From positions 1,280,001 through 1,344,000 of the forward strand of contig OZ250173.1 of NCBI GenBank assembly GCA_965238075.1: 64,000 nucleotides of DNA. Direction: 5' to 3'. The translations under genes were made by a program, and so were the position numbers. Source of the DNA: Candidatus Entotheonellaceae bacterium (GTDB lineage: Bacteria; Tectomicrobia; Entotheonellia; Entotheonellales; Entotheonellaceae). How positions within the stretch are numbered: position 1 is the stretch's first letter; each line of letters opens with the position of its first letter. Below are positions 1 through 64,000 of this stretch, one piece after another. A model generated the notes under the pieces. It was not told the origin of the DNA. It was given only the letters and a program-made list of their open reading frames with translations, and searched no databases.

Positions 1-1144
1 ATTCGTGCGGGGTTACGGCATCATTGCCGTGGGCCAGGGCGATGCAGGCCACGGTTTCCTGCCCGCCCTGAAACTGCTCGGCGCCGGTGACCGCCAAGCC
101 CAGGTCGGTGCCGTTGCGCTGCCGCACGTTGCGCGCCATAACGGCAGCGACTTCGGGGCTGACGATTCCGTATCGGGCGACCAGCGCCTCGGGCACGTCC
201 AGCAGGCGCTCCAGCGCCGTCGGGTGATGCGCCATGACTGCGGCGACAAACCGATGATCCGGCGTCAGCGCGCTGCCCAATTCGTGGCCCACGCCGCCGC
301 TCATGCCGGACTCCGCCACCGCAATCGTGAGGTCGTGCTGCCGCAGCAGGTCGGCAACGGCTTGGTCGTACTCCACCGCATCGCGCCCGTACACGGCCTT
401 GCCCAAACGCTGCCGAACCGCGGCCTCCAGCGGGTCGAGCAGCGTGGCTGCGGCCGCCTCGTCGGCCGCCTTCGCCGTCAGGCGCACGTGAATCTCGCCG
501 AGTTGCATCTGCGCCAGCAGGCCGATCGTCGGGTTCGATCCCTCCTGAATCAGGTCATCCAACGTCTCGTCAATATAGCTCTCGGTCAGCCCGAGGCATT
601 TCAGGGTCCGCGACACCAGCACCGCCTGCACCTGAAACCGATCCTTCAGATGCGGCAGCACGGCGTTTTCCATCAGGTAGCGCAACTCTCCCGGCACGCC
701 GGGAAAACACACCACCGCGCCGCCGCGCGGCGTCGGCGCCACGAAGATGGGCGCGGTGCCCACCGGGTTCTCAATCGGCAGCGCGCCGGCCGGTACATGC
801 GCCTGTCGGGCGTTGTTCTCCGTGTACCGGCTTCCCATCATCGCCTTGATCTGCTCCAGCAGGTTGGGGTGCATTTCCAGCGGCACCCCGAGCACCTCGG
901 CCACCGACTCGCGCGTCATGTCGTCCAGCGTCGGGCCGATGCCGCCGGTCGTCAGCACCAGGTCGCTGCGGTTAACCGCCCGCTGCAGCGTCTCGACGAT
1001 GCGGCCCTTGTTGTCCCCCACGGTGCTCTTGTAATACAGGTCAATCCCCAGGCTCGACAACTGCTGCGCGATGTAGGCGGAGTTGGTATCGATGATCTGC
1101 CCGAGGAGCAATTCCGTGCCGATGACGATGATCTCGGCTTGCAT
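1..1144 (-). CDS. cinA: CinA-family protein (MoCF-like N-terminal domain + degenerate PncC-like C-terminal domain); 3' end runs off the window
   Basis: Not in ORF track. Manual translation from ATG 1144: MQAEIIVIGTELLLGQIIDTNSAYIA...TTGGIGPTLDDMTR...IENPVGTAP. Confidence 0.9.
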   Translation of the reverse strand, partial: MQAEIIVIGTELLLGQIIDTNSAYIAQQLSSLGIDLYYKSTVGDNKGRIVETLQRAVNRSDLVLTTGGIGPTLDDMTRESVAEVLGVPLEMHPNLLEQIKAMMGSRYTENNARQAHVPAGALPIENPVGTAPIFVAPTPRGGAVVCFPGVPGELRYLMENAVLPHLKDRFQVQAVLVSRTLKCLGLTESYIDETLDDLIQEGSNPTIGLLAQMQLGEIHVRLTAKAADEAAAATLLDPLEAAVRQRLGKAVYGRDAVEYDQAVADLLRQHDLTIAVAESGMSGGVGHELGSALTPDHRFVAAVMAHHPTALERLLDVPEALVARYGIVSPEVAAVMARNVRQRNGTDLGLAVTGAEQFQGGQETVACIALAHGNDAVTPHE

Positions 1145-1156
1145 GCCAGGGCTCTC

Positions 1157-1636
1157 CTACTCGCTGTCGAAGCGCCGAATGTCCAGGACGCGCAAGCGGC
1201 GGATGCCCGCCGGCAGGACGATATCGACGTCGTCGTCGAGTTCTTTGCCGACGAGCCCGCTGCCCAGGGGTGACAGGTAAGAAATGATGTTTCGTTCCGG
1301 TACCGCGTCCGCCTCGCCCAAAAGGGTGTACGTCACCTCCTCCCTGCTTTCCAGATCGAGGCAACACACCCGGGTGCCGATGGACACGCGCTCGCATGAG
1401 ATCTGCAAATCCTCGATGAAGCGGGGGGAGCGGAGTTGCACTTCGAGTTCGTGAATGCGCCGCTGAACCTGCTCCAACTGCTCGCGAGTGGCATGGTACT
1501 CGGCGTTTTCGCTGAGATCGCCCTCGGCGGCGGCGACATTCTTCGCCCGGCTCAGGTTCATCAGGTCCTCAGAACGCAATTTCTGCAGGTCCTCGGAGAG
1601 TCGTGCGTGAGCTGTACGGGTGAAAAAATAACTCAT
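1157..1636 (-). CDS. greA: Transcription elongation factor GreA
   Basis: EGDLSENAEYHA motif; C-terminal ISYLSPLGSGLVGK. Confidence 0.93.
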   Translation of the reverse strand: MSYFFTRTAHARLSEDLQKLRSEDLMNLSRAKNVAAAEGDLSENAEYHATREQLEQVQRRIHELEVQLRSPRFIEDLQISCERVSIGTRVCCLDLESREEVTYTLLGEADAVPERNIISYLSPLGSGLVGKELDDDVDIVLPAGIRRLRVLDIRRFDSE

Positions 1637-1848
1637 AAAACGTTACGTCTCCTCATGTTGGTTGGAATCCATACGAAAAACGCAAAGGCACGCACAATTT
1701 CGCACGATCACGGGGCCGTGTCAAAGCACCAATCGACGCCCTCGTACCGGGATTTGGGCCCATCCGGCATTGTGCCACCACCCATCGATCTGCTACAGTG
1801 CGCGCCAGTTTCAACAACAACCGAACAGGGCTTGTGGGTGGAATCCGA

Positions 1849-2604
1849 ATGGTCACGCGCTTTCTCCGCAGGCGCCAGGCTTCTGACTCCGCCAAGAGTC
1901 TGATGCGCGCCGCACTCATCGAGGCTTTGCAGTCGCCTGCCTGCGCGCTTTGCCAAATTGCCCAGCAAAACAATCCGCGATACGTGGAAACGCTGCTTGA
2001 CGAGGCGGTCATCGACGTTGAGCAGCGGGATGCCTGGCGAGCGGCCAAGGGCTTGTGCAGTTGGCACGCCTGGATGGCCACCAAGTCACCGCAAGGCGCC
2101 GGCAGCTTGGCTATCCTGTACCAGGACGTGCTGCGGCACGACCTGTCGCTGATCGATCCCGTCACCGCACCGGACGACAGACGACAGCGCAGCGCGCAGC
2201 GCCGGTTCCTGCGCCGTCTGCGAAACTGGCTGGAGTCGTGCCAGGCGGGGCCGACGTGTCCCGCATGCCGTACCTGGGGGGAGCAGGAAGACCTGTACGT
2301 CCAAGTGCTGCTGAACGACTGGCCCGAGCCCGCCCTGTCCCAGGCTTTCGCGGCATCGGTCGGTCTGTGTTGGCCGCACCTGCGGCGATTGGCGGCGTGG
2401 CAGCCTGGTCACGAAAACCTGCCGGCTATTCTCAAGGCGCAACGCGCCTGCCTCGAGCGCTTGCAGCGCGACCTGGAATCGTTCATACGGAAACTTGATT
2501 ACCGCTTCGCCGACGAGCCTTACGGCCGCGAGGCCGACGCTTGGCGGCGAGCGGTATCGCTTTACGCCGGCGCCGCCGGCTGGCTGGGTAGCGCACCACG
2601 GTAA
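1849..2604 (+). CDS. Cys/His-rich hypothetical protein, DUF6062-like
   Basis: Two repeats of CxxC...GLCxxH; C-terminal FIRKLDYRF; start uncertain. Confidence 0.7.
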   Translation: MVTRFLRRRQASDSAKSLMRAALIEALQSPACALCQIAQQNNPRYVETLLDEAVIDVEQRDAWRAAKGLCSWHAWMATKSPQGAGSLAILYQDVLRHDLSLIDPVTAPDDRRQRSAQRRFLRRLRNWLESCQAGPTCPACRTWGEQEDLYVQVLLNDWPEPALSQAFAASVGLCWPHLRRLAAWQPGHENLPAILKAQRACLERLQRDLESFIRKLDYRFADEPYGREADAWRRAVSLYAGAAGWLGSAPR

Positions 2605-2628
2605 CCTGACGCGAGGAGCCGTTTCAGT

Positions 2629-3453
2629 ATGCCTGAATTGCCCGAGGTGGAGACCATCCGGCGGGGTCTCAGCCAGCAACTCGTGGGACGCACCATCAGC
2701 GCCGTCCGGGTACGGCAGGCGAAGCTTCGTCACGTCGTGGACGCCCGGGCACTGCACGAACACGCCGTGGGCCGCACGATCAGCCGGGTGGAGCGCCGCG
2801 CCAAGTACCTGCTAATCCACTTGCAGCCCGGCCGGGTCTTGCTGTTCCATCTCGGCATGAGCGGACGCCTCCGGGTGGGCGCCCCCACCAGCGAGGACGC
2901 CAAGCACGATCACCTGATCTTCCAGATGGGCGCGGACCTGGAAATGCGCTTCCACGACCCGCGGCGTTTTGGCATGTGCCTGCCCACTACGGTCGCCGAC
3001 CTGCCGAATCACCCACGTCTGCGCGGCCTCGGCGAGGAGCCCTTGTCGGAAGCGTTCACCTGCGATTACCTGCGGGCGCAGGCGAAACGGTCGCGCAAGC
3101 CCGTCAAGAATTTCCTGATGGACGCCGCGGTGGTCGTCGGCATTGGCAACATCTACGCCAGCGAGAGTCTGTATCTGGCCAAGTTGCGCCCGACCCGACC
3201 CGTGGACTGTTTGCGCCCGGTGCACTGGACGCGTCTACACGGCTCGGTGCGGCAGGTGCTGCAAGCCGCTATCGACAAGCACGGCACCTCGCTGTCGGAC
3301 TACGTTGACAGCAACGGCGAGCGGGGTGAGTTCCAGAACGAACTGTTCGTGTATGGCCGCGAGGGCGAGCCGTGCGCCCGCGACGGTCACCGGATCAAGC
3401 GCATTGTGCAGGCGGGGCGGAGCAGCTTCTACTGTCCCTGGTGTCAACGCTGA
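2629..3453 (+). CDS. mutM: Formamidopyrimidine-DNA glycosylase (Fpg)
   Basis: MPELPEVE N-terminus, HLGMSG, GIGNIYASE, C-terminal zinc finger. Confidence 0.97.
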   Translation: MPELPEVETIRRGLSQQLVGRTISAVRVRQAKLRHVVDARALHEHAVGRTISRVERRAKYLLIHLQPGRVLLFHLGMSGRLRVGAPTSEDAKHDHLIFQMGADLEMRFHDPRRFGMCLPTTVADLPNHPRLRGLGEEPLSEAFTCDYLRAQAKRSRKPVKNFLMDAAVVVGIGNIYASESLYLAKLRPTRPVDCLRPVHWTRLHGSVRQVLQAAIDKHGTSLSDYVDSNGERGEFQNELFVYGREGEPCARDGHRIKRIVQAGRSSFYCPWCQR

Positions 3454-3495
3454 GTTGCTTTTCTATCCACGATAGGTGCGGGAGGTGCGGGGAAA

Positions 3496-4311
3496 TTGAG
3501 CGTGTCATCGCTAATCGAGTTTCGCAAAATTGCCGAGGAAGCCGCGCAGGTCGGTGGCCGCGTCCTGATGCAGCATCGCTATCAGCCGCTCGAAATCGAG
3601 CACAAGGAGCGTCAGGAAGTCGTCACCAACGTTGACCGCAAGGCCGATGAGGCCATTTGCGGCGTCATCAAACACTATTTCCCGAACGACTCCATCATCA
3701 GCGAGGAATCCGGCGTCAGCCGCGCCATCTCGCCCTACACGTGGATCATCGACCCCCTCGACGGCACCGAGTCCTACATCCGCGGCCAGAATTTCTCCGG
3801 CGTCACGGTGGCCTTGGTTAAAGGCGGCGAGACGCTCGTAGGCGTCGTCTTTCACCCCTTCCAAGACGAGCTTTACGCCGCCGTGCGCGACAGCGAAACG
3901 ACGGTCAACGGGCACACGGCGCAGGTAAGCGATATCGCCGACGTCGCGCAGGCGCGCCTAATACTCGATTATTCGCCGCGCGATGCCCTGCGGCAGCATC
4001 TCTTTGCGGTGGAGTGGGCGCACGGCATGAAGCAGATGTTTCGCATCGGCGGCTCGGTGGCGCTGAACATGTGCCTGGTAGCCAAGGGGGCGGCGGAAGG
4101 TTACGTCTACGGGCGCCGGCGCAATCGCGTCAAGACCTGGGACGTGGCCGCAGCGACGCTTCTGGTACAGCGCGCCGGCGGCTGCGTACTGGATCGCCTC
4201 GGGCGCCCGCTGGATGCCACCGAACCGCAGGGCTACCTGCTGTGCCACAACCGGCAGCTCGACGTGCCCGGCCTGTTCGGCGGCCATGAACCCTCGGGAC
4301 AGACCGCCTAA
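3496..4311 (+). CDS. Inositol monophosphatase family protein
   Basis: SEE, WIIDPLDGT, WDVAAA motifs. Confidence 0.9.
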   Translation: MSVSSLIEFRKIAEEAAQVGGRVLMQHRYQPLEIEHKERQEVVTNVDRKADEAICGVIKHYFPNDSIISEESGVSRAISPYTWIIDPLDGTESYIRGQNFSGVTVALVKGGETLVGVVFHPFQDELYAAVRDSETTVNGHTAQVSDIADVAQARLILDYSPRDALRQHLFAVEWAHGMKQMFRIGGSVALNMCLVAKGAAEGYVYGRRRNRVKTWDVAAATLLVQRAGGCVLDRLGRPLDATEPQGYLLCHNRQLDVPGLFGGHEPSGQTA

Positions 4312-4961
4312 GGGTCGCTCCGGCGCTGCTTCTGCAGGTATTCGAGGCTCTTGTGATACCACTCTTCGGGAATCCTGTGGCTCTCGCCCAGGTAGTGCAA
4401 GACGGATTCCAGCGTCAGGATCGAAACCAGGTTGACTCCAAGGTGTTTCAAGCGCGCCTGGCCGCCCTCCTGGCGGTCAAGCAGAACCAGCGCATCACGC
4501 ACCAACAGGCCCTCCTGCTGTAGGATCGAGGTGGTATGCGCGATGCTTCGACCGCCTGTCACCAAGTCGTCAATGATGAGTACGCGCTGCCCCACCTCGT
4601 AGATGCCTTCGATGATGCCGGCTTGGCCGTTGTGGGTGGGCTTGACGTAGATCAGCGGCGTTCCGGAGATCAGCGAGAACGCCGTGGCCAGGTGAAGGCC
4701 GCCAAAGGGGATACCGGCAACGAGATCGTAGGACGCCAAGTGCGGATGCCGCATGACCTGGAGGGTTTGCACTTCTTCCAGCATGACCTCGGCGGCGCGC
4801 CGCAGCGCTTCGGGATTGCTGATCAGCCGACGCAGGTTGACGTATACCGGCGAGTTCACGACGGTTTCCCCGAGAGAAAAGTCGCCAAACTGCACGCCGC
4901 CGAGATTCCAGAGTTCCTCGGCCAGCCACAAGTTGGCTACCCGCTCGTCTCCTGAGGCCAT
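4308..4961 (-). CDS. pyrE: Orotate phosphoribosyltransferase-like
   Basis: FGDFSL...SPVYVNLR; PRPP motif VLIIDDLVTGGRS. Confidence 0.8.
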   Translation of the reverse strand: MASGDERVANLWLAEELWNLGGVQFGDFSLGETVVNSPVYVNLRRLISNPEALRRAAEVMLEEVQTLQVMRHPHLASYDLVAGIPFGGLHLATAFSLISGTPLIYVKPTHNGQAGIIEGIYEVGQRVLIIDDLVTGGRSIAHTTSILQQEGLLVRDALVLLDRQEGGQARLKHLGVNLVSILTLESVLHYLGESHRIPEEWYHKSLEYLQKQRRSDP

Positions 4962-5038
4962 CTAACACGATCCTTTCATTGTGAGGCAATGTTCGGGTAT
5001 GAAGAGGTCACTCTTATCACAGGAAGACCATCCATTCA

Positions 5039-6088
5039 ATGGAGGGCACAAGCATGAACTGGCGTGAGCTTCCCATCCCGGAACATTTCGATCCCGACAC
5101 GGTGGGCCAGGTCTGGCGCGTGCCGTACGGAGACCGCGCCGGGCAGGCGTCGGCCTGGGCCAGGCAGCACGGCATCGCGCCTGCGGCTGCCGACGGCAAA
5201 CGGGTCTGCCTGCTGGCCATCGACGTGCAAAACACCTTCTGCCTGCCGGATTTCGAGTTGTTCGTCGGCGGGCGTTCGGGACGCGGCGCTGTCGATGACA
5301 ATGCTCGCTTGTGCGCCTTCATCTACCGCAACCTTGCCTCGATCACCGAAATCCATCCCACCCTCGACACCCATACGGCTATGCAGATCTTCCACCCGGT
5401 GTTCCTGGTCAATGCGGACGGCGAACATCCGCAACCGCTGACGCCGGTGTCGCTCGATGACGTCGAAAACGGTGTCTGGAAGGTGAATCCGGCGGTCGCC
5501 GACAGCGTATCGGGCGGCGACGTCGATGCCTTGCAGCGACACTTGCTGCACTACTGCCGCAAGCTGAGCAATTCGGGCAAGTACCTGTTGATGATCTGGC
5601 CCTACCACTCGATTCTGGGCGGCATCGGCCACTGCCTGGTCTCGGCGGTGGAGGAGGCCCTGTTCTTCCACAACCTCGCACGCCACAGCCAAACGGGCTT
5701 CGAGATCAAGGGCGGCAACCCGCTCACCGAGAACTACTCCGTGCTGCGGCCCGAGGTTCTGGACAACCCGGACGGGCAGGCCATTGCCCAAAAGAACGGC
5801 CGTTTGGTCAACAAGCTGCTGGAATTCGACGCGCTGATCATCGCCGGGCAGGCCAAGAGCCATTGTGTGGCGTGGACCGTCGCCGATCTGCTCGACGACA
5901 TCGAGGCGCTGGACCCGGCGTTGGCTCGGAAGGTCTATCTGCTGGAGGATTGCACCTCGCCGGTGGTGGTGCCGGGTGTGATCGACTTCACCGATGACGC
6001 CGACGCGGCGTACCAACGCTTTGCAGATGCCGGCATGCACCGGGTGCAGTCCACCACCGCGATGGCCGACTGGCCCGATCTGCCGTAG
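5039..6088 (+). CDS. Isochorismatase/nicotinamidase-like cysteine hydrolase
   Basis: IDVQNTFC, DTH, AGQAKSHCV motifs. Confidence 0.85.
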   Translation: MEGTSMNWRELPIPEHFDPDTVGQVWRVPYGDRAGQASAWARQHGIAPAAADGKRVCLLAIDVQNTFCLPDFELFVGGRSGRGAVDDNARLCAFIYRNLASITEIHPTLDTHTAMQIFHPVFLVNADGEHPQPLTPVSLDDVENGVWKVNPAVADSVSGGDVDALQRHLLHYCRKLSNSGKYLLMIWPYHSILGGIGHCLVSAVEEALFFHNLARHSQTGFEIKGGNPLTENYSVLRPEVLDNPDGQAIAQKNGRLVNKLLEFDALIIAGQAKSHCVAWTVADLLDDIEALDPALARKVYLLEDCTSPVVVPGVIDFTDDADAAYQRFADAGMHRVQSTTAMADWPDLP

Positions 6089-6102
6089 TAGCCGCCGGTC
6101 AC

Positions 6103-6265
6103 CTAAAACATTTCTGTACCGAATTGAATCATGTGCGGACCGGCGGCTTCAAGTGGGTCGGGTTGGCCGTAGACGTAACCCGACAGCAGTAGCCTGCGGG
6201 GCGCAGTGGAATGTCGGATTACGCTGTGCTCATCCGACCTACAGCTCGATGCGGAAATGCTCTAG
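6103..6265. repeat. ~160-bp MITE-like element containing two GTAG-type REP hairpins
   Basis: Ends CTAAAACATTT / AAATGCTCTAG; diverged reverse-complement copy at 57211-57373, partial copy at 59334-59452. Confidence 0.8.
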
Positions 6266-7650
6266 CCCTGCCGCGCGCCGTCGCCCACCCGGGAGTTGCG
6301 CATCACCCGGTCGGAGAAGGTGCAAAAATCCGCGAAGGCCCCCCGCAGATAGGCCAGGCGCTCGGCCTCGGCCACCCCCTCGTGCAGCGGATCGACCCCT
6401 GCATCCATGGCCTGAAACGCCGGCTCCGGCTCGTCCTGCCGCGTGATGGGGGCGCTGTACCAGCGGTCGCTCCGGTACAGGTATCGCTGCCCCCCCGCCA
6501 CGAAGGCAAATTGGTTGTAGCGAAACCGCGCGTGCGTGCGGCCACGGTTGTTGTACCAATAGGACTGCATGACCGGCACTGAACGCCACGGCTCGTCCGG
6601 CAGCGACACCAGCGCCCGGTCGCGGTCGCCGGCGGCGCGCAGTACGGAGCCGAAGATATCCCGCGCCGATACGGGCTGATGCTCGATGCGCGGCGCCCCG
6701 CCGTTGGGCGACAGCCAGAACAACGGCACGCGATTCCCGGCGTCGTTGACGTTCGAGAAGTGGTACTGCCAGCCCTGCTCGCCGAAGTTGTCGCCGTGGT
6801 CCGAAGCGAAGACCACCAGGCTCTCGTTCTGTTCCCGCATCTCCTGAATGAACGCGTCCAGGCCCGGCGCCATGCGCTCCCACGACCGCCGCTGCCGCCG
6901 TCGCAACAGTGCCAGCATGTCCGGCCGAATGTAATCCTTCTTACCCAGCAATCGCGTTTGATTCACCAAGTGATACAGGCTGTATAGTTCCCGCGCCTTG
7001 TTCCAATACCCCGCCGCCGAGGTGCTGAATATATCGCCGATGTGATACGGGAAGTGCGGCTCCATCAGGTTGAGGAACAGAAAGGTGCGCGCCCCACGGC
7101 TCTCGTTGGCCCGCAGGATTGCCCGCGCCCGCTCGAAAACCGCCTGCATGGTCGATTGCAGCCACACCTCAGCGGCTTGCAGGTCCTCGCTGAGGCGGCC
7201 CAGCAACAAGTCCTTGGAGAGCAGCTTGCGGCGCAGGCGCGGCTTGCCGATCAGCGCCAGCAGGCCGAACAAGTTCTTGTGACGCGCCGGCACCATGTGC
7301 CAGATGCGGTCAACGGTCTCGAAGCCGCGACTGAGGCCGAAAATATCGGTGGTCACCACGTTGGCCGTTACCATGTGGGTACGGTATCCGAGGGTGCGCA
7401 GGCGTTCGGGCAGGCGGGGCACGTGCTGGTGAATGTCGCGCGTTTGTCCGGTGGCGCCGTGCTCGTGGGGCATCAGGCCGGTGAACATCGAAGCCGTGGC
7501 GGGCAACGTCCAGCAGCCGCCCGAGCGCGCTTGGTCAAACCGTATGGCCCGGGCCGCCGTGTACGGCAGACGATGGTCGTCCCCGGCGTGCACGGAGTCC
7601 CAGCGCAGGCTGTCGGCTACCAGCAGCACGATGTTCTTCGGGGTGTCCAT
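6262..7650 (-). CDS. Sulfatase-like hydrolase/transferase (alkaline phosphatase superfamily)
   Basis: NIVLLVADSLR, WTLPATASMFTG, EPHFPY, SDHGD. Confidence 0.88.
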   Translation of the reverse strand: MDTPKNIVLLVADSLRWDSVHAGDDHRLPYTAARAIRFDQARSGGCWTLPATASMFTGLMPHEHGATGQTRDIHQHVPRLPERLRTLGYRTHMVTANVVTTDIFGLSRGFETVDRIWHMVPARHKNLFGLLALIGKPRLRRKLLSKDLLLGRLSEDLQAAEVWLQSTMQAVFERARAILRANESRGARTFLFLNLMEPHFPYHIGDIFSTSAAGYWNKARELYSLYHLVNQTRLLGKKDYIRPDMLALLRRRQRRSWERMAPGLDAFIQEMREQNESLVVFASDHGDNFGEQGWQYHFSNVNDAGNRVPLFWLSPNGGAPRIEHQPVSARDIFGSVLRAAGDRDRALVSLPDEPWRSVPVMQSYWYNNRGRTHARFRYNQFAFVAGGQRYLYRSDRWYSAPITRQDEPEPAFQAMDAGVDPLHEGVAEAERLAYLRGAFADFCTFSDRVMRNSRVGDGARQG

Positions 7651-7665
7651 GCGCCCTCTTCTCAG

Positions 7666-10026
7666 TTACACGGGAATTGAGGCGTCCGTTCGGGATTCGG
7701 CGGCCTGCCAGTTCGTTTGCAGTTCCCTGCCGTGCGGCGTGAATCCAAACAGGTCGTCGGGGGAAAAAACGGGCGCAAAGTCGTCGGCACGGAAGAACAC
7801 GGCAAACTTGCGCGCACACTCGTCGAGGCGGCGCAGATAATAATCCGTGTTCTCGTCGGGTTGCGCCGGGTCCCAGGCCGACGCCAGACGCGCGTTGTCG
7901 AAGGCCGTGACGTGGGCGCCGCTGCCGGTCACGTAGTAGGCGATCTGCTCGCCCTTGCGCACCGCCTGCCCGGTCTCGCGGGCGCGGGCAATGGCCAGTT
8001 CGTATGCCGCCGCCCGCGAACGCCGCTTGGCCGCCACGTCGGCCAGGTATTGCGCCTCACTTTCCTTCAGCGTTTCGGTGCGGGCGAAATCCTCCACGCC
8101 CCACTCGTGCCGCAAGAGCCGCGCCCGCGTTGCCACGTACAGATCGTGCAGCCCCTGCACGTCTTCAGCCAGCAGCAGGCCGATGGCACCCAGAACGAAG
8201 CGCCGGCCAAAGGGCTCCATGGCCCGCGACACCAGGGACGAGCCCTTGCACCGCACCCGGTCGTCATACGTGAGCAAGGCGTAGTTCTTGACCTTGTACG
8301 AGAGCATGCGGCGGAAACGTCCGTCATAGCCCAGGCGGATACCGGGCGGTATCTGCTGATTGATGGCATCGACAAAGGCCCGTTCGGCCTCTTCACCCTC
8401 GACGTTGGCCGGCGGCACGAACAGAACGCCGTCGGTGTCCACCTCGACCACCCTGCCGCCGCCCGCGCGGATGGCGTCCATGACTTGCCGGATGATCTCC
8501 TGCCCGATACGGGCAACACGGTCCGCGGCAGCGAAATCGTTGAACAGCGCGACGCTGAAGCCGAGTTGCCCGTAAAAACTGTTGATCAATATCTTATAGG
8601 AACTCTGTTGCGCGTCCAGGCCGCTGGCGTCCGCGCGCCGGGTGGCCGCCTGCATGCGCCGCTTGGCGTCCAGGCGCAGGTCGGTGAGGCGCTGCAGCAG
8701 AACCTGGAAGAGTCCCAGGTCGTCCGTTTCGGGATGTACGTCGTAGTTCAGCATGATCGACGGGTACAGGCTTTCCACGTCGGCGTATATGATGGGGCCG
8801 ACGACACCGGTAGCGAAGATGTTTACGTAACCGCCGCGCATGTGGCTGCCCACGCCACTGCCGCTCGGCAGGGATTGCTTCTGCCGCAGATAGGCGCGCA
8901 CCATGAGTGCCTCGATCTTGGCGGCGGGGCCGGTGCGGGCGACCTGTCCGTAGGGCATCGGCACCATCCGGGTGAGGTAGTACGCCGAGCCGGAGAGCAG
9001 GCGGGCCAGCCGTTCGGTTTCCACTACGTCATGGCGGGCGTATTCGATGAGCCGTCCCGGTTCGCGGTGCCAAGTCTGCGCAATCTCCTCCCCCTTCACG
9101 TAGGTCCGGTCGTCCGCCTGCAGGCCGAAATAGCGCGCCGCGGCTTTCAGGCCGTAGCCCGGCAGGTCGCGCTTGAACACATCGAAGGCCATCACCTGCA
9201 GATACGTGTCGATGACGTGCCGCCCGGCGATGTCCACCGCGGGCAGGTCCACCGAGCGCTCGGCAAACCGCATGGCGGCGCCGAACGTGCGCGGCGTCGA
9301 GCCGTCGCGGCCCACGGTGAAGGCAACGCCGTGCCGGGCGCATCGGGCCGTGATGTAGGCCAGGTCGAAGGCGTAGATGTTGTGCCCTTCGATGATGTCC
9401 GGGTCGCGCTCACGAATCGTCCGCACCAACCGTTCCAGCATCGCCTTCTCCGACAGCTCGCGCGCGTCGATGATCTCGTACCAGCCGCGGTTGTCGCTCA
9501 GCGCAATGATAACGATGCGGTCCTCGGGCCGTTGGGCGTGCGGGAACGTCCCCGGCTTCGACACCACTTCGATGTCGAGCTGCATGCGATGCAGGTCGTC
9601 GAACGCCATGTCCTTGAACAGGGTTCTGCCGCTTTGCATGAGGTACTGCTGCGTCGGGTTGGCGATGCGGTAGATGCGGGCATCCTCCTGCGCTTGCAGG
9701 TGGCGCACGGCGTCGTGGTAGGCCGACCAGGTATCGAACACGACGAGGTATCGGTAGGCATGCCGGCCCTGCAGCGTCTGGCAACGGAAACGCTGGCGGG
9801 GAAAGCCGCGCAACGCTTGCAGGTCGGTGAGAAACAGGAAGGGGTAGTAAGGGACGTCCTCCACGGTTAGTGCGCCGTCCGACCCGCTGCGCTGATACAC
9901 CCGCATCAGGGCTTGATCGCTGCCATTCCCTTGCCGCAACGGATGCAAAGCCACCAGTCGCGGCGTCGGATCGTGCCCGAACAGCACCGCATCAGAGATT
10001 GTCGAATTCTGTCGGGACAGGGTCAT
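7666..10026 (-). CDS. polB: Family-B DNA polymerase with 3'-5' exonuclease domain
   Basis: Exo motifs LDIEV, GHNIYAFDL, YARHD; pol motifs DVESLYPS, KILINSFYG, VDTDG; start at 10026 or 10056. Confidence 0.92.
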   Translation of the reverse strand: MTLSRQNSTISDAVLFGHDPTPRLVALHPLRQGNGSDQALMRVYQRSGSDGALTVEDVPYYPFLFLTDLQALRGFPRQRFRCQTLQGRHAYRYLVVFDTWSAYHDAVRHLQAQEDARIYRIANPTQQYLMQSGRTLFKDMAFDDLHRMQLDIEVVSKPGTFPHAQRPEDRIVIIALSDNRGWYEIIDARELSEKAMLERLVRTIRERDPDIIEGHNIYAFDLAYITARCARHGVAFTVGRDGSTPRTFGAAMRFAERSVDLPAVDIAGRHVIDTYLQVMAFDVFKRDLPGYGLKAAARYFGLQADDRTYVKGEEIAQTWHREPGRLIEYARHDVVETERLARLLSGSAYYLTRMVPMPYGQVARTGPAAKIEALMVRAYLRQKQSLPSGSGVGSHMRGGYVNIFATGVVGPIIYADVESLYPSIMLNYDVHPETDDLGLFQVLLQRLTDLRLDAKRRMQAATRRADASGLDAQQSSYKILINSFYGQLGFSVALFNDFAAADRVARIGQEIIRQVMDAIRAGGGRVVEVDTDGVLFVPPANVEGEEAERAFVDAINQQIPPGIRLGYDGRFRRMLSYKVKNYALLTYDDRVRCKGSSLVSRAMEPFGRRFVLGAIGLLLAEDVQGLHDLYVATRARLLRHEWGVEDFARTETLKESEAQYLADVAAKRRSRAAAYELAIARARETGQAVRKGEQIAYYVTGSGAHVTAFDNARLASAWDPAQPDENTDYYLRRLDECARKFAVFFRADDFAPVFSPDDLFGFTPHGRELQTNWQAAESRTDASIPV

Positions 10027-10152
10027 GGGCTTTTCCGGTGTGGGTGGATGCCTCATCAGACTAAACCGACTCTTCAGGCGCCGACGAGCGCGTCCTTCAA
10101 GCGTCGACAGGGTTTAATCATATTGCCGAATTTCTTCTCGGCCAAGCGTAGT

Positions 10153-10240
10153 TCAAGGTAACGTGACGGTACCAGGGCCGGCTCTGGGCCAACTGCGAGC
10201 CTCATACTCACCCAACCCTGCATGGCATTTCCAGCGTAAC
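10153..10240 (-). pseudogene. IS701-family transposase C-terminal remnant
   Basis: GLGEYEARSW then WYRHVTL in a shifted frame; parallels GLDEYEVRSWTGWYRHVTL of the transposase at 55620-56879. Confidence 0.7.
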
Positions 10241-10438
10241 ACGATGCTTCGTGCTCGTCTTATGTTCCTATAGCCGGAGCCCCCAAATCTCCCGGATCTC
10301 TGCAAGTTGCTCAAGTACTTTGCGAGACTGTTCATGCGCCGACACTGCTCTGTCGGTCGCCTTGACATCAACCTGGGGCTTCTGTACAACCGGACGCCAT
10401 TCAGCCGGGGCATTCCTATTCTTTTGCGGGGGACACAC

Positions 10439-11800
10439 GATGACATCACGCACGGCGGTTGAGCATACGCAGTCTGACCTGGCCCACCTCATTCACCCGT
10501 TGTATCACCCATCCGACCACCAGGAGCCGAAGATCTGGGTCGAAGGCAGCGGCGCCGTTATGCGGGACATTCACGGCGATGAGTTCATCGACGGCCTCAG
10601 TGGGCTGTGGAACATCAACGTCGGCCACGGCAGGCGGGAGTTGGCCGAGGCGGCGATGCAGCAGATGCAGACCCTCGCCTACTGCTCCTCGTACACCGGC
10701 GCCAGCAACCTGCCGGCGATCGCGCTGGCGGAGCGCCTCAGCGGTCTGGCCTATCCCTCCATCAACACGTTCTTCTTCACCAGTGGCGGGGCCGAATCGA
10801 CGGAGAGCTCGTTCAAGACGGCGCGTTTTTACTGGAAGGCCCAGGGCAAGCCGGACAAGATCAAGATCATTTCGCGCCATCTGGGTTACCACGGCGTCAC
10901 CATGGCCGCCATGAGCGCCACCGGCATTCCGGATTACTGGCGCATGTTCGAGCCCCTGGTGCCCAATTTCGTGCACATCGATTCCCCGTATCCGTACCGC
11001 TTCCAAGGCGGCGACGGCAGCACAAGTCCGGGCGTGGCGGCGGCCAACCTGCTGGAGGAGGCCATTCTGCGCGAAGGGCCGGACACGGTGGCGGCGTTTA
11101 TCGCCGAGCCGGTTCAGGGCGCCGGGGGCGTCATCGTGCCGCAGGAGGATTACTTTCCGCGCATCCGCGACATCTGCGACGCGTATGACGTGCTGTTGAT
11201 CAGCGACGACGTCATCACCGGCTTCGGACGCACCGGCACCTGGTTCGGCCTGGAGCACTGGGGCATCGAGCCGGACATCATGCAGTTTGCCAAGGGCATC
11301 ACCAGCGGCTACGTGCCGCTCGGCGGCATCGGCGTGTCGGACAAGGTGAAACAGGTCATGGCTGACGTGCCGCCGTCGCAGCGCTGGATGCACGCTTATA
11401 CCTACTCCGGCCATCCCATCCCACCAGTAGCGCGGTGGCGCTGGCCAACATCGACATCATCGAAGGCGAGGGGCTGGTGCAGCGGGCCGCCGAGATGGGC
11501 AATCGCCTGCTGGAAGGGCTGCATACGCTGGACGACCTGGACGGCGTCGGCGACGTGCGCGGCCTCGGCTTGATGACCGCCGTTGAGCTGGTGGCGGACA
11601 AGGCCAGCAAGGCGCCGTTCCCGGCTGACGCCAAAGTGGGTCCGCGCATGCACCAGGAGATGGTGCAACGCGGGCTTTTTACCCGCATGCGGGGCGAGGT
11701 GGTCTGCCTGGCGCCACCCCTGGTGACCACCGTGGAACAGGTGGATCGCATCGTGGAAATCTTGCACGACGCCATTCCGGCGGCGCTGCACGGGGTGTAA
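10439..11800 (+). pseudogene. Class III (omega) aminotransferase, frameshifted near 11415
   Basis: SGGAES, YHG, EPVQGAGG, GFGRTG, AKGITSG; CCATCCCATCCC 5-nt duplication splits the gene; removing it restores GHPTSSAVALANI. Confidence 0.85.
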
Positions 11801-11810
11801 GGATCACGGC

Positions 11811-12544
11811 GACTGTGCACAAAAAGCCGGGAATCTGCACAAGAAGTCAGTCGCGTCCTGCGTGGTGAGGATCAGGTTCTATCCGCGTTGGGTGGGGTTT
11901 GTGCTCAGTTCAGGGTGCGGGTGCGTCGGCGGCCTGTAGTTGTTCCTTAGATGGTGTCGATTCGTGTTTCGTTGCGGGAGACGCGTTCGCTGAGCTTACG
12001 GAATTCGGAGACATCCTTGGCGAGGTCCTCGATGCGTTTGTCTTGGGCGTCAAAGCGTTGGTCTACGGCGTCGAAACGTTGGTTGATGTACTTGTCCTGG
12101 GCGTCGAAGCGCTGGTTGATCTCTGCTTTGAGGTCGTCGATGCGCTTGTCCTGAGCGTCGAAGCGCTGGTTGATCCCTGCTTTGAGGTCGTCGGTGCGCT
12201 TGTCCTGAGCGTCGAAGCGCTGGTTGATGTACTTGTCTTGGGCATCGAAGCGTTGATGAATGGGTCTGACGACGCTGAATTGGATGATCCCGGCGAACCC
12301 GCCGAGGACGGTGATGATTACCGCCACGGGTGCTGCGTTGTCTTTGATCCAGTTCCATGTCTTCTGCATGCCGCCTCCGGGATCGTATAATTTGAAGAAT
12401 TGTAGCACGAGTTCAGGATATTACGGCTTGGTTAGTACTCGGCGCGTCGAGCTTTGGCGGAGGAGTCCGTATCCGACGGATTTTTGTTCAGGAAGTCGAG
12501 TTTCACAAAAGGTCCTGCTGGTCAGTGACTTTTTGTGCAAAGCC
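11811..12544. mobile_element. Putative non-autonomous element with 18-bp imperfect terminal inverted repeats
   Basis: GACTGTGCACAAAAAGCC (11811-11828) vs reverse complement of 12527-12544, GGCTTTGCACAAAAAGTC (15/18). Confidence 0.5.
11947..12369 (-). CDS. Membrane-anchored coiled-coil repeat protein (INQRFDAQDK repeats)
   Basis: GGAGG RBS before ATG 12369; one hydrophobic helix; tandem 7/11/18-residue repeats. Confidence 0.75.
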   Translation of the reverse strand: MQKTWNWIKDNAAPVAVIITVLGGFAGIIQFSVVRPIHQRFDAQDKYINQRFDAQDKRTDDLKAGINQRFDAQDKRIDDLKAEINQRFDAQDKYINQRFDAVDQRFDAQDKRIEDLAKDVSEFRKLSERVSRNETRIDTI

Positions 12545-12643
12545 AGTTGCGGCCCCGGACGTCTCTGACCCGTAGTAAAGAAGCACGTGGGCCTTCACGA
12601 CACGGCAGCGAAATGAGGCGGTATTCAAAGGAGGAATTGGGTT

Positions 12644-14761
12644 ATGGCCGAAACGACTGTTTTCAGCGCGTGTCCGCATGATTGTCCGGACACCTGTGCG
12701 ATGTTGACCACCGTTCGTGACGGCAAGGCGATTGCCGTACGGGGCAACCCGGATCACCCGTTCACCCGGGGCGGACTCTGTGTCAAGGTCAACGATTACG
12801 AGAATCGGGTCTATAGCGACAACCGGGTGCTGACCCCGTTGCGCCGCACCGGCGCCAAGGGCGCCGGGGAGTTCCAGCCGATCACCTGGGACGCGGCGCT
12901 GCAGGAAATTTCGAGCCGCTGGAGCGAGATTATCGATCGCGACGGCCCCGCCGCCATCATGCCGTACAGCTACCTCGGTACGGAAGGAATTCTGAACGGG
13001 CTGAACGTGGGTGACGCCTTTTTCAACAAGCTCGGCGCAACGGTGGCCGAGCGCACCTTCTGCGATTCCGCCGCCATCACCGCATTCTTCATGACCTGCG
13101 GCCCTACCGCTGCGGTGGATCCGGAGAGTTTTGTCCACTCGAGGTACATCATTCTTTGGGCGATCAACACGATCAGCAACAACCTGCATCACTGGCCGTT
13201 CATCGCGGAGGCGCAGCGCCGCGGCGCCAAGGTCGTGGTCATCGACCCCGTCGCCACGCGGACCGCCAAGCAGGCCGATTGGCACCTGCCCATCAAGCCC
13301 GGTACTGACGCCGCGCTGGCGCTCGGCATGATGAACGTCATCATCGCCGAGGATCTGGTCGACCATGATTACGTCGAGAAATACACCGTCGGCTATGAGG
13401 ACCTGAAAGCCCGCGCGGCCGGTTTCACCCCGGAAAAGGTTGCTGCCATCACCGGCATTTCCGACGACGACATTCGAACCCTGGCGCGCGAATTCGCCAC
13501 CACGCAGCCGTCGGTCATTCGGATGGGCGTGGCGATTGAGCGCAACGCGTCGGGCGGCAACGCCGTCCGCGCCATGTCGTGCCTGCCCGGACTGGTGGGC
13601 TCATGGCGCCATTGCGGCGGCGGCATCCTGCATATGCCGATCTGGGCCTTCCCCATGAAATGGGATGATCTGAGCCGGCCCGATTGGATTCCCGAAGGCA
13701 CGCCGGTTATCAACCAGTGGCGGCTGGGCCCGGCGCTTCTGGGCGAGCTCGACCAGAAGATCAATTCGCTGTTCGTCTACAACTCCAATCCTGCAGTGGT
13801 CGCGCCAGAACAGGACAAAATCCTGCGGGGTCTGGCCCGCGAAGACCTGTTCACGGTGGTCAGCGAACATTTCGTCACCGATACCGCGCGCTATGCGGAT
13901 ATCGTCCTGCCGGCGACGACGCAACTCGAACAGTTCGACCTCATGTTCTCGTGGGGCCATCTGTACCTGACGCTGAACGAACCGGCCATCGAACCGCTCG
14001 GCGAAGCGGTGCCGAACACCGAGCTGTTCCGGCGGCTTGCAGGCGCCATGGGCTTCGACGACCCCTTCTGGCAACGCACGGATGAGGAAATGGCTCAGGA
14101 TGCGCTGGATTGGAGCAGTCCGGTGCTCGAAGGCATCGACCTCGGCAGCCTGCGCCAAACCGGTTACGCGCGCCTCAAGGTCGGCTCGCCCGACGACTTC
14201 GTGCCGCACCGCGAGGGTAATTTCCCGACCCCTTCCGGCAAGCTCGAATTCAAGTCCTCCATGGCCGAAGTAGGCAACATGGTGTTACCCCTGTTCCGCC
14301 AGGGCTATGTGGCCTATCAGTCGGGCGAACCGCTTGATCCATTGCCCAACTTCATCCCGCAAAACGAATCTCCCGATACCAATCCGTCGCTGGCGGCCCG
14401 TTACCCCCTCAACATGATTTCGCCCAAGAGCCATGCCTTCCTGAACTCGTCATTCGGCAATCTGCGAACGCAGTTGCATCACGCCGGCGAGCAGCTGGTG
14501 ATGATCAATCCGGCGGACGCCGGCGAGCGGGGAATTTCCGACGGCGGCGAGGTTCGCGTCTTTAACGACCGCGGCAATTTCCACGCGGTGGTGCGGGTCA
14601 CCGAAGATGCCCGCCCGGGTGTCATCGTGGCGCCCATGGGCTATTGGGCAAAGGGCAGCCGCAACGGATACACGGTGAACGCAATCAACCCGCCGGCATT
14701 CGCGGATTACGGTAGCGCGCCGACATTTTCCGATACCTTGGTCGAAGTGGCGGGTGCCTGA
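12644..14761 (+). CDS. Molybdopterin (bis-MGD) oxidoreductase, cytoplasmic
   Basis: CPHDCPDTC...GLC 4Fe-4S motif, DTARYADIVLPA, C-terminal MGD-binding domain; GAGGA RBS. Confidence 0.93.
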   Translation: MAETTVFSACPHDCPDTCAMLTTVRDGKAIAVRGNPDHPFTRGGLCVKVNDYENRVYSDNRVLTPLRRTGAKGAGEFQPITWDAALQEISSRWSEIIDRDGPAAIMPYSYLGTEGILNGLNVGDAFFNKLGATVAERTFCDSAAITAFFMTCGPTAAVDPESFVHSRYIILWAINTISNNLHHWPFIAEAQRRGAKVVVIDPVATRTAKQADWHLPIKPGTDAALALGMMNVIIAEDLVDHDYVEKYTVGYEDLKARAAGFTPEKVAAITGISDDDIRTLAREFATTQPSVIRMGVAIERNASGGNAVRAMSCLPGLVGSWRHCGGGILHMPIWAFPMKWDDLSRPDWIPEGTPVINQWRLGPALLGELDQKINSLFVYNSNPAVVAPEQDKILRGLAREDLFTVVSEHFVTDTARYADIVLPATTQLEQFDLMFSWGHLYLTLNEPAIEPLGEAVPNTELFRRLAGAMGFDDPFWQRTDEEMAQDALDWSSPVLEGIDLGSLRQTGYARLKVGSPDDFVPHREGNFPTPSGKLEFKSSMAEVGNMVLPLFRQGYVAYQSGEPLDPLPNFIPQNESPDTNPSLAARYPLNMISPKSHAFLNSSFGNLRTQLHHAGEQLVMINPADAGERGISDGGEVRVFNDRGNFHAVVRVTEDARPGVIVAPMGYWAKGSRNGYTVNAINPPAFADYGSAPTFSDTLVEVAGA

Positions 14762-14791
14762 GCGCCGCGGTGCCGGTTGTGATGGGTAGTC

Positions 14792-15487
14792 TCAGCGCAC
14801 CCGAACATCGGTAATGACGAAGGTGAAACGGTAGGGGGTGATGTCGTCGCCGGTTTGCAGACCCAGCACGAGGTGGAATTCCTGGCCTTTGTAGGCTTCG
14901 GCCAGGGCTGGGGCGTTTCCGGTGTTAGGAAGGAAGGATGGGGCAGGGGAGCCGAGCACCACTTCGCCGCCCTTGTAAAGCGTCACGGTGAGCGGGTTCA
15001 GAACCAGTTGCCGGTCCACGGGTGACAGGCCGCCTTGGTCAATCTCGGTCGGCAGTGGCCGAGTCGTTGGCACGCCTCCCGGTTGCACGGTTCCCCGCCA
15101 GGTGGCGCCCGGCGCAATCGCGCCCTCGCGCATGGACGCGTCCGGCGCCCGGATGATGCCCTGATCCGTATTGACCGCCTGATGCCGGTGCCCGTGCGGA
15201 TTGACGAAGTACGATTCGCGCCATGCTACCGCCACGGGTTCCAGGCTCTTGTTGATTACCGCCAACTGAACAACCCCCGGCGCCTCCGTCGGCACCACCT
15301 GCACCCGCACCTGATCGTCCTCGATGACCCCCGCCGCACGCTCGCCGGAAGCCTTCAGCGCGTAGTCATAGTGGTATTGATGCGCCGCGCTGCAACTGCT
15401 CAGCAATGCGGCGAGCATCACGCACCACACCCAAGAACGATGTCCGTTTGTGCGCCGTGAGGGTTCCAAGGCCGTTTCCCCTATCAA
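14792..15487 (-). CDS. Hypothetical lipoprotein
   Basis: Lipobox-like LLSSC; open frame; start uncertain. Confidence 0.6.
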   Translation of the reverse strand: MIGETALEPSRRTNGHRSWVWCVMLAALLSSCSAAHQYHYDYALKASGERAAGVIEDDQVRVQVVPTEAPGVVQLAVINKSLEPVAVAWRESYFVNPHGHRHQAVNTDQGIIRAPDASMREGAIAPGATWRGTVQPGGVPTTRPLPTEIDQGGLSPVDRQLVLNPLTVTLYKGGEVVLGSPAPSFLPNTGNAPALAEAYKGQEFHLVLGLQTGDDITPYRFTFVITDVRVR

Positions 15488-15632
15488 TGCCCTGTCGTTT
15501 GGAGGGGTCTGCGAGAACGGCTTGGAATCCTAGCACAAAACCCGGTTGGACTGGAGTTGCAACTCCCTGCAACCTCTCCTTCCCGCGCTACAGCGGTTCA
15601 AGATTGATTAGTGCCATACAAGGCCACCGTAT

Positions 15633-15732
15633 CGTCATTCCGGCGCATGCCGGAAGCCAGCGACCCCGTCCGGTCGGGGGCAGGCTCATTGTTACCGGAA
15701 AACCACTGGACGCCGGCTTCCGCCGGAGTGAC
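15633..15732. repeat. CGTC-type REP-like palindrome pair
   Basis: CGTCATTCCGGCGCATGCCGGAAGCCAG ... CTGGACGCCGGCTTCCGCCGGAGTGAC; related element at 19757-19854. Confidence 0.7.
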
Positions 15733-15780
15733 TGGGGCAGTTTGAACACAGATTCTTTTCAACCTTGAATTGCTCCAGCG

Positions 15781-18016
15781 CTATGGGTTGGCGGTGGGCG
15801 CTGGCTCGATGCGGACCGCGCACGCTTTGTACGACGGCTGCCGCGAATAGGGATCGAAGGCCGCGAAGGTAAGCTGGTTGGTCGCTGCGTCGTGCATGGG
15901 CATGAACACCTGCCCCGGCTGCACCACGTGGCTGACGAACGCCCTGGCGCGCACCTGGCCGCGCTGCGAGCGCACGATGACCCAGGCGTTGGCGCGCAGG
16001 CCCAAGTCGGCGGCGTCTTTGGGGCTCAGCTCGACGTACGGCGCGTTGGGGTGCAGCTTGCGTAGCACGCGGCTCTTGCTCGTGCGCGTCTGGGTATGCC
16101 ACTGGCTCGACGAGCCTCGTCCGGTGAGCAGCGTGAAGGGGTAGGCGCGGCTGGTCGGTTCGGGCAGCGGGCGCGGCGCCTCGAAGACGAAACGCGCGCG
16201 GCCGTCGTCGGTGTAAAACCGGCCGTCCTCGAACAGCCGCCGCTCGCTGCCCGCGTCAACGCTTTCGCCCGCCGGCAGCGGCCACTGGATGCCGCCCTTG
16301 GCGTCCAGCATGCGGTAGCCGTCGGATGCCGCCGATGTCGCACGGCATATCCGCCGAGCACGCCCTGAGCAGCCGGAAGACCGCCTCCGGCGACTCCCAG
16401 GCGCGAAACATGTCGCCGCAACCCCACGCCTCGGCGATCAGCTTGAAAATGCGGAAGTCGCTCAGGGCCTGCCCCGGCGCCTTGGCCACCTGCTTGATGA
16501 CCCCGAGGCGGCGCTCGGAGTTGATGAACACGCCTTCCTTTTCGCCCCAGCCGGCGGCGGGCAGCACGAGGTCGGCGAAGGCCGCGGTCTCGGTGCTGTG
16601 GTACATGTCCTGCACCACCAGAAAATCCAGCCGCTGCAGGATGTCCTGGGCGTCCGCCTGGTTGATCCACGAGTGTGCGGTGTTGGTGGCAATGACCCAC
16701 AGCCCACGGATGCGGCCCTTCAGGATGCCCCCCATGATCTGATCGTAGGCCCAAGTCGGCTCGCTGGGGATGCGCGCCGCGTCGATGCCCAGAATGCCGG
16801 CGACTTTGTCGCGATGCTGCGGGTTAGCGAAGTCGTGGCCGCCCAACAGGTTGGTGGTGTTGCTGAACAGCCGCGAGCCCATGGCGTTGCACTGGCCGGT
16901 AATGGAATTGGCGCCGGTGCCGGGCCTGCCGATGTTGGCGGTCATCAGCGCCAGGTTGATGATCGCCTGCGCAGTGCGCACGCCCTCGTGGCTTTGGTTC
17001 ACGCCCATGGTCCACCAGAACGACACCCGCTTGCCGTCGTGAATTGTGCGCGCCAGGGCTTCGATGTCGTCGACGGCCAAGCCGCAGCGCTCGGCGGCGG
17101 CCTCGGGCGTGTATGCCTTAAGGTGCTCGCAGAACGCCTCGAAGTCGTTGGTGTGGGCGTCGATGAAGGGCCGGTCGATCCACCCCTGGCGCACCAGCAC
17201 GTGGGCGACCGCGTACAGCAGCACCAGGTCGGACTTGGGCCGCAGCGGCAGGTGACGGGTGGCCGCCTGCGCCGTTTCGGTGCGCCGCGGGTCGATGACG
17301 ACGATTTCCGGCTGATGCGGGTTCTTGCACACGCGCTCCCACAGGACCGGGTGGGCGATGCACGGGTTGGCGCCGATGAAGACGATGACGTCCGATTCTT
17401 CGAGGTCTTTGTACGTGTAGGGCGGCGCATCGAAGCCGAAGGCCTGTTTGTAGGCAACCACCGAGGTGGCCATGCACTGGCGGGTGTTGCCGTCGCCGTG
17501 CAGCAAGCCCATGCCGAACTTGCCGAGGGCGCCGAGCAGGGCCATCTCCTCCATGGGAATCTGGCCGGTGCTGAGGAAGGCGATGGATTCCCTACCGTAC
17601 TGCGCCTGGATGCCCTTCATGCGGCTCACGAAGGTATCGAGCGCCGTTGGCCAATCGACCGCCCGCAGCCGCCCACCGACGTCGCGCAGCATGGGCGAAG
17701 TGGCGCGGTCCGGGGCGCTCAGCGGCGTCAGCGCCTCCCAGCCCTTGGGGCAGGCCATGCCCAGGTTGACGGCGTATTGCGTGGTCGGCGACAGGTTGAC
17801 CACCCGCCCCTGTCTGAGGTGAACGTCCAAGCCGCAACCGATGGAGCAGTAGCCGCACACCAGCGTCGTGGTGGCGTCGGGTTGCAAGCGCCGCGGCACC
17901 TGCCCCAAGCCGAAGCCGCCGGGGGCGCGCAGCAGATCGCGGGTCAGCACGCCCTGCTTATCCCGCACCAGCCGCCTGACGCGCTCAATCACCGTCGTCG
18001 CGCTCCGCTCACGCAT
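15781..18016 (-). pseudogene. nasA: Assimilatory nitrate reductase catalytic subunit, frameshifted near 16325
   Basis: CGYCSIGC...[42 protein letters not shown] overlap with upstream gene. Confidence 0.85.
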
Positions 18017-19713
18017 TATTGCAGTCCTCCCGGCATACGCGGCGCGCTCAGCGCCGAGAAAAAGGTCATGCGTTCGATCACCTCCGCGGCCAGCAGGGCG
18101 ATGAGGCTGACCAGCGATCCGGCCAGCGCCGACCCCAGGCTGGCCGGCGCCAGGCCCGTCAGCAGCGTCAACGGCAGCAACACGCCGCCCAGGCCGCCGA
18201 GAAAAAAGCGCCACAGCGTCAGGGGGCGCAACTCTCCCCACAGCAGCAGGGCGGTGCGCTTCAAATCCCCCTGTTGATGGTCCCGCAGGTGGAACAGGAT
18301 CGACGCTTCACCGGCCAGTTTGATCAGCGTCAGCGCCGCCAGGCACCGGGCGCCGACGCGCCCGAAGTCGATCAGCTCGGCGCTCAACGGTCCGCCGCCC
18401 AGGGCCGCGACGCCGAAGGTGCCGGACAGAATGGCAGTCAAGCCCAGCCCAACGGACGTCAGCGCGAACTTGAAGCCGGTGCGGCCGCTGCTCCACCATT
18501 TGCGCTGGGTGACGTGGTACAGCATCACCGAGCAGAACACCGCCGCCATGCCGACGGCCGCGGTGGCGTAGCCCAGCGCTTCCAGGCCCGCCGCACCTGG
18601 CGCGGAATACAGCGCCACGGCGTACAGCGTCGCCAGCAGCGCGAAGGCGGCGAAGGCGATGATCTCCCGGCTCAGCCACGAGGTGCGCAGGCCAATGAAG
18701 GCGCGCCAGGCGTATTGCGGGCGCCCGAGATGCACGATGCTGGCCACCATGGCGAGCAGGCCGAGCCCCAGCGCCAGCACCCCGTGGAAGGGCCGCAGGA
18801 CTGCCAGACTTGCCTCGCCGAGCCACAAGGGCAGCAGTTGATTGAAGCAGAAGGCGCCCACCGACAGTTGCGTCAGCACCAGCATGATGACCAGCGGCAG
18901 GTGCTGGTGTCCCGGCCGGACCGCGTAGAAATCCGCCGGTAGCATGTTGCGCGGGAACACATCGGTCGTCTTGTAGCACGTCGTCGGCACGGCAATCCCC
19001 GGCGACGGCACCCCCGGGAGAAAGGCGTCGCCCTGCGCGTCTTCGATGGCCGCGGCCTTGTCGATGACGCGAATCGCAATGGCCTCGGTAGGGCACGCCT
19101 GCGCACAGGCCGGCGCCTCGCCGTCCGCCAGCCGTCCGGCGCACATGTCGCACTTGCGCACGATGCCGAGCTTGGCGCTGTATTGCGGCACCTCGTAGGG
19201 GCAGGTGAACACGCAGTACTGGCAGCCGATGCACTGGTCGTCGAGGTGATGCACGATGCCGGTCAGCGGGTCCTTTTCATAGGCGCCCACCGGGCAGCCG
19301 TGCATGCAGGCCGGCTCCAGGCAGTGGTGGCAGGTGGTGGTCACCGTTTTCTGCATCGGCGCCGCCGGGCTGCCGCCGTGCAGCAAGCCTACCGAGCGCC
19401 ACGTCTCGCCCGCCTCCAGGCCGTTCAGGCTGTGGCACGCGGTGACGCACGCCTTGCAGCCGGAACAGCGGTCGAGGTCCACCTCGAAGCTGTACTGCTG
19501 CCCGGCGGTCGGCGGCGACACCGGCATCAGGCTGCGGTAATACGGCTCCTGCAGGGGCGCGGCGTCGCGCTCGTGCAACTGCGCAAAGCGCTCGACCGCG
19601 GACAGGTCCTGCTGCGCGGCGAGATAGGCGTCCAGCAGCGGCAGGGGTCGAGCCAGCGGCTCGGGCTGGGGCCGCGGGGGCGGGGCGCAGACGGCTTCGG
19701 TTTGCAGGCTCAT
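18016..19713 (-). CDS. 4Fe-4S ferredoxin domain fused to DmsC/YnfH-type membrane anchor
   Basis: Four Cys clusters ([27 protein letters not shown]); HLGRP and SWLSREI; multiple TM helices. Confidence 0.9.
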
Positions 19714-19756
19714 GGCGCTTACCCCTTTACAGTCGTTTCAGATAATAACGGCTCAA

Positions 19757-19854
19757 GTCACTCCGGCGAAAGAACGTTACCCCGGACTTGATCCGGGGCC
19801 GGAGTCCAGAGGTTTTCGGTGGCCGCTGGATTCCGGGTCAAGCCCGGAATGACG
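19757..19854. repeat. CGTC-type REP-like palindromic repeat
   Basis: GTCACTCCGGCGAAAG...CTGGATTCCGGGTCAAGCCCGGAATGACG. Confidence 0.65.
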
Positions 19855-19873
19855 ACTTGGGATATTGGATGGT

Positions 19874-22837
19874 TTATTCAGAATCGAAAACGTTATTGCT
19901 CAACACCGGCAACAACTGCATGCCGTCATCAGCGTTGCACGCGGTTGCCATTTCGCAGCCGATGTCGGTAGCCAGAGAGCGCTCCAGCATCTCGGTCGGC
20001 GGCAGGTGCAGATACACCTCGCCGTTCTCGACCTTCACCGGAAACACCTGCACGCCGTAATCCTCGCCGCTCAGCGAGGCGCCGGATTCGAGCGAAAAGT
20101 TTTCTTGTGCGGGCACATCTGCTGGCTGGCGTACCACTCGCCGCGGCTGCTGAAGTTGAATACGGCGATCTGCACGCCGCCGTATTTGATGGTGGCACCG
20201 CCGTCGAGCGGAAAATCGTCCGCCGTGCCGACTTCCATCCAGGCGCGTTCGGCGGCCTCGGTCGCGTCCCCTGCCAAGCGATTGAGCACCTCGAACTGCT
20301 GCAGCGACACTGCTTCCGTCGGCCAGTCGGCCGGCCGCCGTTGGCCGCGCTCGGAGACGATCTCGATGGTTGGCTCGGTGGCGTCGGTGTTCACGAATTG
20401 CCGGAACAGCCGCCGCTTTTCGGGATCCTTGACCACGTCGGCCCACTCGCAGCGGTACGAATCGACCAGGAACTGCATCATGGCCTCGAGCTCGTCGCAG
20501 ATGCCGAGCTTGTCGTCGATGATCACCTCGCGCAGGTGTCCCACGCCGCCCGCCGTCTTGTCGAGCCGCACCGCGGTGCGGGTCAGCTTGTCGGCGGTCA
20601 TGATGTAATACATGAGGAAGCGGTCGATATAGCGGATGGCGGTTTCCTCGTCGACGTCGGCGGCCAGCAGGTCGGCGTGCCGTGGCTTGGCGCCGCCGTT
20701 GCCGCCGACGTACAGGTTGTAACCGCGCTCGGTGGCCACCAGGCCGAAATCCTTGCCCTGCGCCTCGGCGCACTCGCGCACGCAGCCGGACACGGCGCTC
20801 TTGATTTTGTGCGGCGCCCGGATGCCTTTGTAGCGATTCTCCACACGCACCGCGAAGGCGACCGAATCCTGCACGCCGTAGCGGCACCAGGTGGTGCCGA
20901 CGCAGCTCTTGACGGTGCGCAGCGCCTTGCCGTAAGCGTGGCCGCTTTCGAAGCCCGCGTCCACAAGCTTCTCCCAGATGTCCGGCAGGTTTTGCAACCG
21001 GGCGCCGAACAAATCGATACGCTGGCCGCCGGTGATCTTGGTGTAGAGGCCGTACTGGCGTGCCGTCTCGCCGAGGGCGATGAGCTTGTCGGGGGTAATC
21101 TCGCCGCCCGGCACGCGCGGGATCACCGAGTAAAGGCCGCCGCGCTGCATGTTGGCGAGGAAGCGGTCGTTGGTGTCCTGCAGGGTGTGGTGCGCGGCGT
21201 CGCTGATCGTCTCGTTCCACAGCGCCGCCAGGATGGAAGTGACGGCCGGCTTGCACACCTCGCAGCCGGTGCCGCTGCCGTATTGGCGGATGATCTCGTC
21301 GAACGTCTTCAGCTTCTTGGCCTTGATGATGGCGAACAGCTCGGTGCGCGAATACGGGAAGTGTTCGCACATATGATGGCTGATAGCGACGCCGGCCGCG
21401 GCCATGGCGCCGTTAAATAGGTCGGTGACCAGGGGCATGCAGCCGCCGCAGCCGGTGCCGGCCCGGGTGGCGGCTTTGAGATTCGCCAAGGAGGCGATGT
21501 CCCGCTCGCGCATGGCGTCGCAGATGGCGCCCTTGGTGACGTTGTTACAGGAGCAGATCTGCGCCGAATCGGCCATCGCGTCGACGCCGACCAGCGCCCC
21601 GGCGCCGCCCGAGCTGCCCAGGATCAACGCGTTGGGGCGGCACGGCAGCGGCTCGCCGCTCTTGGCCAGCACGGACAGGGTGCCGTAGTCGCCGGCGTCG
21701 CCGACCAGCACGCCGCCGAGCAGCCGGGTGCCGTCGGGGCTGAACAGCAGCTTCTTGTAGACGCCGTCGAAGGGGTCTTCCCAGGTCAGCGGATGGGCGG
21801 TTTCGGCACCGGCTTCGTAGTCGCCGAAGCTGGCGACGTCCACGCCCATGAGCTTCAGCTTGGTGGACAGGTTGGCGCCTTGGAAGCGGGCGTCGCCGCC
21901 GGTGAGGTTGGTGGCGACGATTTCGGCCATCTCGTAGCCCGGCGCCACCAGGCCGTAGATCATGCCGCCGTGCAGGGCCACTTCGCCGATGGCGTAGATG
22001 GACGGGTCGGAGGTTTGCAGCAGGTCGTTGACCGCCACGCCGCCGCGCTCGCCGACCTCAATGCCGCAGGCGCGCGCCAGATCGTCGCGCGGGCGGATGC
22101 CGGCAGACACGATAATCATGTCCACGTCCAGCACGTCGCCGTCCTGAAAGCGCATGCCGGCCACGCGGCCGTTGCCGAGCACCTCTTGGGTGGCTTTGTT
22201 GAGGTGCACGCGGACGCCGAGGTCTTCAATCTTGCGCACCAGGACGCGCGAGCCGGCGTCGTCGATCTGCCGAGGCATCAGGCACGGGGCGAATTCCACC
22301 ACGTGCGTTTGCAGGCTGAGGTCGTACGCCGCCTTGGCCGCCTCGAGGCCGAGCAGGCCGCCGCCGATGACGGCGGCGCGCTTCACCCCGTTGCCGTAGT
22401 CGATAATTCTCTCCAGGTCCTCGATGGTACGGTAGACGAACACGCCGCGCTTCGATACCAGGCACCGGCGGCACGAACGGGAAGGACCCCGTGGCCAGCA
22501 CCACCGTGTCGTAGCTCACCTCGACGCCCTTGTCGGAGCGCACCACCTTGGCTTGGCGGTCGATGTCGCTGGCGCGGTCGCCGACGTGCAGTTCCACGCC
22601 GTTGGCTTCGTACCAGGCCATTTTGGCCATCATGAGCTTCTGCGCGTCGCGGTGCGCGAAAAACGAGGTGAGCCCGACCCGGTCATAGGCCGCGCGGGGC
22701 TCTTCGCAGAAGGTGATCAGCCGGAATTGCCGCTTGGTGTCGCGCTCGACGAGTTGCTCGCAGAAGCGCTGCCCGACCATGCCGTTGCCGATGACAACAA
22801 CGTTTCGGCGTCCATCGTGTGTGTCCATCGTTTTCAT
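19874..22837 (-). pseudogene. nirB: NAD(P)H nitrite reductase NirB fused to NirD Rieske domain; frameshifts near 22455 and 20097 plus internal deletion
   Basis: VVIGNGMVG, GGGLLGLEAA, CSCNNV, KSCVGTTWC, SGCVRECAE; Rieske remnant MCPHKK then SLESG in another frame. Confidence 0.88.
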
Positions 22838-23001
22838 GATCCCCCCTCCCCTCTGTGAATTGTGAGCGCCAACCCGCCCCGGTGGAGTCTCGCCTGCATG
22901 CCTTGCCCTGTGCGAAGGAGGGGAACACACACGGAAAGACCCGCTGCGAGGGCCGGGGCGCGGCCGGCGCTCAGTGGCCTACCTGGTTGAGAAGGCGGCC
23001 A

Positions 23002-24345
23002 TTACGCTGCCGTGCTCAGAGCTTCCTCGCGCTGCGCCAGGGCCTCGGCGAAGGCGGCTTTCTCCTCTGCCTCCACCGCGGGCGAGAAGCGCACGCACAG
23101 CGCCAGGCTCGACGACACCGCCACGGCGATGCCGAGAATCAGCAGAGCGTCCTGGGTGGCCATGGATTCGACCCGGAACAGGAAGCCGGCCGCTACCGCC
23201 CCGGCGTTGCCGCCGGCGCCGACGATACCGGCCACCGGGCCGACCGCTTTCTTATTGATGAACGGCACGATGCCGTAGGTGGCGCCCTCGGACATCTGCA
23301 CGAAGAGGCTGAAGACGATCATGGCGCCGACCGCGATGCCCAACGCCGGCATGCGTGAGAAGACCACCAGCGCCACGCCTTCGAGCAGCAGCACGCAGCC
23401 CAGGAGCCACACCCGGCCGCGCAGCCCGCCGCGGCGCGCGAAGATGTCCGAAAAGATGCCTCCCAGGGTGCACGCGAAGATGTTCATCAGGCCGAACAAC
23501 CCGGCGATGAGACCGGCGGTGCCGACGCTGAGTTCGAAGCGGTCGTGGAAATACAGCGCCGCCACGTTGTTGATGGTCAGCTCGATGCCGAAGCACGCCG
23601 CGTAGATGACGAACAGCGCCCATACCCGGTAATCCTTGGCCGCTGCCAGGAACGAGCCGTATGATTTGTCACTGCGCGGCGCCATGCGGCCCGCGGCGCG
23701 CAGGTCGCGGTAGTTGCCGTCCGGGGCGTCCTGGGTGAACAGGAGGTAGGCGATGCCGGTGACGAACAGGACGGCGCCGGGGATGATCATGGCCAGCCGC
23801 CAGCTCACGAACTTGCCGACGCCCAGCATCAGGAACGCCGAGAACATCAGCGGCATGACCATCTGCGTGACGCCGCCGCCAAGGTTGCCCCACCCTGCGG
23901 TGGTGGCGTTGGCGGTACCCACGCAGTTGGGGGCGAACATCATCGAGGTGTGGTACTGCGTAATGACGAATGACGCGCCGATGGCGCCGATGGCTAGCCG
24001 GAACAGCAGGAACGATTCGTAGCTCTGCGCCAGGCCGATGCCCATGACCGGCAGCGAGCCGAGGATCAGCAGCCACGTGTAGGTGAGCCGCGAGCCGAAT
24101 TTGTCGCACAGCGGCCCGATCAGGAGCCGCACCAGCACGGTGATGGCTACCGAGGCGATGATGGTGTTGCCAATCTGCGCCTTGGTGAGCATCAGGTCCT
24201 CACGCACGATGGCCATCAGCGGCGCGATGCCGAACCAGCCGAAGAAACACAGGAAAAAGGCGAACCACGTCATGTGGAAGGCCCGCATCGGCGGCGTCTT
24301 GAGGCTGAACAGATGGATCCGGGTTGCCTTGTTCAGGATTTCCAC
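23002..24345 (-). CDS. narK: NarK/NasA-family nitrate/nitrite MFS transporter
   Basis: GTANATTAGWGNLGGG, GIVGAGGNAG; GTG start after GGAGGGG. Confidence 0.93.
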   Translation of the reverse strand: MEILNKATRIHLFSLKTPPMRAFHMTWFAFFLCFFGWFGIAPLMAIVREDLMLTKAQIGNTIIASVAITVLVRLLIGPLCDKFGSRLTYTWLLILGSLPVMGIGLAQSYESFLLFRLAIGAIGASFVITQYHTSMMFAPNCVGTANATTAGWGNLGGGVTQMVMPLMFSAFLMLGVGKFVSWRLAMIIPGAVLFVTGIAYLLFTQDAPDGNYRDLRAAGRMAPRSDKSYGSFLAAAKDYRVWALFVIYAACFGIELTINNVAALYFHDRFELSVGTAGLIAGLFGLMNIFACTLGGIFSDIFARRGGLRGRVWLLGCVLLLEGVALVVFSRMPALGIAVGAMIVFSLFVQMSEGATYGIVPFINKKAVGPVAGIVGAGGNAGAVAAGFLFRVESMATQDALLILGIAVAVSSSLALCVRFSPAVEAEEKAAFAEALAQREEALSTAA

Positions 24346-24434
24346 GGTGTCCCCTCCCTGGTCGCGTCCTTCTGGGTAGCATGTTGGCTGAGGCCGCCGG
24401 ATGCGGCGCCTTCGTCGGACGCGCTGGGAAAGAG

Positions 24435-24450
24435 GCAAGAGGCGTGCCAA
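24435..24450 (-). promoter_or_regulatory. Sigma54 (-24/-12) promoter of the nitrate operon
   Basis: TTGGCACG-CCTC-TTGC on minus strand, ~90 bp upstream of the narK start. Confidence 0.8.
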
Positions 24451-24883
24451 GCGGGGTATGGCACGACTTTCGGTTCCGTACGGAATGTATAACTCATTTA
24501 GATATAATATCTTGTGTCGATATTAGGAGACGATCCAGGATTATGGTGAGGAGCCGTGTATCCGACGATAGTGGCGGTAATTCATCACAAAACAACAATT
24601 TCGTCGCTTTTTCGGCGATGCGACGTCCGCTCGGTTTAAAGCCTGCCGCCTATGCCTGGAAGACTCGGATTCGCCCACATGCCGGGGCGGGTTTCGTGGC
24701 GCAAACCAGTTCCTGTCAGCGGGCAAATCCGACAATTTCGTCTGATGACGAGGATTAAACGACATCGTTGTCGGTCGGCAAAAACTTCCTTGCCGATACC
24801 GCCTTTATGTTTCGAAACCGCTCTGCTACTGTACGGGAAGGTGATCGTGTGGTTACAGGAGGGGAGCTAGCGAGGATCTGTAC

Positions 24884-25435
24884 ATGGACAAAAAGATGAC
24901 GGTTGGCGTTCAAAAAAGATGGATAGGTTACTTGGGATTCGCTTTGTTGTTGGGACCTGTTCTGGCAAGTTTTGCCCAGGACGTGGAGAGGATGAAAGCG
25001 TCGAGGGTGGTTGTGACCCGAGAAAGTCTCCACAGTTTCAGCACGGGCAGCGGCTGTAAGAGCGTCCCGTACACCGGCCTTCAAGACGGCAAGTTTTTCA
25101 TGGTTGCTGAAGCCTTTGTACGCATGGAACTCTGGACGGTAGAGGGCTTGAGGATGCCCCTCAAGGAAAGAAAGCGTCTCATCGATTCTCAAATCTATTT
25201 TCTGCAGGGCAACGCCTATGCAGATTGGTCCCCCAAAGCGCAGCCCGAAGGCGTCTGTCCTGAATTGCAAGAACGTCTGAAAGCATTTCCCAAAGAGCTG
25301 GAAGGCATGCTGGGCCTGGTTCACAACAGCCCCGCCCAGCTCGATCCCCCCTGCGAGCCGGCCATTACATTGATGGTGAATGGGAACAGGGTCGTCCAAT
25401 CGTATGAGTTTGTAACGGACTGCGGCCTTCGCTGA
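24884..25435 (+). CDS. Hypothetical exported protein
   Basis: Signal-peptide-like N-terminus (ASFA-Q); four Cys; no family recognised. Confidence 0.6.
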   Translation: MDKKMTVGVQKRWIGYLGFALLLGPVLASFAQDVERMKASRVVVTRESLHSFSTGSGCKSVPYTGLQDGKFFMVAEAFVRMELWTVEGLRMPLKERKRLIDSQIYFLQGNAYADWSPKAQPEGVCPELQERLKAFPKELEGMLGLVHNSPAQLDPPCEPAITLMVNGNRVVQSYEFVTDCGLR

Positions 25436-25473
25436 GACTCTGGCGATATCCTGCAACATTCTCCGGTCAATCT

Positions 25474-25503
25474 GTAGGTCGGATTAGCGGAGCGTAATCC
25501 GAC
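25474..25503. repeat. GTAG-type REP hairpin
   Basis: GTAGGTCGGATTAGCGGAGCGTAATCCGAC. Confidence 0.75.
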
Positions 25504-25576
25504 ACTCCATCGCGCCGCTCCCGCTGCCGGTATACGTCTGCGGTCAATCCGACCGGCGCGAAGCCGCCATCCCGTT

Positions 25577-27229
25577 TTATTCAACAACGGCCAACAGTTC
25601 CGGGTACGTGTAGAAGTTGTGGATGGTGTACTCGCCAAACTTCGGATCGAAGGGCGTGCTGACGCGCGCCGGGTGGCGGATGCTGCGGCTGGGGATATCA
25701 ACGATGGGCAGGCACACCGCATCGCGCATGATGCGGCGCTGTGCCTCGTGGTAGAGGGCGGCCCGTTTTTCGGGGTTCCGGGTGCGGCGCCCTTCTTCCA
25801 GCAGGTCGTCGATGCCGCGGTAGTGGGCGAAATTGGTACCCTTGTTGCCGGTGGCCGGGTCGGGGGCTTCGCCGGAGTGAAAGAACAGGCCGAGCATCAC
25901 GTCGCCGTCGGTGAGGCGGGTGCCGCCGTACAACACGAACGGATTGAGATTGTTGCGGATGTTCTGGTGATAGGTGACATGCTCGACCAGCTGCAGCTGC
26001 ACGTCCACCCCGACCCGTTTGAGTTGTTCCTGCACCATGACCATGATCTTCGGGTAGCCGTAGGACTTGGTAATGAAGTAATCGTGGATGGTGAGGCCGT
26101 CCGGGTATCCTGCCTCGGCTAGCAATTGGCGCGCCAGTTCGGGATCGTAGGGCGGTATTTCCATCGGCAGGTGCCCGAAATACCCCGGCGGCAGCGGGCT
26201 GGAAGCTACCGTGCCGAGGCCGTCCGACCACAGCGTATCGACAATGGCCTGGCGGTCGATGGCGTGCATAAACGCCCTGCGAACCCGGATGTCGTCAAAA
26301 GGCGGCTTGATGGTGTTGAAGTAAAACCGGTACTGCCCGCCTGGGCCGCGCTCGTCCAGCACGGCGCCCATGGCTGCCACCTGTTCCTTCAGGTCCGCCG
26401 TGACGACGTTCGGCAGTGCAATGTCGAAGGTGCCTTTTTCCAGGCCGAGCAATTTGGTGGCGTCCTCGGGAACGTCGAACCAGTGGATCTCGTCCACCGC
26501 CGGGCGGCCGCCGTGGTAATGCTCGAACGCCCTGAAAATGATCTTCTCGCGCGGCAAGCGGCGGTGAAAGTAGAACGGTCCGGTGCCGACCGGATTCCAG
26601 CCGAACTCGCCGCCGAACGCCAGCACCGCCTTCTTGCTGACGATGTAGCCCTGTTGGTAACCAACCATGCGCATGGGGAAGACGGGGTCGTATTGCTTGA
26701 GGGTGATGCGCAGGGTATGGGGACCGAGAACCGTGATGTCCTGGATCACGTCGAGGTTCTTGGCGAAGCGCATGCCGCGTTCGCGCCGCATCTGGCGCTC
26801 AAAGCTGTACTTGACGTCCTCGGCGGTCAACTCGCCGTAGCCCTTGTGGAACTGCACCCCCTGCCGCAGCTTGAAGGTCCACACGGTGCCGTCGTCCGAC
26901 ACCGTCCAGCTCTCCGCCAAGTCCGGCTCGACTTCCGTGGTGGTCACCCGCTGCTTCACGATCTCCGTGCCGTCCGGCGCCGTTTCCTTGACCGTCTTGA
27001 TGGCAAAGCGGGTCAGGCCGCGATACAGAATTCGCAAGCTGGCCTGCGTCTGCCCGAGAATCGCAACGTGGGGGTCGAGGGTTTCCTGTTCTTCATAGGC
27101 GATCTTGACGATCTTCTTGCGAGCAGCGTCAGCGGCAGCGAAGAGTCCCAGCAGGATGCAACCCTGCATCGCCAGCACTGCCAATAGCCGGCCTAATCCC
27201 TGTATCCGCTCCCCTGCATGGGTCGTCAC
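25577..27229 (-). CDS. ABC transporter substrate-binding protein, family 5 (peptide/nickel)
   Basis: EPDLAESW, FKLRQGVQFH, PVGTGPF, VRRAFMHAIDR. Confidence 0.93.
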   Translation of the reverse strand: MTTHAGERIQGLGRLLAVLAMQGCILLGLFAAADAARKKIVKIAYEEQETLDPHVAILGQTQASLRILYRGLTRFAIKTVKETAPDGTEIVKQRVTTTEVEPDLAESWTVSDDGTVWTFKLRQGVQFHKGYGELTAEDVKYSFERQMRRERGMRFAKNLDVIQDITVLGPHTLRITLKQYDPVFPMRMVGYQQGYIVSKKAVLAFGGEFGWNPVGTGPFYFHRRLPREKIIFRAFEHYHGGRPAVDEIHWFDVPEDATKLLGLEKGTFDIALPNVVTADLKEQVAAMGAVLDERGPGGQYRFYFNTIKPPFDDIRVRRAFMHAIDRQAIVDTLWSDGLGTVASSPLPPGYFGHLPMEIPPYDPELARQLLAEAGYPDGLTIHDYFITKSYGYPKIMVMVQEQLKRVGVDVQLQLVEHVTYHQNIRNNLNPFVLYGGTRLTDGDVMLGLFFHSGEAPDPATGNKGTNFAHYRGIDDLLEEGRRTRNPEKRAALYHEAQRRIMRDAVCLPIVDIPSRSIRHPARVSTPFDPKFGEYTIHNFYTYPELLAVVE

Positions 27230-27464
27230 GGTGTCTTGGGCTCCTCTGGTTCGGCAGCTTGCGCTGAATGTTGACGAGGCTGCAATGGTACAACAGGCGG
27301 CCCAGCAACACCGTCTCCATACCTTCGTGTGCTGCTTGTGGAGCGGTCAAAACACACTTGACACCACCACTGCGGCGGGCGTATCCCTTCTGTACGGAAG
27401 GGCCTGATGCCCCTTCGTGCCATGTCCCAAACCAGTCTCTGCAACAGCAAGAAGGAGATGCGCT

Positions 27465-28472
27465 ATGAGACGGATGGTTACAATGCTCGGGATTATCGGA
27501 GTGGTGATCGCGCTCGTTCTGGCGCCTGGAGGAGCTTGGGCGCAGTACAGCGAGACGATGGCGGCGGAAAGTCCGTGGGGTCCCGAAGACGAAATCGGCA
27601 CCCTGAACATGATGACCGACACCTCCAGGCTCGACGTCATCAAGCAGGTCATGAGCGGCAAGGTTTACGACCTCGGCGTCGAGCTGTACTCGGGAATGCC
27701 GAGCTGTTGCAGCGCCTTCGGCGACCCCCAGTACCATCTCTGGATGACCCATACGCCGCGCGGCACCATTGCCGCCAATCCGTTCGGCGTGTCGCGCGAG
27801 GTCAATGAACGGGTGAGCTACTCAGGGGATGGGGTCACCATGTATACGCATTCGGGTACCCATCTGGACACCCTCAATCACTTCGGCCTGCACGGCAAGA
27901 TCTGGAACCAGTTCAGCGCCGACGAGCATCTCGGCGACCAGGGGTGGTCCAAGGCCGGTGCGGACAAATATCCTCCGATCGTGGCCAGAGGGGTGCTCAT
28001 CGACCTGGCGAAGTCCATGGGCGTGCAGCACTTGCCGGCGTCCTACGGCATCACCGCGGCGGATTTGCAGAAGGCGCTGCGGGAACAGGGAACGCAGCTA
28101 CAACCGGGCGACGTTGTCCTGTTCCGCACCGGGCTCATGACCTTGTGGCCCGATTCCTCCAAGTACCAGTTGGGGAACCAGGCCGGCCTGAGCCTGGAAG
28201 CGGCGAAGTGGCTGGTGGAAGACAACCAGGCCATGCTCCTCGGGGGGGACAATTTCGGCATCGAGGCCTTCCCCTCTACCGATCCGGGCAACTATGTGCC
28301 GGTGCACACCTATCTGTTCGCCGAGCGCGGCGTGTCGGTCATCGAGGTGATGTGGCTGGAGGACCTGGCGCGGGATCAGGTGTATGAATTCCTGTTCATC
28401 GCCACGCCCCTCAAGCTGCGGGGCGCGACCGGATCGCCGATCCGGCCGATGGCGATTCCTGCACAGCGGTAA
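27465..28472 (+). CDS. Exported cyclase-family metal hydrolase (kynurenine formamidase-like)
   Basis: Signal peptide; WGPEDEIGTLN, HSGTHLD, PLKLRGATGSP. Confidence 0.9.
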   Translation: MRRMVTMLGIIGVVIALVLAPGGAWAQYSETMAAESPWGPEDEIGTLNMMTDTSRLDVIKQVMSGKVYDLGVELYSGMPSCCSAFGDPQYHLWMTHTPRGTIAANPFGVSREVNERVSYSGDGVTMYTHSGTHLDTLNHFGLHGKIWNQFSADEHLGDQGWSKAGADKYPPIVARGVLIDLAKSMGVQHLPASYGITAADLQKALREQGTQLQPGDVVLFRTGLMTLWPDSSKYQLGNQAGLSLEAAKWLVEDNQAMLLGGDNFGIEAFPSTDPGNYVPVHTYLFAERGVSVIEVMWLEDLARDQVYEFLFIATPLKLRGATGSPIRPMAIPAQR

Positions 28473-28859
28473 GAGGCGTTGTAACGCCTGCAGGGTCGGC
28501 CTACGGTATTGAATTGCAAGCTACCTTCGGTCGGCCCTGCAAGAACTGGTGGCCCTGATCGGCACTCGTCTCGAATAGGCCCCACAAGCCCGCGTTTCCC
28601 CCCACAACCAAAAACAAAGCGGCGTCGAGCGTCTTGTTGGTTATCGCGCGAGCAGCCCTCACCCCTGCATTCGACTCATCGAAGGTCTCCGGCTGATGTT
28701 CTCAGCCGCCATTTCCCACAACTGCAGAGTCGCAACCTCCAACTCCCACGACCTGATGCAGACGATCCCCACAACGCCGACGATGCCTCCCGCCCTGCTT
28801 GCAAATATGCTTGCATCTTGCTAGCGTCGAAAATATCTGAACCATCAAGGAGGAATGCT

Positions 28860-29096
28860 ATGGGCAATTTAACCATCCGCAACGTCGACGATCACGTCAT
28901 CCAGCAATTGAAGGAACAGGCAAAGGCGAACCAGCGGTCCCTTGAGGGAGAAATCCGTCACCTGCTGACCCAGCAGGTGAACCGCCTTGGCCGTGTCGCG
29001 GGCTTCCGAGAGCGGACGCGGCATCTCGTCTCCCTGACGAGTGGCACGGTCCAGACCGACAGCATCGAGTTGCTGCGCGAGGATCGTAACCGGTGA
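28860..29096 (+). CDS. FitA/VapB-like ribbon-helix-helix antitoxin
   Basis: MGNLTIRNVDD...RSLEGEIR...LLREDR; AGGAGG RBS; 4-nt overlap with PIN gene. Confidence 0.88.
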   Translation: MGNLTIRNVDDHVIQQLKEQAKANQRSLEGEIRHLLTQQVNRLGRVAGFRERTRHLVSLTSGTVQTDSIELLREDRNR

Positions 29097-29938
29097 AGCT
29101 GACTGTCGATGCCAGCATCGCCGTCAAGTGGTTCGTGGCCGAGCCCCTGTGTGATGAAGCGCGTGCGGTGCTGGCCCGCCGCATCCAGCGGTATGCGCCC
29201 GACCTCTTGCTTGCCGAATGCGCCAATACGATCTGGAAAAAGGCGCAACGAGGGGAAATCCCGGACGCTCAACCGTACCGCGAAGAACTTGCCAGTCTCC
29301 CCGACATACTTACGCTCTATCCCGATCGTGGTCTCATCGGACGCGCCACGGAGATTGCCTTCGAGATCGGGCATCCGATTTACGATTGTCTTTACCTTGC
29401 ATGCGCCGAAGCAACGGCCTCTGTCTTGATCACCGCCGACAAACGCTTGGTGGACAAAGTTGTCGACCGATATCCGAAAGCCCGTGTACGCCACATCGGC
29501 GCCCCCGGCATCGCGGGATGGGTCGAAACGGTGGGCACCGCCCCTGTCGTCAAGCAAGACAGGGTCGAAGCCTTGATCGCCGCCTACGAGGTCTTTGCGA
29601 AAACAGAGTTAGCAGTCGTTGAGTCTCTTCCCGGGACAGCAGAGATACCTGCCACGACGTTCGACGAGAAATTGGAGCTACTCCTGGATACGCCCGCTTG
29701 GCGGCGTCTTGCCAACCTGATCAGGAAGTTGAACGACGAGGAAACGATCGATCTGCTCGCATGTGGCTGGTTCGGCGCCGCTCTGTATCCGACTTGGCGG
29801 CAAAGCTTCGAGCATGCCGAAAGGATGTTTGCGGCCCTGGATTCCAGCGACGCGGCCCACTACGGCCGTCATTGGCGGTCCGGGTACGCCCGCGTCATAG
29901 CCGAGGCGGGAGCAGCCCAATTGGAAACAGGGGCATGA
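29093..29938 (+). CDS. vapC: VapC/PIN toxin with long C-terminal extension
   Basis: VDASIAVKW, E..N, IYDCLYLA, ITADKRL; ~140 extra residues. Confidence 0.88.
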   Translation: MKLTVDASIAVKWFVAEPLCDEARAVLARRIQRYAPDLLLAECANTIWKKAQRGEIPDAQPYREELASLPDILTLYPDRGLIGRATEIAFEIGHPIYDCLYLACAEATASVLITADKRLVDKVVDRYPKARVRHIGAPGIAGWVETVGTAPVVKQDRVEALIAAYEVFAKTELAVVESLPGTAEIPATTFDEKLELLLDTPAWRRLANLIRKLNDEETIDLLACGWFGAALYPTWRQSFEHAERMFAALDSSDAAHYGRHWRSGYARVIAEAGAAQLETGA

Positions 29939-30077
29939 TTGGTATGAATTGAATCAACAAGTTGGTGTTGCCCCAAAGGGCAAGTTCACCGGAACAAGAA
30001 CAATCATTCTCGCCGGACCAATCTGTGGGAACCGGTCTCCACGCTATCAGAGAAGGGCCTAGGGCGATGTCTAGACA

Positions 30078-30146
30078 CAGGATATCTGCCGCAATTTGAT
30101 CAGGATATCTGGCGGAACTGGTGAGATGGACCAAGATATGTGGCGG
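30078..30146 (+). repeat. Three direct copies of CAGGATATCTGGCGG-like motif
   Basis: 30078-30092, 30101-30115, 30132-30146; same motif at 43247-43261. Confidence 0.75.
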
Positions 30147-30364
30147 CGTATGTATTGAAGATTCGAGGAGCCAAAGTTGCCTATGGAGTCATGTCAACTT
30201 GTAATAACACAATGTTTGTGCTTCCTGACGCAAGGGCAGCAATCATTTCAACGAATTTTCTATTCAGAAGGCAGAAGTTAACAGAATGCCGCTTATCCGA
30301 AGTTGGTTATGAAGCGTGCTGCCAACGAAGGAATCTGGCGTGTGGGGAACCCAGACGCTGTCCA

Positions 30365-31528
30365 CTACATCAACCCGAAGCTGAGGAACCCGTCTGGGGG
30401 GAACAAGTCGTAGACGCGCCTGCCGACGAGGTCCTTCAACGTCTCGGTCGCACCACCGCCGAGCGTGCCGTAGCGCGCGCCGCGGTAGAAGTGAGAGACC
30501 GGGAATTCATCAGTGAAGCCATAGCCGCCGTGGACCTGCAGCGCGTCGCTGGTGACTTTGATGGCCATCTCGTTGACCTGCATCTTGGCGATCGCCGCAA
30601 GATAGGGATCCGGGAAGGGATCGGCCGAGGCGGCGGCGCGGTAGAGGATCGAGCGGCTCACCTCGATCTCGCGCGCCATGTCGGCGATGTGCCAGCGCAT
30701 CCCCTGCATCGTGCCGGTCGGCCGCCCCTTGATCGTGCGGTGACGCACGTATTTCACCGCTTCCTCGAAGGCCCCTTCGGCGAGACCAAGCGACACCGAG
30801 GGATTCATGCAGCGCTGGGTGTTGAAAGCGGTCAGCAGCTTTTTCATCCCGTCGCGCTCGATGATAAGGTTGTCGCGCGGAAGCTCCATGTCGCGGAACT
30901 GAATCTCGGCCAAGTTCTCGCCGCCCATGGTGTGATACCGCGCCGTCACCTCGAAGCCCGGCGTCGACGGGTCGACCAGAACGCAGCCGATGCCTTCGGC
31001 TCCAGGGACGTTGTCGACGCGGGTGAACACGATAAAGCAGTGCGCCTCGTCGGCGCGGGAGATCAGGGTCTTGGTGCCGTTCAGCACCACCGTGTCGCCC
31101 TTGATCACCGTGTTGGTCTTGTAATTGGAGACATCGGTACCAGCATGCGGCTCGGTCATGCAGATCGCCAAAATCACCTTGTTGGTGATGACGCCTGGCA
31201 GAAATTTCTCTTGGACATGCTTCGGGGCGTAATTGGCGATGATCCGGTTCTGCGCGCCCATCGCACTCATCGCCGCCATCGCGGTAACGTAGCAGACCTT
31301 GGCCACTTCCTCGAGCACCAGTACGCAGTCAAGCACCGGCAGGCCCATGCCGCCGAATTCCTCGGGCACGGCCATGCCCAGAACGCCGATCTCGGCCAGA
31401 TCGTCCAGGTTCTCATAGGGGAAGGTGCCGTCCTGCCACTTCTTGACGCGAACCTTGAATTTCTCCTGCGCCAGCTGCCGGACAGTGTCGACCATGGCGC
31501 GCTGGTCGTCGGTTAGTTCAAGCTTCAT
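30365..31528 (-). CDS. Acyl-CoA dehydrogenase
   Basis: MTEPHAGTD, LNGTKTLIS, QVHGGYGF. Confidence 0.95.
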   Translation of the reverse strand: MKLELTDDQRAMVDTVRQLAQEKFKVRVKKWQDGTFPYENLDDLAEIGVLGMAVPEEFGGMGLPVLDCVLVLEEVAKVCYVTAMAAMSAMGAQNRIIANYAPKHVQEKFLPGVITNKVILAICMTEPHAGTDVSNYKTNTVIKGDTVVLNGTKTLISRADEAHCFIVFTRVDNVPGAEGIGCVLVDPSTPGFEVTARYHTMGGENLAEIQFRDMELPRDNLIIERDGMKKLLTAFNTQRCMNPSVSLGLAEGAFEEAVKYVRHRTIKGRPTGTMQGMRWHIADMAREIEVSRSILYRAAASADPFPDPYLAAIAKMQVNEMAIKVTSDALQVHGGYGFTDEFPVSHFYRGARYGTLGGGATETLKDLVGRRVYDLFPPDGFLSFGLM

Positions 31529-31546
31529 GTCTCTTCTTTCGTGCGT

Positions 31547-31780
31547 TCAGTCGAATACGGGTTGGCGGCGCTCCGCGAAGGCGGTGAGCCCCTCCTTGTA
31601 GTCGTCGGATTTCAGGATCTCGACGATATGGGCGCGCTCTATCTCAAGCACCTCGTCGAGCGTTTTCTCGATACCGCGGTAGACGGCATCCTTCAGCCGG
31701 GCCGCCGTGCGGCGGGACCGCATTGCAACGGTTTCCGCGAATTCCATCACGCGGTCCATGAACGCCTCTACCGGCACCAC
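31547..31780 (-). pseudogene. Enoyl-CoA hydratase C-terminal fragment
   Basis: SDDYKEGLTAFAERRQPVF; 5' part absent, abuts the toxin gene. Confidence 0.8.
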
Positions 31781-31789
31781 TGCCGCCGA

Positions 31790-32077
31790 TCAGGCAAGCC
31801 TTGAACGGTCACCACGCTGATCCCAGACACGCAGTACTTCGATTCGCTCATCAACGACTCGGTAGATGAAAGAGAACGGCGTGCGCGGGATCGAGAATTC
31901 TCGCACACCCTCCATCTCTTCGACTGGACGGCCCACCAGCGGATTATCACGGATAACGCCGCAGGTCCTGCCATACTGGTCGGCGGCGCGCTTCGCGCCA
32001 TCCGGGAAGATGTGAGCGTAGTAGGTGCGCATCCACAGCAAATCCGAACGTGTGGACGGCAGGAAGACAAGCTTCAT
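31790..32077 (-). CDS. RelE/ParE-family toxin
   Basis: NPLVGRP...TPFSFIYRV...IEVLRVWDQR. Confidence 0.88.
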   Translation of the reverse strand: MKLVFLPSTRSDLLWMRTYYAHIFPDGAKRAADQYGRTCGVIRDNPLVGRPVEEMEGVREFSIPRTPFSFIYRVVDERIEVLRVWDQRGDRSRLA

Positions 32078-32080
32078 CGG

Positions 32081-32365
32081 TCACTGCGAAGCGATTTGAA
32101 CATCGGGCTCGGGCGGCGGAAGTTCCGAGTCCTCGCCCCAGGAAGAAACCCAGGCGTCCATCGCCTCCTGCGAGATGAAGGCACCTTCGCCGGCTTCCGA
32201 GACAGCCGCGCGAATTGCGGCTCGTTTCTCGGCCCGGTCGCGCAGCATGGCCTCGATCGCCTTGACGGCAAGGTAGGATGCAGAACGCTCCTCGCGTCTC
32301 GCTTCCTGTTCAAGGTTCTTTTTGAGATTCGCGTCGATTCGCAAGCTCAATCGTTCTGTCGTCAT
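32081..32365 (-). CDS. CopG/RHH antitoxin
   Basis: LSLRID...ERSASYL...AMDAWVSSWG; directly upstream of toxin. Confidence 0.85.
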   Translation of the reverse strand: MTTERLSLRIDANLKKNLEQEARREERSASYLAVKAIEAMLRDRAEKRAAIRAAVSEAGEGAFISQEAMDAWVSSWGEDSELPPPEPDVQIASQ

Positions 32366-32474
32366 GCGGCAAATCCTCTGTATGGGTCGGCGGTTGTCGG
32401 ACATGGTATGACAGTTGAGCGGGTTTGTCGAATCCCGACCCGGGACAGGTGCCATCTCACGATCATCCCAACCT

Positions 32475-32603
32475 GGTGTCCGTAAGAGGCTCCTCTCTTG
32501 CAAATTTCATCGTACCATGCAAATGATACACATATCAGGGCCGTTGCCCGGCACTTCGATGCGGCAACACGATGGCACGTTGAACCCACCTCTTACGGAC
32601 ACC
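32475..32603. promoter_or_regulatory. Probable res site
   Basis: Perfect 15-bp inverted repeat GGTGTCCGTAAGAGG (32475-32489) / CCTCTTACGGACACC (32589-32603) between divergent TA and resolvase. Confidence 0.7.
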
Positions 32604-32611
32604 CCCAGCAG

Positions 32612-33193
32612 ATGACAGCAACCCTGATCGGCTACGCCCGTTGTTCCACGGACAGACAGGACCTGACGGCACAGGGACAGGCACTGAAGGACCTCGACGT
32701 CGCACCGGACCGCATCTACACGGACAAGGGTCTGACCGGCACCAACCGCGCCCGGCCCGGCCTGGGTCAGGCCATGGCCGCAGTGCGCAAGGGCGACACC
32801 CTGGTGGTGCCAAAGCTGGACCGCTTGGCGAGGTCGGTTCCCGATGCCCGGCACATCGCCGATCAACTGCAGGCCAAGGGGGTGAAACTTGCCCTGGGCC
32901 GCAATATCCATGACCCCAGCGATCCGATGGGCAAGATGTTCTTCAACATCCTGGCTACCTTTGCCGAGTTCGAGGCCGATCTCATTCGGATGCGCACGCG
33001 TGAGGGAATGGCCATCGCCCGCGCCAAGGGCAAGTTGCGGGGCAAGCAACCAAAACTCTCCGACAAGCAGCAAAAGGAACTTTGCCGCATGCACGCCACC
33101 GGCGACTATTCGATTGGCGATCTGGCCGAGGTCTTCGCCGTATCGCGGCCGACCGTCTACCGGACGCTCAACCGCGCGGTTCCTTCCACATAG
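32612..33193 (+). CDS. Serine resolvase/invertase
   Basis: IGYARCST, KLDRLARS, AEFEADLIRMRTREG, C-terminal HTH. Confidence 0.95.
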   Translation: MTATLIGYARCSTDRQDLTAQGQALKDLDVAPDRIYTDKGLTGTNRARPGLGQAMAAVRKGDTLVVPKLDRLARSVPDARHIADQLQAKGVKLALGRNIHDPSDPMGKMFFNILATFAEFEADLIRMRTREGMAIARAKGKLRGKQPKLSDKQQKELCRMHATGDYSIGDLAEVFAVSRPTVYRTLNRAVPST

Positions 33194-33423
33194 ATCGACC
33201 TGTCTTGGAGTGCCATGTAGCGCCAAAAGAATCGTGCCATTTAGCGTTGAAAGTCACAGGTGCGGGTGGTGGCGGTTGTAAGATCAAACGCCCGTTTGAT
33301 GAGAGGACGCCGCCGTGGTGGGCGAACGTGGTTTTCGGGCCTTTGGAAAGTCTGTGAAGGTCGAAGGGCAAAGACGCGGGCAGTGGAGATCCTGAAAAGA
33401 CGAGGACGGCGAGGGGCCGGATG

Positions 33424-33535
33424 TCAGGTCAGCACCCGCAGAGCCGTTTCAGGCGCCTTGTCAAGAACCCGCAGCAGAGCCTTGACGGCACCCGTGGGAC
33501 GGCGCTTACCCTGCTCCCAGTTGCGGATGGTTTCG
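33424..33535 (-). pseudogene. XRE-family HTH antitoxin C-terminal fragment
   Basis: Manual translation ETIRNWEQGKRRPTGAVKALLRVLDKAPETALRVLT*. Confidence 0.7.
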
Positions 33536-33942
33536 TGCGCCATTGATCCGTACCGCGACCGCTACGAACGGGCCTTGGGGGTGTACGCCTTGCGTGGCGG
33601 GGACCTGAACGCCTGGCTGGTGTCGCAGGGCCATGCGCTGGCGTACAGGTGTTACAGCCTGGCGTATGTCGAACAGGAAAAGGCAGCCCGGGCAGCCGGT
33701 CGAGAGATCTGGGCAGGGGAGTTCGTGGCGCCCTGAGACTGGCGGGCCGGCGAGCGGCTGGCGGCAACACCCGAGAATTCACCAGGCGACGAACTCGGTG
33801 CCCTGGCCATCTACGATGACAACGGCAACGGCCGCTTCACGTGCAAGGAGGCGAGACACCATGGCATCGCGCCGGTGAGCAGAGACCATCCGGCTTATCC
33901 GTACATACACGACCGGGACGGTGGCGGCGTGGTCTGTGAATA
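33534..33942 (+). pseudogene. Thermonuclease + Excalibur domain, 5'-truncated, internal stop
   Basis: DRYERALG, LNAWLVSQG; homologous to 40162-40576; TGG>TGA at 33734. Confidence 0.8.
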
Positions 33943-33946
33943 GCGG

Positions 33947-34070
33947 CTACGACGGGATAAACCGTACAGGATTCAAGATGGGCGCGTCATGGTTGGTGAC
34001 GCTGTTCACCCGGGTGCTGACGGGGCGTTTCTCGAAGGCGCCGGCGCAAGCAGCGCCGCGCCGCCAGCTA
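33947..34070 (-). pseudogene. Possible SRAP (SOS response-associated peptidase) C-terminal remnant
   Basis: PVSTRVNSVTNHD motif only. Confidence 0.4.
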
Positions 34071-34415
34071 TCTTGGTACAACAGGCCAAGCCGAGGCCCA
34101 TCCTGCAGCTTTTTGCCTTCCATCAAACCCCCTTTAAAGCGCCTGATACCGCACGCCGCGTCCCAAACAACAAAATCGCCTCCGCTGCCGGCACCAAAAA
34201 CGTGGCCAACACGGCTACGAGTGTTCCCGCAGCTTGGCCCTCGAGCCAGGTCTGAAGCCCTACCGCCGCCCAGAAATTTCCACCCGGCGAACCGCCGAAC
34301 TGGTTGAAGGCGTCGTCGCCTCAAGCAGAGCATCGTTGGGGAGACCGGAGGGAACCGCTTGGCCCGGCGCCGCGCACGGGGTCCTGCAGGCGGCCGAAGC
34401 CCCCGCTGGCCTACG

Positions 34416-34703
34416 TTAATTGCTCTGGAAGAGCCCACCGGCCTTCCAGTTGTACTGCCCGGAAGCCGTCCGGTTGTTGCCGACGCTATTGCTGCTAGCG
34501 GTGCTTCCTTGGCCGTTTTGCACGTGCACGTTGCAGCCCGTAAAGATGACATCGTCGACCGTACCCGCTCCCGACGCCGTGGCCATGCAGTCCGGGATGG
34601 CGTTTTGCAGGGCGGTAATCTGGGCTTGCAAGCTCGGGGTCTGTGCCGTAGATGGCAAGGCAGTGAGCCCACCGCACAGCATCACCAATACCAGGGCCTT
34701 CAT
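34416..34703 (-). CDS. Small secreted hypothetical protein, possibly internally deleted
   Basis: Signal-like MKALVLVMLCGG; FTGCNVHVQNGQGST. Confidence 0.45.
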   Translation of the reverse strand: MKALVLVMLCGGLTALPSTAQTPSLQAQITALQNAIPDCMATASGAGTVDDVIFTGCNVHVQNGQGSTASSNSVGNNRTASGQYNWKAGGLFQSN

Positions 34704-36168
34704 GAGTCGCGTCAAGGGTTGGAGTGCCGTCGGAAACGGTGCGGTATCGGAACCGCCGGAGCCAGAAGAGCCGGCGACGTGAGTGGGAAAACGATTAAGC
34801 ACACCGTCTCCGAATTATTCAAGCTTTTATGTTTTTATTTTCAAATAGTTATATGCGGATATTGTATTTTGTTGCATATTTCGTAAATTTGTGTATGTCA
34901 TTAGCCTATGTTCGAGGAGGAAACGTTACACTGTTGGAGTTCTCCCCTCAGCCAGCAGGTCAGAAATGTCTCACTCCAGTCGAACTTAGAGAGCTTCAGG
35001 GAGCCTCCTTATAAGGCGCCAGCAATGCACATTGTCTGGATCAGCTTGCAGACCTTCCTTCGCCGTGCGGCGGGCACTTTCTTCTTCGCCAGAGTGTAGG
35101 TATAGCCATGCAAGCCGGGATAGATCCGTCGCCGATGCGCCCTGTCGACGTGATTCCATGAGCTTGGCCAACGGCTTGAAGAGAGCACTGCGCTGGACAG
35201 CATCCATTTCATCAATGATTTCACGGCCACTGTTGACATGATTTGCCATAATGCTGACTTCATTCAGATCCGGTTCCTTAATCTTGGCGGCATTCAAGAA
35301 GGCATTACAGCTTCCAATAATATTTCCTATCTGATTATAGAGACGGGCCAACCGAATCCACGCCTTCTGAGTTTCCTCACTCACTGAATTCTGCTCAAGG
35401 AAATGCTCAACGCATTTGATCTCGCGTTGAGAGCCGCCACCGGTTTCCCTCTCAAGGTCGGCGCACATCAGCCAAGCTGGGGGATAATTCTGGGCCATGA
35501 ATTCCAGCATTAGCCGCACTTTGTCTATGGAATAACTACCTCTGCTAATCTGAAGGGCGACCCTCTTGAACAAAGACTCAATGCGCGGGTAGTTACCCCT
35601 TCTCAGGTCAGTATTCATGGTAGGTCCCATACTCCGAAGAAACTCGATATCATCCTGAATCAACTGGTAATCATGGCTGACTTCAAGTTTTCTGTGGCCA
35701 AACAATGCGGTTATGGTGGGCACTCCGAGGAAGTCGGGCCCATCCTCCACCTCGGTTCGTTCCAAGAGTGACATGCGAACAAGTTCGTCGACAGCTGCTT
35801 CTGGGTCCAGCCTTTCAGAACTTCGCCAACGGAGTACTGCCTCAAGGGCGAGCTGAGGTACAAGAGAACGCCATCCGCTAAGCGTCAGAAAAATACGTTT
35901 GGCCAACGGGGATAAATTGTCATATGTACGCTCAAACAGTGCGTTCAGAATATCGTCCTTACGAGCCAACATCTGGCTGGGCTTGCCAAAAGTGCCCTTG
36001 TCCGCTATTTCCCCCAGAATGATCTTGATTACATATGGATGCCCGTCTGATTCATCAATGATTTGCTCCGTCTGTTCAGAACTGATCCTGTCCAAAATGC
36101 CGAGACTTCCGGCGCTTTTCCGAATCAGCTCCTTAGCTTCTGCGTATTCCATACCAGAAACTTCTATA

Positions 36169-37461
36169 GGGCATCTCTAATAATACCCATCTCCCACATG
36201 GTTTAGAATTACTGAAACACGTCAACCAGCAAGGCCGGAGGAGTTGAACATGTCTCAGATGGGCTTTTTCGATGTCGAGAATCGCTACGCCGCTCTGGAT
36301 GCCAAGAACGATCCCTTGGTGAAAATCAATGCCGTCGTTCCTTGGGAAGCATTCCGCAGCCGCCTGGAGAACGTCTGGCGCAAGCCAGCCGACAAGCGCA
36401 AGTCCAATTCGGGGTGCAAGCCGTGGGAGCGCCATGCCATCGTCATGTTCAAAGCCATCATTTTGTGCGCCCTCTACAATCTGTCGGATGATCAAGTCGA
36501 GTATCAAATGCGCGACCGCCTGTCCTTCGTGCGCTTCTTGGGACTGGCACTTGAAGACAAGGTGCCGGACGCCAAAACCGTGTGGCTCTACCGCGAGCAG
36601 TTGTCACAGGCTGGCCTCATCGATGCCTTGTTTGAGGATTTCGACGGCTACCTGAAAAACCAGGGCTACCAGGCAATGGGTGGTCAGATCATAGATGCTT
36701 CGATTGTCGCGGTTCCCATCCAGCGCAATCGTCGTGACGACAATGAGCAGATCAAGCGCGGTGAGCTACCCGAGGCCTGGGCCGACAAGCCGGCCAAGCG
36801 TCGGCAAAAAGACAGGGATGCGCGCTGGACCAAGAAGCACGGCAAGAGCCACTATGGCTACAAGAATCACGTCAACATCGACCGTCGGCACAAGCTGATA
36901 CGGCGTTACCGGGTGACGGACGCAGCGGTGCATGACAGCCAAGTGCTTGAGGAGTTGTTGGCGTCGGACAACACGGCAAGCGGTGTCTGGGCGGACAGCG
37001 CCTACCGGTCGAAAGACACTGAAGCGAAGGTGAAAGCCAGGGGCTTGACGAGTCGGATTCATCGCAAGGCTTCTCGCAACCGCCCGTTGCGCGATTGGGA
37101 GAAAGCGGGCAACCAGAGTCGTTCCCGATTTCGGGCTCGGATAGAGCATGTCTTCGGCGCGCAGCACAACGACATGGGCGGGACTCTGGTTCGCAGCATG
37201 GGGCTTGTACGGGCGAGGGCGCGCATAGGTCTTAAGAACCTTGCCTACAACATGCGGCGCCTGGTTCACTTGCAACGTCTGGCGATGGTGGATTCACGCT
37301 AAAGGGCGCAGCGGGGTGCCGGATGCCCTCTTTGAAGGCGCCATGGCTCCTGTTGAGGAGCGACATCACCACGCAAACCGCCGTTTATTCTCTGTCGCCA
37401 TGGCGCGGCAAAGTCACTCACGCCAGTTTTGCCCGCCAGTGAGTCATTTTTCGAGGCGCCC
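36169..37461 (+). mobile_element. IS5-family insertion sequence
   Basis: Imperfect IRs GGGCATCTCTAA / TTCGAGGCGCCC; TATA target duplication (36165-36168, 37462-37465). Confidence 0.93.
36250..37302 (+). CDS. IS5-family DDE transposase
   Basis: QIIDASIV, GYKNH, WADSAY, RARIEHVFG, NLAYN. Confidence 0.95.
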   Translation: MSQMGFFDVENRYAALDAKNDPLVKINAVVPWEAFRSRLENVWRKPADKRKSNSGCKPWERHAIVMFKAIILCALYNLSDDQVEYQMRDRLSFVRFLGLALEDKVPDAKTVWLYREQLSQAGLIDALFEDFDGYLKNQGYQAMGGQIIDASIVAVPIQRNRRDDNEQIKRGELPEAWADKPAKRRQKDRDARWTKKHGKSHYGYKNHVNIDRRHKLIRRYRVTDAAVHDSQVLEELLASDNTASGVWADSAYRSKDTEAKVKARGLTSRIHRKASRNRPLRDWEKAGNQSRSRFRARIEHVFGAQHNDMGGTLVRSMGLVRARARIGLKNLAYNMRRLVHLQRLAMVDSR

Positions 37462-39241
37462 TATAGGGAAATCGGCTTTGAAGTCACGGAAACGGGTTGT
37501 TATGACCGCCTTGTTTGGCAGTCTGATGTTTGTGTCAATCCAGTGATACAGGTCAATCGGGCTGCGGACAGTTTCAAAGTTGTCAAAGACAAACAGTTTG
37601 GGACTATCTTCAGAACCATGCATGGCCTGCGGCATGGTGTTGGTGCTGGGATCGGCCACAAGGCTAGTGATCAACTTCGTATATTCCTTGTCAATTTCCT
37701 TTTCGGTGAGTGTCTTGGGTTGAACAACCTTTGGACCGGTTGGGGTCAGATCGATATCTCTTGCGCTAAACCATACGATCATCCCGTACCTATCCGTACG
37801 GGCGACTTCGTGCAGAACGCTGAGCGCGAGTGAGGTTTTACCAATGCCGCCTTGGCCAACGAGTGTGACAATCGGATGTCGGTCATTGGTCAACTTGTCT
37901 CGTATGTCCTGTTCGAGAGAAGGGCGCGTAACGTAACCAACCGGGTTGGCTGGCAAGTTAGTAAAAACTTCCCCGATGATGTCAAATTCGCTCAAACCCT
38001 CCGTCTCACTGGGAGGTCGATCCGATGGGGGTGTCAGGTACGGTTGAGCATCTCCTTTCCGGCGATTATCCGTGATAGGTGAATGCAATTCGTAGCTCTG
38101 GCCGTTAAATTTCCCATTGGGCATAAAGAAGTCAGTAGCGTCAAGATCGCTGCCAAGAAGAGGAACCAGTCTTGGCCTGCCTGCCCACAAATAAACGCCG
38201 TCCGGGTAGTTCTCCCCGTCTTCCGCCGCCGCTGTCTTCAACTCCGAAAAACAAGATGTATCGCCACCAAGTTCGATGACGTTATATCTCCCTGACAGGT
38301 TTCGATGCAGGTAGGCCCAAGGCAGTCGAAATAAAGGAGTGTTCTCAAGTAACAGTTCAATGGAACTTCGCAGACTTCGCACGAGACTGGCGCAGGTAGC
38401 TGGCGTTATTGCACCATGGCCACGGGTCTTGTTCCGCAGTTCAACAAATTTTGTGAACCAGGCACGCAGGTATACCTTTCTGCCCATGGGTTGGGCGTCA
38501 GAATAAACTCCTTCTAAAGCCTCTTGCAGGTCGCACATAGCTCTGTACTGCCAGCTATCAGTCTCAGCCCGCTGTTTAAACACAAGGAGGGCTTCATCAA
38601 AAGGAGGGGAAATTTGTTGCCAGGCCGGACCGGTACAAATGTCATCAAAGACATTCGCCCAGTCCCCAATCCCGGCGGCCCTGACGAGCCTGTGCAAGAA
38701 CTGGTACTTATAATTCTCTCTGTTGTCTTCAACTGAGGCGACGGAGGAGGCTGTTGACGTCGAGGTCTAGCACAATGAGCTTTATCGCAAATTCGCCTGC
38801 ATAGAGGAGCTCATAAAACAGTATGGGGTCGGATTCACCATTCGTTTCGACTCGCTCCATCATTTTTTTTATTGGCGTGAAGGGCATTGACTTTCTCCTC
38901 GGTCCAGGGAGGGACCCTTGACGTATTCGGCGTGAGTGCTAAGGTCGAATTTACAACACGGGGTATACAGAGCGGGAAGATCAACGGTAATTCCTTAAGA
39001 ACACAGTAGCACCCTGTTGGCCCTCTTTCAAAGTCTCTTCACCGCAGATCAGGGCGAACAGACAGTCCAAACATCCCAGACGGGGATCAGTCGTCGCAAA
39101 AACGTCCGTTAAACGAAACGGCGCCAAGCCGTCCCAGAAAACACACCGTTGGCCCATCTTGGCGTGATCCCCTGTCCACAAGACTTTCATGTCATCCGGT
39201 CATTCAGGTTGCCAAGCGTAACAATACATATACGATCAGGC

Positions 39242-39526
39242 ATGATACGCAACTTCAGCAGGAACCGGCTCAAGCGATTTTTCGAGCGCGGCGACAAGAG
39301 AGGTATTCATGCCGACCCGCGCGACACCGTGCGTGACATTCTGGCGCGCTTAAACGCTTCCACATCGCCTGAAGACATGAACCTGTCCGGTTTGCGGCTC
39401 CACCCCCTGAGGGGAAACCAACAGGGTTTCGGGTCGGTGACGGTACAGGCAAATTGGCGAGTCATTTTCCGCTTCGATGCAGGTGATGCCGTCGACGTCG
39501 ATTACCTGGATTATCACGAGAGGTAA
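39242..39526 (+). CDS. higB: HigB-type (RelE superfamily) toxin
   Basis: MIRNF...RLHPLRG...[11 protein letters not shown]...DYLDYH. Confidence 0.9.
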
Positions 39527-39530
39527 GACC

Positions 39531-39818
39531 ATGCGGATGCACGATCCACCCCATCCCGGTCAAGTCATCAAGCGGCAGTGTCTGGTCCCTTTGCGGTTGA
39601 CCGTGACTGAGGCCGCAAAAGGGCTTGGTGTATCGCGCAATACGCTGTCGATGCTGCTCAATGGCCGCCTCGGGATATCGCCGGAGATGGCGATTCGTCT
39701 GTCACAGGGCTTCGGCGGCAGCCCGGAGAGCTGGTTGCAGCAGCAGATGCAGTACGACCTGTGGCAGGCGCAGCAACGCCAGGGCAAGATCAAGGTGAGG
39801 AAATTCGAGGCCGCATAG
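39531..39818 (+). CDS. higA: HigA antitoxin
   Basis: [26 protein letters not shown]. Confidence 0.93.
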
Positions 39819-39926
39819 CGACGCGGTGTCGATGACCTGTCAAGAACACCGCGTGCCTGGGCGGAACTGGCGCTGCGATGTGGAGGGTTTTGCTTTGCTG
39901 TTTCACATCTTGATCGTTGTCGTGTG

Positions 39927-40576
39927 CATGGCTAGCTGGCTGCTGCCGTTGGTTGAGGGCGCCGATACCACCATCGTCGGCGGGGCGAGACGCGGGTAAT
40001 CGACGGGGACACCCTGGAAGTGAAAGGGGAGCGCGTGAGGCTCAAGGAAATCGACGCGCCGGAGAAGGGACAATTGTGCGAGAACGCTGCTGGCAAACTT
40101 TATCCGTGCGGCCAGGTGGTAATCGGCGTGCTGCTCGGACGCATCGGCGACAGCAACGTGGCGTGCGCTATTGATCGGCAGCGCGACCGCTACGGACGGG
40201 CCCTGGGGTGTGCTCCGTGCACGGCGCAGACCTGAACGCCTGGCTGGTGTCCCAGGGCTATGCGTTGGCGTACAGGCGCTATAGCCTGCGGTATGTGGAA
40301 CAGGAAGAGGCAGCTCGGGCAGCCGGGCGAGGCCTGTGGGCAGGAGACTTCGTGGCGCCCTGGGACTGGCGGGCCGGCGAGCGGCTGTGGGCGAGGTCGC
40401 CGACCGTGGAATCACCAGGCGACGAGCTCGATGCCCCGGCCATGTACGACGACAACAGCAACGGCCGGATCACGTGCAAGGAGGCGAGGCGACATGGCAT
40501 CGCGCCGGTGAGCAGAGACCATCCGGCGCATCCATACATGGACGACCGGGACGGTGACGGTGTGGTCTGTGAATAA
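39927..40576 (+). pseudogene. Thermonuclease (SNase) + Excalibur domain, frameshifted
   Basis: VIDGDT, VRLKEIDAPE, DRYGRALG, DRDGDGVVCE distributed over several frames. Confidence 0.85.
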
Positions 40577-40975
40577 GCGAATTACCCCCCTTGTCTGACC
40601 TTGTCCTGGGGGAAAGATCGTGCTGTGTGCCATCCTCGTGCGCTGTTTGGTGGGGCGGCGGCCCAAATTTCCGACAAGCGACCGCTTTCTGCAGGGCCTA
40701 GGATGCATCCGGATCGGCTGCCGGGGAGCTGCACGACGTCGGCCCGGATGTCGGTTTCATCCCACCGGGGCACCAAAAAGCGGCGGTTGTTGTGCCCGTC
40801 TCCCCACCGCCTTCGGACGATTTCGGCGCTTTTCCGGCATCCGGTGGGACGTTCTGGAGGCCTGCGGCGCCAGATCGCGCAAGTCCAGTAACGACGCGGG
40901 TTTCAGCCAATGGCAAAGTTTATATATAATAGTCTTATCGGAAGTTGGCGTAGACGACAGAGGGAGGAATGATAG

Positions 40976-41608
40976 ATGCCAGAGACGAAGCGACTCTATT
41001 ACTTTACACCGACAAAATACGGCTTGAAGGCCGTAAAACACCTACGACTGAAAACTGCTGAACTGGACAAGGTAAACGACCCTTACGAATTATTGCCATT
41101 TCAACCGAAGAACAACATTTCGGATGAAGCATTTCAGCGGATTAAAAATAATCTATCAAAGACAATTAAGATAGTCTGCCTTAGCAAGACATACCACAAT
41201 CCTTCGTTGTGGGGACACTATGCTGATAAAGGTAAGGGAATATGTCTCGGTTTTGATATAAAAAAAGATAACAGTGAGATACTTTTGGAAAAAATAAAAT
41301 ATACGAAAGACAAATTGACAACTAGCTTTGGAGATAGCTGGGTGGATGGAGAACTATCCATTGATGACATCAATAATCATAATTTCTATAAAGACATGCG
41401 ACGTCACAAATCACATCACTGGAAACACGAAAAGGAATGGCGTACCTGGACCGTTGCCAAAGACCTAGAACTAGACCCAATTACCGGCTTTTACTTTTTA
41501 CATTTCGGATTGCATTTCGAAAGCCCGTTAAGACTACGTAAGATATTGATCGGGCCTCGCAGCGAGGAGGAAAACATAAAAAGCAACGTTGCCGGCTTGA
41601 AAGGTTGA
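40976..41608 (+). CDS. DUF2971-like protein, low GC; C-terminus probably frameshifted near 41585
   Basis: NDPYE, LWGHYAD..GICLGF, K...W..EKEWR; alternate frame continues to ~41741. Confidence 0.8.
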   Translation: MPETKRLYYFTPTKYGLKAVKHLRLKTAELDKVNDPYELLPFQPKNNISDEAFQRIKNNLSKTIKIVCLSKTYHNPSLWGHYADKGKGICLGFDIKKDNSEILLEKIKYTKDKLTTSFGDSWVDGELSIDDINNHNFYKDMRRHKSHHWKHEKEWRTWTVAKDLELDPITGFYFLHFGLHFESPLRLRKILIGPRSEEENIKSNVAGLKG

Positions 41609-41788
41609 CCGCCGACTACCCTGAGCCAAAACCGAAGATTATCTTCACCCGCCCATCATCTTCCACTTTTAAGATCGGCTGCGTCGATATGCAGCTTGTA
41701 GCCGACCCAGGATTCAAGATGGATAAAGATAGGCAAAAGTAACATAACCGCCCTTATGCGAAGTTTGCGGTCAAGGAGGTGACTCTTG

Positions 41789-42765
41789 ATGCGATATCGA
41801 GGCTTGTACTTGCTGATGTGCGGGCTTGTTCTCGCAGCGGCAGTGGACGCGGCGCAGGACAAAAATATTGCCGAGCAGGAGCGGCCATTCAGTCGTACCT
41901 CGGTCTCGTTTAAAGATCCAAAAGGAGCTAGAAAACCGGTCAAGGTGACTCTTGATGCGAGGTGTTCTCGCAGCGGCAGTGGACGCGGCGCAGGACAAAA
42001 ATATTGCCGAGCAGGAGCGGCCATTCAGTCGTACCTCGGTCTCGTTTTCCAGGAGCTAGAAAACCACAAGCGAAGGTCGCCGAGCGCAGTGGCCTGGACG
42101 GCCGGGTCGTGTTGCGTTTCACCCTGCGCCGGGACGGGGTAGTACTCAACCCGGAGGTCATCGAGGTCACTGGGCATGATTCGTTTCGCGAGGCGGCACT
42201 GCAAGCCTTGGCGGGGGTCGGTCAATTGCCACGGTTTCCCGACGAGATTCGACGCCGTGAACTCTTGGTGGAAGTGCCCATTAACTATCGGATTGTAGAA
42301 AGCCCATTGCGCCGGGACGGGGTAGTACTCAACCCGGAGGGTCGAGGCAGCAAGCCTTGGCGGGGGTCGGGTAATTCGACGCCGTGAACTCGCCCATTAA
42401 CTATCGGATTGTAGAAAGGTCCAGTTCGAAAGCTGTGGCAGATGACGACGCTATAGAGAAGTACCGGAACTACACGCCGGAACAGTTGGGAGAATTGCCG
42501 CAAGAGACGATCAGTAGCGAAGTTCCCATCATGTACACGATGGCTGCAAGGCGCGCACTGTCACTTGGCGGGGAACTGAGCTGGTATTCGGGATGGAACT
42601 CAACGCGTTGATGTATCCGGGACTTCACGACTTTGAAGGGGCCGTTAAGTTATTCCAGAAGGATCTGGGGGACGAACCAACCGGCATTCTCACGGTCTGG
42701 CAGATTCACAATCTCCAGAAAAGGGCTGAAATGCAGAAGTTGGGGCAACTTATTTTTCCTGATCA
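41789..42765 (+). pseudogene. Exported protein with TonB C-terminal domain, disrupted by internal duplications and frameshifts
   Basis: Signal peptide; GRVVLRFTL, GHDSFREAAL, VEVPINY; duplicated blocks. Confidence 0.7.
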
Positions 42766-42769
42766 CCGT

Positions 42770-43171
42770 GGCATGAAGGAAACGCCTGCTCAGACCTGGG
42801 GTCCTGCGAAGTGGAATAAGGTGAGAAGAGGGCTTGTCGAGTTGCTGAAGAGTCCTGAAGTGGGACTGCATTCCGCGTCGGCGGTAGCGGAGCGTTTGGG
42901 GGTTGCTCCTAGCACGCTGAAGAAACACTGCCCCGAGGAATATGCCGCTCTGAAGAAGGCTCGTGCGGCGCGGCTGGCAGGTGAACGGAAGCGTGGATTT
43001 GCGGAGAAGGAAGCCGCTCTTCATGCTGCCTTTGAGGAGTGTCTGAGGAAGGGGTTGCACCCGTCAAAGGATCTAGTTTTTGAAGGTGCGGGTCTTTCTC
43101 CGGCTTTGTACATGAATTTAAGGTATCGCCAACTGTTTCGAGAGATAAGGCGAAGTGGCGGCCTAATCTAG
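42770..43171 (+). pseudogene. Helical HTH-like fragment, possibly C-terminus of a TniQ/TnsD-like protein
   Basis: SASAVAERLGVAPSTLKKHCPE...GLHPS; abrupt junction with TonB pseudogene. Confidence 0.35.
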
Positions 43172-43317
43172 GCGGAAGTTTGGATATTGGAGAAGAATGT
43201 AGAGGTGTGAAGCTGCTGTGATTGGGACGGACGATCCGTGGTTGGACAGGATATCTGGCGGTACCGCCAGAATTCTTGAAACAAAACAAAACAGGTAGTT
43301 AAGGGTGTAAAAGGGCA

Positions 43318-43393
43318 GGTCGGGGCGCCCGGATTTGAACCGGGGGCCTTCGGCTCCCAAAGCCGACGCGCTACCAGGCTACGCTACGCCCCG
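43318..43393 (-). tRNA. tRNA-Pro(TGG)
   Basis: CGGGGCG acceptor stem, anticodon arm TCGGC-TTTGGGA-GCCGA, T-loop GGTTCAAATCC; ends ACCT rather than ACCA. Confidence 0.96.
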
Positions 43394-43489
43394 TTGTGTC
43401 TTTGGAAAGGAGGGTGGAACTGACGAACCGGGAACCTACCACGCAACCCCCGAGGGTGCAATGGCTTTTTTGCAGCCAGTCTTCACGCC

Positions 43490-44365
43490 CTAATACCGCT
43501 CCGGCAGATTTCGCTTCAGCGATTCCAGAAACGTCTGCACCAGCGGCCGCGCCAGGGTAGACTGCCGCCCGTACAGGCTGATCGGGATGTTGAGCCCCGG
43601 CTCGGGGAAGCGGACCAGCGCGTCGGTAGGCACCCCAAACGCCCGCGCCACGCCCAGCGTTACCAAGCCGTGGCCGAATCCGACCCTTGCCATTTGGGTC
43701 ACCGCCTGGAATGACTCCATGGTGTTTTCCACGTGAATCTTCACGCCCCACTGGCGCTCGCCACGGCGCATCTGGCGCTCGATAAAGCGCCAGGTTTCCG
43801 ACTGCGGCGCGGTAGTCAGCACCTGCAGCTCGCCCGAGGCGGGGAAGTCGAACGGGCGCAGGTAGTTTGGCACGATGACGATGGTTTCATCCACGACGTA
43901 GCGGGCTTCGAGGTCCGGGGTGCTCTCGCTGCGGCCAAAGCAGATGCCCACCATATACTCGCCGGAGCGCACTCGCTCGATGGCGTCGGGGCCGCGGTAG
44001 GTGTTGATGCGCAGCCGCATGCCGGGGTTTTCCTGCCGCACCTTGGCGAGCACCTCGGCGCCCCAGGCGATCAGAATGGCGGCGCCGATGGCGACCGACA
44101 ACTGACCGGTGTTGTCCGCCACCTCTTCGCTGAGCGCCTCGCGCAACTCGCCCAGCAGCGGCCGAGTGCGCTGCAGGATGTGCAGGGCGTACGGCGTCAA
44201 CTCCACCCGCCGGCCGCTGCGCTCCACCAATGGCTTGCCCAACTGCACCTGCAAGTTGGCAATCCGCTTGCTCACCGCCGATTGCGTGACCGACAGCCGC
44301 AGGGCGGCCTTCGACATGGTGCCGCACTCGGCCAGCGCCGCCAGGGCTTCGAGGTTGTCGATCAT
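43490..44365 (-). CDS. LysR-family transcriptional regulator
   Basis: N-terminal HTH SKAALRLSVTQSAVSKRI; 291 aa. Confidence 0.93.
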   Translation of the reverse strand: MIDNLEALAALAECGTMSKAALRLSVTQSAVSKRIANLQVQLGKPLVERSGRRVELTPYALHILQRTRPLLGELREALSEEVADNTGQLSVAIGAAILIAWGAEVLAKVRQENPGMRLRINTYRGPDAIERVRSGEYMVGICFGRSESTPDLEARYVVDETIVIVPNYLRPFDFPASGELQVLTTAPQSETWRFIERQMRRGERQWGVKIHVENTMESFQAVTQMARVGFGHGLVTLGVARAFGVPTDALVRFPEPGLNIPISLYGRQSTLARPLVQTFLESLKRNLPERY

Positions 44366-44444
44366 GACGTATTCCTATCTGGAATGTATTATGGAAAAAC
44401 TATTCGCGCCATTATAAAACCAAGGTGTGGCATAGTGAACACGA

Positions 44445-44531
44445 TCCTTCCTCTCCCTGGTCCTCCCCGTCGCGGGGCGAGGGAATCGTTGCCCCCTCAC
44501 CCCTGGCAGGAGAGGGTTGGGGTGAGGGGGA
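44445..44531. repeat. C/G-rich palindromic intergenic repeat
   Basis: GGAGAGGGTTGGGGTGAGGGGGAA shared with 46232-46348. Confidence 0.6.
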
Positions 44532-44609
44532 AATTCCAAAACGAGACACCCCCAAAGCGCGGGCATTGCCCCTGCGTCCCCGCATCCGTCAACCCTGAAG
44601 GAGGAATCC

Positions 44610-46193
44610 ATGGGCAGCACAGCCGTCGCCAACCTGTACGACCGGTTGGAGGAAACCGTTCTCGACCGCGATCAAGTGGGCGCCAGCGGGGCCTATTACG
44701 ATCTGGTCCGCGCCGAGCGCCCGCTGACAGAAATCGTCCGCGAAACCACCCGCATCCACGCCCCCTACACGCACGTGCCGTATCACCAGCGCATCGACGG
44801 CGGCTTCGTGCGGTTCGTCAACAACGACCACTGCCTGCTGAGCAGCCGCGCCAGCCTGGCGCTGCCGGAGTACCTGCCCGGCGAATTGCGCTACCTGCCC
44901 ATGGCGCAGACCATCTGGTACGTGCCCTCCGGCCTTGATCCGTGGAACCAGCTTTTGGGCAAGGCGCCGGGGCATTACGGGCGCCGCACCTACAAGCCCG
45001 AGCCCAACGCCACCGTGCCCAGACCCACCGCCCATTGGCCGGATCAGGAGCCGCTGCGCCTCGACGGCCCGTTCGAGGAGCGCCTCAATCACTGGCTGAC
45101 GCTGGTGCAATGCGGCGAGGTGCTCGAAGCTTACCGTGTCTTCCTCGGCCTGTTCGAGGAGCCCGGACGCCGCCACGACCTGCTCGGACACATGGCGTTC
45201 GCCGGCCTCATCGACGTGCAGGACCGCATGCTGCTGAACCGTTCGTACACCACCGGCCACAAGTCCTACCGCGCCCGCGCAACGTTCGAAATCGGCGACG
45301 CCGTCGGCTGGGATCAGGCGCACGACGTGCTGTACGCCGGCGTGCCGGACATGGCCGTGGGGCCGCGCTGGCATTCCGCCTACGAAATGGCCTGCCAAGT
45401 CGCCTGGACCCTGCTGGCGCGCGAGGAGGACATGCCGGAATCGTCCCTGTCGCCCAGTCCGAAGCAGCAGCCGGAAGCCTACCTGTTGGCGAACGACAAG
45501 CCGTTGACCCCACAAGAGGCCGACGAACTCGTGCAGGCGCTGCACGAGGAGGCCGACATGGCCTGGACCAACGCCATCACCGATCTGCTCCTGGCCGGCA
45601 AGGACCCGAAAGCCATCGTCGACGTCATCCAGACAGCCGCCGCCAGGGTCATCCTGCAGGTGCAGCAAAGCAGCGATTTCTCCATGCCGCACCACGGCTA
45701 CGAGTACACCAATACGCTGCGCTGGTTCTATGACAAATTCGACCACCCGCACCGCATCAAGCTGCTCTATGTGGCCGGCTCGTTCATCAACCAGTGCGCC
45801 CTGTGGGTGAAGCACACGCCCGGCAACGGCCCAGCCGAAAACGGCGTGCCGAGCGGTTCCGACCGGCTGCCGGCGGATACGATTTTGCAGCGTGTGGATA
45901 ACGCCATCATCGCCCAGAGCGGCTCCGAAGGCGCCGCCTGGGTGCGTGCCTACCTCGCCGGCGGGTACGAGCGCAAACCCCTGGTGCGCACGCTGGCCCT
46001 GGCCGCCGTGAAAGAAGGCAACGATCCCCATAACCAGGAGATCGGCCTGTGCATGATGGAGGATTACCTGAAAAGCACGGCACCGGAACGCGACGTACTG
46101 CTGCCGGCCTGCGCGCACATCGTGGCGGGCCATGTGAAGTACGGCGACCCGCTGGAGCCGTACAATCGTTTCGCCAAGGCGTTTGATTTGTAG
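44610..46193 (+). CDS. Hypothetical 527-aa alpha-helical protein with His-rich motifs
   Basis: AGGAGG RBS, long ORF, host-like codon usage; no family recognised. Confidence 0.8.
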   Translation: MGSTAVANLYDRLEETVLDRDQVGASGAYYDLVRAERPLTEIVRETTRIHAPYTHVPYHQRIDGGFVRFVNNDHCLLSSRASLALPEYLPGELRYLPMAQTIWYVPSGLDPWNQLLGKAPGHYGRRTYKPEPNATVPRPTAHWPDQEPLRLDGPFEERLNHWLTLVQCGEVLEAYRVFLGLFEEPGRRHDLLGHMAFAGLIDVQDRMLLNRSYTTGHKSYRARATFEIGDAVGWDQAHDVLYAGVPDMAVGPRWHSAYEMACQVAWTLLAREEDMPESSLSPSPKQQPEAYLLANDKPLTPQEADELVQALHEEADMAWTNAITDLLLAGKDPKAIVDVIQTAAARVILQVQQSSDFSMPHHGYEYTNTLRWFYDKFDHPHRIKLLYVAGSFINQCALWVKHTPGNGPAENGVPSGSDRLPADTILQRVDNAIIAQSGSEGAAWVRAYLAGGYERKPLVRTLALAAVKEGNDPHNQEIGLCMMEDYLKSTAPERDVLLPACAHIVAGHVKYGDPLEPYNRFAKAFDL

Positions 46194-46231
46194 GGGAGTT
46201 GTACGGTCTTGCTCTGTGCGGGAGCGCTTTA

Positions 46232-46348
46232 CCCCCCTCCCTAGCCCTCCCCCGCGGCGGGGGGAGGGGACCAGAGAATTGATCCTCCCCAACCAAGGTG
46301 GTTTCACGCCCTCTCCCCTGGAGGGAGAGGGTTGGGGTGAGGGGGAAG
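46232..46348. repeat. C/G-rich palindromic intergenic repeat
   Basis: CCCTCCCCCGCGGCGGGGGAGGG and CCCTCTCCCCTGGAGGGAGAGGG hairpins between convergent genes. Confidence 0.6.
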
Positions 46349-46394
46349 CCCCCGGATTGCAAGCCATCTTGATCAGAATGCGCTCCAATCCGAG

Positions 46395-47120
46395 CTACTC
46401 GGCCTGAAGCCCCAATGCGGCTCGCTGGGCGGCGACGATCTGTTCAATCCCCTGCCGTGCCAACCCGAGCAACTCCAACAACGCCTCCTGACTGAACGGC
46501 GCCCCTTCTGCCGTGCCCTGGATCTCCACCAGGGAACCTTGCCCCGTCATCACCACGTTCATGTCCACGTCCGACGTTGAATCTTCCTGGTAATTCAGGT
46601 CCAGACACGCCGCGCCGCCAACAATCCCCAAGCTGACCGCAGCCACGGCGTCGCGCAGCGGGACGGTCGTCAGCACGCCTTGGTCCTTCAGGTGCTGCAG
46701 GGCGGCGTACAGGGCCACGTAGGCGCCGCTGATCGAGGCGGTGCGGGTGCCGCCGTCGGCCTGGATCACGTCGCAATCCAGCCACACGGTGCGCTCGCCG
46801 AGTTGCTCGAAATCGACCACAGCGCGCAGCGAGCGTCCGATCAGGCGTTGAATTTCCAGCGTTCGGCCGCCCTGCCGACCGCGCGACACCTCGCGCGGCG
46901 AGCGGGTATGGGTGGCGCGCGGCAGCATGGCGTACTCGGCGCTCACCCAGCCCCGGCCGCTGTCGCGCCGGAACCGCGGCACCGATTCCTCCACCGACGC
47001 GGTGCAGCGTACCTGCGTGTCGCCCATGGTAATCAGCGCCGAGCCTTCGGCGTACTTGGCCACGCCGGGGGTAATGCTCAGGGGCCGCAATTCGTCGTGG
47101 CTTCGCCCGTCTGCACGCAT
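46395..47120 (-). CDS. rph: Ribonuclease PH
   Basis: [37 protein letters not shown]. Confidence 0.97.
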
Positions 47121-47165
47121 GGTGTTCCTTTCAGTTGGGGTGAGGGGGGTTATGAGCCAGTCAGT

Positions 47166-47843
47166 TCAAACTGAGGCGCCGCCGGTGTTTGGTGAGAGGC
47201 CCAAGCGCTGCCAGGCCGTGGTGATAGCGTCCCGCAGGGCGCCGAGGTCGGCGGCGTTGTGGATGACGGTGTCGGCGTGGGCGATGCGCTCGTCGTTGGA
47301 CATCTGGGCGGTGATGCGGGCGCGGGCCTGGTCCTCCGGCATGCCCTTGGCGTCGCGCAGGCGGGCGATGACCACCTCGACCGGTGCGACGACGACCCAC
47401 AGCTGGTCTACCAGGGCTTGCCAGCCGGCTTCGAGCAGGACGGCGGCCTCGACCGCCACTACTCGCTGCGCTTGTGCTGGCTCATCGTATGCGCTCGTTG
47501 ACGCTTGCTGCGGGCGCGCCGCTTCCTTGTGGCGAATGTGGGCGATCTGGCCCTGGATGTAAGCGAAGATCTTGCCGTGCATGATGTGGTTCAGGGTTTG
47601 CAGCGCGGCAGGGTCGGCGAACACCCGCGGGCCGAGCTTGCGGCGGTCGATGGTGCGGTCGGCGGCCAGCACCTCCTCGCCGAATGCCGCCACGATCTCC
47701 CGCCAGGCGGGTGTGTCGGGCAGGTACACCTCATGTCCCGCCTTGTCCGCATCGATGACCTCGGCGCCCAGCTCGCCCAGGATCGCCGCGGCCGAGCTCT
47801 TTCCCGCACCGATGCCGCCCGTGATGCCGATAACCGTGACCAT
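47166..47843 (-). CDS. coaE: Dephospho-CoA kinase
   Basis: IGITGGIGAGKS, IDAD, ARITAQM; GGAGG RBS. Confidence 0.95.
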   Translation of the reverse strand: MVTVIGITGGIGAGKSSAAAILGELGAEVIDADKAGHEVYLPDTPAWREIVAAFGEEVLAADRTIDRRKLGPRVFADPAALQTLNHIMHGKIFAYIQGQIAHIRHKEAARPQQASTSAYDEPAQAQRVVAVEAAVLLEAGWQALVDQLWVVVAPVEVVIARLRDAKGMPEDQARARITAQMSNDERIAHADTVIHNAADLGALRDAITTAWQRLGLSPNTGGASV

Positions 47844-48032
47844 ATCTCCCTCCTTTCCTAAGTTGTAGCCAGCGTTTGTGAAGTCATTGTCGCACCCCTG
47901 GGAACGCGGGCTTCTGGCCGTGCGCGGGCGGGGACACTCCCCGAACCAAACCCCCCGACCCCCCTTTTCAGGGGGGCACTTTCCTTCGACCCCCGATCCC
48001 CTCTTCAAGGGGGTTCTGCCTGGAATCGGCCC

Positions 48033-51000
48033 TCAGGCGGTCAGGCCGCGATACACCTTGGGCAATTCCTGCGGCAGCGCTGCCATGTCGTCGATCACCA
48101 GGTATTGCCGGTCAGGGCACATCTGCCGCAGGTAATCATGCCCGCTGGGGTCGACGGTGATGCAAAAGGTGTGAATCGCCTTGAGCCGCGCCTCCTGCAA
48201 CGCCTTGGCGGTATCCTGCAGGCCGTATTCCTTGCTCTTGCGGTCCTGGCCGTAATCGAAATCCTGCGGGTAGCCGTCGCTCAGCAGGATCAACGCCTTG
48301 AGGCGCGTTTCCTGGCGCCCCAGCTGGGCGGAGGCGTGGCGAATCACCGGCCCCATGCGGGTGCTGCGGTGCGGCTCGATGGCGGCAATGCGGCCCTGGA
48401 TGCGGCGGTCGTAAGGCTCGTCGAACGACTTGACCATGAAGGCGTCGACCTGGTCGCGGCCGTAGCCGGAAAAGCCGTACACAGCGTAAGCGTCGCCGAG
48501 GGCTTCGAGGGCCTCGGCCATCAGCACCAGGGCTTCTTTTTCGACGTCGATGATGCGCCGCGGCGGTTCGCCGTCATCGGCTGCGCTGCCGTCGGGGTTC
48601 TTGATCTTGTCGTCGGTGGAAGCGCTCATATCGAGCAAAAACACCGCCGCGACGCTGCGGTCGTGCTTGTCGCGGCGGGCATAGACCTTGTCCGCCAAGG
48701 CGTGGCCGGCGCGGCGGTCGACAAACGCCTCGACGGCGCTGTCGAGGTCGATGGCCTCGCCGTCGGTGAGCGGCTTGACGGTCTTGAACTGCTCGGGCTT
48801 GAGCAACTGGAATTGCCGCTTCACCTGCGCTAGCAACTCCGCGTAGGCGCGGCGCGTGTCGGCGACGAAATCAGGGCCGGCGTCATGCAGGGGCATTTCC
48901 CGCAGGCGACACCAGGCACGGCGGTAATCGCCAATCAGGTAGTCCCACTCGTCGTAGTGAAAGGTCTGCGGCAGGCGTACGGGCTCGACTTCCGTGTCGC
49001 GTAACTCGGCGCGCAGCAGGTCGGCCCGCTCGCGCAGGGTTTCACGGTGGGCGGTGCTGTCGTTCTCAGCCGGTCGACCTTGCAGATTGGAGACGAACAA
49101 CCCGGTGGTGGCGTTGACCTCTCCCCGTTGCAGGCTCTTGATGTCGAGGCCGTCGTTTTCCAGCAGCGCCTTGAGGGCTTCCGGCGACAGCGGGCTGAGG
49201 CCGTCGTGACGGCGCAGGGCGTCTTCCAGGTCGCTCAGGCGCATCTTTTTCTCGATGACGTCGGGCTTGACGGCGCCGCGGTAGGGAACGGCCTCCACGC
49301 CGGTAGCGAGTGCGTCACCGCCCGGCAAAGCGGCCCTGGCACCGGCCCGGTCGGCGGCATCCCCGGCGGCGCGGAACAAGTCAGCGAGGGCGAGCGTGTC
49401 GGCGGCGTCCGAGAGGTTGAGGTCGAGGGCCGAGAGCAGGTCCGCGGCGTTGAGCGTGAAGGTGAGGCCGGCGTCGTCTGGAATTTGCGTCAGCAGCCGA
49501 TAGGCTTGCAGGACGGCGGCGGCGGTGTCGTACACTGTGGCCGCGGCGTTGTGAAGCGCTTGCGCCAGCGGCTGCAAGTGCTGCAACAGCAGGCGCAAGG
49601 GGAGCGGGTCGAAGCCCCCCGGGTCGGCGCCGAGGCTGAGCTGCAGCAGGCCCTCCAGCAACGCCTGGCGCAGCGGCATGCCGTGCAACGGCGGCCGCTG
49701 GCGGCGGCTGTGCCGCATGAGGCGGCCGAGGTCGGCGCGGATGCCTTTGTAATGGCTAGCGATCCAGGCGTCGACGCGGGTGTCTTCAAAGATGGCGAAC
49801 AGGCTGCGGACGAGATCGGGCTCGGCAAAGGCGTCGAAGAAGCCCTGGAACGACGACAACCCGATGTTGTCGGGCGCCGCGGGCAGGGCGGGCAGCCGAC
49901 GGCGGCAGGCGTCCAGGTCGAACGCAAATGTGCCGCTTTCGTAAAACCCGGCCTGGTGCAGGACGGCCACCTTGTAGGCGGCGAAGTTGTGCGCGGCGGT
50001 GTCGAAGTCGTCCACCCGCGGCGGCAGGTAAATGGCAGCCCCGTCCGAGCTCGGCAGGTCGGGGCTGCCGCGCAGCATGCCTTGCGGCAGCGCGTCAGTG
50101 GTCTTCAGGTCCATGCGGCGGCCCAGGATGGCGTGCGCGTACAGGCGCAGCACCGGCTCGACGGCGGCGAACTCGACCCGTTTTTGCAGCGCTTGCAGGT
50201 TGTCGAGCGCCGTCGCCGATTGCAGCGCGAAGTAGGCCGCGCCGGCTGGCGCATGGCGTTTGGCCGCACTGATGCCGGCGTTGATCCAGGCGTGCAGGCG
50301 GTCGTCCGGCAGGCGTTCCCGCAGGGCGTCCAGGTGGCCGAGAAACGCCAGCCCGCCGGCGTGGCTGACGGCGCTGATCTGCCGGCACCAGGTGAGCGCC
50401 TGCAGGCATTCCGCCGCCGGCAGAAGGGCCAGGGTGGTGCTCACCTGGCTCAGAAAGGTCTCGGCGTCGGCGACTTGCGGCGACAGCAGTTCATCCACCG
50501 TGTCGCGCAAGGCTTCGGCGCCGGCATCGCCGAAGCGCCGCACGTAGTCGGGATAGTGTTCCAGGTATTCCAGGGCAAGGTTTTCGGCTGGCGGCAACAT
50601 TCCGCGCGCTTGTTGCCAGGCCGGAGCGAGATCGACCTCGGGCGCCTGTTCCGCAAGCCGCTGGCTGAGCGCCAGGAAGTCGCGCCCCGACTGCCAGCCG
50701 CGGCGGGCGAAATCGTGCCCCAATTGTCCCCAGACCTGCGCCGCAGCGAGCGGGTAGCGGCCGTACACGGCCGGGCTGACCTCGAAATACGTCACCGCCA
50801 GGGCGGCAAAGGTCGGGTGTTGCTGCAAGTACCATTGTCCGTCCGCCACCCACGGCCGTAGGGCGCCGCCGGGCGCCTGTTGCACGAAGGGCCTGGCGGC
50901 CTGAAAGAAGGACGCGGCGGCCGCGGCGGAGGCGCGCGCCAGCGCTTCGCCGTGCTCGGCCCATTGCCAAAGCTGCGCCGCCGACAGCCGCTGCAGCAGG

Positions 51001-51227
51001 AACGGGCTTACCTGGATGAACGCCTCGGCACTCTCGGCGCTGCGCCAGCCGCACGTCGCCAGCCGCGCGCAACAGGCCAGCCAGCGCGCCGTGTCGGCCT
51101 CCCGCAGTCCGGCGCGCATGGCCGGCATGGCCTGCCGGGCGCACTGCGCCACGGGCGCCGACGCCGCCGCCAGGGCTTCGAGCATATCGGATGGGGATTC
51201 AGGGCAGTCGGGCCGGCGTAAGGGCAT
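48033..51227 (-). CDS. NorD/CbbO-like VWA-domain protein with long N-terminal helical region
   Basis: YDEWDY, LLDMSAST (MIDAS), TRMG, LSDGYP. Confidence 0.9.
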   Translation of the reverse strand: MPLRRPDCPESPSDMLEALAAASAPVAQCARQAMPAMRAGLREADTARWLACCARLATCGWRSAESAEAFIQVSPFLLQRLSAAQLWQWAEHGEALARASAAAAASFFQAARPFVQQAPGGALRPWVADGQWYLQQHPTFAALAVTYFEVSPAVYGRYPLAAAQVWGQLGHDFARRGWQSGRDFLALSQRLAEQAPEVDLAPAWQQARGMLPPAENLALEYLEHYPDYVRRFGDAGAEALRDTVDELLSPQVADAETFLSQVSTTLALLPAAECLQALTWCRQISAVSHAGGLAFLGHLDALRERLPDDRLHAWINAGISAAKRHAPAGAAYFALQSATALDNLQALQKRVEFAAVEPVLRLYAHAILGRRMDLKTTDALPQGMLRGSPDLPSSDGAAIYLPPRVDDFDTAAHNFAAYKVAVLHQAGFYESGTFAFDLDACRRRLPALPAAPDNIGLSSFQGFFDAFAEPDLVRSLFAIFEDTRVDAWIASHYKGIRADLGRLMRHSRRQRPPLHGMPLRQALLEGLLQLSLGADPGGFDPLPLRLLLQHLQPLAQALHNAAATVYDTAAAVLQAYRLLTQIPDDAGLTFTLNAADLLSALDLNLSDAADTLALADLFRAAGDAADRAGARAALPGGDALATGVEAVPYRGAVKPDVIEKKMRLSDLEDALRRHDGLSPLSPEALKALLENDGLDIKSLQRGEVNATTGLFVSNLQGRPAENDSTAHRETLRERADLLRAELRDTEVEPVRLPQTFHYDEWDYLIGDYRRAWCRLREMPLHDAGPDFVADTRRAYAELLAQVKRQFQLLKPEQFKTVKPLTDGEAIDLDSAVEAFVDRRAGHALADKVYARRDKHDRSVAAVFLLDMSASTDDKIKNPDGSAADDGEPPRRIIDVEKEALVLMAEALEALGDAYAVYGFSGYGRDQVDAFMVKSFDEPYDRRIQGRIAAIEPHRSTRMGPVIRHASAQLGRQETRLKALILLSDGYPQDFDYGQDRKSKEYGLQDTAKALQEARLKAIHTFCITVDPSGHDYLRQMCPDRQYLVIDDMAALPQELPKVYRGLTA

Positions 51228-51244
51228 GGTATCCAGGGATTCCG

Positions 51245-52096
51245 TCAGGGAAACAGGGTCGTCACCAGCTCGGCGATGGCGCGGTGCACCTCGGTGTCGT
51301 CCGTGACGGCGCGGCAGACGGCAACCTCGCAGGCGCGCCGCGGCGGGATGCCGCGCACGATGAGCTGGCCGGCGTACACCAGCAGGCGCGTGCTGACGCC
51401 TTCCTCGAAGCCGTGCTGGCGCAGGTGCCGGACCTTGGCGCCGAGGGTGGCCAGATCGCCGGCCGTCTCGGCGCCGGCGCCGCTTTCGTGGGCGATGATA
51501 TCGGCCTCGCAGTCGTGCGGCGGGTAGTCGAAGGCCAGCGACACGAAACGCTGCCGGGTGCTGGGCTTCAGGTCCTTGAGGACGCTCTGGTAGCCGGGGT
51601 TGTAGGACATGACGAGCAGGAAGTCGTCGTGCGCGTTGAGGATGAGGCTGCGTTTTTCCACCGGCAGCATGCGGCGGTGGTCGGTGAGGGCGTGGATGAG
51701 GACCATGGTGTCCTTGCGCGCCTCGACGATCTCATCGAGGTAGCAGATGGCGCCGCTGCGCACGGCGCGGGTCAGGGGGCCGTCGATCCACACGGTTTCC
51801 TCGCCGCTGAGCAGGTAGCGCCCGACCAGATCGCTGGCGCTGAGGTCCTCGTGACAGGCGACGGTGACGAGCGGCTCGCCGAGGTCACGGCGGCTTGGCG
51901 AGGCGTCTTCGCCCTGGCGGTAGAGGCGGTGCGCCATGTATTCGACGAAGCGCGTTTTGCCGCAGCCGGTCGGGCCGGTGAGGAGCACCGGCAGGCGGGC
52001 TTCGTAGGCGGCGAGGAATACCTCGATCTCGTCAGCGAGTGGGACGTAGTAGGGGGCATGTTGCCGTTGCGGTGCGATGTCGATGGTGGCTGCCAT
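51245..52096 (-). CDS. CbbQ/NirQ/NorQ-family AAA+ ATPase
   Basis: [39 protein letters not shown]. Confidence 0.95.
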
Positions 52097-52186
52097 TGGG
52101 GTTCCTTCAGGGAGTGAGCAGGCGCAGCGAACGGGCACTATGATACATGATTTGCGCAGCGGCACCGCGCGGGGCGGCTTTTGCCC

Positions 52187-52894
52187 TTATCGGTACCAGC
52201 GCTTCAGCGTAGCGGGCGGCACGCCGCAGAAATACAGGGTCATGAGCGCAACGTTGCGGGCGGTGGTGACGAGGACGCCGTCGCGCTGCCAGCGGCGCCC
52301 GGAGGTAACGACGGCCTGCGGCACGATGGCCAGGCGGCCGTAGCGTCGTAACGCCTGCACCAGGCGGATGTCTTCCATGAATGGCACGTCGTCGTAGCCG
52401 CCCAGTTCCTCGAACACCCGGCGCCAGACGAAAAGGGCCTGGTCGCCGTAGGGCAGGCCGCCGAAACGGCTTCTCAGGTTGGTGCCCCAGGCGACCAGGC
52501 GCAGGGCGGGCGTCGCCGGGGTGATGGACAGGCGGAAGGCGCCGCCGCCGGTGCCGGGCTGTTGCAGGGCGCGGCGCACCGCGTCCAGGGCGCCGGGCGG
52601 CAGCAGCGTGTCGGCGTGCAGGAAGAGGAGAATGTCGCCGCCGGCGCGCCGGGCGCCGTGGTTCATCTGCTGCGCCCGGCCGCGGGGTCCCTGGTAGACC
52701 TTGGACGTGTAACGCCGCGCGATGTCGGGGGTGGCGTCGCTGCTGCCGGCGTCGACGACGATCAGCTCGTCGCTGGCGGACAGGGCGACGGCGTCGAGGG
52801 TGGCGGCAAGGCAGGCCCGTTCATTGAGGGTCGGGACAATGACGGAAATACGAGGGGCGGCCGGAGCGTCGTTAGCGGTCTGAGGATGGGGCAT
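52187..52894 (-). CDS. GT2 glycosyltransferase (TIGR04283-like)
   Basis: ISVIVPTLNE, GRAQQMN, FLHADT, YGDQ, TSGRRW. Confidence 0.88.
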   Translation of the reverse strand: MPHPQTANDAPAAPRISVIVPTLNERACLAATLDAVALSASDELIVVDAGSSDATPDIARRYTSKVYQGPRGRAQQMNHGARRAGGDILLFLHADTLLPPGALDAVRRALQQPGTGGGAFRLSITPATPALRLVAWGTNLRSRFGGLPYGDQALFVWRRVFEELGGYDDVPFMEDIRLVQALRRYGRLAIVPQAVVTSGRRWQRDGVLVTTARNVALMTLYFCGVPPATLKRWYR

Positions 52895-52950
52895 AGGGAT
52901 GGTTTCCTGGAAGCGGGGAATATCGGATGGCGCTTTCGTCCAGCAGACCT

Positions 52951-52980
52951 GTCGGATTACGCGTCGCTAATCCGACCTAC
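52951..52980. repeat. GTAG-type REP hairpin (reverse orientation)
   Basis: GTCGGATTACGCGTCGCTAATCCGACCTAC. Confidence 0.75.
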
Positions 52981-53115
52981 TCGGGTCGGTTTGCCAAAAT
53001 TTCGCAATGGGTTCATGCGTTCCTCATAGTGTACGTCCATGTTTGGCGCCGTGTTATCCGTGCCCGGGTCACACTGGCTCGGGATTGGCTTACGTGCTTG
53101 GATGAGGATCGCTAC

Positions 53116-55362
53116 ATGTCTGAAAAACCGTTGTCAACGCAGTCGGCACATTCTGACAGCACCACGAAACAGGCCGTCACGCGCCAACAGATGAACGCAT
53201 GGATCGAACAATTGGTGACCCGCCGCGGCGTGCTGGCCGGCGCCACGACCATCGGTGTAGCAGGGCTCGCCGGGCTTATCCTCGGCGGCTGCGAGGGCGA
53301 CTCGGGCGCCCCAGGTCCCGCCGGGCCTCCCGGACCCACATCGCCAGCACCGCCGACGTTCAATTTCAATGTCGTATCGCTGAACCAGGATGACAAGGTT
53401 ACCATTCCGGAGGGCCACAGTGCCCAGGTTCTGTACGCCTACGGCGATCCAATCAGCTCCGACCTGGAGGCCTATTCCAATATGGGCACCGAACCGGCTG
53501 CGCAATGGGACCAACGCACCGGCGACCACCATGACGGCATGCACTTCTTCGGTCTGAACGACAACGACGAACTGGACCCCAACGCCAGTAATCGGGGCAT
53601 CTTGTGCATCAACCACGAGAATATCACCCAGTCTCTGATGCACGAGTCAGGAACAAGCCTGGACGCCGATCGTAACCGTACCGACATCGACGAAGTGCGC
53701 AAGGAGCAGCGCGCCCACGGCGTGTCCTGCGTCGAGGTCGTCCGCGACGAAGCCACCGGCCGGTTCACGGTCGTCCAAAACTCGCCATTCAACCGCCGCA
53801 TCACCGCCTTAACTGAGATGGATCTGTATGGCCCGGCGGCTGAAAGTGACTTGCTGAAAACCAGACACAGCAACGACGGCCTCAAAGGCCGCGGTACGTT
53901 GAACAACTGCGCCAATGGTTATACCCCGTGGGGCACCTATCTGACTTGCGAGGAGAATTACGATCTCTACTTCCGCGATGACCGCACGATCGGCGACGGG
54001 TCCAAGGAAGTTCCAAGCGAGATCGGCTATGCCAACTACCTGGCCGGTATCGGCGTGCGCGACCCCGAAGGGCGCTACGAATGGGCGACCCTGGCCGGCC
54101 ATGCGGACGAGCAAGACGACGAGTTCGGCCGCTTCAATGTCACCCCCATACAGGGTAAATCGGCCACGGACGACTACCGCAACGAGGGTAATCAGTTCGG
54201 CTACATCGTGGAAATCGATCCGTTGAAGCCGACGGCCGCACCGCGCAAGCGCACGGCACTCGGTCGCTTCGCCCATGAAGGCGTGTGGCCCGCCAAAGCG
54301 GTCGATGGCGAGCCGGTCGTGTTCTACATGGGTGACGACGACCAGTTGCAGTTCATCTACAAATTCGTTTCCGCCGAGGCGTATGGGGCCGGTAATGCCA
54401 GTACGTCCCCGCTGGATACCGGGGACACTTACATGGACGACGGCACCTTGTACGTGGCCCGCTTCGATGCGGACGCCCCGACCGGGCGCCAGACCGGTGC
54501 CTGGCTTCCGCTGCGGCCCGACAACCCGGTCTTACAAGCTGCCAGCGAGGACCCCAATAGCCCGTTCTACGGGTTGTTCGGGACCCTGGCGTCCATCCTG
54601 GTGCATACGCGTGCGGCGGCGTTCGTCGTGGGCGCGACGCCCATGGACCGCCCCGAGTGGGGCGCGGTCAACCCTGGGAACGGGGAGGTTTATTTCACGC
54701 TGACCAACAACTCGGACCGCCGCGGTTTCGACGATGCCGACCCGGCTGCCCGCGCTGCCGGCGACCGGGGTTCGCGCGACGAGGTCACGGAATTCCTCGC
54801 CGACCGCGAATTTGGCGAGGTGCCGGCCAACCCGCGCGGCCCGAATTCCCACGGCCACATCATACGGCTGCAGGAAAGCGGCAACGACCCGGCGGCGCCG
54901 GAGTTTGCCTGGGACATCTTCGTGTTCGGTTCCGATGCGGGCGGCAGCGCCAATTTCTCCGGTCTGACCGCCGACAACGAGTTCACGGACTGCGACGGCC
55001 TGTGGTTCGACTCGGCCGGCCTGCTGTGGATCCAGACCGACGGCGGCCAGCCCGACGGCAACCACAACCAGATGCTGGCGGCGGTTCCCGGAGAGGTGGA
55101 TGACGGCGGCATCGACGCCGGCAATAACGACGTCAGCCTGCGGCGCTTTCTGGTTGGCCCCGAGGGCTGCGAAATCACTGGCATCGACATGACGCCGGAC
55201 CGGCGCTCGATGTTCGTCAACATCCAGCACCCGAATAGACATTGGCCGGCCGATAGCCGTGACGCCACGGAGGTTGCCGCAATGGGCCGTGCGCGGTCTG
55301 CCACCATCGTGATCACCCGTGACGACGGTGGTCCGATTGGTACGGAGGGTATGGACGCCTAA
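53116..55362 (+). CDS. phoX: PhoX alkaline phosphatase, Tat-exported lipoprotein
   Basis: TRRGVL, LGGC; NNCANGYTPWGTYLTCEEN, GRFAHE, MDRPE, FVNIQHP. Confidence 0.93.
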   Translation: MSEKPLSTQSAHSDSTTKQAVTRQQMNAWIEQLVTRRGVLAGATTIGVAGLAGLILGGCEGDSGAPGPAGPPGPTSPAPPTFNFNVVSLNQDDKVTIPEGHSAQVLYAYGDPISSDLEAYSNMGTEPAAQWDQRTGDHHDGMHFFGLNDNDELDPNASNRGILCINHENITQSLMHESGTSLDADRNRTDIDEVRKEQRAHGVSCVEVVRDEATGRFTVVQNSPFNRRITALTEMDLYGPAAESDLLKTRHSNDGLKGRGTLNNCANGYTPWGTYLTCEENYDLYFRDDRTIGDGSKEVPSEIGYANYLAGIGVRDPEGRYEWATLAGHADEQDDEFGRFNVTPIQGKSATDDYRNEGNQFGYIVEIDPLKPTAAPRKRTALGRFAHEGVWPAKAVDGEPVVFYMGDDDQLQFIYKFVSAEAYGAGNASTSPLDTGDTYMDDGTLYVARFDADAPTGRQTGAWLPLRPDNPVLQAASEDPNSPFYGLFGTLASILVHTRAAAFVVGATPMDRPEWGAVNPGNGEVYFTLTNNSDRRGFDDADPAARAAGDRGSRDEVTEFLADREFGEVPANPRGPNSHGHIIRLQESGNDPAAPEFAWDIFVFGSDAGGSANFSGLTADNEFTDCDGLWFDSAGLLWIQTDGGQPDGNHNQMLAAVPGEVDDGGIDAGNNDVSLRRFLVGPEGCEITGIDMTPDRRSMFVNIQHPNRHWPADSRDATEVAAMGRARSATIVITRDDGGPIGTEGMDA

Positions 55363-55462
55363 ATCGGGACGAATCGGGAAAGGGTGTGCCCGGCACCCTT
55401 TCCCGGCATGCGACGGGCGCCAGAAACAGCCCATACGCAGCGGGTAGCGGAGCCGTGACGAC

Positions 55463-56943
55463 TAGTACTACAGTTGTAAATTGATGTTACGGTTCTGGCG
55501 CCGCCGATAATGACAACGCCGTGCTGACCATTGATGCCGACGGCGCCATCTGCACCACCCCAACACCTGCTCGACACCGTGAGACACCGTCACCACCAGA
55601 CGCCGTATCTCCGGCACACTCAGCGCGACACAAGGCCCCGTGATGCCTTGAAGCCCGACAGACTGCTCGCCGCAGAGCGTTTTTTCCCCGACACCTCCAA
55701 GTGCGCTGCCCGCACCGCACTGAGCAACGCCAATGCCCACATCGACAAGGTGACGTGACGGTACCAGCCCGTCCAACTGCGAACTTCATACTCATCCAGG
55801 CCCACTTCGCCCTTGGCCGCCTCGAAACACATCTCAATGCACCAACGCCGACCCGCCACTGACACCAGGGTCGCCAAATCCGTCCGTGACGGTGCAAACA
55901 CCGCATAGGCCGTCAATTCCCTGTCCGCTTTCAAGCTGCGCCGTACCAGCAAGTAGCGGCACCAACCCACTGTGGGCGGCGCTGTCAACCTCACACACTG
56001 CCAATCATAGAGCCTTGGCCCTTTGCTGCCCGAACCCGCACTCAGTCGTTGCCAAGCACCCTCGTCAAGCCCCTGCAGCACCGATTTCACCGAGCGCTGC
56101 TCAACCCCCAGCCAGACATACTCGTTGCCCGACACCGCCAGCACATAGGCTTTTTCCTGCCCTTCCAACCACAGCCGCAAGCGACGCGCATCGCCGTAGA
56201 CGCTGTCACCCACCACCCACGACGCAGGCACCCCTGCCGCAAAGGCACGCTCAAGCATCGCCTGGGCCAACTCAGGCTTGGTGGCAAACGCCACCTCCGG
56301 GATAATGCCCGCCCGCTGACAGCGCTCAGCGTCTTTTGTCCACGACGCGGGCAGGTATAAGGCACGATCCAGCAGGCTCTGGCCCAAGCGACTGGCATAG
56401 GCCAGAAACACGCCGACCTGGCAGTTCTCCACCCGACCTGCGGTGCCGCTATACTGCCTTGCTACCCCGGCTGACTGGTTGCCCTTTTTCAAAAACCCCG
56501 TCTCATCCACCACCAGCACGGCCTGTGAGTCGCCCACGTGCGCCACCACGTAGGCGTACAGGGCATCTCGGAGTTGGTCGGCCTGCCACAAGGCGCGTCC
56601 AAGCAAATGCTGGATGCCGTAGGGCGTGACATCGCCGTTCACTTCTGCCAGTTGCCAGGCATTTTTGCGCCCTACCGTACTGAGCAAGCCTTCCATATAG
56701 GCCACGGCGCGGTGCCACGATCGACGACGGACAATTCCTCTCGCTCCAATGGGACGGAGGTGCTGTGCCACCTCACGGAGATACGCTTGCCAGCCGCTGA
56801 CGGGCGTCAGAACCTGCCCCGTTCTTGAAACGGGGTCAGTCTCGCTCGCGAGCGGGTCGAAACGTTGGCTTGACATCATGGCTCCCTCCGCTTTGAAATC
56901 AGGGAAAAGACCCTGATAGCATCAAATTACAACTGTAGTACTA
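55463..56943 (-). mobile_element. IS701-family insertion sequence
   Basis: 24-bp IRs TAGTACTACAGTTGTAAATTGATG (55463-55486) / CATCAAATTACAACTGTAGTACTA (56920-56943), one mismatch. Confidence 0.92.
55620..56879 (-). CDS. IS701-family transposase
   Basis: VDETGFLKKG, RQYSGTAG..NCQ, GDSVYG, RWCIEMCFE. Confidence 0.95.
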   Translation of the reverse strand: MMSSQRFDPLASETDPVSRTGQVLTPVSGWQAYLREVAQHLRPIGARGIVRRRSWHRAVAYMEGLLSTVGRKNAWQLAEVNGDVTPYGIQHLLGRALWQADQLRDALYAYVVAHVGDSQAVLVVDETGFLKKGNQSAGVARQYSGTAGRVENCQVGVFLAYASRLGQSLLDRALYLPASWTKDAERCQRAGIIPEVAFATKPELAQAMLERAFAAGVPASWVVGDSVYGDARRLRLWLEGQEKAYVLAVSGNEYVWLGVEQRSVKSVLQGLDEGAWQRLSAGSGSKGPRLYDWQCVRLTAPPTVGWCRYLLVRRSLKADRELTAYAVFAPSRTDLATLVSVAGRRWCIEMCFEAAKGEVGLDEYEVRSWTGWYRHVTLSMWALALLSAVRAAHLEVSGKKRSAASSLSGFKASRGLVSR

Positions 56944-57211
56944 AGTGTATAGTCCCAGTGTTTGCACCCCGCATTAGACTTACGCTTGTCGGCTGGCTTG
57001 CGCCAGACTTTCTCCAGGCGGTTCCTGAACGCTTCCCAAGGAACCAGCGCATTGATCCTTACTAATGGATCGGTTTTGGCATCCAAAGCGGCGTCGCGAT
57101 TCTCGACATCGAAAAAGCCCATCTGACCCATGCTCAACTCCCCCGGCTCTTTGGCAAATGTGTCTCAGTGATTCTAAACCAAGCGGGAGATGAGTATTAT
57201 TAGAGATGCTC
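56944..57211 (-). pseudogene. 5' fragment of IS5 element (left end + first ~60 codons)
   Basis: MGFFDVENR..LDAK.DPLV.IN similar to 36250 gene; left end GAGCATCTCTAATAA. Confidence 0.88.
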
Positions 57212-57373
57212 TAGAGCATTTCCGTATTAAGCTGTAGGTCGGATTAGCGAAGCGTAATCCGACATTCCACTGCGCTCCGCAGCCCACTGCTGTCGGGTTA
57301 CGCCTTCGGCTAACCCGACCTACATGAAGCCGCCGGTCCGCACCTCGTTCAATTCAACACGAAAAGGCTCCGA
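57211..57373. repeat. MITE-like element with two GTAG REPs (copy 2)
   Basis: Reverse-complement homologue of 6103-6265. Confidence 0.8.
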
Positions 57374-57462
57374 GCCCGTCCAATTTGTTGCGCGTCCAAG
57401 CGGCGCCGTGGCACAATCGCCACCTCTTACCAGCCCCAAGCCCATCGCATGAGGAATACAAG

Positions 57463-58080
57463 ATGATCTATGAGATACGAACTTACGACCTCAAGCCCCG
57501 TTCCGTGCCCGAATTCGAGCGCCGCATCGCGGAAAAGCTCAAGGAAGGCCGCGAGACCTATTCGCCCCTGTTCGGCTTCTGGTACACGGAGGCCGGTCCG
57601 CTGAACCAGGTGGTGCACATCTGGCCGTACGAGGACTCGAACCAGCGGCAGGATATCCGCGCCAAGGTTGTGGCCGACGGCGTCTGGCCGCCGAACCTCG
57701 GCGAATTCATCCTCAACATGCACTCGGCCATCTACCTGCCGGCGCCCTTCATGCAGGACCGCGGCGCCGCCAAGCTGGGGCCGCTGTACGAAATGCGCAT
57801 CTACACCTACGCGCCCGGCGCCATCCCGCGCGTCATCGAGAAGTGGAGCGAGCATGTCCCCGAGCGGGAAAAACACTCGCCGCTGGTCGGTGCCTGGTAC
57901 TCGGACGTCGGCGACCTGAACGTGTGGATTCACCTGTGGGCGTACGCCAGCTTCGAGGAGCGGCTGAAAGTTCGCGCCGAAACGCGCGCGAAGGGCGTGT
58001 GGCCACCGCCGGGCGGCATCGCGCCGCTGCGGCAGGAGAGCAAGCTGCTGACGCCGTTCAGTTGCTCGCCGCTGCAATAA
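57463..58080 (+). CDS. Tandem NIPSNAP-domain protein
   Basis: Two YE.R.Y...G.LN...H.W.Y...R...R...WPP repeats. Confidence 0.9.
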   Translation: MIYEIRTYDLKPRSVPEFERRIAEKLKEGRETYSPLFGFWYTEAGPLNQVVHIWPYEDSNQRQDIRAKVVADGVWPPNLGEFILNMHSAIYLPAPFMQDRGAAKLGPLYEMRIYTYAPGAIPRVIEKWSEHVPEREKHSPLVGAWYSDVGDLNVWIHLWAYASFEERLKVRAETRAKGVWPPPGGIAPLRQESKLLTPFSCSPLQ

Positions 58081-58120
58081 GTCCATCCGGCCCGCCGTTG
58101 TTCCGCGAGGGAGCAGAACC

Positions 58121-59293
58121 ATGAAAATCACGCAGGTACGCGTTGTGCCCATGAGCGACCCGGTGCCCGTGGAGCGCCGCCACCGTACCGATCTGGGCAC
58201 CAAGGTCAAATCGGACTCGGCGATCATTTTCGTCGATACCGACACCGGCCTCACCGGCATGGGCGCGGCACTGGGCAATCCCGGGGTGGTGCAGGCCATT
58301 GTCGAGCACGAGCTGGGGCCGGACCTCGTGGGCGAGGACCCGATGTTTTCGGAGCGCATCTACGAGAAGCTGTACAACGGCTCGCGTTTTCGCCCGGCCC
58401 TGGAGCGCGGCTGGCAGCAGCCGGAGCCGTCGCGCCGTCGCGGCATGGTGATGGAAGCCATCGCCGGCATTGACATCGCGGTGTGGGACGTCAAGGCGCA
58501 GGCGCTGGAGGTGCCGGTGTACCAAGCCCTCGGCGCCGTGCACAGCGAGGTGCGGGCGTACGGTTCGGGCGGCTGGGCGCCGGGCGATGAGGCCGAGGCG
58601 GAAATGGCGGGCTATGCCGCGAAGGGTTTCAGCGCCGTAAAAATGCGCGTGGTGGGACGCGACGGCTTCTCCATCGGGAACACCGTGCGCCGCGTGCGGG
58701 CCGCGCGGCGCGGCATCGGACCGGACGTGGAGTTGATGGTGGACGCGCACGGCTCGCTAGACGTGTCCACCGCTGTCCGGCTTTCAAAGGCGTTGGAAGA
58801 ATATGACATCGCCTGGTTCGAAGAGCCGGTGTCGCCGGACGACCATCACGGGCAGGCCCTGGTGCGGCAGGCGACGAAAATTCCGATCGCCTCCGGGGAG
58901 CGGGAGTTCACCCGCCATGACTTCCTCGACCTCATGGAGCACGGCGCCCTCGACATCGCGCAGCCGGACGTGGCACGCGCCGGCGGCTTCACGGAAATCC
59001 GCCGCATCGCCGCGCTCACCTCGACCCGCCAAGTCCGCCTGGCACCGCACGCCTGGGGCAGCGGCGTGCTGTTCGCGGCCTCCATCCACGTCGCCATGGC
59101 GGCGGCAAACTGTCACATCCTGGAAGTGAGCCAAGGCTACATGCCGATGATCTGGGAATTGTTCGAGGAGCCGTTCGACATCCGCCCCGACGGTACCGTG
59201 CATGCCCCTGAAAAACCCGGCCTCGGCTTTACCCTGCGACCGGACGCGCTGGAACGGTTCAAGTATCTGACGGGACCGGAATATGAGTGGTAG
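58121..59293 (+). CDS. Mandelate racemase/muconate lactonising enzyme family (enolase superfamily)
   Basis: IDIAVWD, KMR, MVDAH, WFEEP, SGE, QPD, PH. Confidence 0.93.
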   Translation: MKITQVRVVPMSDPVPVERRHRTDLGTKVKSDSAIIFVDTDTGLTGMGAALGNPGVVQAIVEHELGPDLVGEDPMFSERIYEKLYNGSRFRPALERGWQQPEPSRRRGMVMEAIAGIDIAVWDVKAQALEVPVYQALGAVHSEVRAYGSGGWAPGDEAEAEMAGYAAKGFSAVKMRVVGRDGFSIGNTVRRVRAARRGIGPDVELMVDAHGSLDVSTAVRLSKALEEYDIAWFEEPVSPDDHHGQALVRQATKIPIASGEREFTRHDFLDLMEHGALDIAQPDVARAGGFTEIRRIAALTSTRQVRLAPHAWGSGVLFAASIHVAMAAANCHILEVSQGYMPMIWELFEEPFDIRPDGTVHAPEKPGLGFTLRPDALERFKYLTGPEYEW

Positions 59294-59333
59294 CAACGGA
59301 AACTGCCGGATATCGCGGCGAACCTTCCGGATC

Positions 59334-59452
59334 GAATCATATGCGGATTGGCGGCTTCAGGCAGGTCGGGTTTGCCGTAAGCGCAACCCGACAGCAGAGG
59401 CCTGGGGGCGTCGTGGAATGTCGGACTACGCTTTGCTGATCCGACCTGCAGC
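59334..59452. repeat. Degenerate partial copy of the REP-doublet element
   Basis: Colinear with ~6126-6245. Confidence 0.7.
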
Positions 59453-59468
59453 CTGATGGGAACATTCT

Positions 59469-60730
59469 ATGAGCAGCGATACCGCAATCGTTGACGATCC
59501 ATTCGCCATTGCCCGGTGGCAGTTGGACGCCGTCGCTGAGCATCTGAAACTGGGTGACGGCATGCGCCGCATCCTGCGCACCCCAAATCGGAGCTGACCG
59601 TCACCTTCCCGGTGATCATGGATGATGGGCGCACGGAGGTATTTACCGGGCACCGAGTGCAACACAATGTCGCCCGCGGCCAGGCCAAGGGCGGTATTCG
59701 CTACTCGCCATACGTCACCCTCAACGAGATGCGCGCCCTGTCCATGTGGATGACCTGGAAATGTGCCGTCGTGAATCTGCCCTTTGGCGGTGCGAAGGGT
59801 GGGGTCTGTTGCAACACCAAGGAGATGTCGCTGCGCGAAATCGAGCGCCTCACGCGGCGCTATGCCACCGAAATTGCCTTCTTGATCGGCCCGGCCAGCG
59901 ACATCCCAGCCCCCGACATGTATACCGACTCTCGCGTCATGGCTTGGATGATGGATACGTAGAGTATGCACAAAGGGTACTCCGTCCCTGGCGTGGTGAC
60001 GGGGAAACCCATCAGCGTCGGCGGCTCCTTGGGGCGTTCGGAGGCGACGGGACGTGGCTGCGTGTATGCCATCGTCAACGTGGCGAAGCAGGTGGGTATC
60101 AACCTCGATGGGGCAACCGTGGCGGTGCAGGGTTTTGGCAATGCCGGCTCGGTCGTGGTCAGACTCCTCGCGCAACTGGGATGTCGGATCATCGCGGTGA
60201 GCGATTCAAACGGCGGCATCTACGATGAACACGGGCTCGATGCAGAAGCCCTGCAGGCCTGCAAGCGGGGGACGGGCTCTGTCAGAAATTATTCGTCAGG
60301 CGACCGCCTCTCCAATGAGGCGCTTCTCACCCTCCCCTGCGACATTTTGGTGCCAGCCGCTCTGGAAAATCAGCTCACCGAGCGGATTGCGCCGAAGGTC
60401 CGGAGCAAGCTGATCGCCGAGGCGGCAAATGGTCCGACCACGCCGGCAGCAGACGCGATTTTTCAAGATCGTGGCGTGACGGTGGTTCCCGACATTTTGG
60501 CGAATGCCGGCGGGGTCACGGTCTCCTACTTCGAGTGGGTTCAGAATCTGCAGGAATTTCACTGGAAGGAGGAGCAGGTCAATCAACAACTCAAGGACGT
60601 AATGGATGCGAGTTGCGGTCAGGTTATGGCGCTAGCCGAGCGGGAGCACGCGAGTTTGCGCACCGCGGCATACATCTTGGCGGTTGATCGCGTCGTCAAC
60701 GCGATTCAAGACCGGGGTATTTATCCATAA
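59469..60730 (+). pseudogene. gdhA: Glu/Leu/Phe/Val (glutamate) dehydrogenase with frameshift near 59590 and amber stop at 59960-59962
   Basis: [26 protein letters not shown] (expected MDTYS), QGFGNAG, NAGGVTVSYFEW. Confidence 0.88.
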
Positions 60731-60832
60731 GAGGGTGTCTTGTTTAACGGTCGTTAAATGAGAGGGCGCCAAGCCGGTCTAAAGGACAAAAACAGGTCTA
60801 GCGGTCCGCACCGACCGGCAGTACCACGCTTC

Positions 60833-62062
60833 TCAGATCACGCCCTCGTCCTGCAGCGTGGCGAGTTCGGCATCGGACAGGCCGAGCAGGCCGCCGAGGA
60901 TGTCCTGGTTGTGGGCGCCAACGGCGGGGCCGGGCCAGGTGGTGGCGCCGGGGGTGGCGCTGAGATGGGGGGTAAGGGCGGGGATGCGCAGGGGTTGGCC
61001 GTTGACTTCGACCTGCTGGAACAGGCCGCGGGCGTGGAAATGGGGGTCCTGGAGCATATCCGCGACGCTGTAGATCGGGCCGGCGGGGACGGAAGCGTCG
61101 GCGAGTTGTGCCAGCACCTCGGCGGCGGCGAGGCTGGCGGTCCAGGCGGCGATGGCGGCGTCGATTTCGCGTTCGTGCGCCACGCGGCCGGCGTTTTCGG
61201 CGAAGCGCGGGTCCTCGGCCATGTCGGCCCGCCCGGCGGCGCGCATCAGGCGTTGAAAGATGGAATTGCCGTTGCCGCCGATGACCACGTAGGCGCCGTC
61301 GCGGCAGGCGTAGGTATTGGTCGGCACGATACCGGTCAGGGTCGAGCCGGAAGGCTGCCGCACCAGTCCGGCGCCGTCGTATTCCGGCACCACGGCTTCC
61401 AGCATGTTGAAGACCGATTCGTAAATGGCCACGTCCACCACCTGCCCGTCGCCGCCCGCCGGCTTGCCGCGTTGGATGTATGCCAGCAGGATGCCGAGCA
61501 CGGCGTGCAGTCCGGCCAGCGTGTCGCCCAGGCTCAGGTTGGGCCGCACCGGTGCCTCGCCTGGAAAGCCGTTCAGGTAGCGAAAACCGCCCACCCCTTC
61601 GCACACCGAGGCATAGCCGGGCCGTTCGGCGTACGGCCCGGTCTGGCCGTATCCCGAGACGCGCGCGTAGATCAGCCCCGGATTCGTCGTCTTGACTTCC
61701 TCGGGTCCGAGGCCCCATTTCTCCATGGTGCCGGGACGGAAATTCTCGATCAGCACGTCCACGCGGTCCGCCAATTGGCGGGCGATGCCGCGCCCCTTGT
61801 CGGTCTGCAGATTCAGCGTGATGCTCTTCTTGTTGCGCCCCAGGCTGCGCCACCAAAACGACGTGCCGTTGTCGTCGAGCAGCCGCCAGCCGCGAATCGG
61901 ATCGCCCTTGCCCGGCGGCTCGACCTTGATCACCTCGGCGCCGAAGTATCCGAGGACGCAGCCGGCGAACGGCCCCGCCAAGAGCTGGCCCAATTCGAGC
62001 ACCCGCACGCCGTCCAGCGGTCGAGCGGTCGCAGGGTTCGGTTCCGAAGCAGAAGAGGGCAT
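60833..62062 (-). CDS. CaiB/BaiF class III CoA-transferase
   Basis: LAGPF, VIKVEPP, RNKKS, ENFRPG, GYGQTGP. Confidence 0.95.
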   Translation of the reverse strand: MPSSASEPNPATARPLDGVRVLELGQLLAGPFAGCVLGYFGAEVIKVEPPGKGDPIRGWRLLDDNGTSFWWRSLGRNKKSITLNLQTDKGRGIARQLADRVDVLIENFRPGTMEKWGLGPEEVKTTNPGLIYARVSGYGQTGPYAERPGYASVCEGVGGFRYLNGFPGEAPVRPNLSLGDTLAGLHAVLGILLAYIQRGKPAGGDGQVVDVAIYESVFNMLEAVVPEYDGAGLVRQPSGSTLTGIVPTNTYACRDGAYVVIGGNGNSIFQRLMRAAGRADMAEDPRFAENAGRVAHEREIDAAIAAWTASLAAAEVLAQLADASVPAGPIYSVADMLQDPHFHARGLFQQVEVNGQPLRIPALTPHLSATPGATTWPGPAVGAHNQDILGGLLGLSDAELATLQDEGVI

Positions 62063-62097
62063 GGGGCACGCCTCCTTGGCATGTCGGGCCAGGGAAT

Positions 62098-62535
62098 TCA
62101 GTCTTGCACGTGGATGACGGTGACCTCGAAGACGATGTGCTGACCGGCCAGAGGATGGTTCAGGTCCACCGTCACCGCGGTGTCGTTAATGGCATGAATG
62201 CGATAGGGGATGATGCTGCCGTCCGGCCCCGGAAATTCGCCCTCGAAGCCGAGGTGCCGGGCCGAGGCGGGGAATTGCTCCTTGGAGAGTTCCTGGAAGG
62301 CCGCCGGGTCAATGCACCCGAACGCGTCGGCGGGCTTCAGCTCAAGCCGCACGGTGTCGCCAACGCCGAGACCTTCCACGCCCGTGTGCAGGCCGGGCGG
62401 CATGCGGGTGTGGCCGTGCACGTAAGTCCAGGTGCCGCTGTGTTGGGCCGAGTCGACCAGGGTGCCGTCGGCTAGGCACAGCGTGTAGTCGAGGCACACC
62501 GTCTTGCCGGCCTGCACCCGCTCGTTGCTGCTCAT
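62098..62535 (-). CDS. slyD: FKBP-type peptidyl-prolyl isomerase, SlyD-like (no His tail)
   Basis: DYTL, VDLNHPLAG. Confidence 0.85.
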   Translation of the reverse strand: MSSNERVQAGKTVCLDYTLCLADGTLVDSAQHSGTWTYVHGHTRMPPGLHTGVEGLGVGDTVRLELKPADAFGCIDPAAFQELSKEQFPASARHLGFEGEFPGPDGSIIPYRIHAINDTAVTVDLNHPLAGQHIVFEVTVIHVQD

Positions 62536-62894
62536 GACGCTTCGGGCATCCCCTTTTCCCGCCAGCCGATGAAGCCGCCGATCAGATAATGCACGTTGGT
62601 GTAACCCATCTGCTGCAAGGTCTGTCCTGCCAGGACAGCACGATTCTCGCCGCCTCAATGGGTCACGATGGGCGTGTTCTTGTCGGGGACGGTTTCCTCC
62701 ATGCGGCCCTCGATGAACCCCCGGGCCAGCCACGTCGCCTGCGGAATGTGGCCGTCGTCCCACTCGGCCCGCTCCCTGACGTCCACCACCACAACGCCCT
62801 CGCCCCCGTCCAGTTGGGCGCTGAGGTCGGTTTGGCTGAGGCCGGGCACGACGCGCCGGGCTGCCTCGATCATTTCTCGTCCTGTCATGGCCAT
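62532..62894 (-). CDS. Rhodanese-domain protein with in-frame UGA at the active site (probable selenocysteine)
   Basis: VDVRERAEWDDGHIP...IVTH-U-GGENRAVLAG..LQQMGY.NV..LIGGF.GW; 120 aa if read through; stop overlaps slyD start (ATGA). Confidence 0.85.
62622..62638 (-). promoter_or_regulatory. Candidate bacterial SECIS hairpin
   Basis: CUGUCCU-GGC-AGGACAG perfect stem beginning 16 nt after the UGA. Confidence 0.65.
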
Positions 62895-62920
62895 GCTGAG
62901 TTCTCCTGTAAATGCAGTGT

Positions 62921-62985
62921 CCAGTGGTTAGTGGCTAGTGAAATCTGGGTTTGCTGACCGCTAATCACTGGTCACCAGCCACTGA
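62921..62985. repeat. Inverted arrays of degenerate heptamers
   Basis: CAGTGGT TAGTGGC TAGTG ... CTGACCG CTAATCA CTGGTCA CCAGCCA CTGA. Confidence 0.55.
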
Positions 62986-62996
62986 TTTTTTCCGCC

Positions 62997-63746
62997 TCAA
63001 GCCAGGTTGCTGCCGCCGTCGAGCACCACCACCTGACCGGTAATCAGGTCGGCACGGATCAGGCCCATGACCAGATCGGCCACGTCTTCCGGCTGGCAGA
63101 CGTTCTTCAGAGGCGACCTCTCGGTGGCACCCTGCTTCACGGTCTCGTACTCCTCGCGGGCCTGCCACCAGCGGGTGTCGATGAAGCCGGGCGCGATGGA
63201 ATTGATGCGAATGGCCGGCCCCAGGGCGCGCGCCAGGGCAATGGTCATGGTGTTCAGTCCGGCCTTGGAGGCCAGATAGGGCACCGAGCTACCCACGCCG
63301 TATACCCCGGCCACGCTGGAGATATTGACCACCACGCCGCCGTCGCGCTCCAGGTGGGGCCGCGCCGCGCGGATGACGTAGAACGGGCCTTTAAGATTAA
63401 CGTCCAGAATCCTGTCCCAATCCTCGTCCTGCACCGCCTCCAGGTCGCCGTGCGGGATGAACGACGTCGCCCCGGCATTGTTGACCAGCACGTTCAAGCC
63501 GCCGAGGGTGTCGGCCACCTGCTGCACCATATTCCGCACGGCAGCGTCGTCACCCACGTCGCCCTTGACCGCCATGGCCCGCACGCCCGTTTCCCGCAGC
63601 GCCTCCGCGGTGGCCATCGCCTGCCCCTCCGAGCGCGAGTAATTCACCGCCACGTGGCAGCCCTCGTGCGCCAAGGCAAACGCGATCGCCCGACCGGCGC
63701 CAACGCCGCCGCCGGTAACGAGGGCGATCTTGTCTTTTACCTGCAT
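62997..63746 (-). CDS. Short-chain dehydrogenase/reductase
   Basis: TGGGVGAG, NNAG, YLASK, PG. Confidence 0.95.
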   Translation of the reverse strand: MQVKDKIALVTGGGVGAGRAIAFALAHEGCHVAVNYSRSEGQAMATAEALRETGVRAMAVKGDVGDDAAVRNMVQQVADTLGGLNVLVNNAGATSFIPHGDLEAVQDEDWDRILDVNLKGPFYVIRAARPHLERDGGVVVNISSVAGVYGVGSSVPYLASKAGLNTMTIALARALGPAIRINSIAPGFIDTRWWQAREEYETVKQGATERSPLKNVCQPEDVADLVMGLIRADLITGQVVVLDGGSNLA

Positions 63747-63882
63747 GCTCTCCTCCTGTGTGAATTATGGCATCGGTCGATCATGGCTACCGTCCTGACA
63801 GAGCGTTCAGTCTCGAGCGGCTGGGGTGTTTGGGGGTAGGCAGGCGGGGTGCGGCGGCCTGTGGAGCCGCCGCGGTCAGAGG

Positions 63883-64000
63883 TCAGGAATTCTCTTTCAG
63901 GAATAGGATGATCTTGCGGCGAATTTCGGAATCGTCTTGCTTGTAATACATGCGCACGCCGGGCACCCACGCCTGGGTGCTGGTGATCCAGACGTCGAGG
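63883..64000 (-). CDS. C-terminus of an unidentified gene entering from beyond the window
   Basis: Open frame LDVWITSTQAWVPGVRMYYKQDDSEIRRKIILFLKENS*. Confidence 0.45.
   Translation of the reverse strand, partial: LDVWITSTQAWVPGVRMYYKQDDSEIRRKIILFLKENS

Follow-up and report, generated by a model that had tools for sequence, protein, structure and literature searches.

The locus described here raises the question of whether the in-frame TGA at 62657-62655 ends a short gene or is read as selenocysteine (Sec) within a longer rhodanese. In the window, i.e. the whole 64,000-nt stretch of contig OZ250173.1 that was analysed, a first-pass annotation made from the letters alone had proposed a hidden selenoprotein, with UGA in place of the rhodanese catalytic Cys, a SECIS-like hairpin just 3′ of it and an ATGA overlap with a slyD-like gene. 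All elements of that reading are present on the (-) strand with the coordinates given below, and the frame does continue past the TGA as the second half of a rhodanese.

A rhodanese frame that continues past an in-frame UGA

Translated with TGA as U, the gene (62532..62894, (-)) comprises 120 codons followed by a TGA stop at 62534-62532. From direct reading of the sequence, it starts with the ATG at 62894-62892 and is preceded, 8 nt 5′ of this ATG, by a Shine-Dalgarno motif AGGAG (62903..62907, (-)); in six sequences from the genus, AGGAGA is the sole invariant block of the upstream spacer. The predicted Sec codon is the in-frame UGA at codon 80 (62655..62657, (-)), which lies at the catalytic-Cys position within T-H-U-G-G-E-N-R and gives the catalytic motif H-U-x4-R. 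Downstream of the UGA, the frame reads GGENRAVLAGQTLQQMGYTNVHYLIGGFIGWREKGMPEAS up to the terminator, which overlaps the ATG (62535-62533) of the following FKBP-type gene in the tetranucleotide ATGA.

The Pfam Rhodanese model (PF00581) matches residues 21-113, hence across the UGA, with 70.3 bits (cut-off 22.2). We obtained an AlphaFold2 model of the full-length protein with a pLDDT of 95.7 and a pTM of 0.88, in which residue 80 immediately follows strand 76-79 and precedes helix 84-95; its best Foldseek matches are rhodaneses (TMq 0.91). The active-site loop U-G-G-E-N-R has six residues, composed of the nucleophile, four further residues and Arg. Note that this loop counts six residues in rhodanese sulfurtransferases versus seven in the Cdc25 phosphatase.

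The frame 3′ of the UGA evolves like coding sequence. Among ten sequences of type A, the subtype of the present gene, the third codon position varies in 71 of the 79 columns before the UGA and in all five codons from 81 to 85, while over codons 92-117 the variable columns amount to 10/26, 12/26 and 22/26 for positions 1, 2 and 3, respectively. In the relatives' frames displayed, no second in-frame stop interrupts the stretch from the UGA to the terminator.

The hairpin downstream of the UGA

Folding and covariation among relatives point to a SECIS-type hairpin, CUGUCCU-GGC-AGGACAG (62622..62638, (-)), with a perfect 7-bp stem formed between 62638-62632 and 62628-62622 and, as drawn, an apical loop of only 3 nt (GGC, 62631-62629). 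The UGA and the stem are separated by 16 nt, the first stem base being the 17th nucleotide, and the loop starts 23 nt 3′ of the UGA.

Folding energy was rejected as evidence for this hairpin, since shuffles fold equally well in this 62% G+C genome and since it fails to discriminate between Sec and Cys forms. The energy of the 71-nt stretch containing the hairpin is not above chance (z = -0.46, equalled or bettered by 57 of 200 shuffles), and over all 80 loci the mean energy of the 45 nt downstream is similar in Sec and Cys forms (-17.3 versus -15.4 kcal/mol). A search of positions 60000-64000 against Rfam, with E up to 1, returned no match.

Unlike this general downstream energy, position-specific pairing separates the two forms: at the same offset, 7/7 pairs are formed in 15/15 Sec loci, and none of the 65 Cys loci forms more than 5/7. 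Over 13 distinct sequences, the stem is paired in 91 of 91 cells, as compared to at most 60% in slid controls, and the covariation score of 0.264 (0.063 in shuffles) is reached by 0/500 shuffles. Compensatory changes, with both sides altered, are found in three of the seven pairs and reflect few independent events, since they go back to no more than about two lineages (this genus and the Dehalococcoidia). Judged on this comparison with relatives, the hairpin is clearly more than chance, and the G-first structure originally noted 16 nt after the UGA proves to be both covarying and specific to Sec forms.

Third positions vary in only one of the six hairpin codons (86-91), versus 98/110 in the rest of the gene. 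In the Tectimicrobiota forms, the RNA freezes the peptide A-[AV]-L-A-G-Q together with its synonymous sites, and the Val/Ala change within this peptide is paired with a silent GGA/GGG change on the opposite stem arm. The hairpin is a clean natural example of a SECIS inside a coding sequence, from which the constraint can be read directly.

Relatives, selenium machinery and rival readings

The TGA is found at the same column in 16 loci from 15 of the phylum's 17 genomes (Tectimicrobiota/'Entotheonella' in the records of the relatives), in proteins ranging from 99 to 44% identity to that of the window, and in four loci of Dehalococcoidia, i.e. 20 loci in 19 genomes in total. In the best 80 loci from species-representative genomes, the codon at the Sec column is TGA in 15 and TGC or TGT in 65. 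The alignment of homologues, which had been suggested as a check of the first reading, thus yields Cys/UGA pairs at the catalytic position with a conserved downstream frame. Cys is nearly invariant at this column among full-length database homologues, and one protein (P0125, 122 aa, from a single 1442-bp contig) carries an unexplained Ser. The Cys homologues closest by sequence share at most 48% identity with the Sec-rhodanese.

In a collection of 5.8 billion proteins, 34/34 close homologues (P0002-P0035, 73-96% identity) have lengths of 72-79 residues. Because every close relative has been called as such a truncation, this selenoprotein clade of Tectimicrobiota and Dehalococcoidia is invisible to homology-based catalogues, and none of the NCBIfam selenoprotein models covers it. 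In a quick tree, the Sec rows form one group with a support of 79, which does not by itself prove a single origin. The hairpin loop and its offset are the same in the two phyla, which suggests that the gene was transferred together with its recoding signal.

We searched the same genome for selA, selB, selC and selD, as had been advised along with the first reading, and all four lie above curated cut-offs: selA with 606.7 bits (cut-off 267.9), selB, which adjoins selA, with 357.7 bits (242), selD with 318.8 bits (125), and the tRNA-Sec gene (selC) with 73.9 bits (gathering score 47), also called by ARAGORN as tRNA-SeC with anticodon UCA (tca). At least five further UGA genes of the genome exceed the cut-offs of curated selenoprotein models, namely two of the GrdB family (421 and 386 bits; cut-off 65), one GrdA (206 bits; 130) and two of the UGSC family (151 and 146 bits; 125), and the UGA of its GrdA and GrdB genes falls at the known Sec sites. 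The selenoprotein-type genes of the genome comprise GrdA, GrdB-family, UGSC-family and PrdB-like genes and two Sec-rhodaneses. This selenoproteome is richer than expected; the available text of the literature on this lineage discusses selenocysteine P450s as the sole use of Sec.

The genome-wide scan for UGA codons followed by hairpins produced much noise, with 1165 raw candidates and 149 left after filtering, and only the candidates confirmed by NCBIfam were counted. Candidates such as 1033553, 1261866 and 2371345 were dropped as they appeared, by eye, to be out-of-frame or low-complexity read-through. Note that the scan demanded a G within the first two loop bases, so that finding G-first loops in the other selenoprotein genes is in part circular.

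Three other readings of the UGA have to be weighed against these data. A nonsense mutation or a sequencing error, leaving either a pseudogene or a true end at codon 79, would account for gene callers ending at the TGA and for the uniformly short database homologues. It is nevertheless barely conceivable, given a TGA column kept in 16 loci of 15 phylum genomes down to 44% identity and in four Dehalococcoidia loci, relatives' displayed frames devoid of a second stop, a variation that falls mainly on third positions after the UGA (22/26 versus 10 and 12/26), and a hairpin that covaries. Decoding of the UGA as Cys, Trp or Gly, through a changed code or near-cognate reading, finds nothing specific in its favour apart from the Ser of P0125, and we consider it very improbable: the Sec-rhodanese and every orthologue in the genus use TGA as terminal stop, the genome holds a complete Sec machinery together with GrdA and GrdB genes with UGA at known Sec sites, and the UGA is accompanied by a position-specific hairpin that is missing from the Cys forms.

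The UGA could also mostly terminate translation, the 79-residue fragment being the main product and Sec read-through a minor, selenium-dependent one, which would amount to a regulatory truncation. In favour of this reading, release factor 2 competes for the UGA with Sec insertion, whose efficiency is often low. We regard it as quite unlikely, however, since in the structural model the fragment would be deprived of the active-site loop and of two helices of the fold, and is thus unlikely to be functional, since the downstream frame and the hairpin are under selection in two phyla, and since the ATGA overlap means that ribosomes must reach the true stop for coupling to the FKBP gene.

Sec insertion is the reading we favour: the product of the gene at 62532-62894 (-) is very probably a single-domain rhodanese of 120 residues, with a predicted Sec in place of the catalytic Cys. 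From the anatomy of the gene, the UGA at codon 80 would be read by Sec-tRNA(Sec), delivered by SelB bound to the mRNA hairpin. By analogy with Cys rhodaneses, the selenolate in the loop U-G-G-E-N-R, placed between the central beta-strand and the helix that follows it, would accept sulfane sulfur, or perhaps selenium, and pass it on via a covalent Se-S (or Se-Se) intermediate.

Neighbouring genes and comparison with known systems

The gene that overlaps the rhodanese stop (62098..62535, (-)) encodes a SlyD/FkpB-like peptidyl-prolyl isomerase of the FKBP type, 145 aa long, matched by PF00254 FKBP_C with 35.7 bits (cut-off 21.1). It shares this domain with E. coli SlyD and FkpB (SlpA), which are FKBP-type isomerases with an inserted chaperone domain; the FKBP_C match ends at residue 74 of 145, while the PRK15095 alignment extends from residue 5 to 144, in line with an insertion of the SlyD type. 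The protein remains below the NCBIfam cut-offs of both PRK15095 (76.7 versus 125) and PRK10737 (62.1 versus 174), and ends with ...VIHVQD at residue 145 without the His-rich metal-binding tail. The neighbour originally described as slyD-like is thus an FKBP of the SlyD/FkpB type, but not SlyD proper.

Among the 11 assessable type-A loci, 10 have an FKBP gene 3′ of the Sec-rhodanese, as compared to 0 of the 65 Cys-form loci. Other genera, as well as a second family of the phylum, retain this pairing, and this synteny suggests that the two proteins probably work together; in this genus, the rhodanese would be translationally coupled to the FKBP/SlyD-type prolyl isomerase-chaperone. The family III CoA-transferase (CaiB-like) gene at 60833..62062 (-), which begins 35 nt after the FKBP gene (PF02515, 404.6 bits), and the SDR gene at 62997..63746 (-), located 102 nt upstream of the rhodanese (PF13561, 187.2 bits; PF00106, 178.1 bits), behave differently: their adjacency is found in 6/6 genomes of the genus (five relatives having been fetched with flanks for the CoA-transferase comparison) and in 0/4 type-A loci outside the genus that hold downstream DNA. 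Within the genus, the spacer between the SDR and rhodanese genes shows no conservation beyond the ribosome-binding site, and it was rejected as a regulatory element, being unconserved and folding no better than chance (z = -1.40). A scan of 60500-64000 found no promoter-like site and a single terminator-like site, located within the SDR gene, which is fewer than in shuffles. Of the co-expression that the first-pass annotation had proposed with all three neighbours, the link to the SlyD-like gene holds, while that to the SDR and CoA-transferase genes stays conjectural, as their adjacency is genus-only and the spacer unconserved.

The Sec-rhodanese and its FKBP/SlyD-type partner might form a dedicated chalcogen relay, in which the selenolate would hand sulfur or selenium, bound as Se-S or Se-Se, to a client protein, with the FKBP acting as loading or docking chaperone. 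We hold this proposal to be rather doubtful. The atom could go to selenophosphate synthetase and feed the large selenoproteome of this lineage, or serve as the sulfido/selenido ligand in the cofactor of a molybdenum hydroxylase. The latter is hinted at by the Dehalococcoidia orthologues, which, in the three loci scanned, immediately precede a xanthine-dehydrogenase-family large subunit and carry the same GGC-loop SECIS.

Rhodanese selenoproteins have been predicted since 2005 (PMC1088965, PMC2398784, PMC1976440, PMC9312934 and PMC13188914, as far as their available text goes), in agreement with the first-pass annotation, which had not claimed a new class. On sequence grounds, the Sec-rhodanese is almost certainly a selenoprotein that annotation has missed, belonging to a type predicted earlier in other bacteria. 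As described in the accessible parts of these papers, the predicted 'rhodanese-related sulfurtransferase' selenoproteins (COG0607/PF00581) of the Sargasso Sea, GOS and Olavius-symbiont families, which PMC13188914 lists as rhodanese-like forms 1, 2 and 4, resemble it in their small rhodanese domain, UGA-encoded Sec at the catalytic Cys, Cys homologues and, 3′ of the UGA, a hairpin whose small apical loop contains a G. The sections available of the selenoprotein reviews enter no rhodanese selenoprotein as experimentally characterised, and the literature searched yielded no FKBP linkage of such proteins.

The clade differs from these forms in the printed motif of the active-site loop. In the available portion of the 2026 review (PMC13188914), which contains no mention of Tectimicrobiota, Entotheonella or Dehalococcoidia, the motifs are UxxS for form 1 and UxxG for forms 2 and 4, whereas the clade carries UGGE, UAGE, UMGE or URRD, i.e. 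UxxE/UxxD, and UGGA (UxxA) in Dehalococcoidia; despite this motif, the clade may still belong to form 2 or 4. The acidic residue in U-x-x-E/D, as opposed to C-x-x-G in the closest Cys forms, suggests that the clade may act on another substrate than classical rhodaneses do.

Two curated families were considered and rejected. NF041203 rhodanese_LYCAU (review form 3, CxU) is likewise a single rhodanese domain of ~125 residues with a possible Sec in the active-site loop, but our protein scores 43.6 bits against a cut-off of 115 and has T-H before the U, with no Cys two positions upstream. NF045694, the TsoB rhodanese/DsbD fusion selenoprotein, gives 26.1 bits against a cut-off of 805, the protein being single-domain and 120 residues long. 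The two-domain sulfurtransferase selenoproteins (COG2897, SseA/3-mercaptopyruvate sulfurtransferase type) also have Sec at the rhodanese catalytic Cys. The genome has a Sec gene of this type (G000:C1:1187937-1188809), also with a GGC-loop hairpin, which differs from the single-domain, 120-residue gene of the window in its two domains, an open frame of 291 codons from stop to stop and the loop U-Q-G-G-I-R.

The fold is that of the Cys rhodaneses E. coli GlpE (1gmx), Wolinella Sud (1qxn), human TSTD1 (6bev), RPA3614 (2hhg) and the Francisella rhodanese-like protein (6mxv), with Foldseek TMq values of 0.91 to 6mxv and 2hhg, 0.80 to 1qxn and 0.72 to 1gmx, and a sequence similarity to 6mxv of E = 1.5e-36. 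In these solved structures the nucleophile likewise follows the central strand, but it is Cys in theirs and a predicted Sec here.

A rhodanese gene with an in-frame UGA

The Sec-rhodanese gene (62532-62894, minus strand), as read from the sequence, starts at an ATG (62894-62892) preceded by a Shine-Dalgarno-type AGGAG (62907-62903), carries an in-frame TGA as codon 80 (62657-62655) and continues for 40 more codons to a terminal TGA (62534-62532), which shares an ATGA overlap with the ATG of the downstream FKBP gene. Its translation gives a read-through product of 120 residues with the active loop T-H-U-G-G-E-N-R, and the Pfam Rhodanese model covers residues 21-113, spanning the UGA (70.3 bits, cut-off 22.2). 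The first-pass annotation had described a TGA at 62655-62657 past which the frame continues as a rhodanese half, an ATGA overlap with a slyD-like gene and a perfect 7-bp stem 16 nt past the UGA. These factual statements are all correct, the stem being CUGUCCU-GGC-AGGACAG at 62638-62622, minus strand.

An AlphaFold2 model of the product (21-row alignment; pLDDT 95.7, pTM 0.88) sets residue 80 right behind strand 76-79 and ahead of helix 84-95, which is where rhodaneses have their active site. Foldseek matches to this model are rhodaneses (6mxv and 2hhg, TMq 0.91, then 1yt8, Sud 1qxn and GlpE 1gmx), 6mxv also being the closest solved chain by sequence (E = 1.5e-36). Among ten type-A sequences (one of two Sec-rhodanese subtypes in the phylum), variable columns at codon positions 1, 2 and 3 number 10, 12 and 22 of 26 in codons 92-117, and 46, 26 and 71 of 79 upstream of the UGA. 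The coding signature is thus the same on both sides, and none of the listed frames of TGA homologues runs into a further stop after the UGA ahead of its terminator. Codon-position variation, stop-free frames and the structural matches together argue that the frame past the UGA is translated.

Conservation of the UGA and of a downstream hairpin

A six-frame search of the 17-genome phylum set found a homologue with exactly one in-frame TGA at 16 loci in 15 genomes, 99% down to 44% identical to the window's protein; G007 and G016 gave only more distant, stop-free paralogues. The TGA column is identical at all 16 loci (H-U-x4-R), which divide into 12 of type A, loop HU[GAM]GE[NGA]R, and four of type B, loop HUR[RL]D[GSA]R, with one genome, G010, carrying both. 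Species-representative genomes were scanned with a pattern drawn from the conserved LQQMGYTNV stretch, and in the best 80 loci, which are a sample, the Sec codon is TGA in 15 and TGC/TGT in 65, so that the catalytic column does show the Cys/UGA pairs suggested as a check. The TGA loci in this sample include four Dehalococcoidia genomes (47-54% identity). Full-length homologues in the protein database, none of them above 48% identity, have a nearly invariant Cys at this column.

One homologue departs from this pattern. P0125, a full-length type-A protein (122 aa, from one 1442-bp contig, in the cluster of P0035), reads T-H-S-A-G-E-G-R and so has Ser in place of Sec, whereas the other members of that cluster end at the UGA; either a genuine TCA variant or an artefact of gene calling or assembly may account for this. 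A Cys form in a Tectomicrobia-labelled genome (L074, 4001-4351; loop Y-C-A-R-G-N-R) keeps the peptide A-L-A-G-Q-T-L, has no hairpin at the SECIS offset, and lies on a long branch apart from the Sec clade in a quick tree. That tree places all 18 Sec rows in one group with weak support (79), and this grouping, the common loop and the common hairpin offset are at most consistent with a gene that arose once and was transferred across the two phyla.

Folding energy is uninformative for the hairpin in this G+C-rich DNA (z = -0.46 against shuffles), and mean energies are similar in Sec and Cys forms, with no separation. Covariation was scored on 16 sequences, 13 of them distinct: all 91 stem cells are paired, three of the seven pairs change on both sides (G-C to U-A, C-G to U-A, C-G to G-C), and the score of 0.264 (0.063 in shuffles) was reached by none of 500 shuffles. 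Partner columns slid as a control gave at most 60% pairing and zero compensatory change. The compensatory changes trace to about two lineages, namely the window's genus, where GUC/GGA replaces GCC/GGG through a Val/Ala replacement and a silent change on the opposite arm, and the Dehalococcoidia, whose stem UCUUCGCU-GGC-AGCGAAGA has the offset and loop of the window's hairpin. At the fixed offset, in the best 80 loci, all seven pairs form in 15/15 Sec loci, and more than five in 0/65 Cys loci. Third codon positions in the ten type-A sequences vary in 5/5 of codons 81-85 and in only 1/6 of the hairpin codons, where the sole change is the compensatory one. The hairpin is thus an RNA element under selection whose presence goes with the UGA, and the covariation and the absence from Cys forms in this sample support its proposal as SECIS-like.

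Selenocysteine machinery and gene neighbourhood

The window's genome (one contig, 3.35 Mb, 62.3% G+C, 93% complete) holds all four components that the first-pass annotation had named for a search: selA (606.7 bits, cut-off 267.9), the adjoining selB (357.7, cut-off 242), selD (318.8, cut-off 125) and tRNA-Sec (73.9, gathering score 47; tRNA-SeC with anticodon tca in ARAGORN). Further Sec genes were sought by a crude, noisy scan for in-frame UGAs that have a hairpin close by and flanks resembling coding sequence; the scan selected for G in the loop, and the read-through translations were then searched with NCBIfam. It yielded GrdA (C1:1385036-1385536, minus; NF040748, 206 bits, cut-off 130), two GrdB-family proteins (1388495-1389862, minus, and 600329-601696, plus; TIGR01918, 421 and 386 bits, cut-off 65), two of the UGSC family (1107241-1107810 and 2942282-2942869, both plus; NF041046, 151 and 146 bits, cut-off 125) and two PrdB-like proteins carrying the motif U-P-x-C (2325413-2326429, plus, and 2947153-2948415, minus; TIGR04483, 157 and 159 bits, short of the cut-off of 300). 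In the latter four, a hairpin lies 9-12 nt past the in-frame UGA. Since UGA genes of this genome match selenoprotein families, its Sec machinery is clearly in service. GrdA and both GrdB-family proteins are of the glycine/sarcosine/betaine-reductase type; the genes for GrdA and one GrdB share a strand and are separated by 3 kb. The scan also gave, outside the window, a second Sec-rhodanese (1187937-1188809, plus), a two-domain SseA/3-mercaptopyruvate-sulfurtransferase-like protein. It has its UGA at T-Y-U-Q-G-G-I-R and a hairpin (7-bp stem, GGC loop) beginning 10 nt past it; its best NCBIfam match is PRK11493 (127.5 bits, short of the cut-off of 250).

Around the window's Sec-rhodanese, four minus-strand genes follow in order: an SDR gene (63746-62997; 102-nt spacer), the rhodanese, the FKBP gene and, after 35 nt, a family III CoA-transferase gene (62062-60833). 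The FKBP-type isomerase (145 residues; PF00254, 35.7 bits) is of the SlyD/FkpB type, as proposed, although it scores under the cut-offs of both NCBIfam models and lacks a His-rich tail. Of the genes proposed as co-expressed, the FKBP gene keeps its place after the rhodanese in 10 of the 11 type-A loci where downstream DNA is available; the ten come from all six genomes of the genus, from G010 and G012 elsewhere in its family, and from two genomes of another family, G014 and G015 (G011 was left out as its contig ends inside the rhodanese gene). SDR and CoA-transferase adjacency is confined to the genus. Outside the genus, identity of the FKBP protein to the window's is 60-69%, and the exception, an 'Entotheonella' TSY1-type locus (L092), has an NFACT-R gene instead. 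Nine of the best 80 loci have the FKBP gene, all type A; the flanking DNA covered at type-B, Dehalococcoidia and Cys-form loci has none. In the three Dehalococcoidia loci scanned (L059 4001-6679; L061 4001-6995; L065 4001-6684), the Sec-rhodanese (loop H-U-G-G-A-G-R) immediately precedes, in the same orientation, a molybdenum-cofactor-binding large subunit of the xanthine-dehydrogenase/aldehyde-oxidase family (MoCoBD_1, MoCoBD_2, Ald_Xan_dh_C), with amidohydrolase genes on either side, which hints at a link to molybdenum hydroxylase maturation.

The SDR-rhodanese spacer shows no conservation in the genus except AGGAGA, and no significant fold, Rfam match or promoter- or terminator-like site. 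Four of five genus relatives (L050, L051, L053, L054) have in common a CTTGACCGGC block that lies ~100-130 nt before the rhodanese ATG and might be the -35 box of a distinct promoter for the rhodanese-FKBP pair; the window's shorter spacer (62895-62996) is without it.

Decoding of the UGA and relation to known selenoproteins

A nonsense mutation or sequencing error at codon 80 would fit relatives that all have Cys and no conserved hairpin; the relatives instead keep the TGA and a paired stem, and this explanation is excluded for practical purposes. Recoding of UGA as something other than Sec is contradicted by the use of TGA as the rhodanese gene's own stop. That the UGA mainly terminates, read-through being minor, fits poorly with selection on the downstream frame, and we consider it improbable. 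Very probably, then, this is a genuine Sec-rhodanese, in which UGA codon 80 would be decoded through a SECIS inside the coding sequence, the Sec residue would carry sulfur, possibly selenium, as a Se-S or Se-Se intermediate, and the FKBP chaperone would work alongside.

Among predicted selenoproteins, the rhodanese type is an established class (PMC1088965, PMC2398784, PMC1976440, PMC9312934, PMC13188914), and the published tables, in the parts retrieved, agree with the first-pass annotation that the class is not new: the Sargasso Sea table includes 'Rhodanese-related sulfurtransferase' (PMC1088965), the GOS table 'Sulfurtransferase COG0607' and 'COG2897' (PMC2398784), eight rhodanese-type genes are reported from Olavius symbionts (PMC1976440), and reviews give three forms in 2022, filed under 'Predicted' (PMC9312934), and five in 2026 (PMC13188914). 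For Entotheonella, a preprint describes, in the part retrieved, full Sec machinery and Sec-ligated P450s (PMC11703216). The literature search returned no paper joining Tectomicrobia with selenoprotein, or rhodanese, selenocysteine and SlyD; the retrieved passages on Entotheonella and selenocysteine mention no rhodanese, and those of the 2026 review neither Tectimicrobiota, Entotheonella nor Dehalococcoidia (PMC13188914).

The window's Sec-rhodanese is a real gene, missed by gene callers and rightly interpreted in the first-pass annotation, that joins a known class; its interest, modest overall, is lifted a little by clean SECIS covariation, a conserved FKBP partner and cross-phylum spread. Its protein scores 43.6 on the selenoprotein rhodanese model NF041203 (cut-off 115) and 26 on the TsoB model (cut-off 805), while its best NCBIfam match, to the rhodanese domain in a MoeB model, reaches 86 bits and stays far under the cut-off there. 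Compared by printed motif, which leaves room for a prior listing of this clade, the U-x-x-E/D of the window's protein differs from the UxxS and UxxG in the retrieved parts of the reviews.
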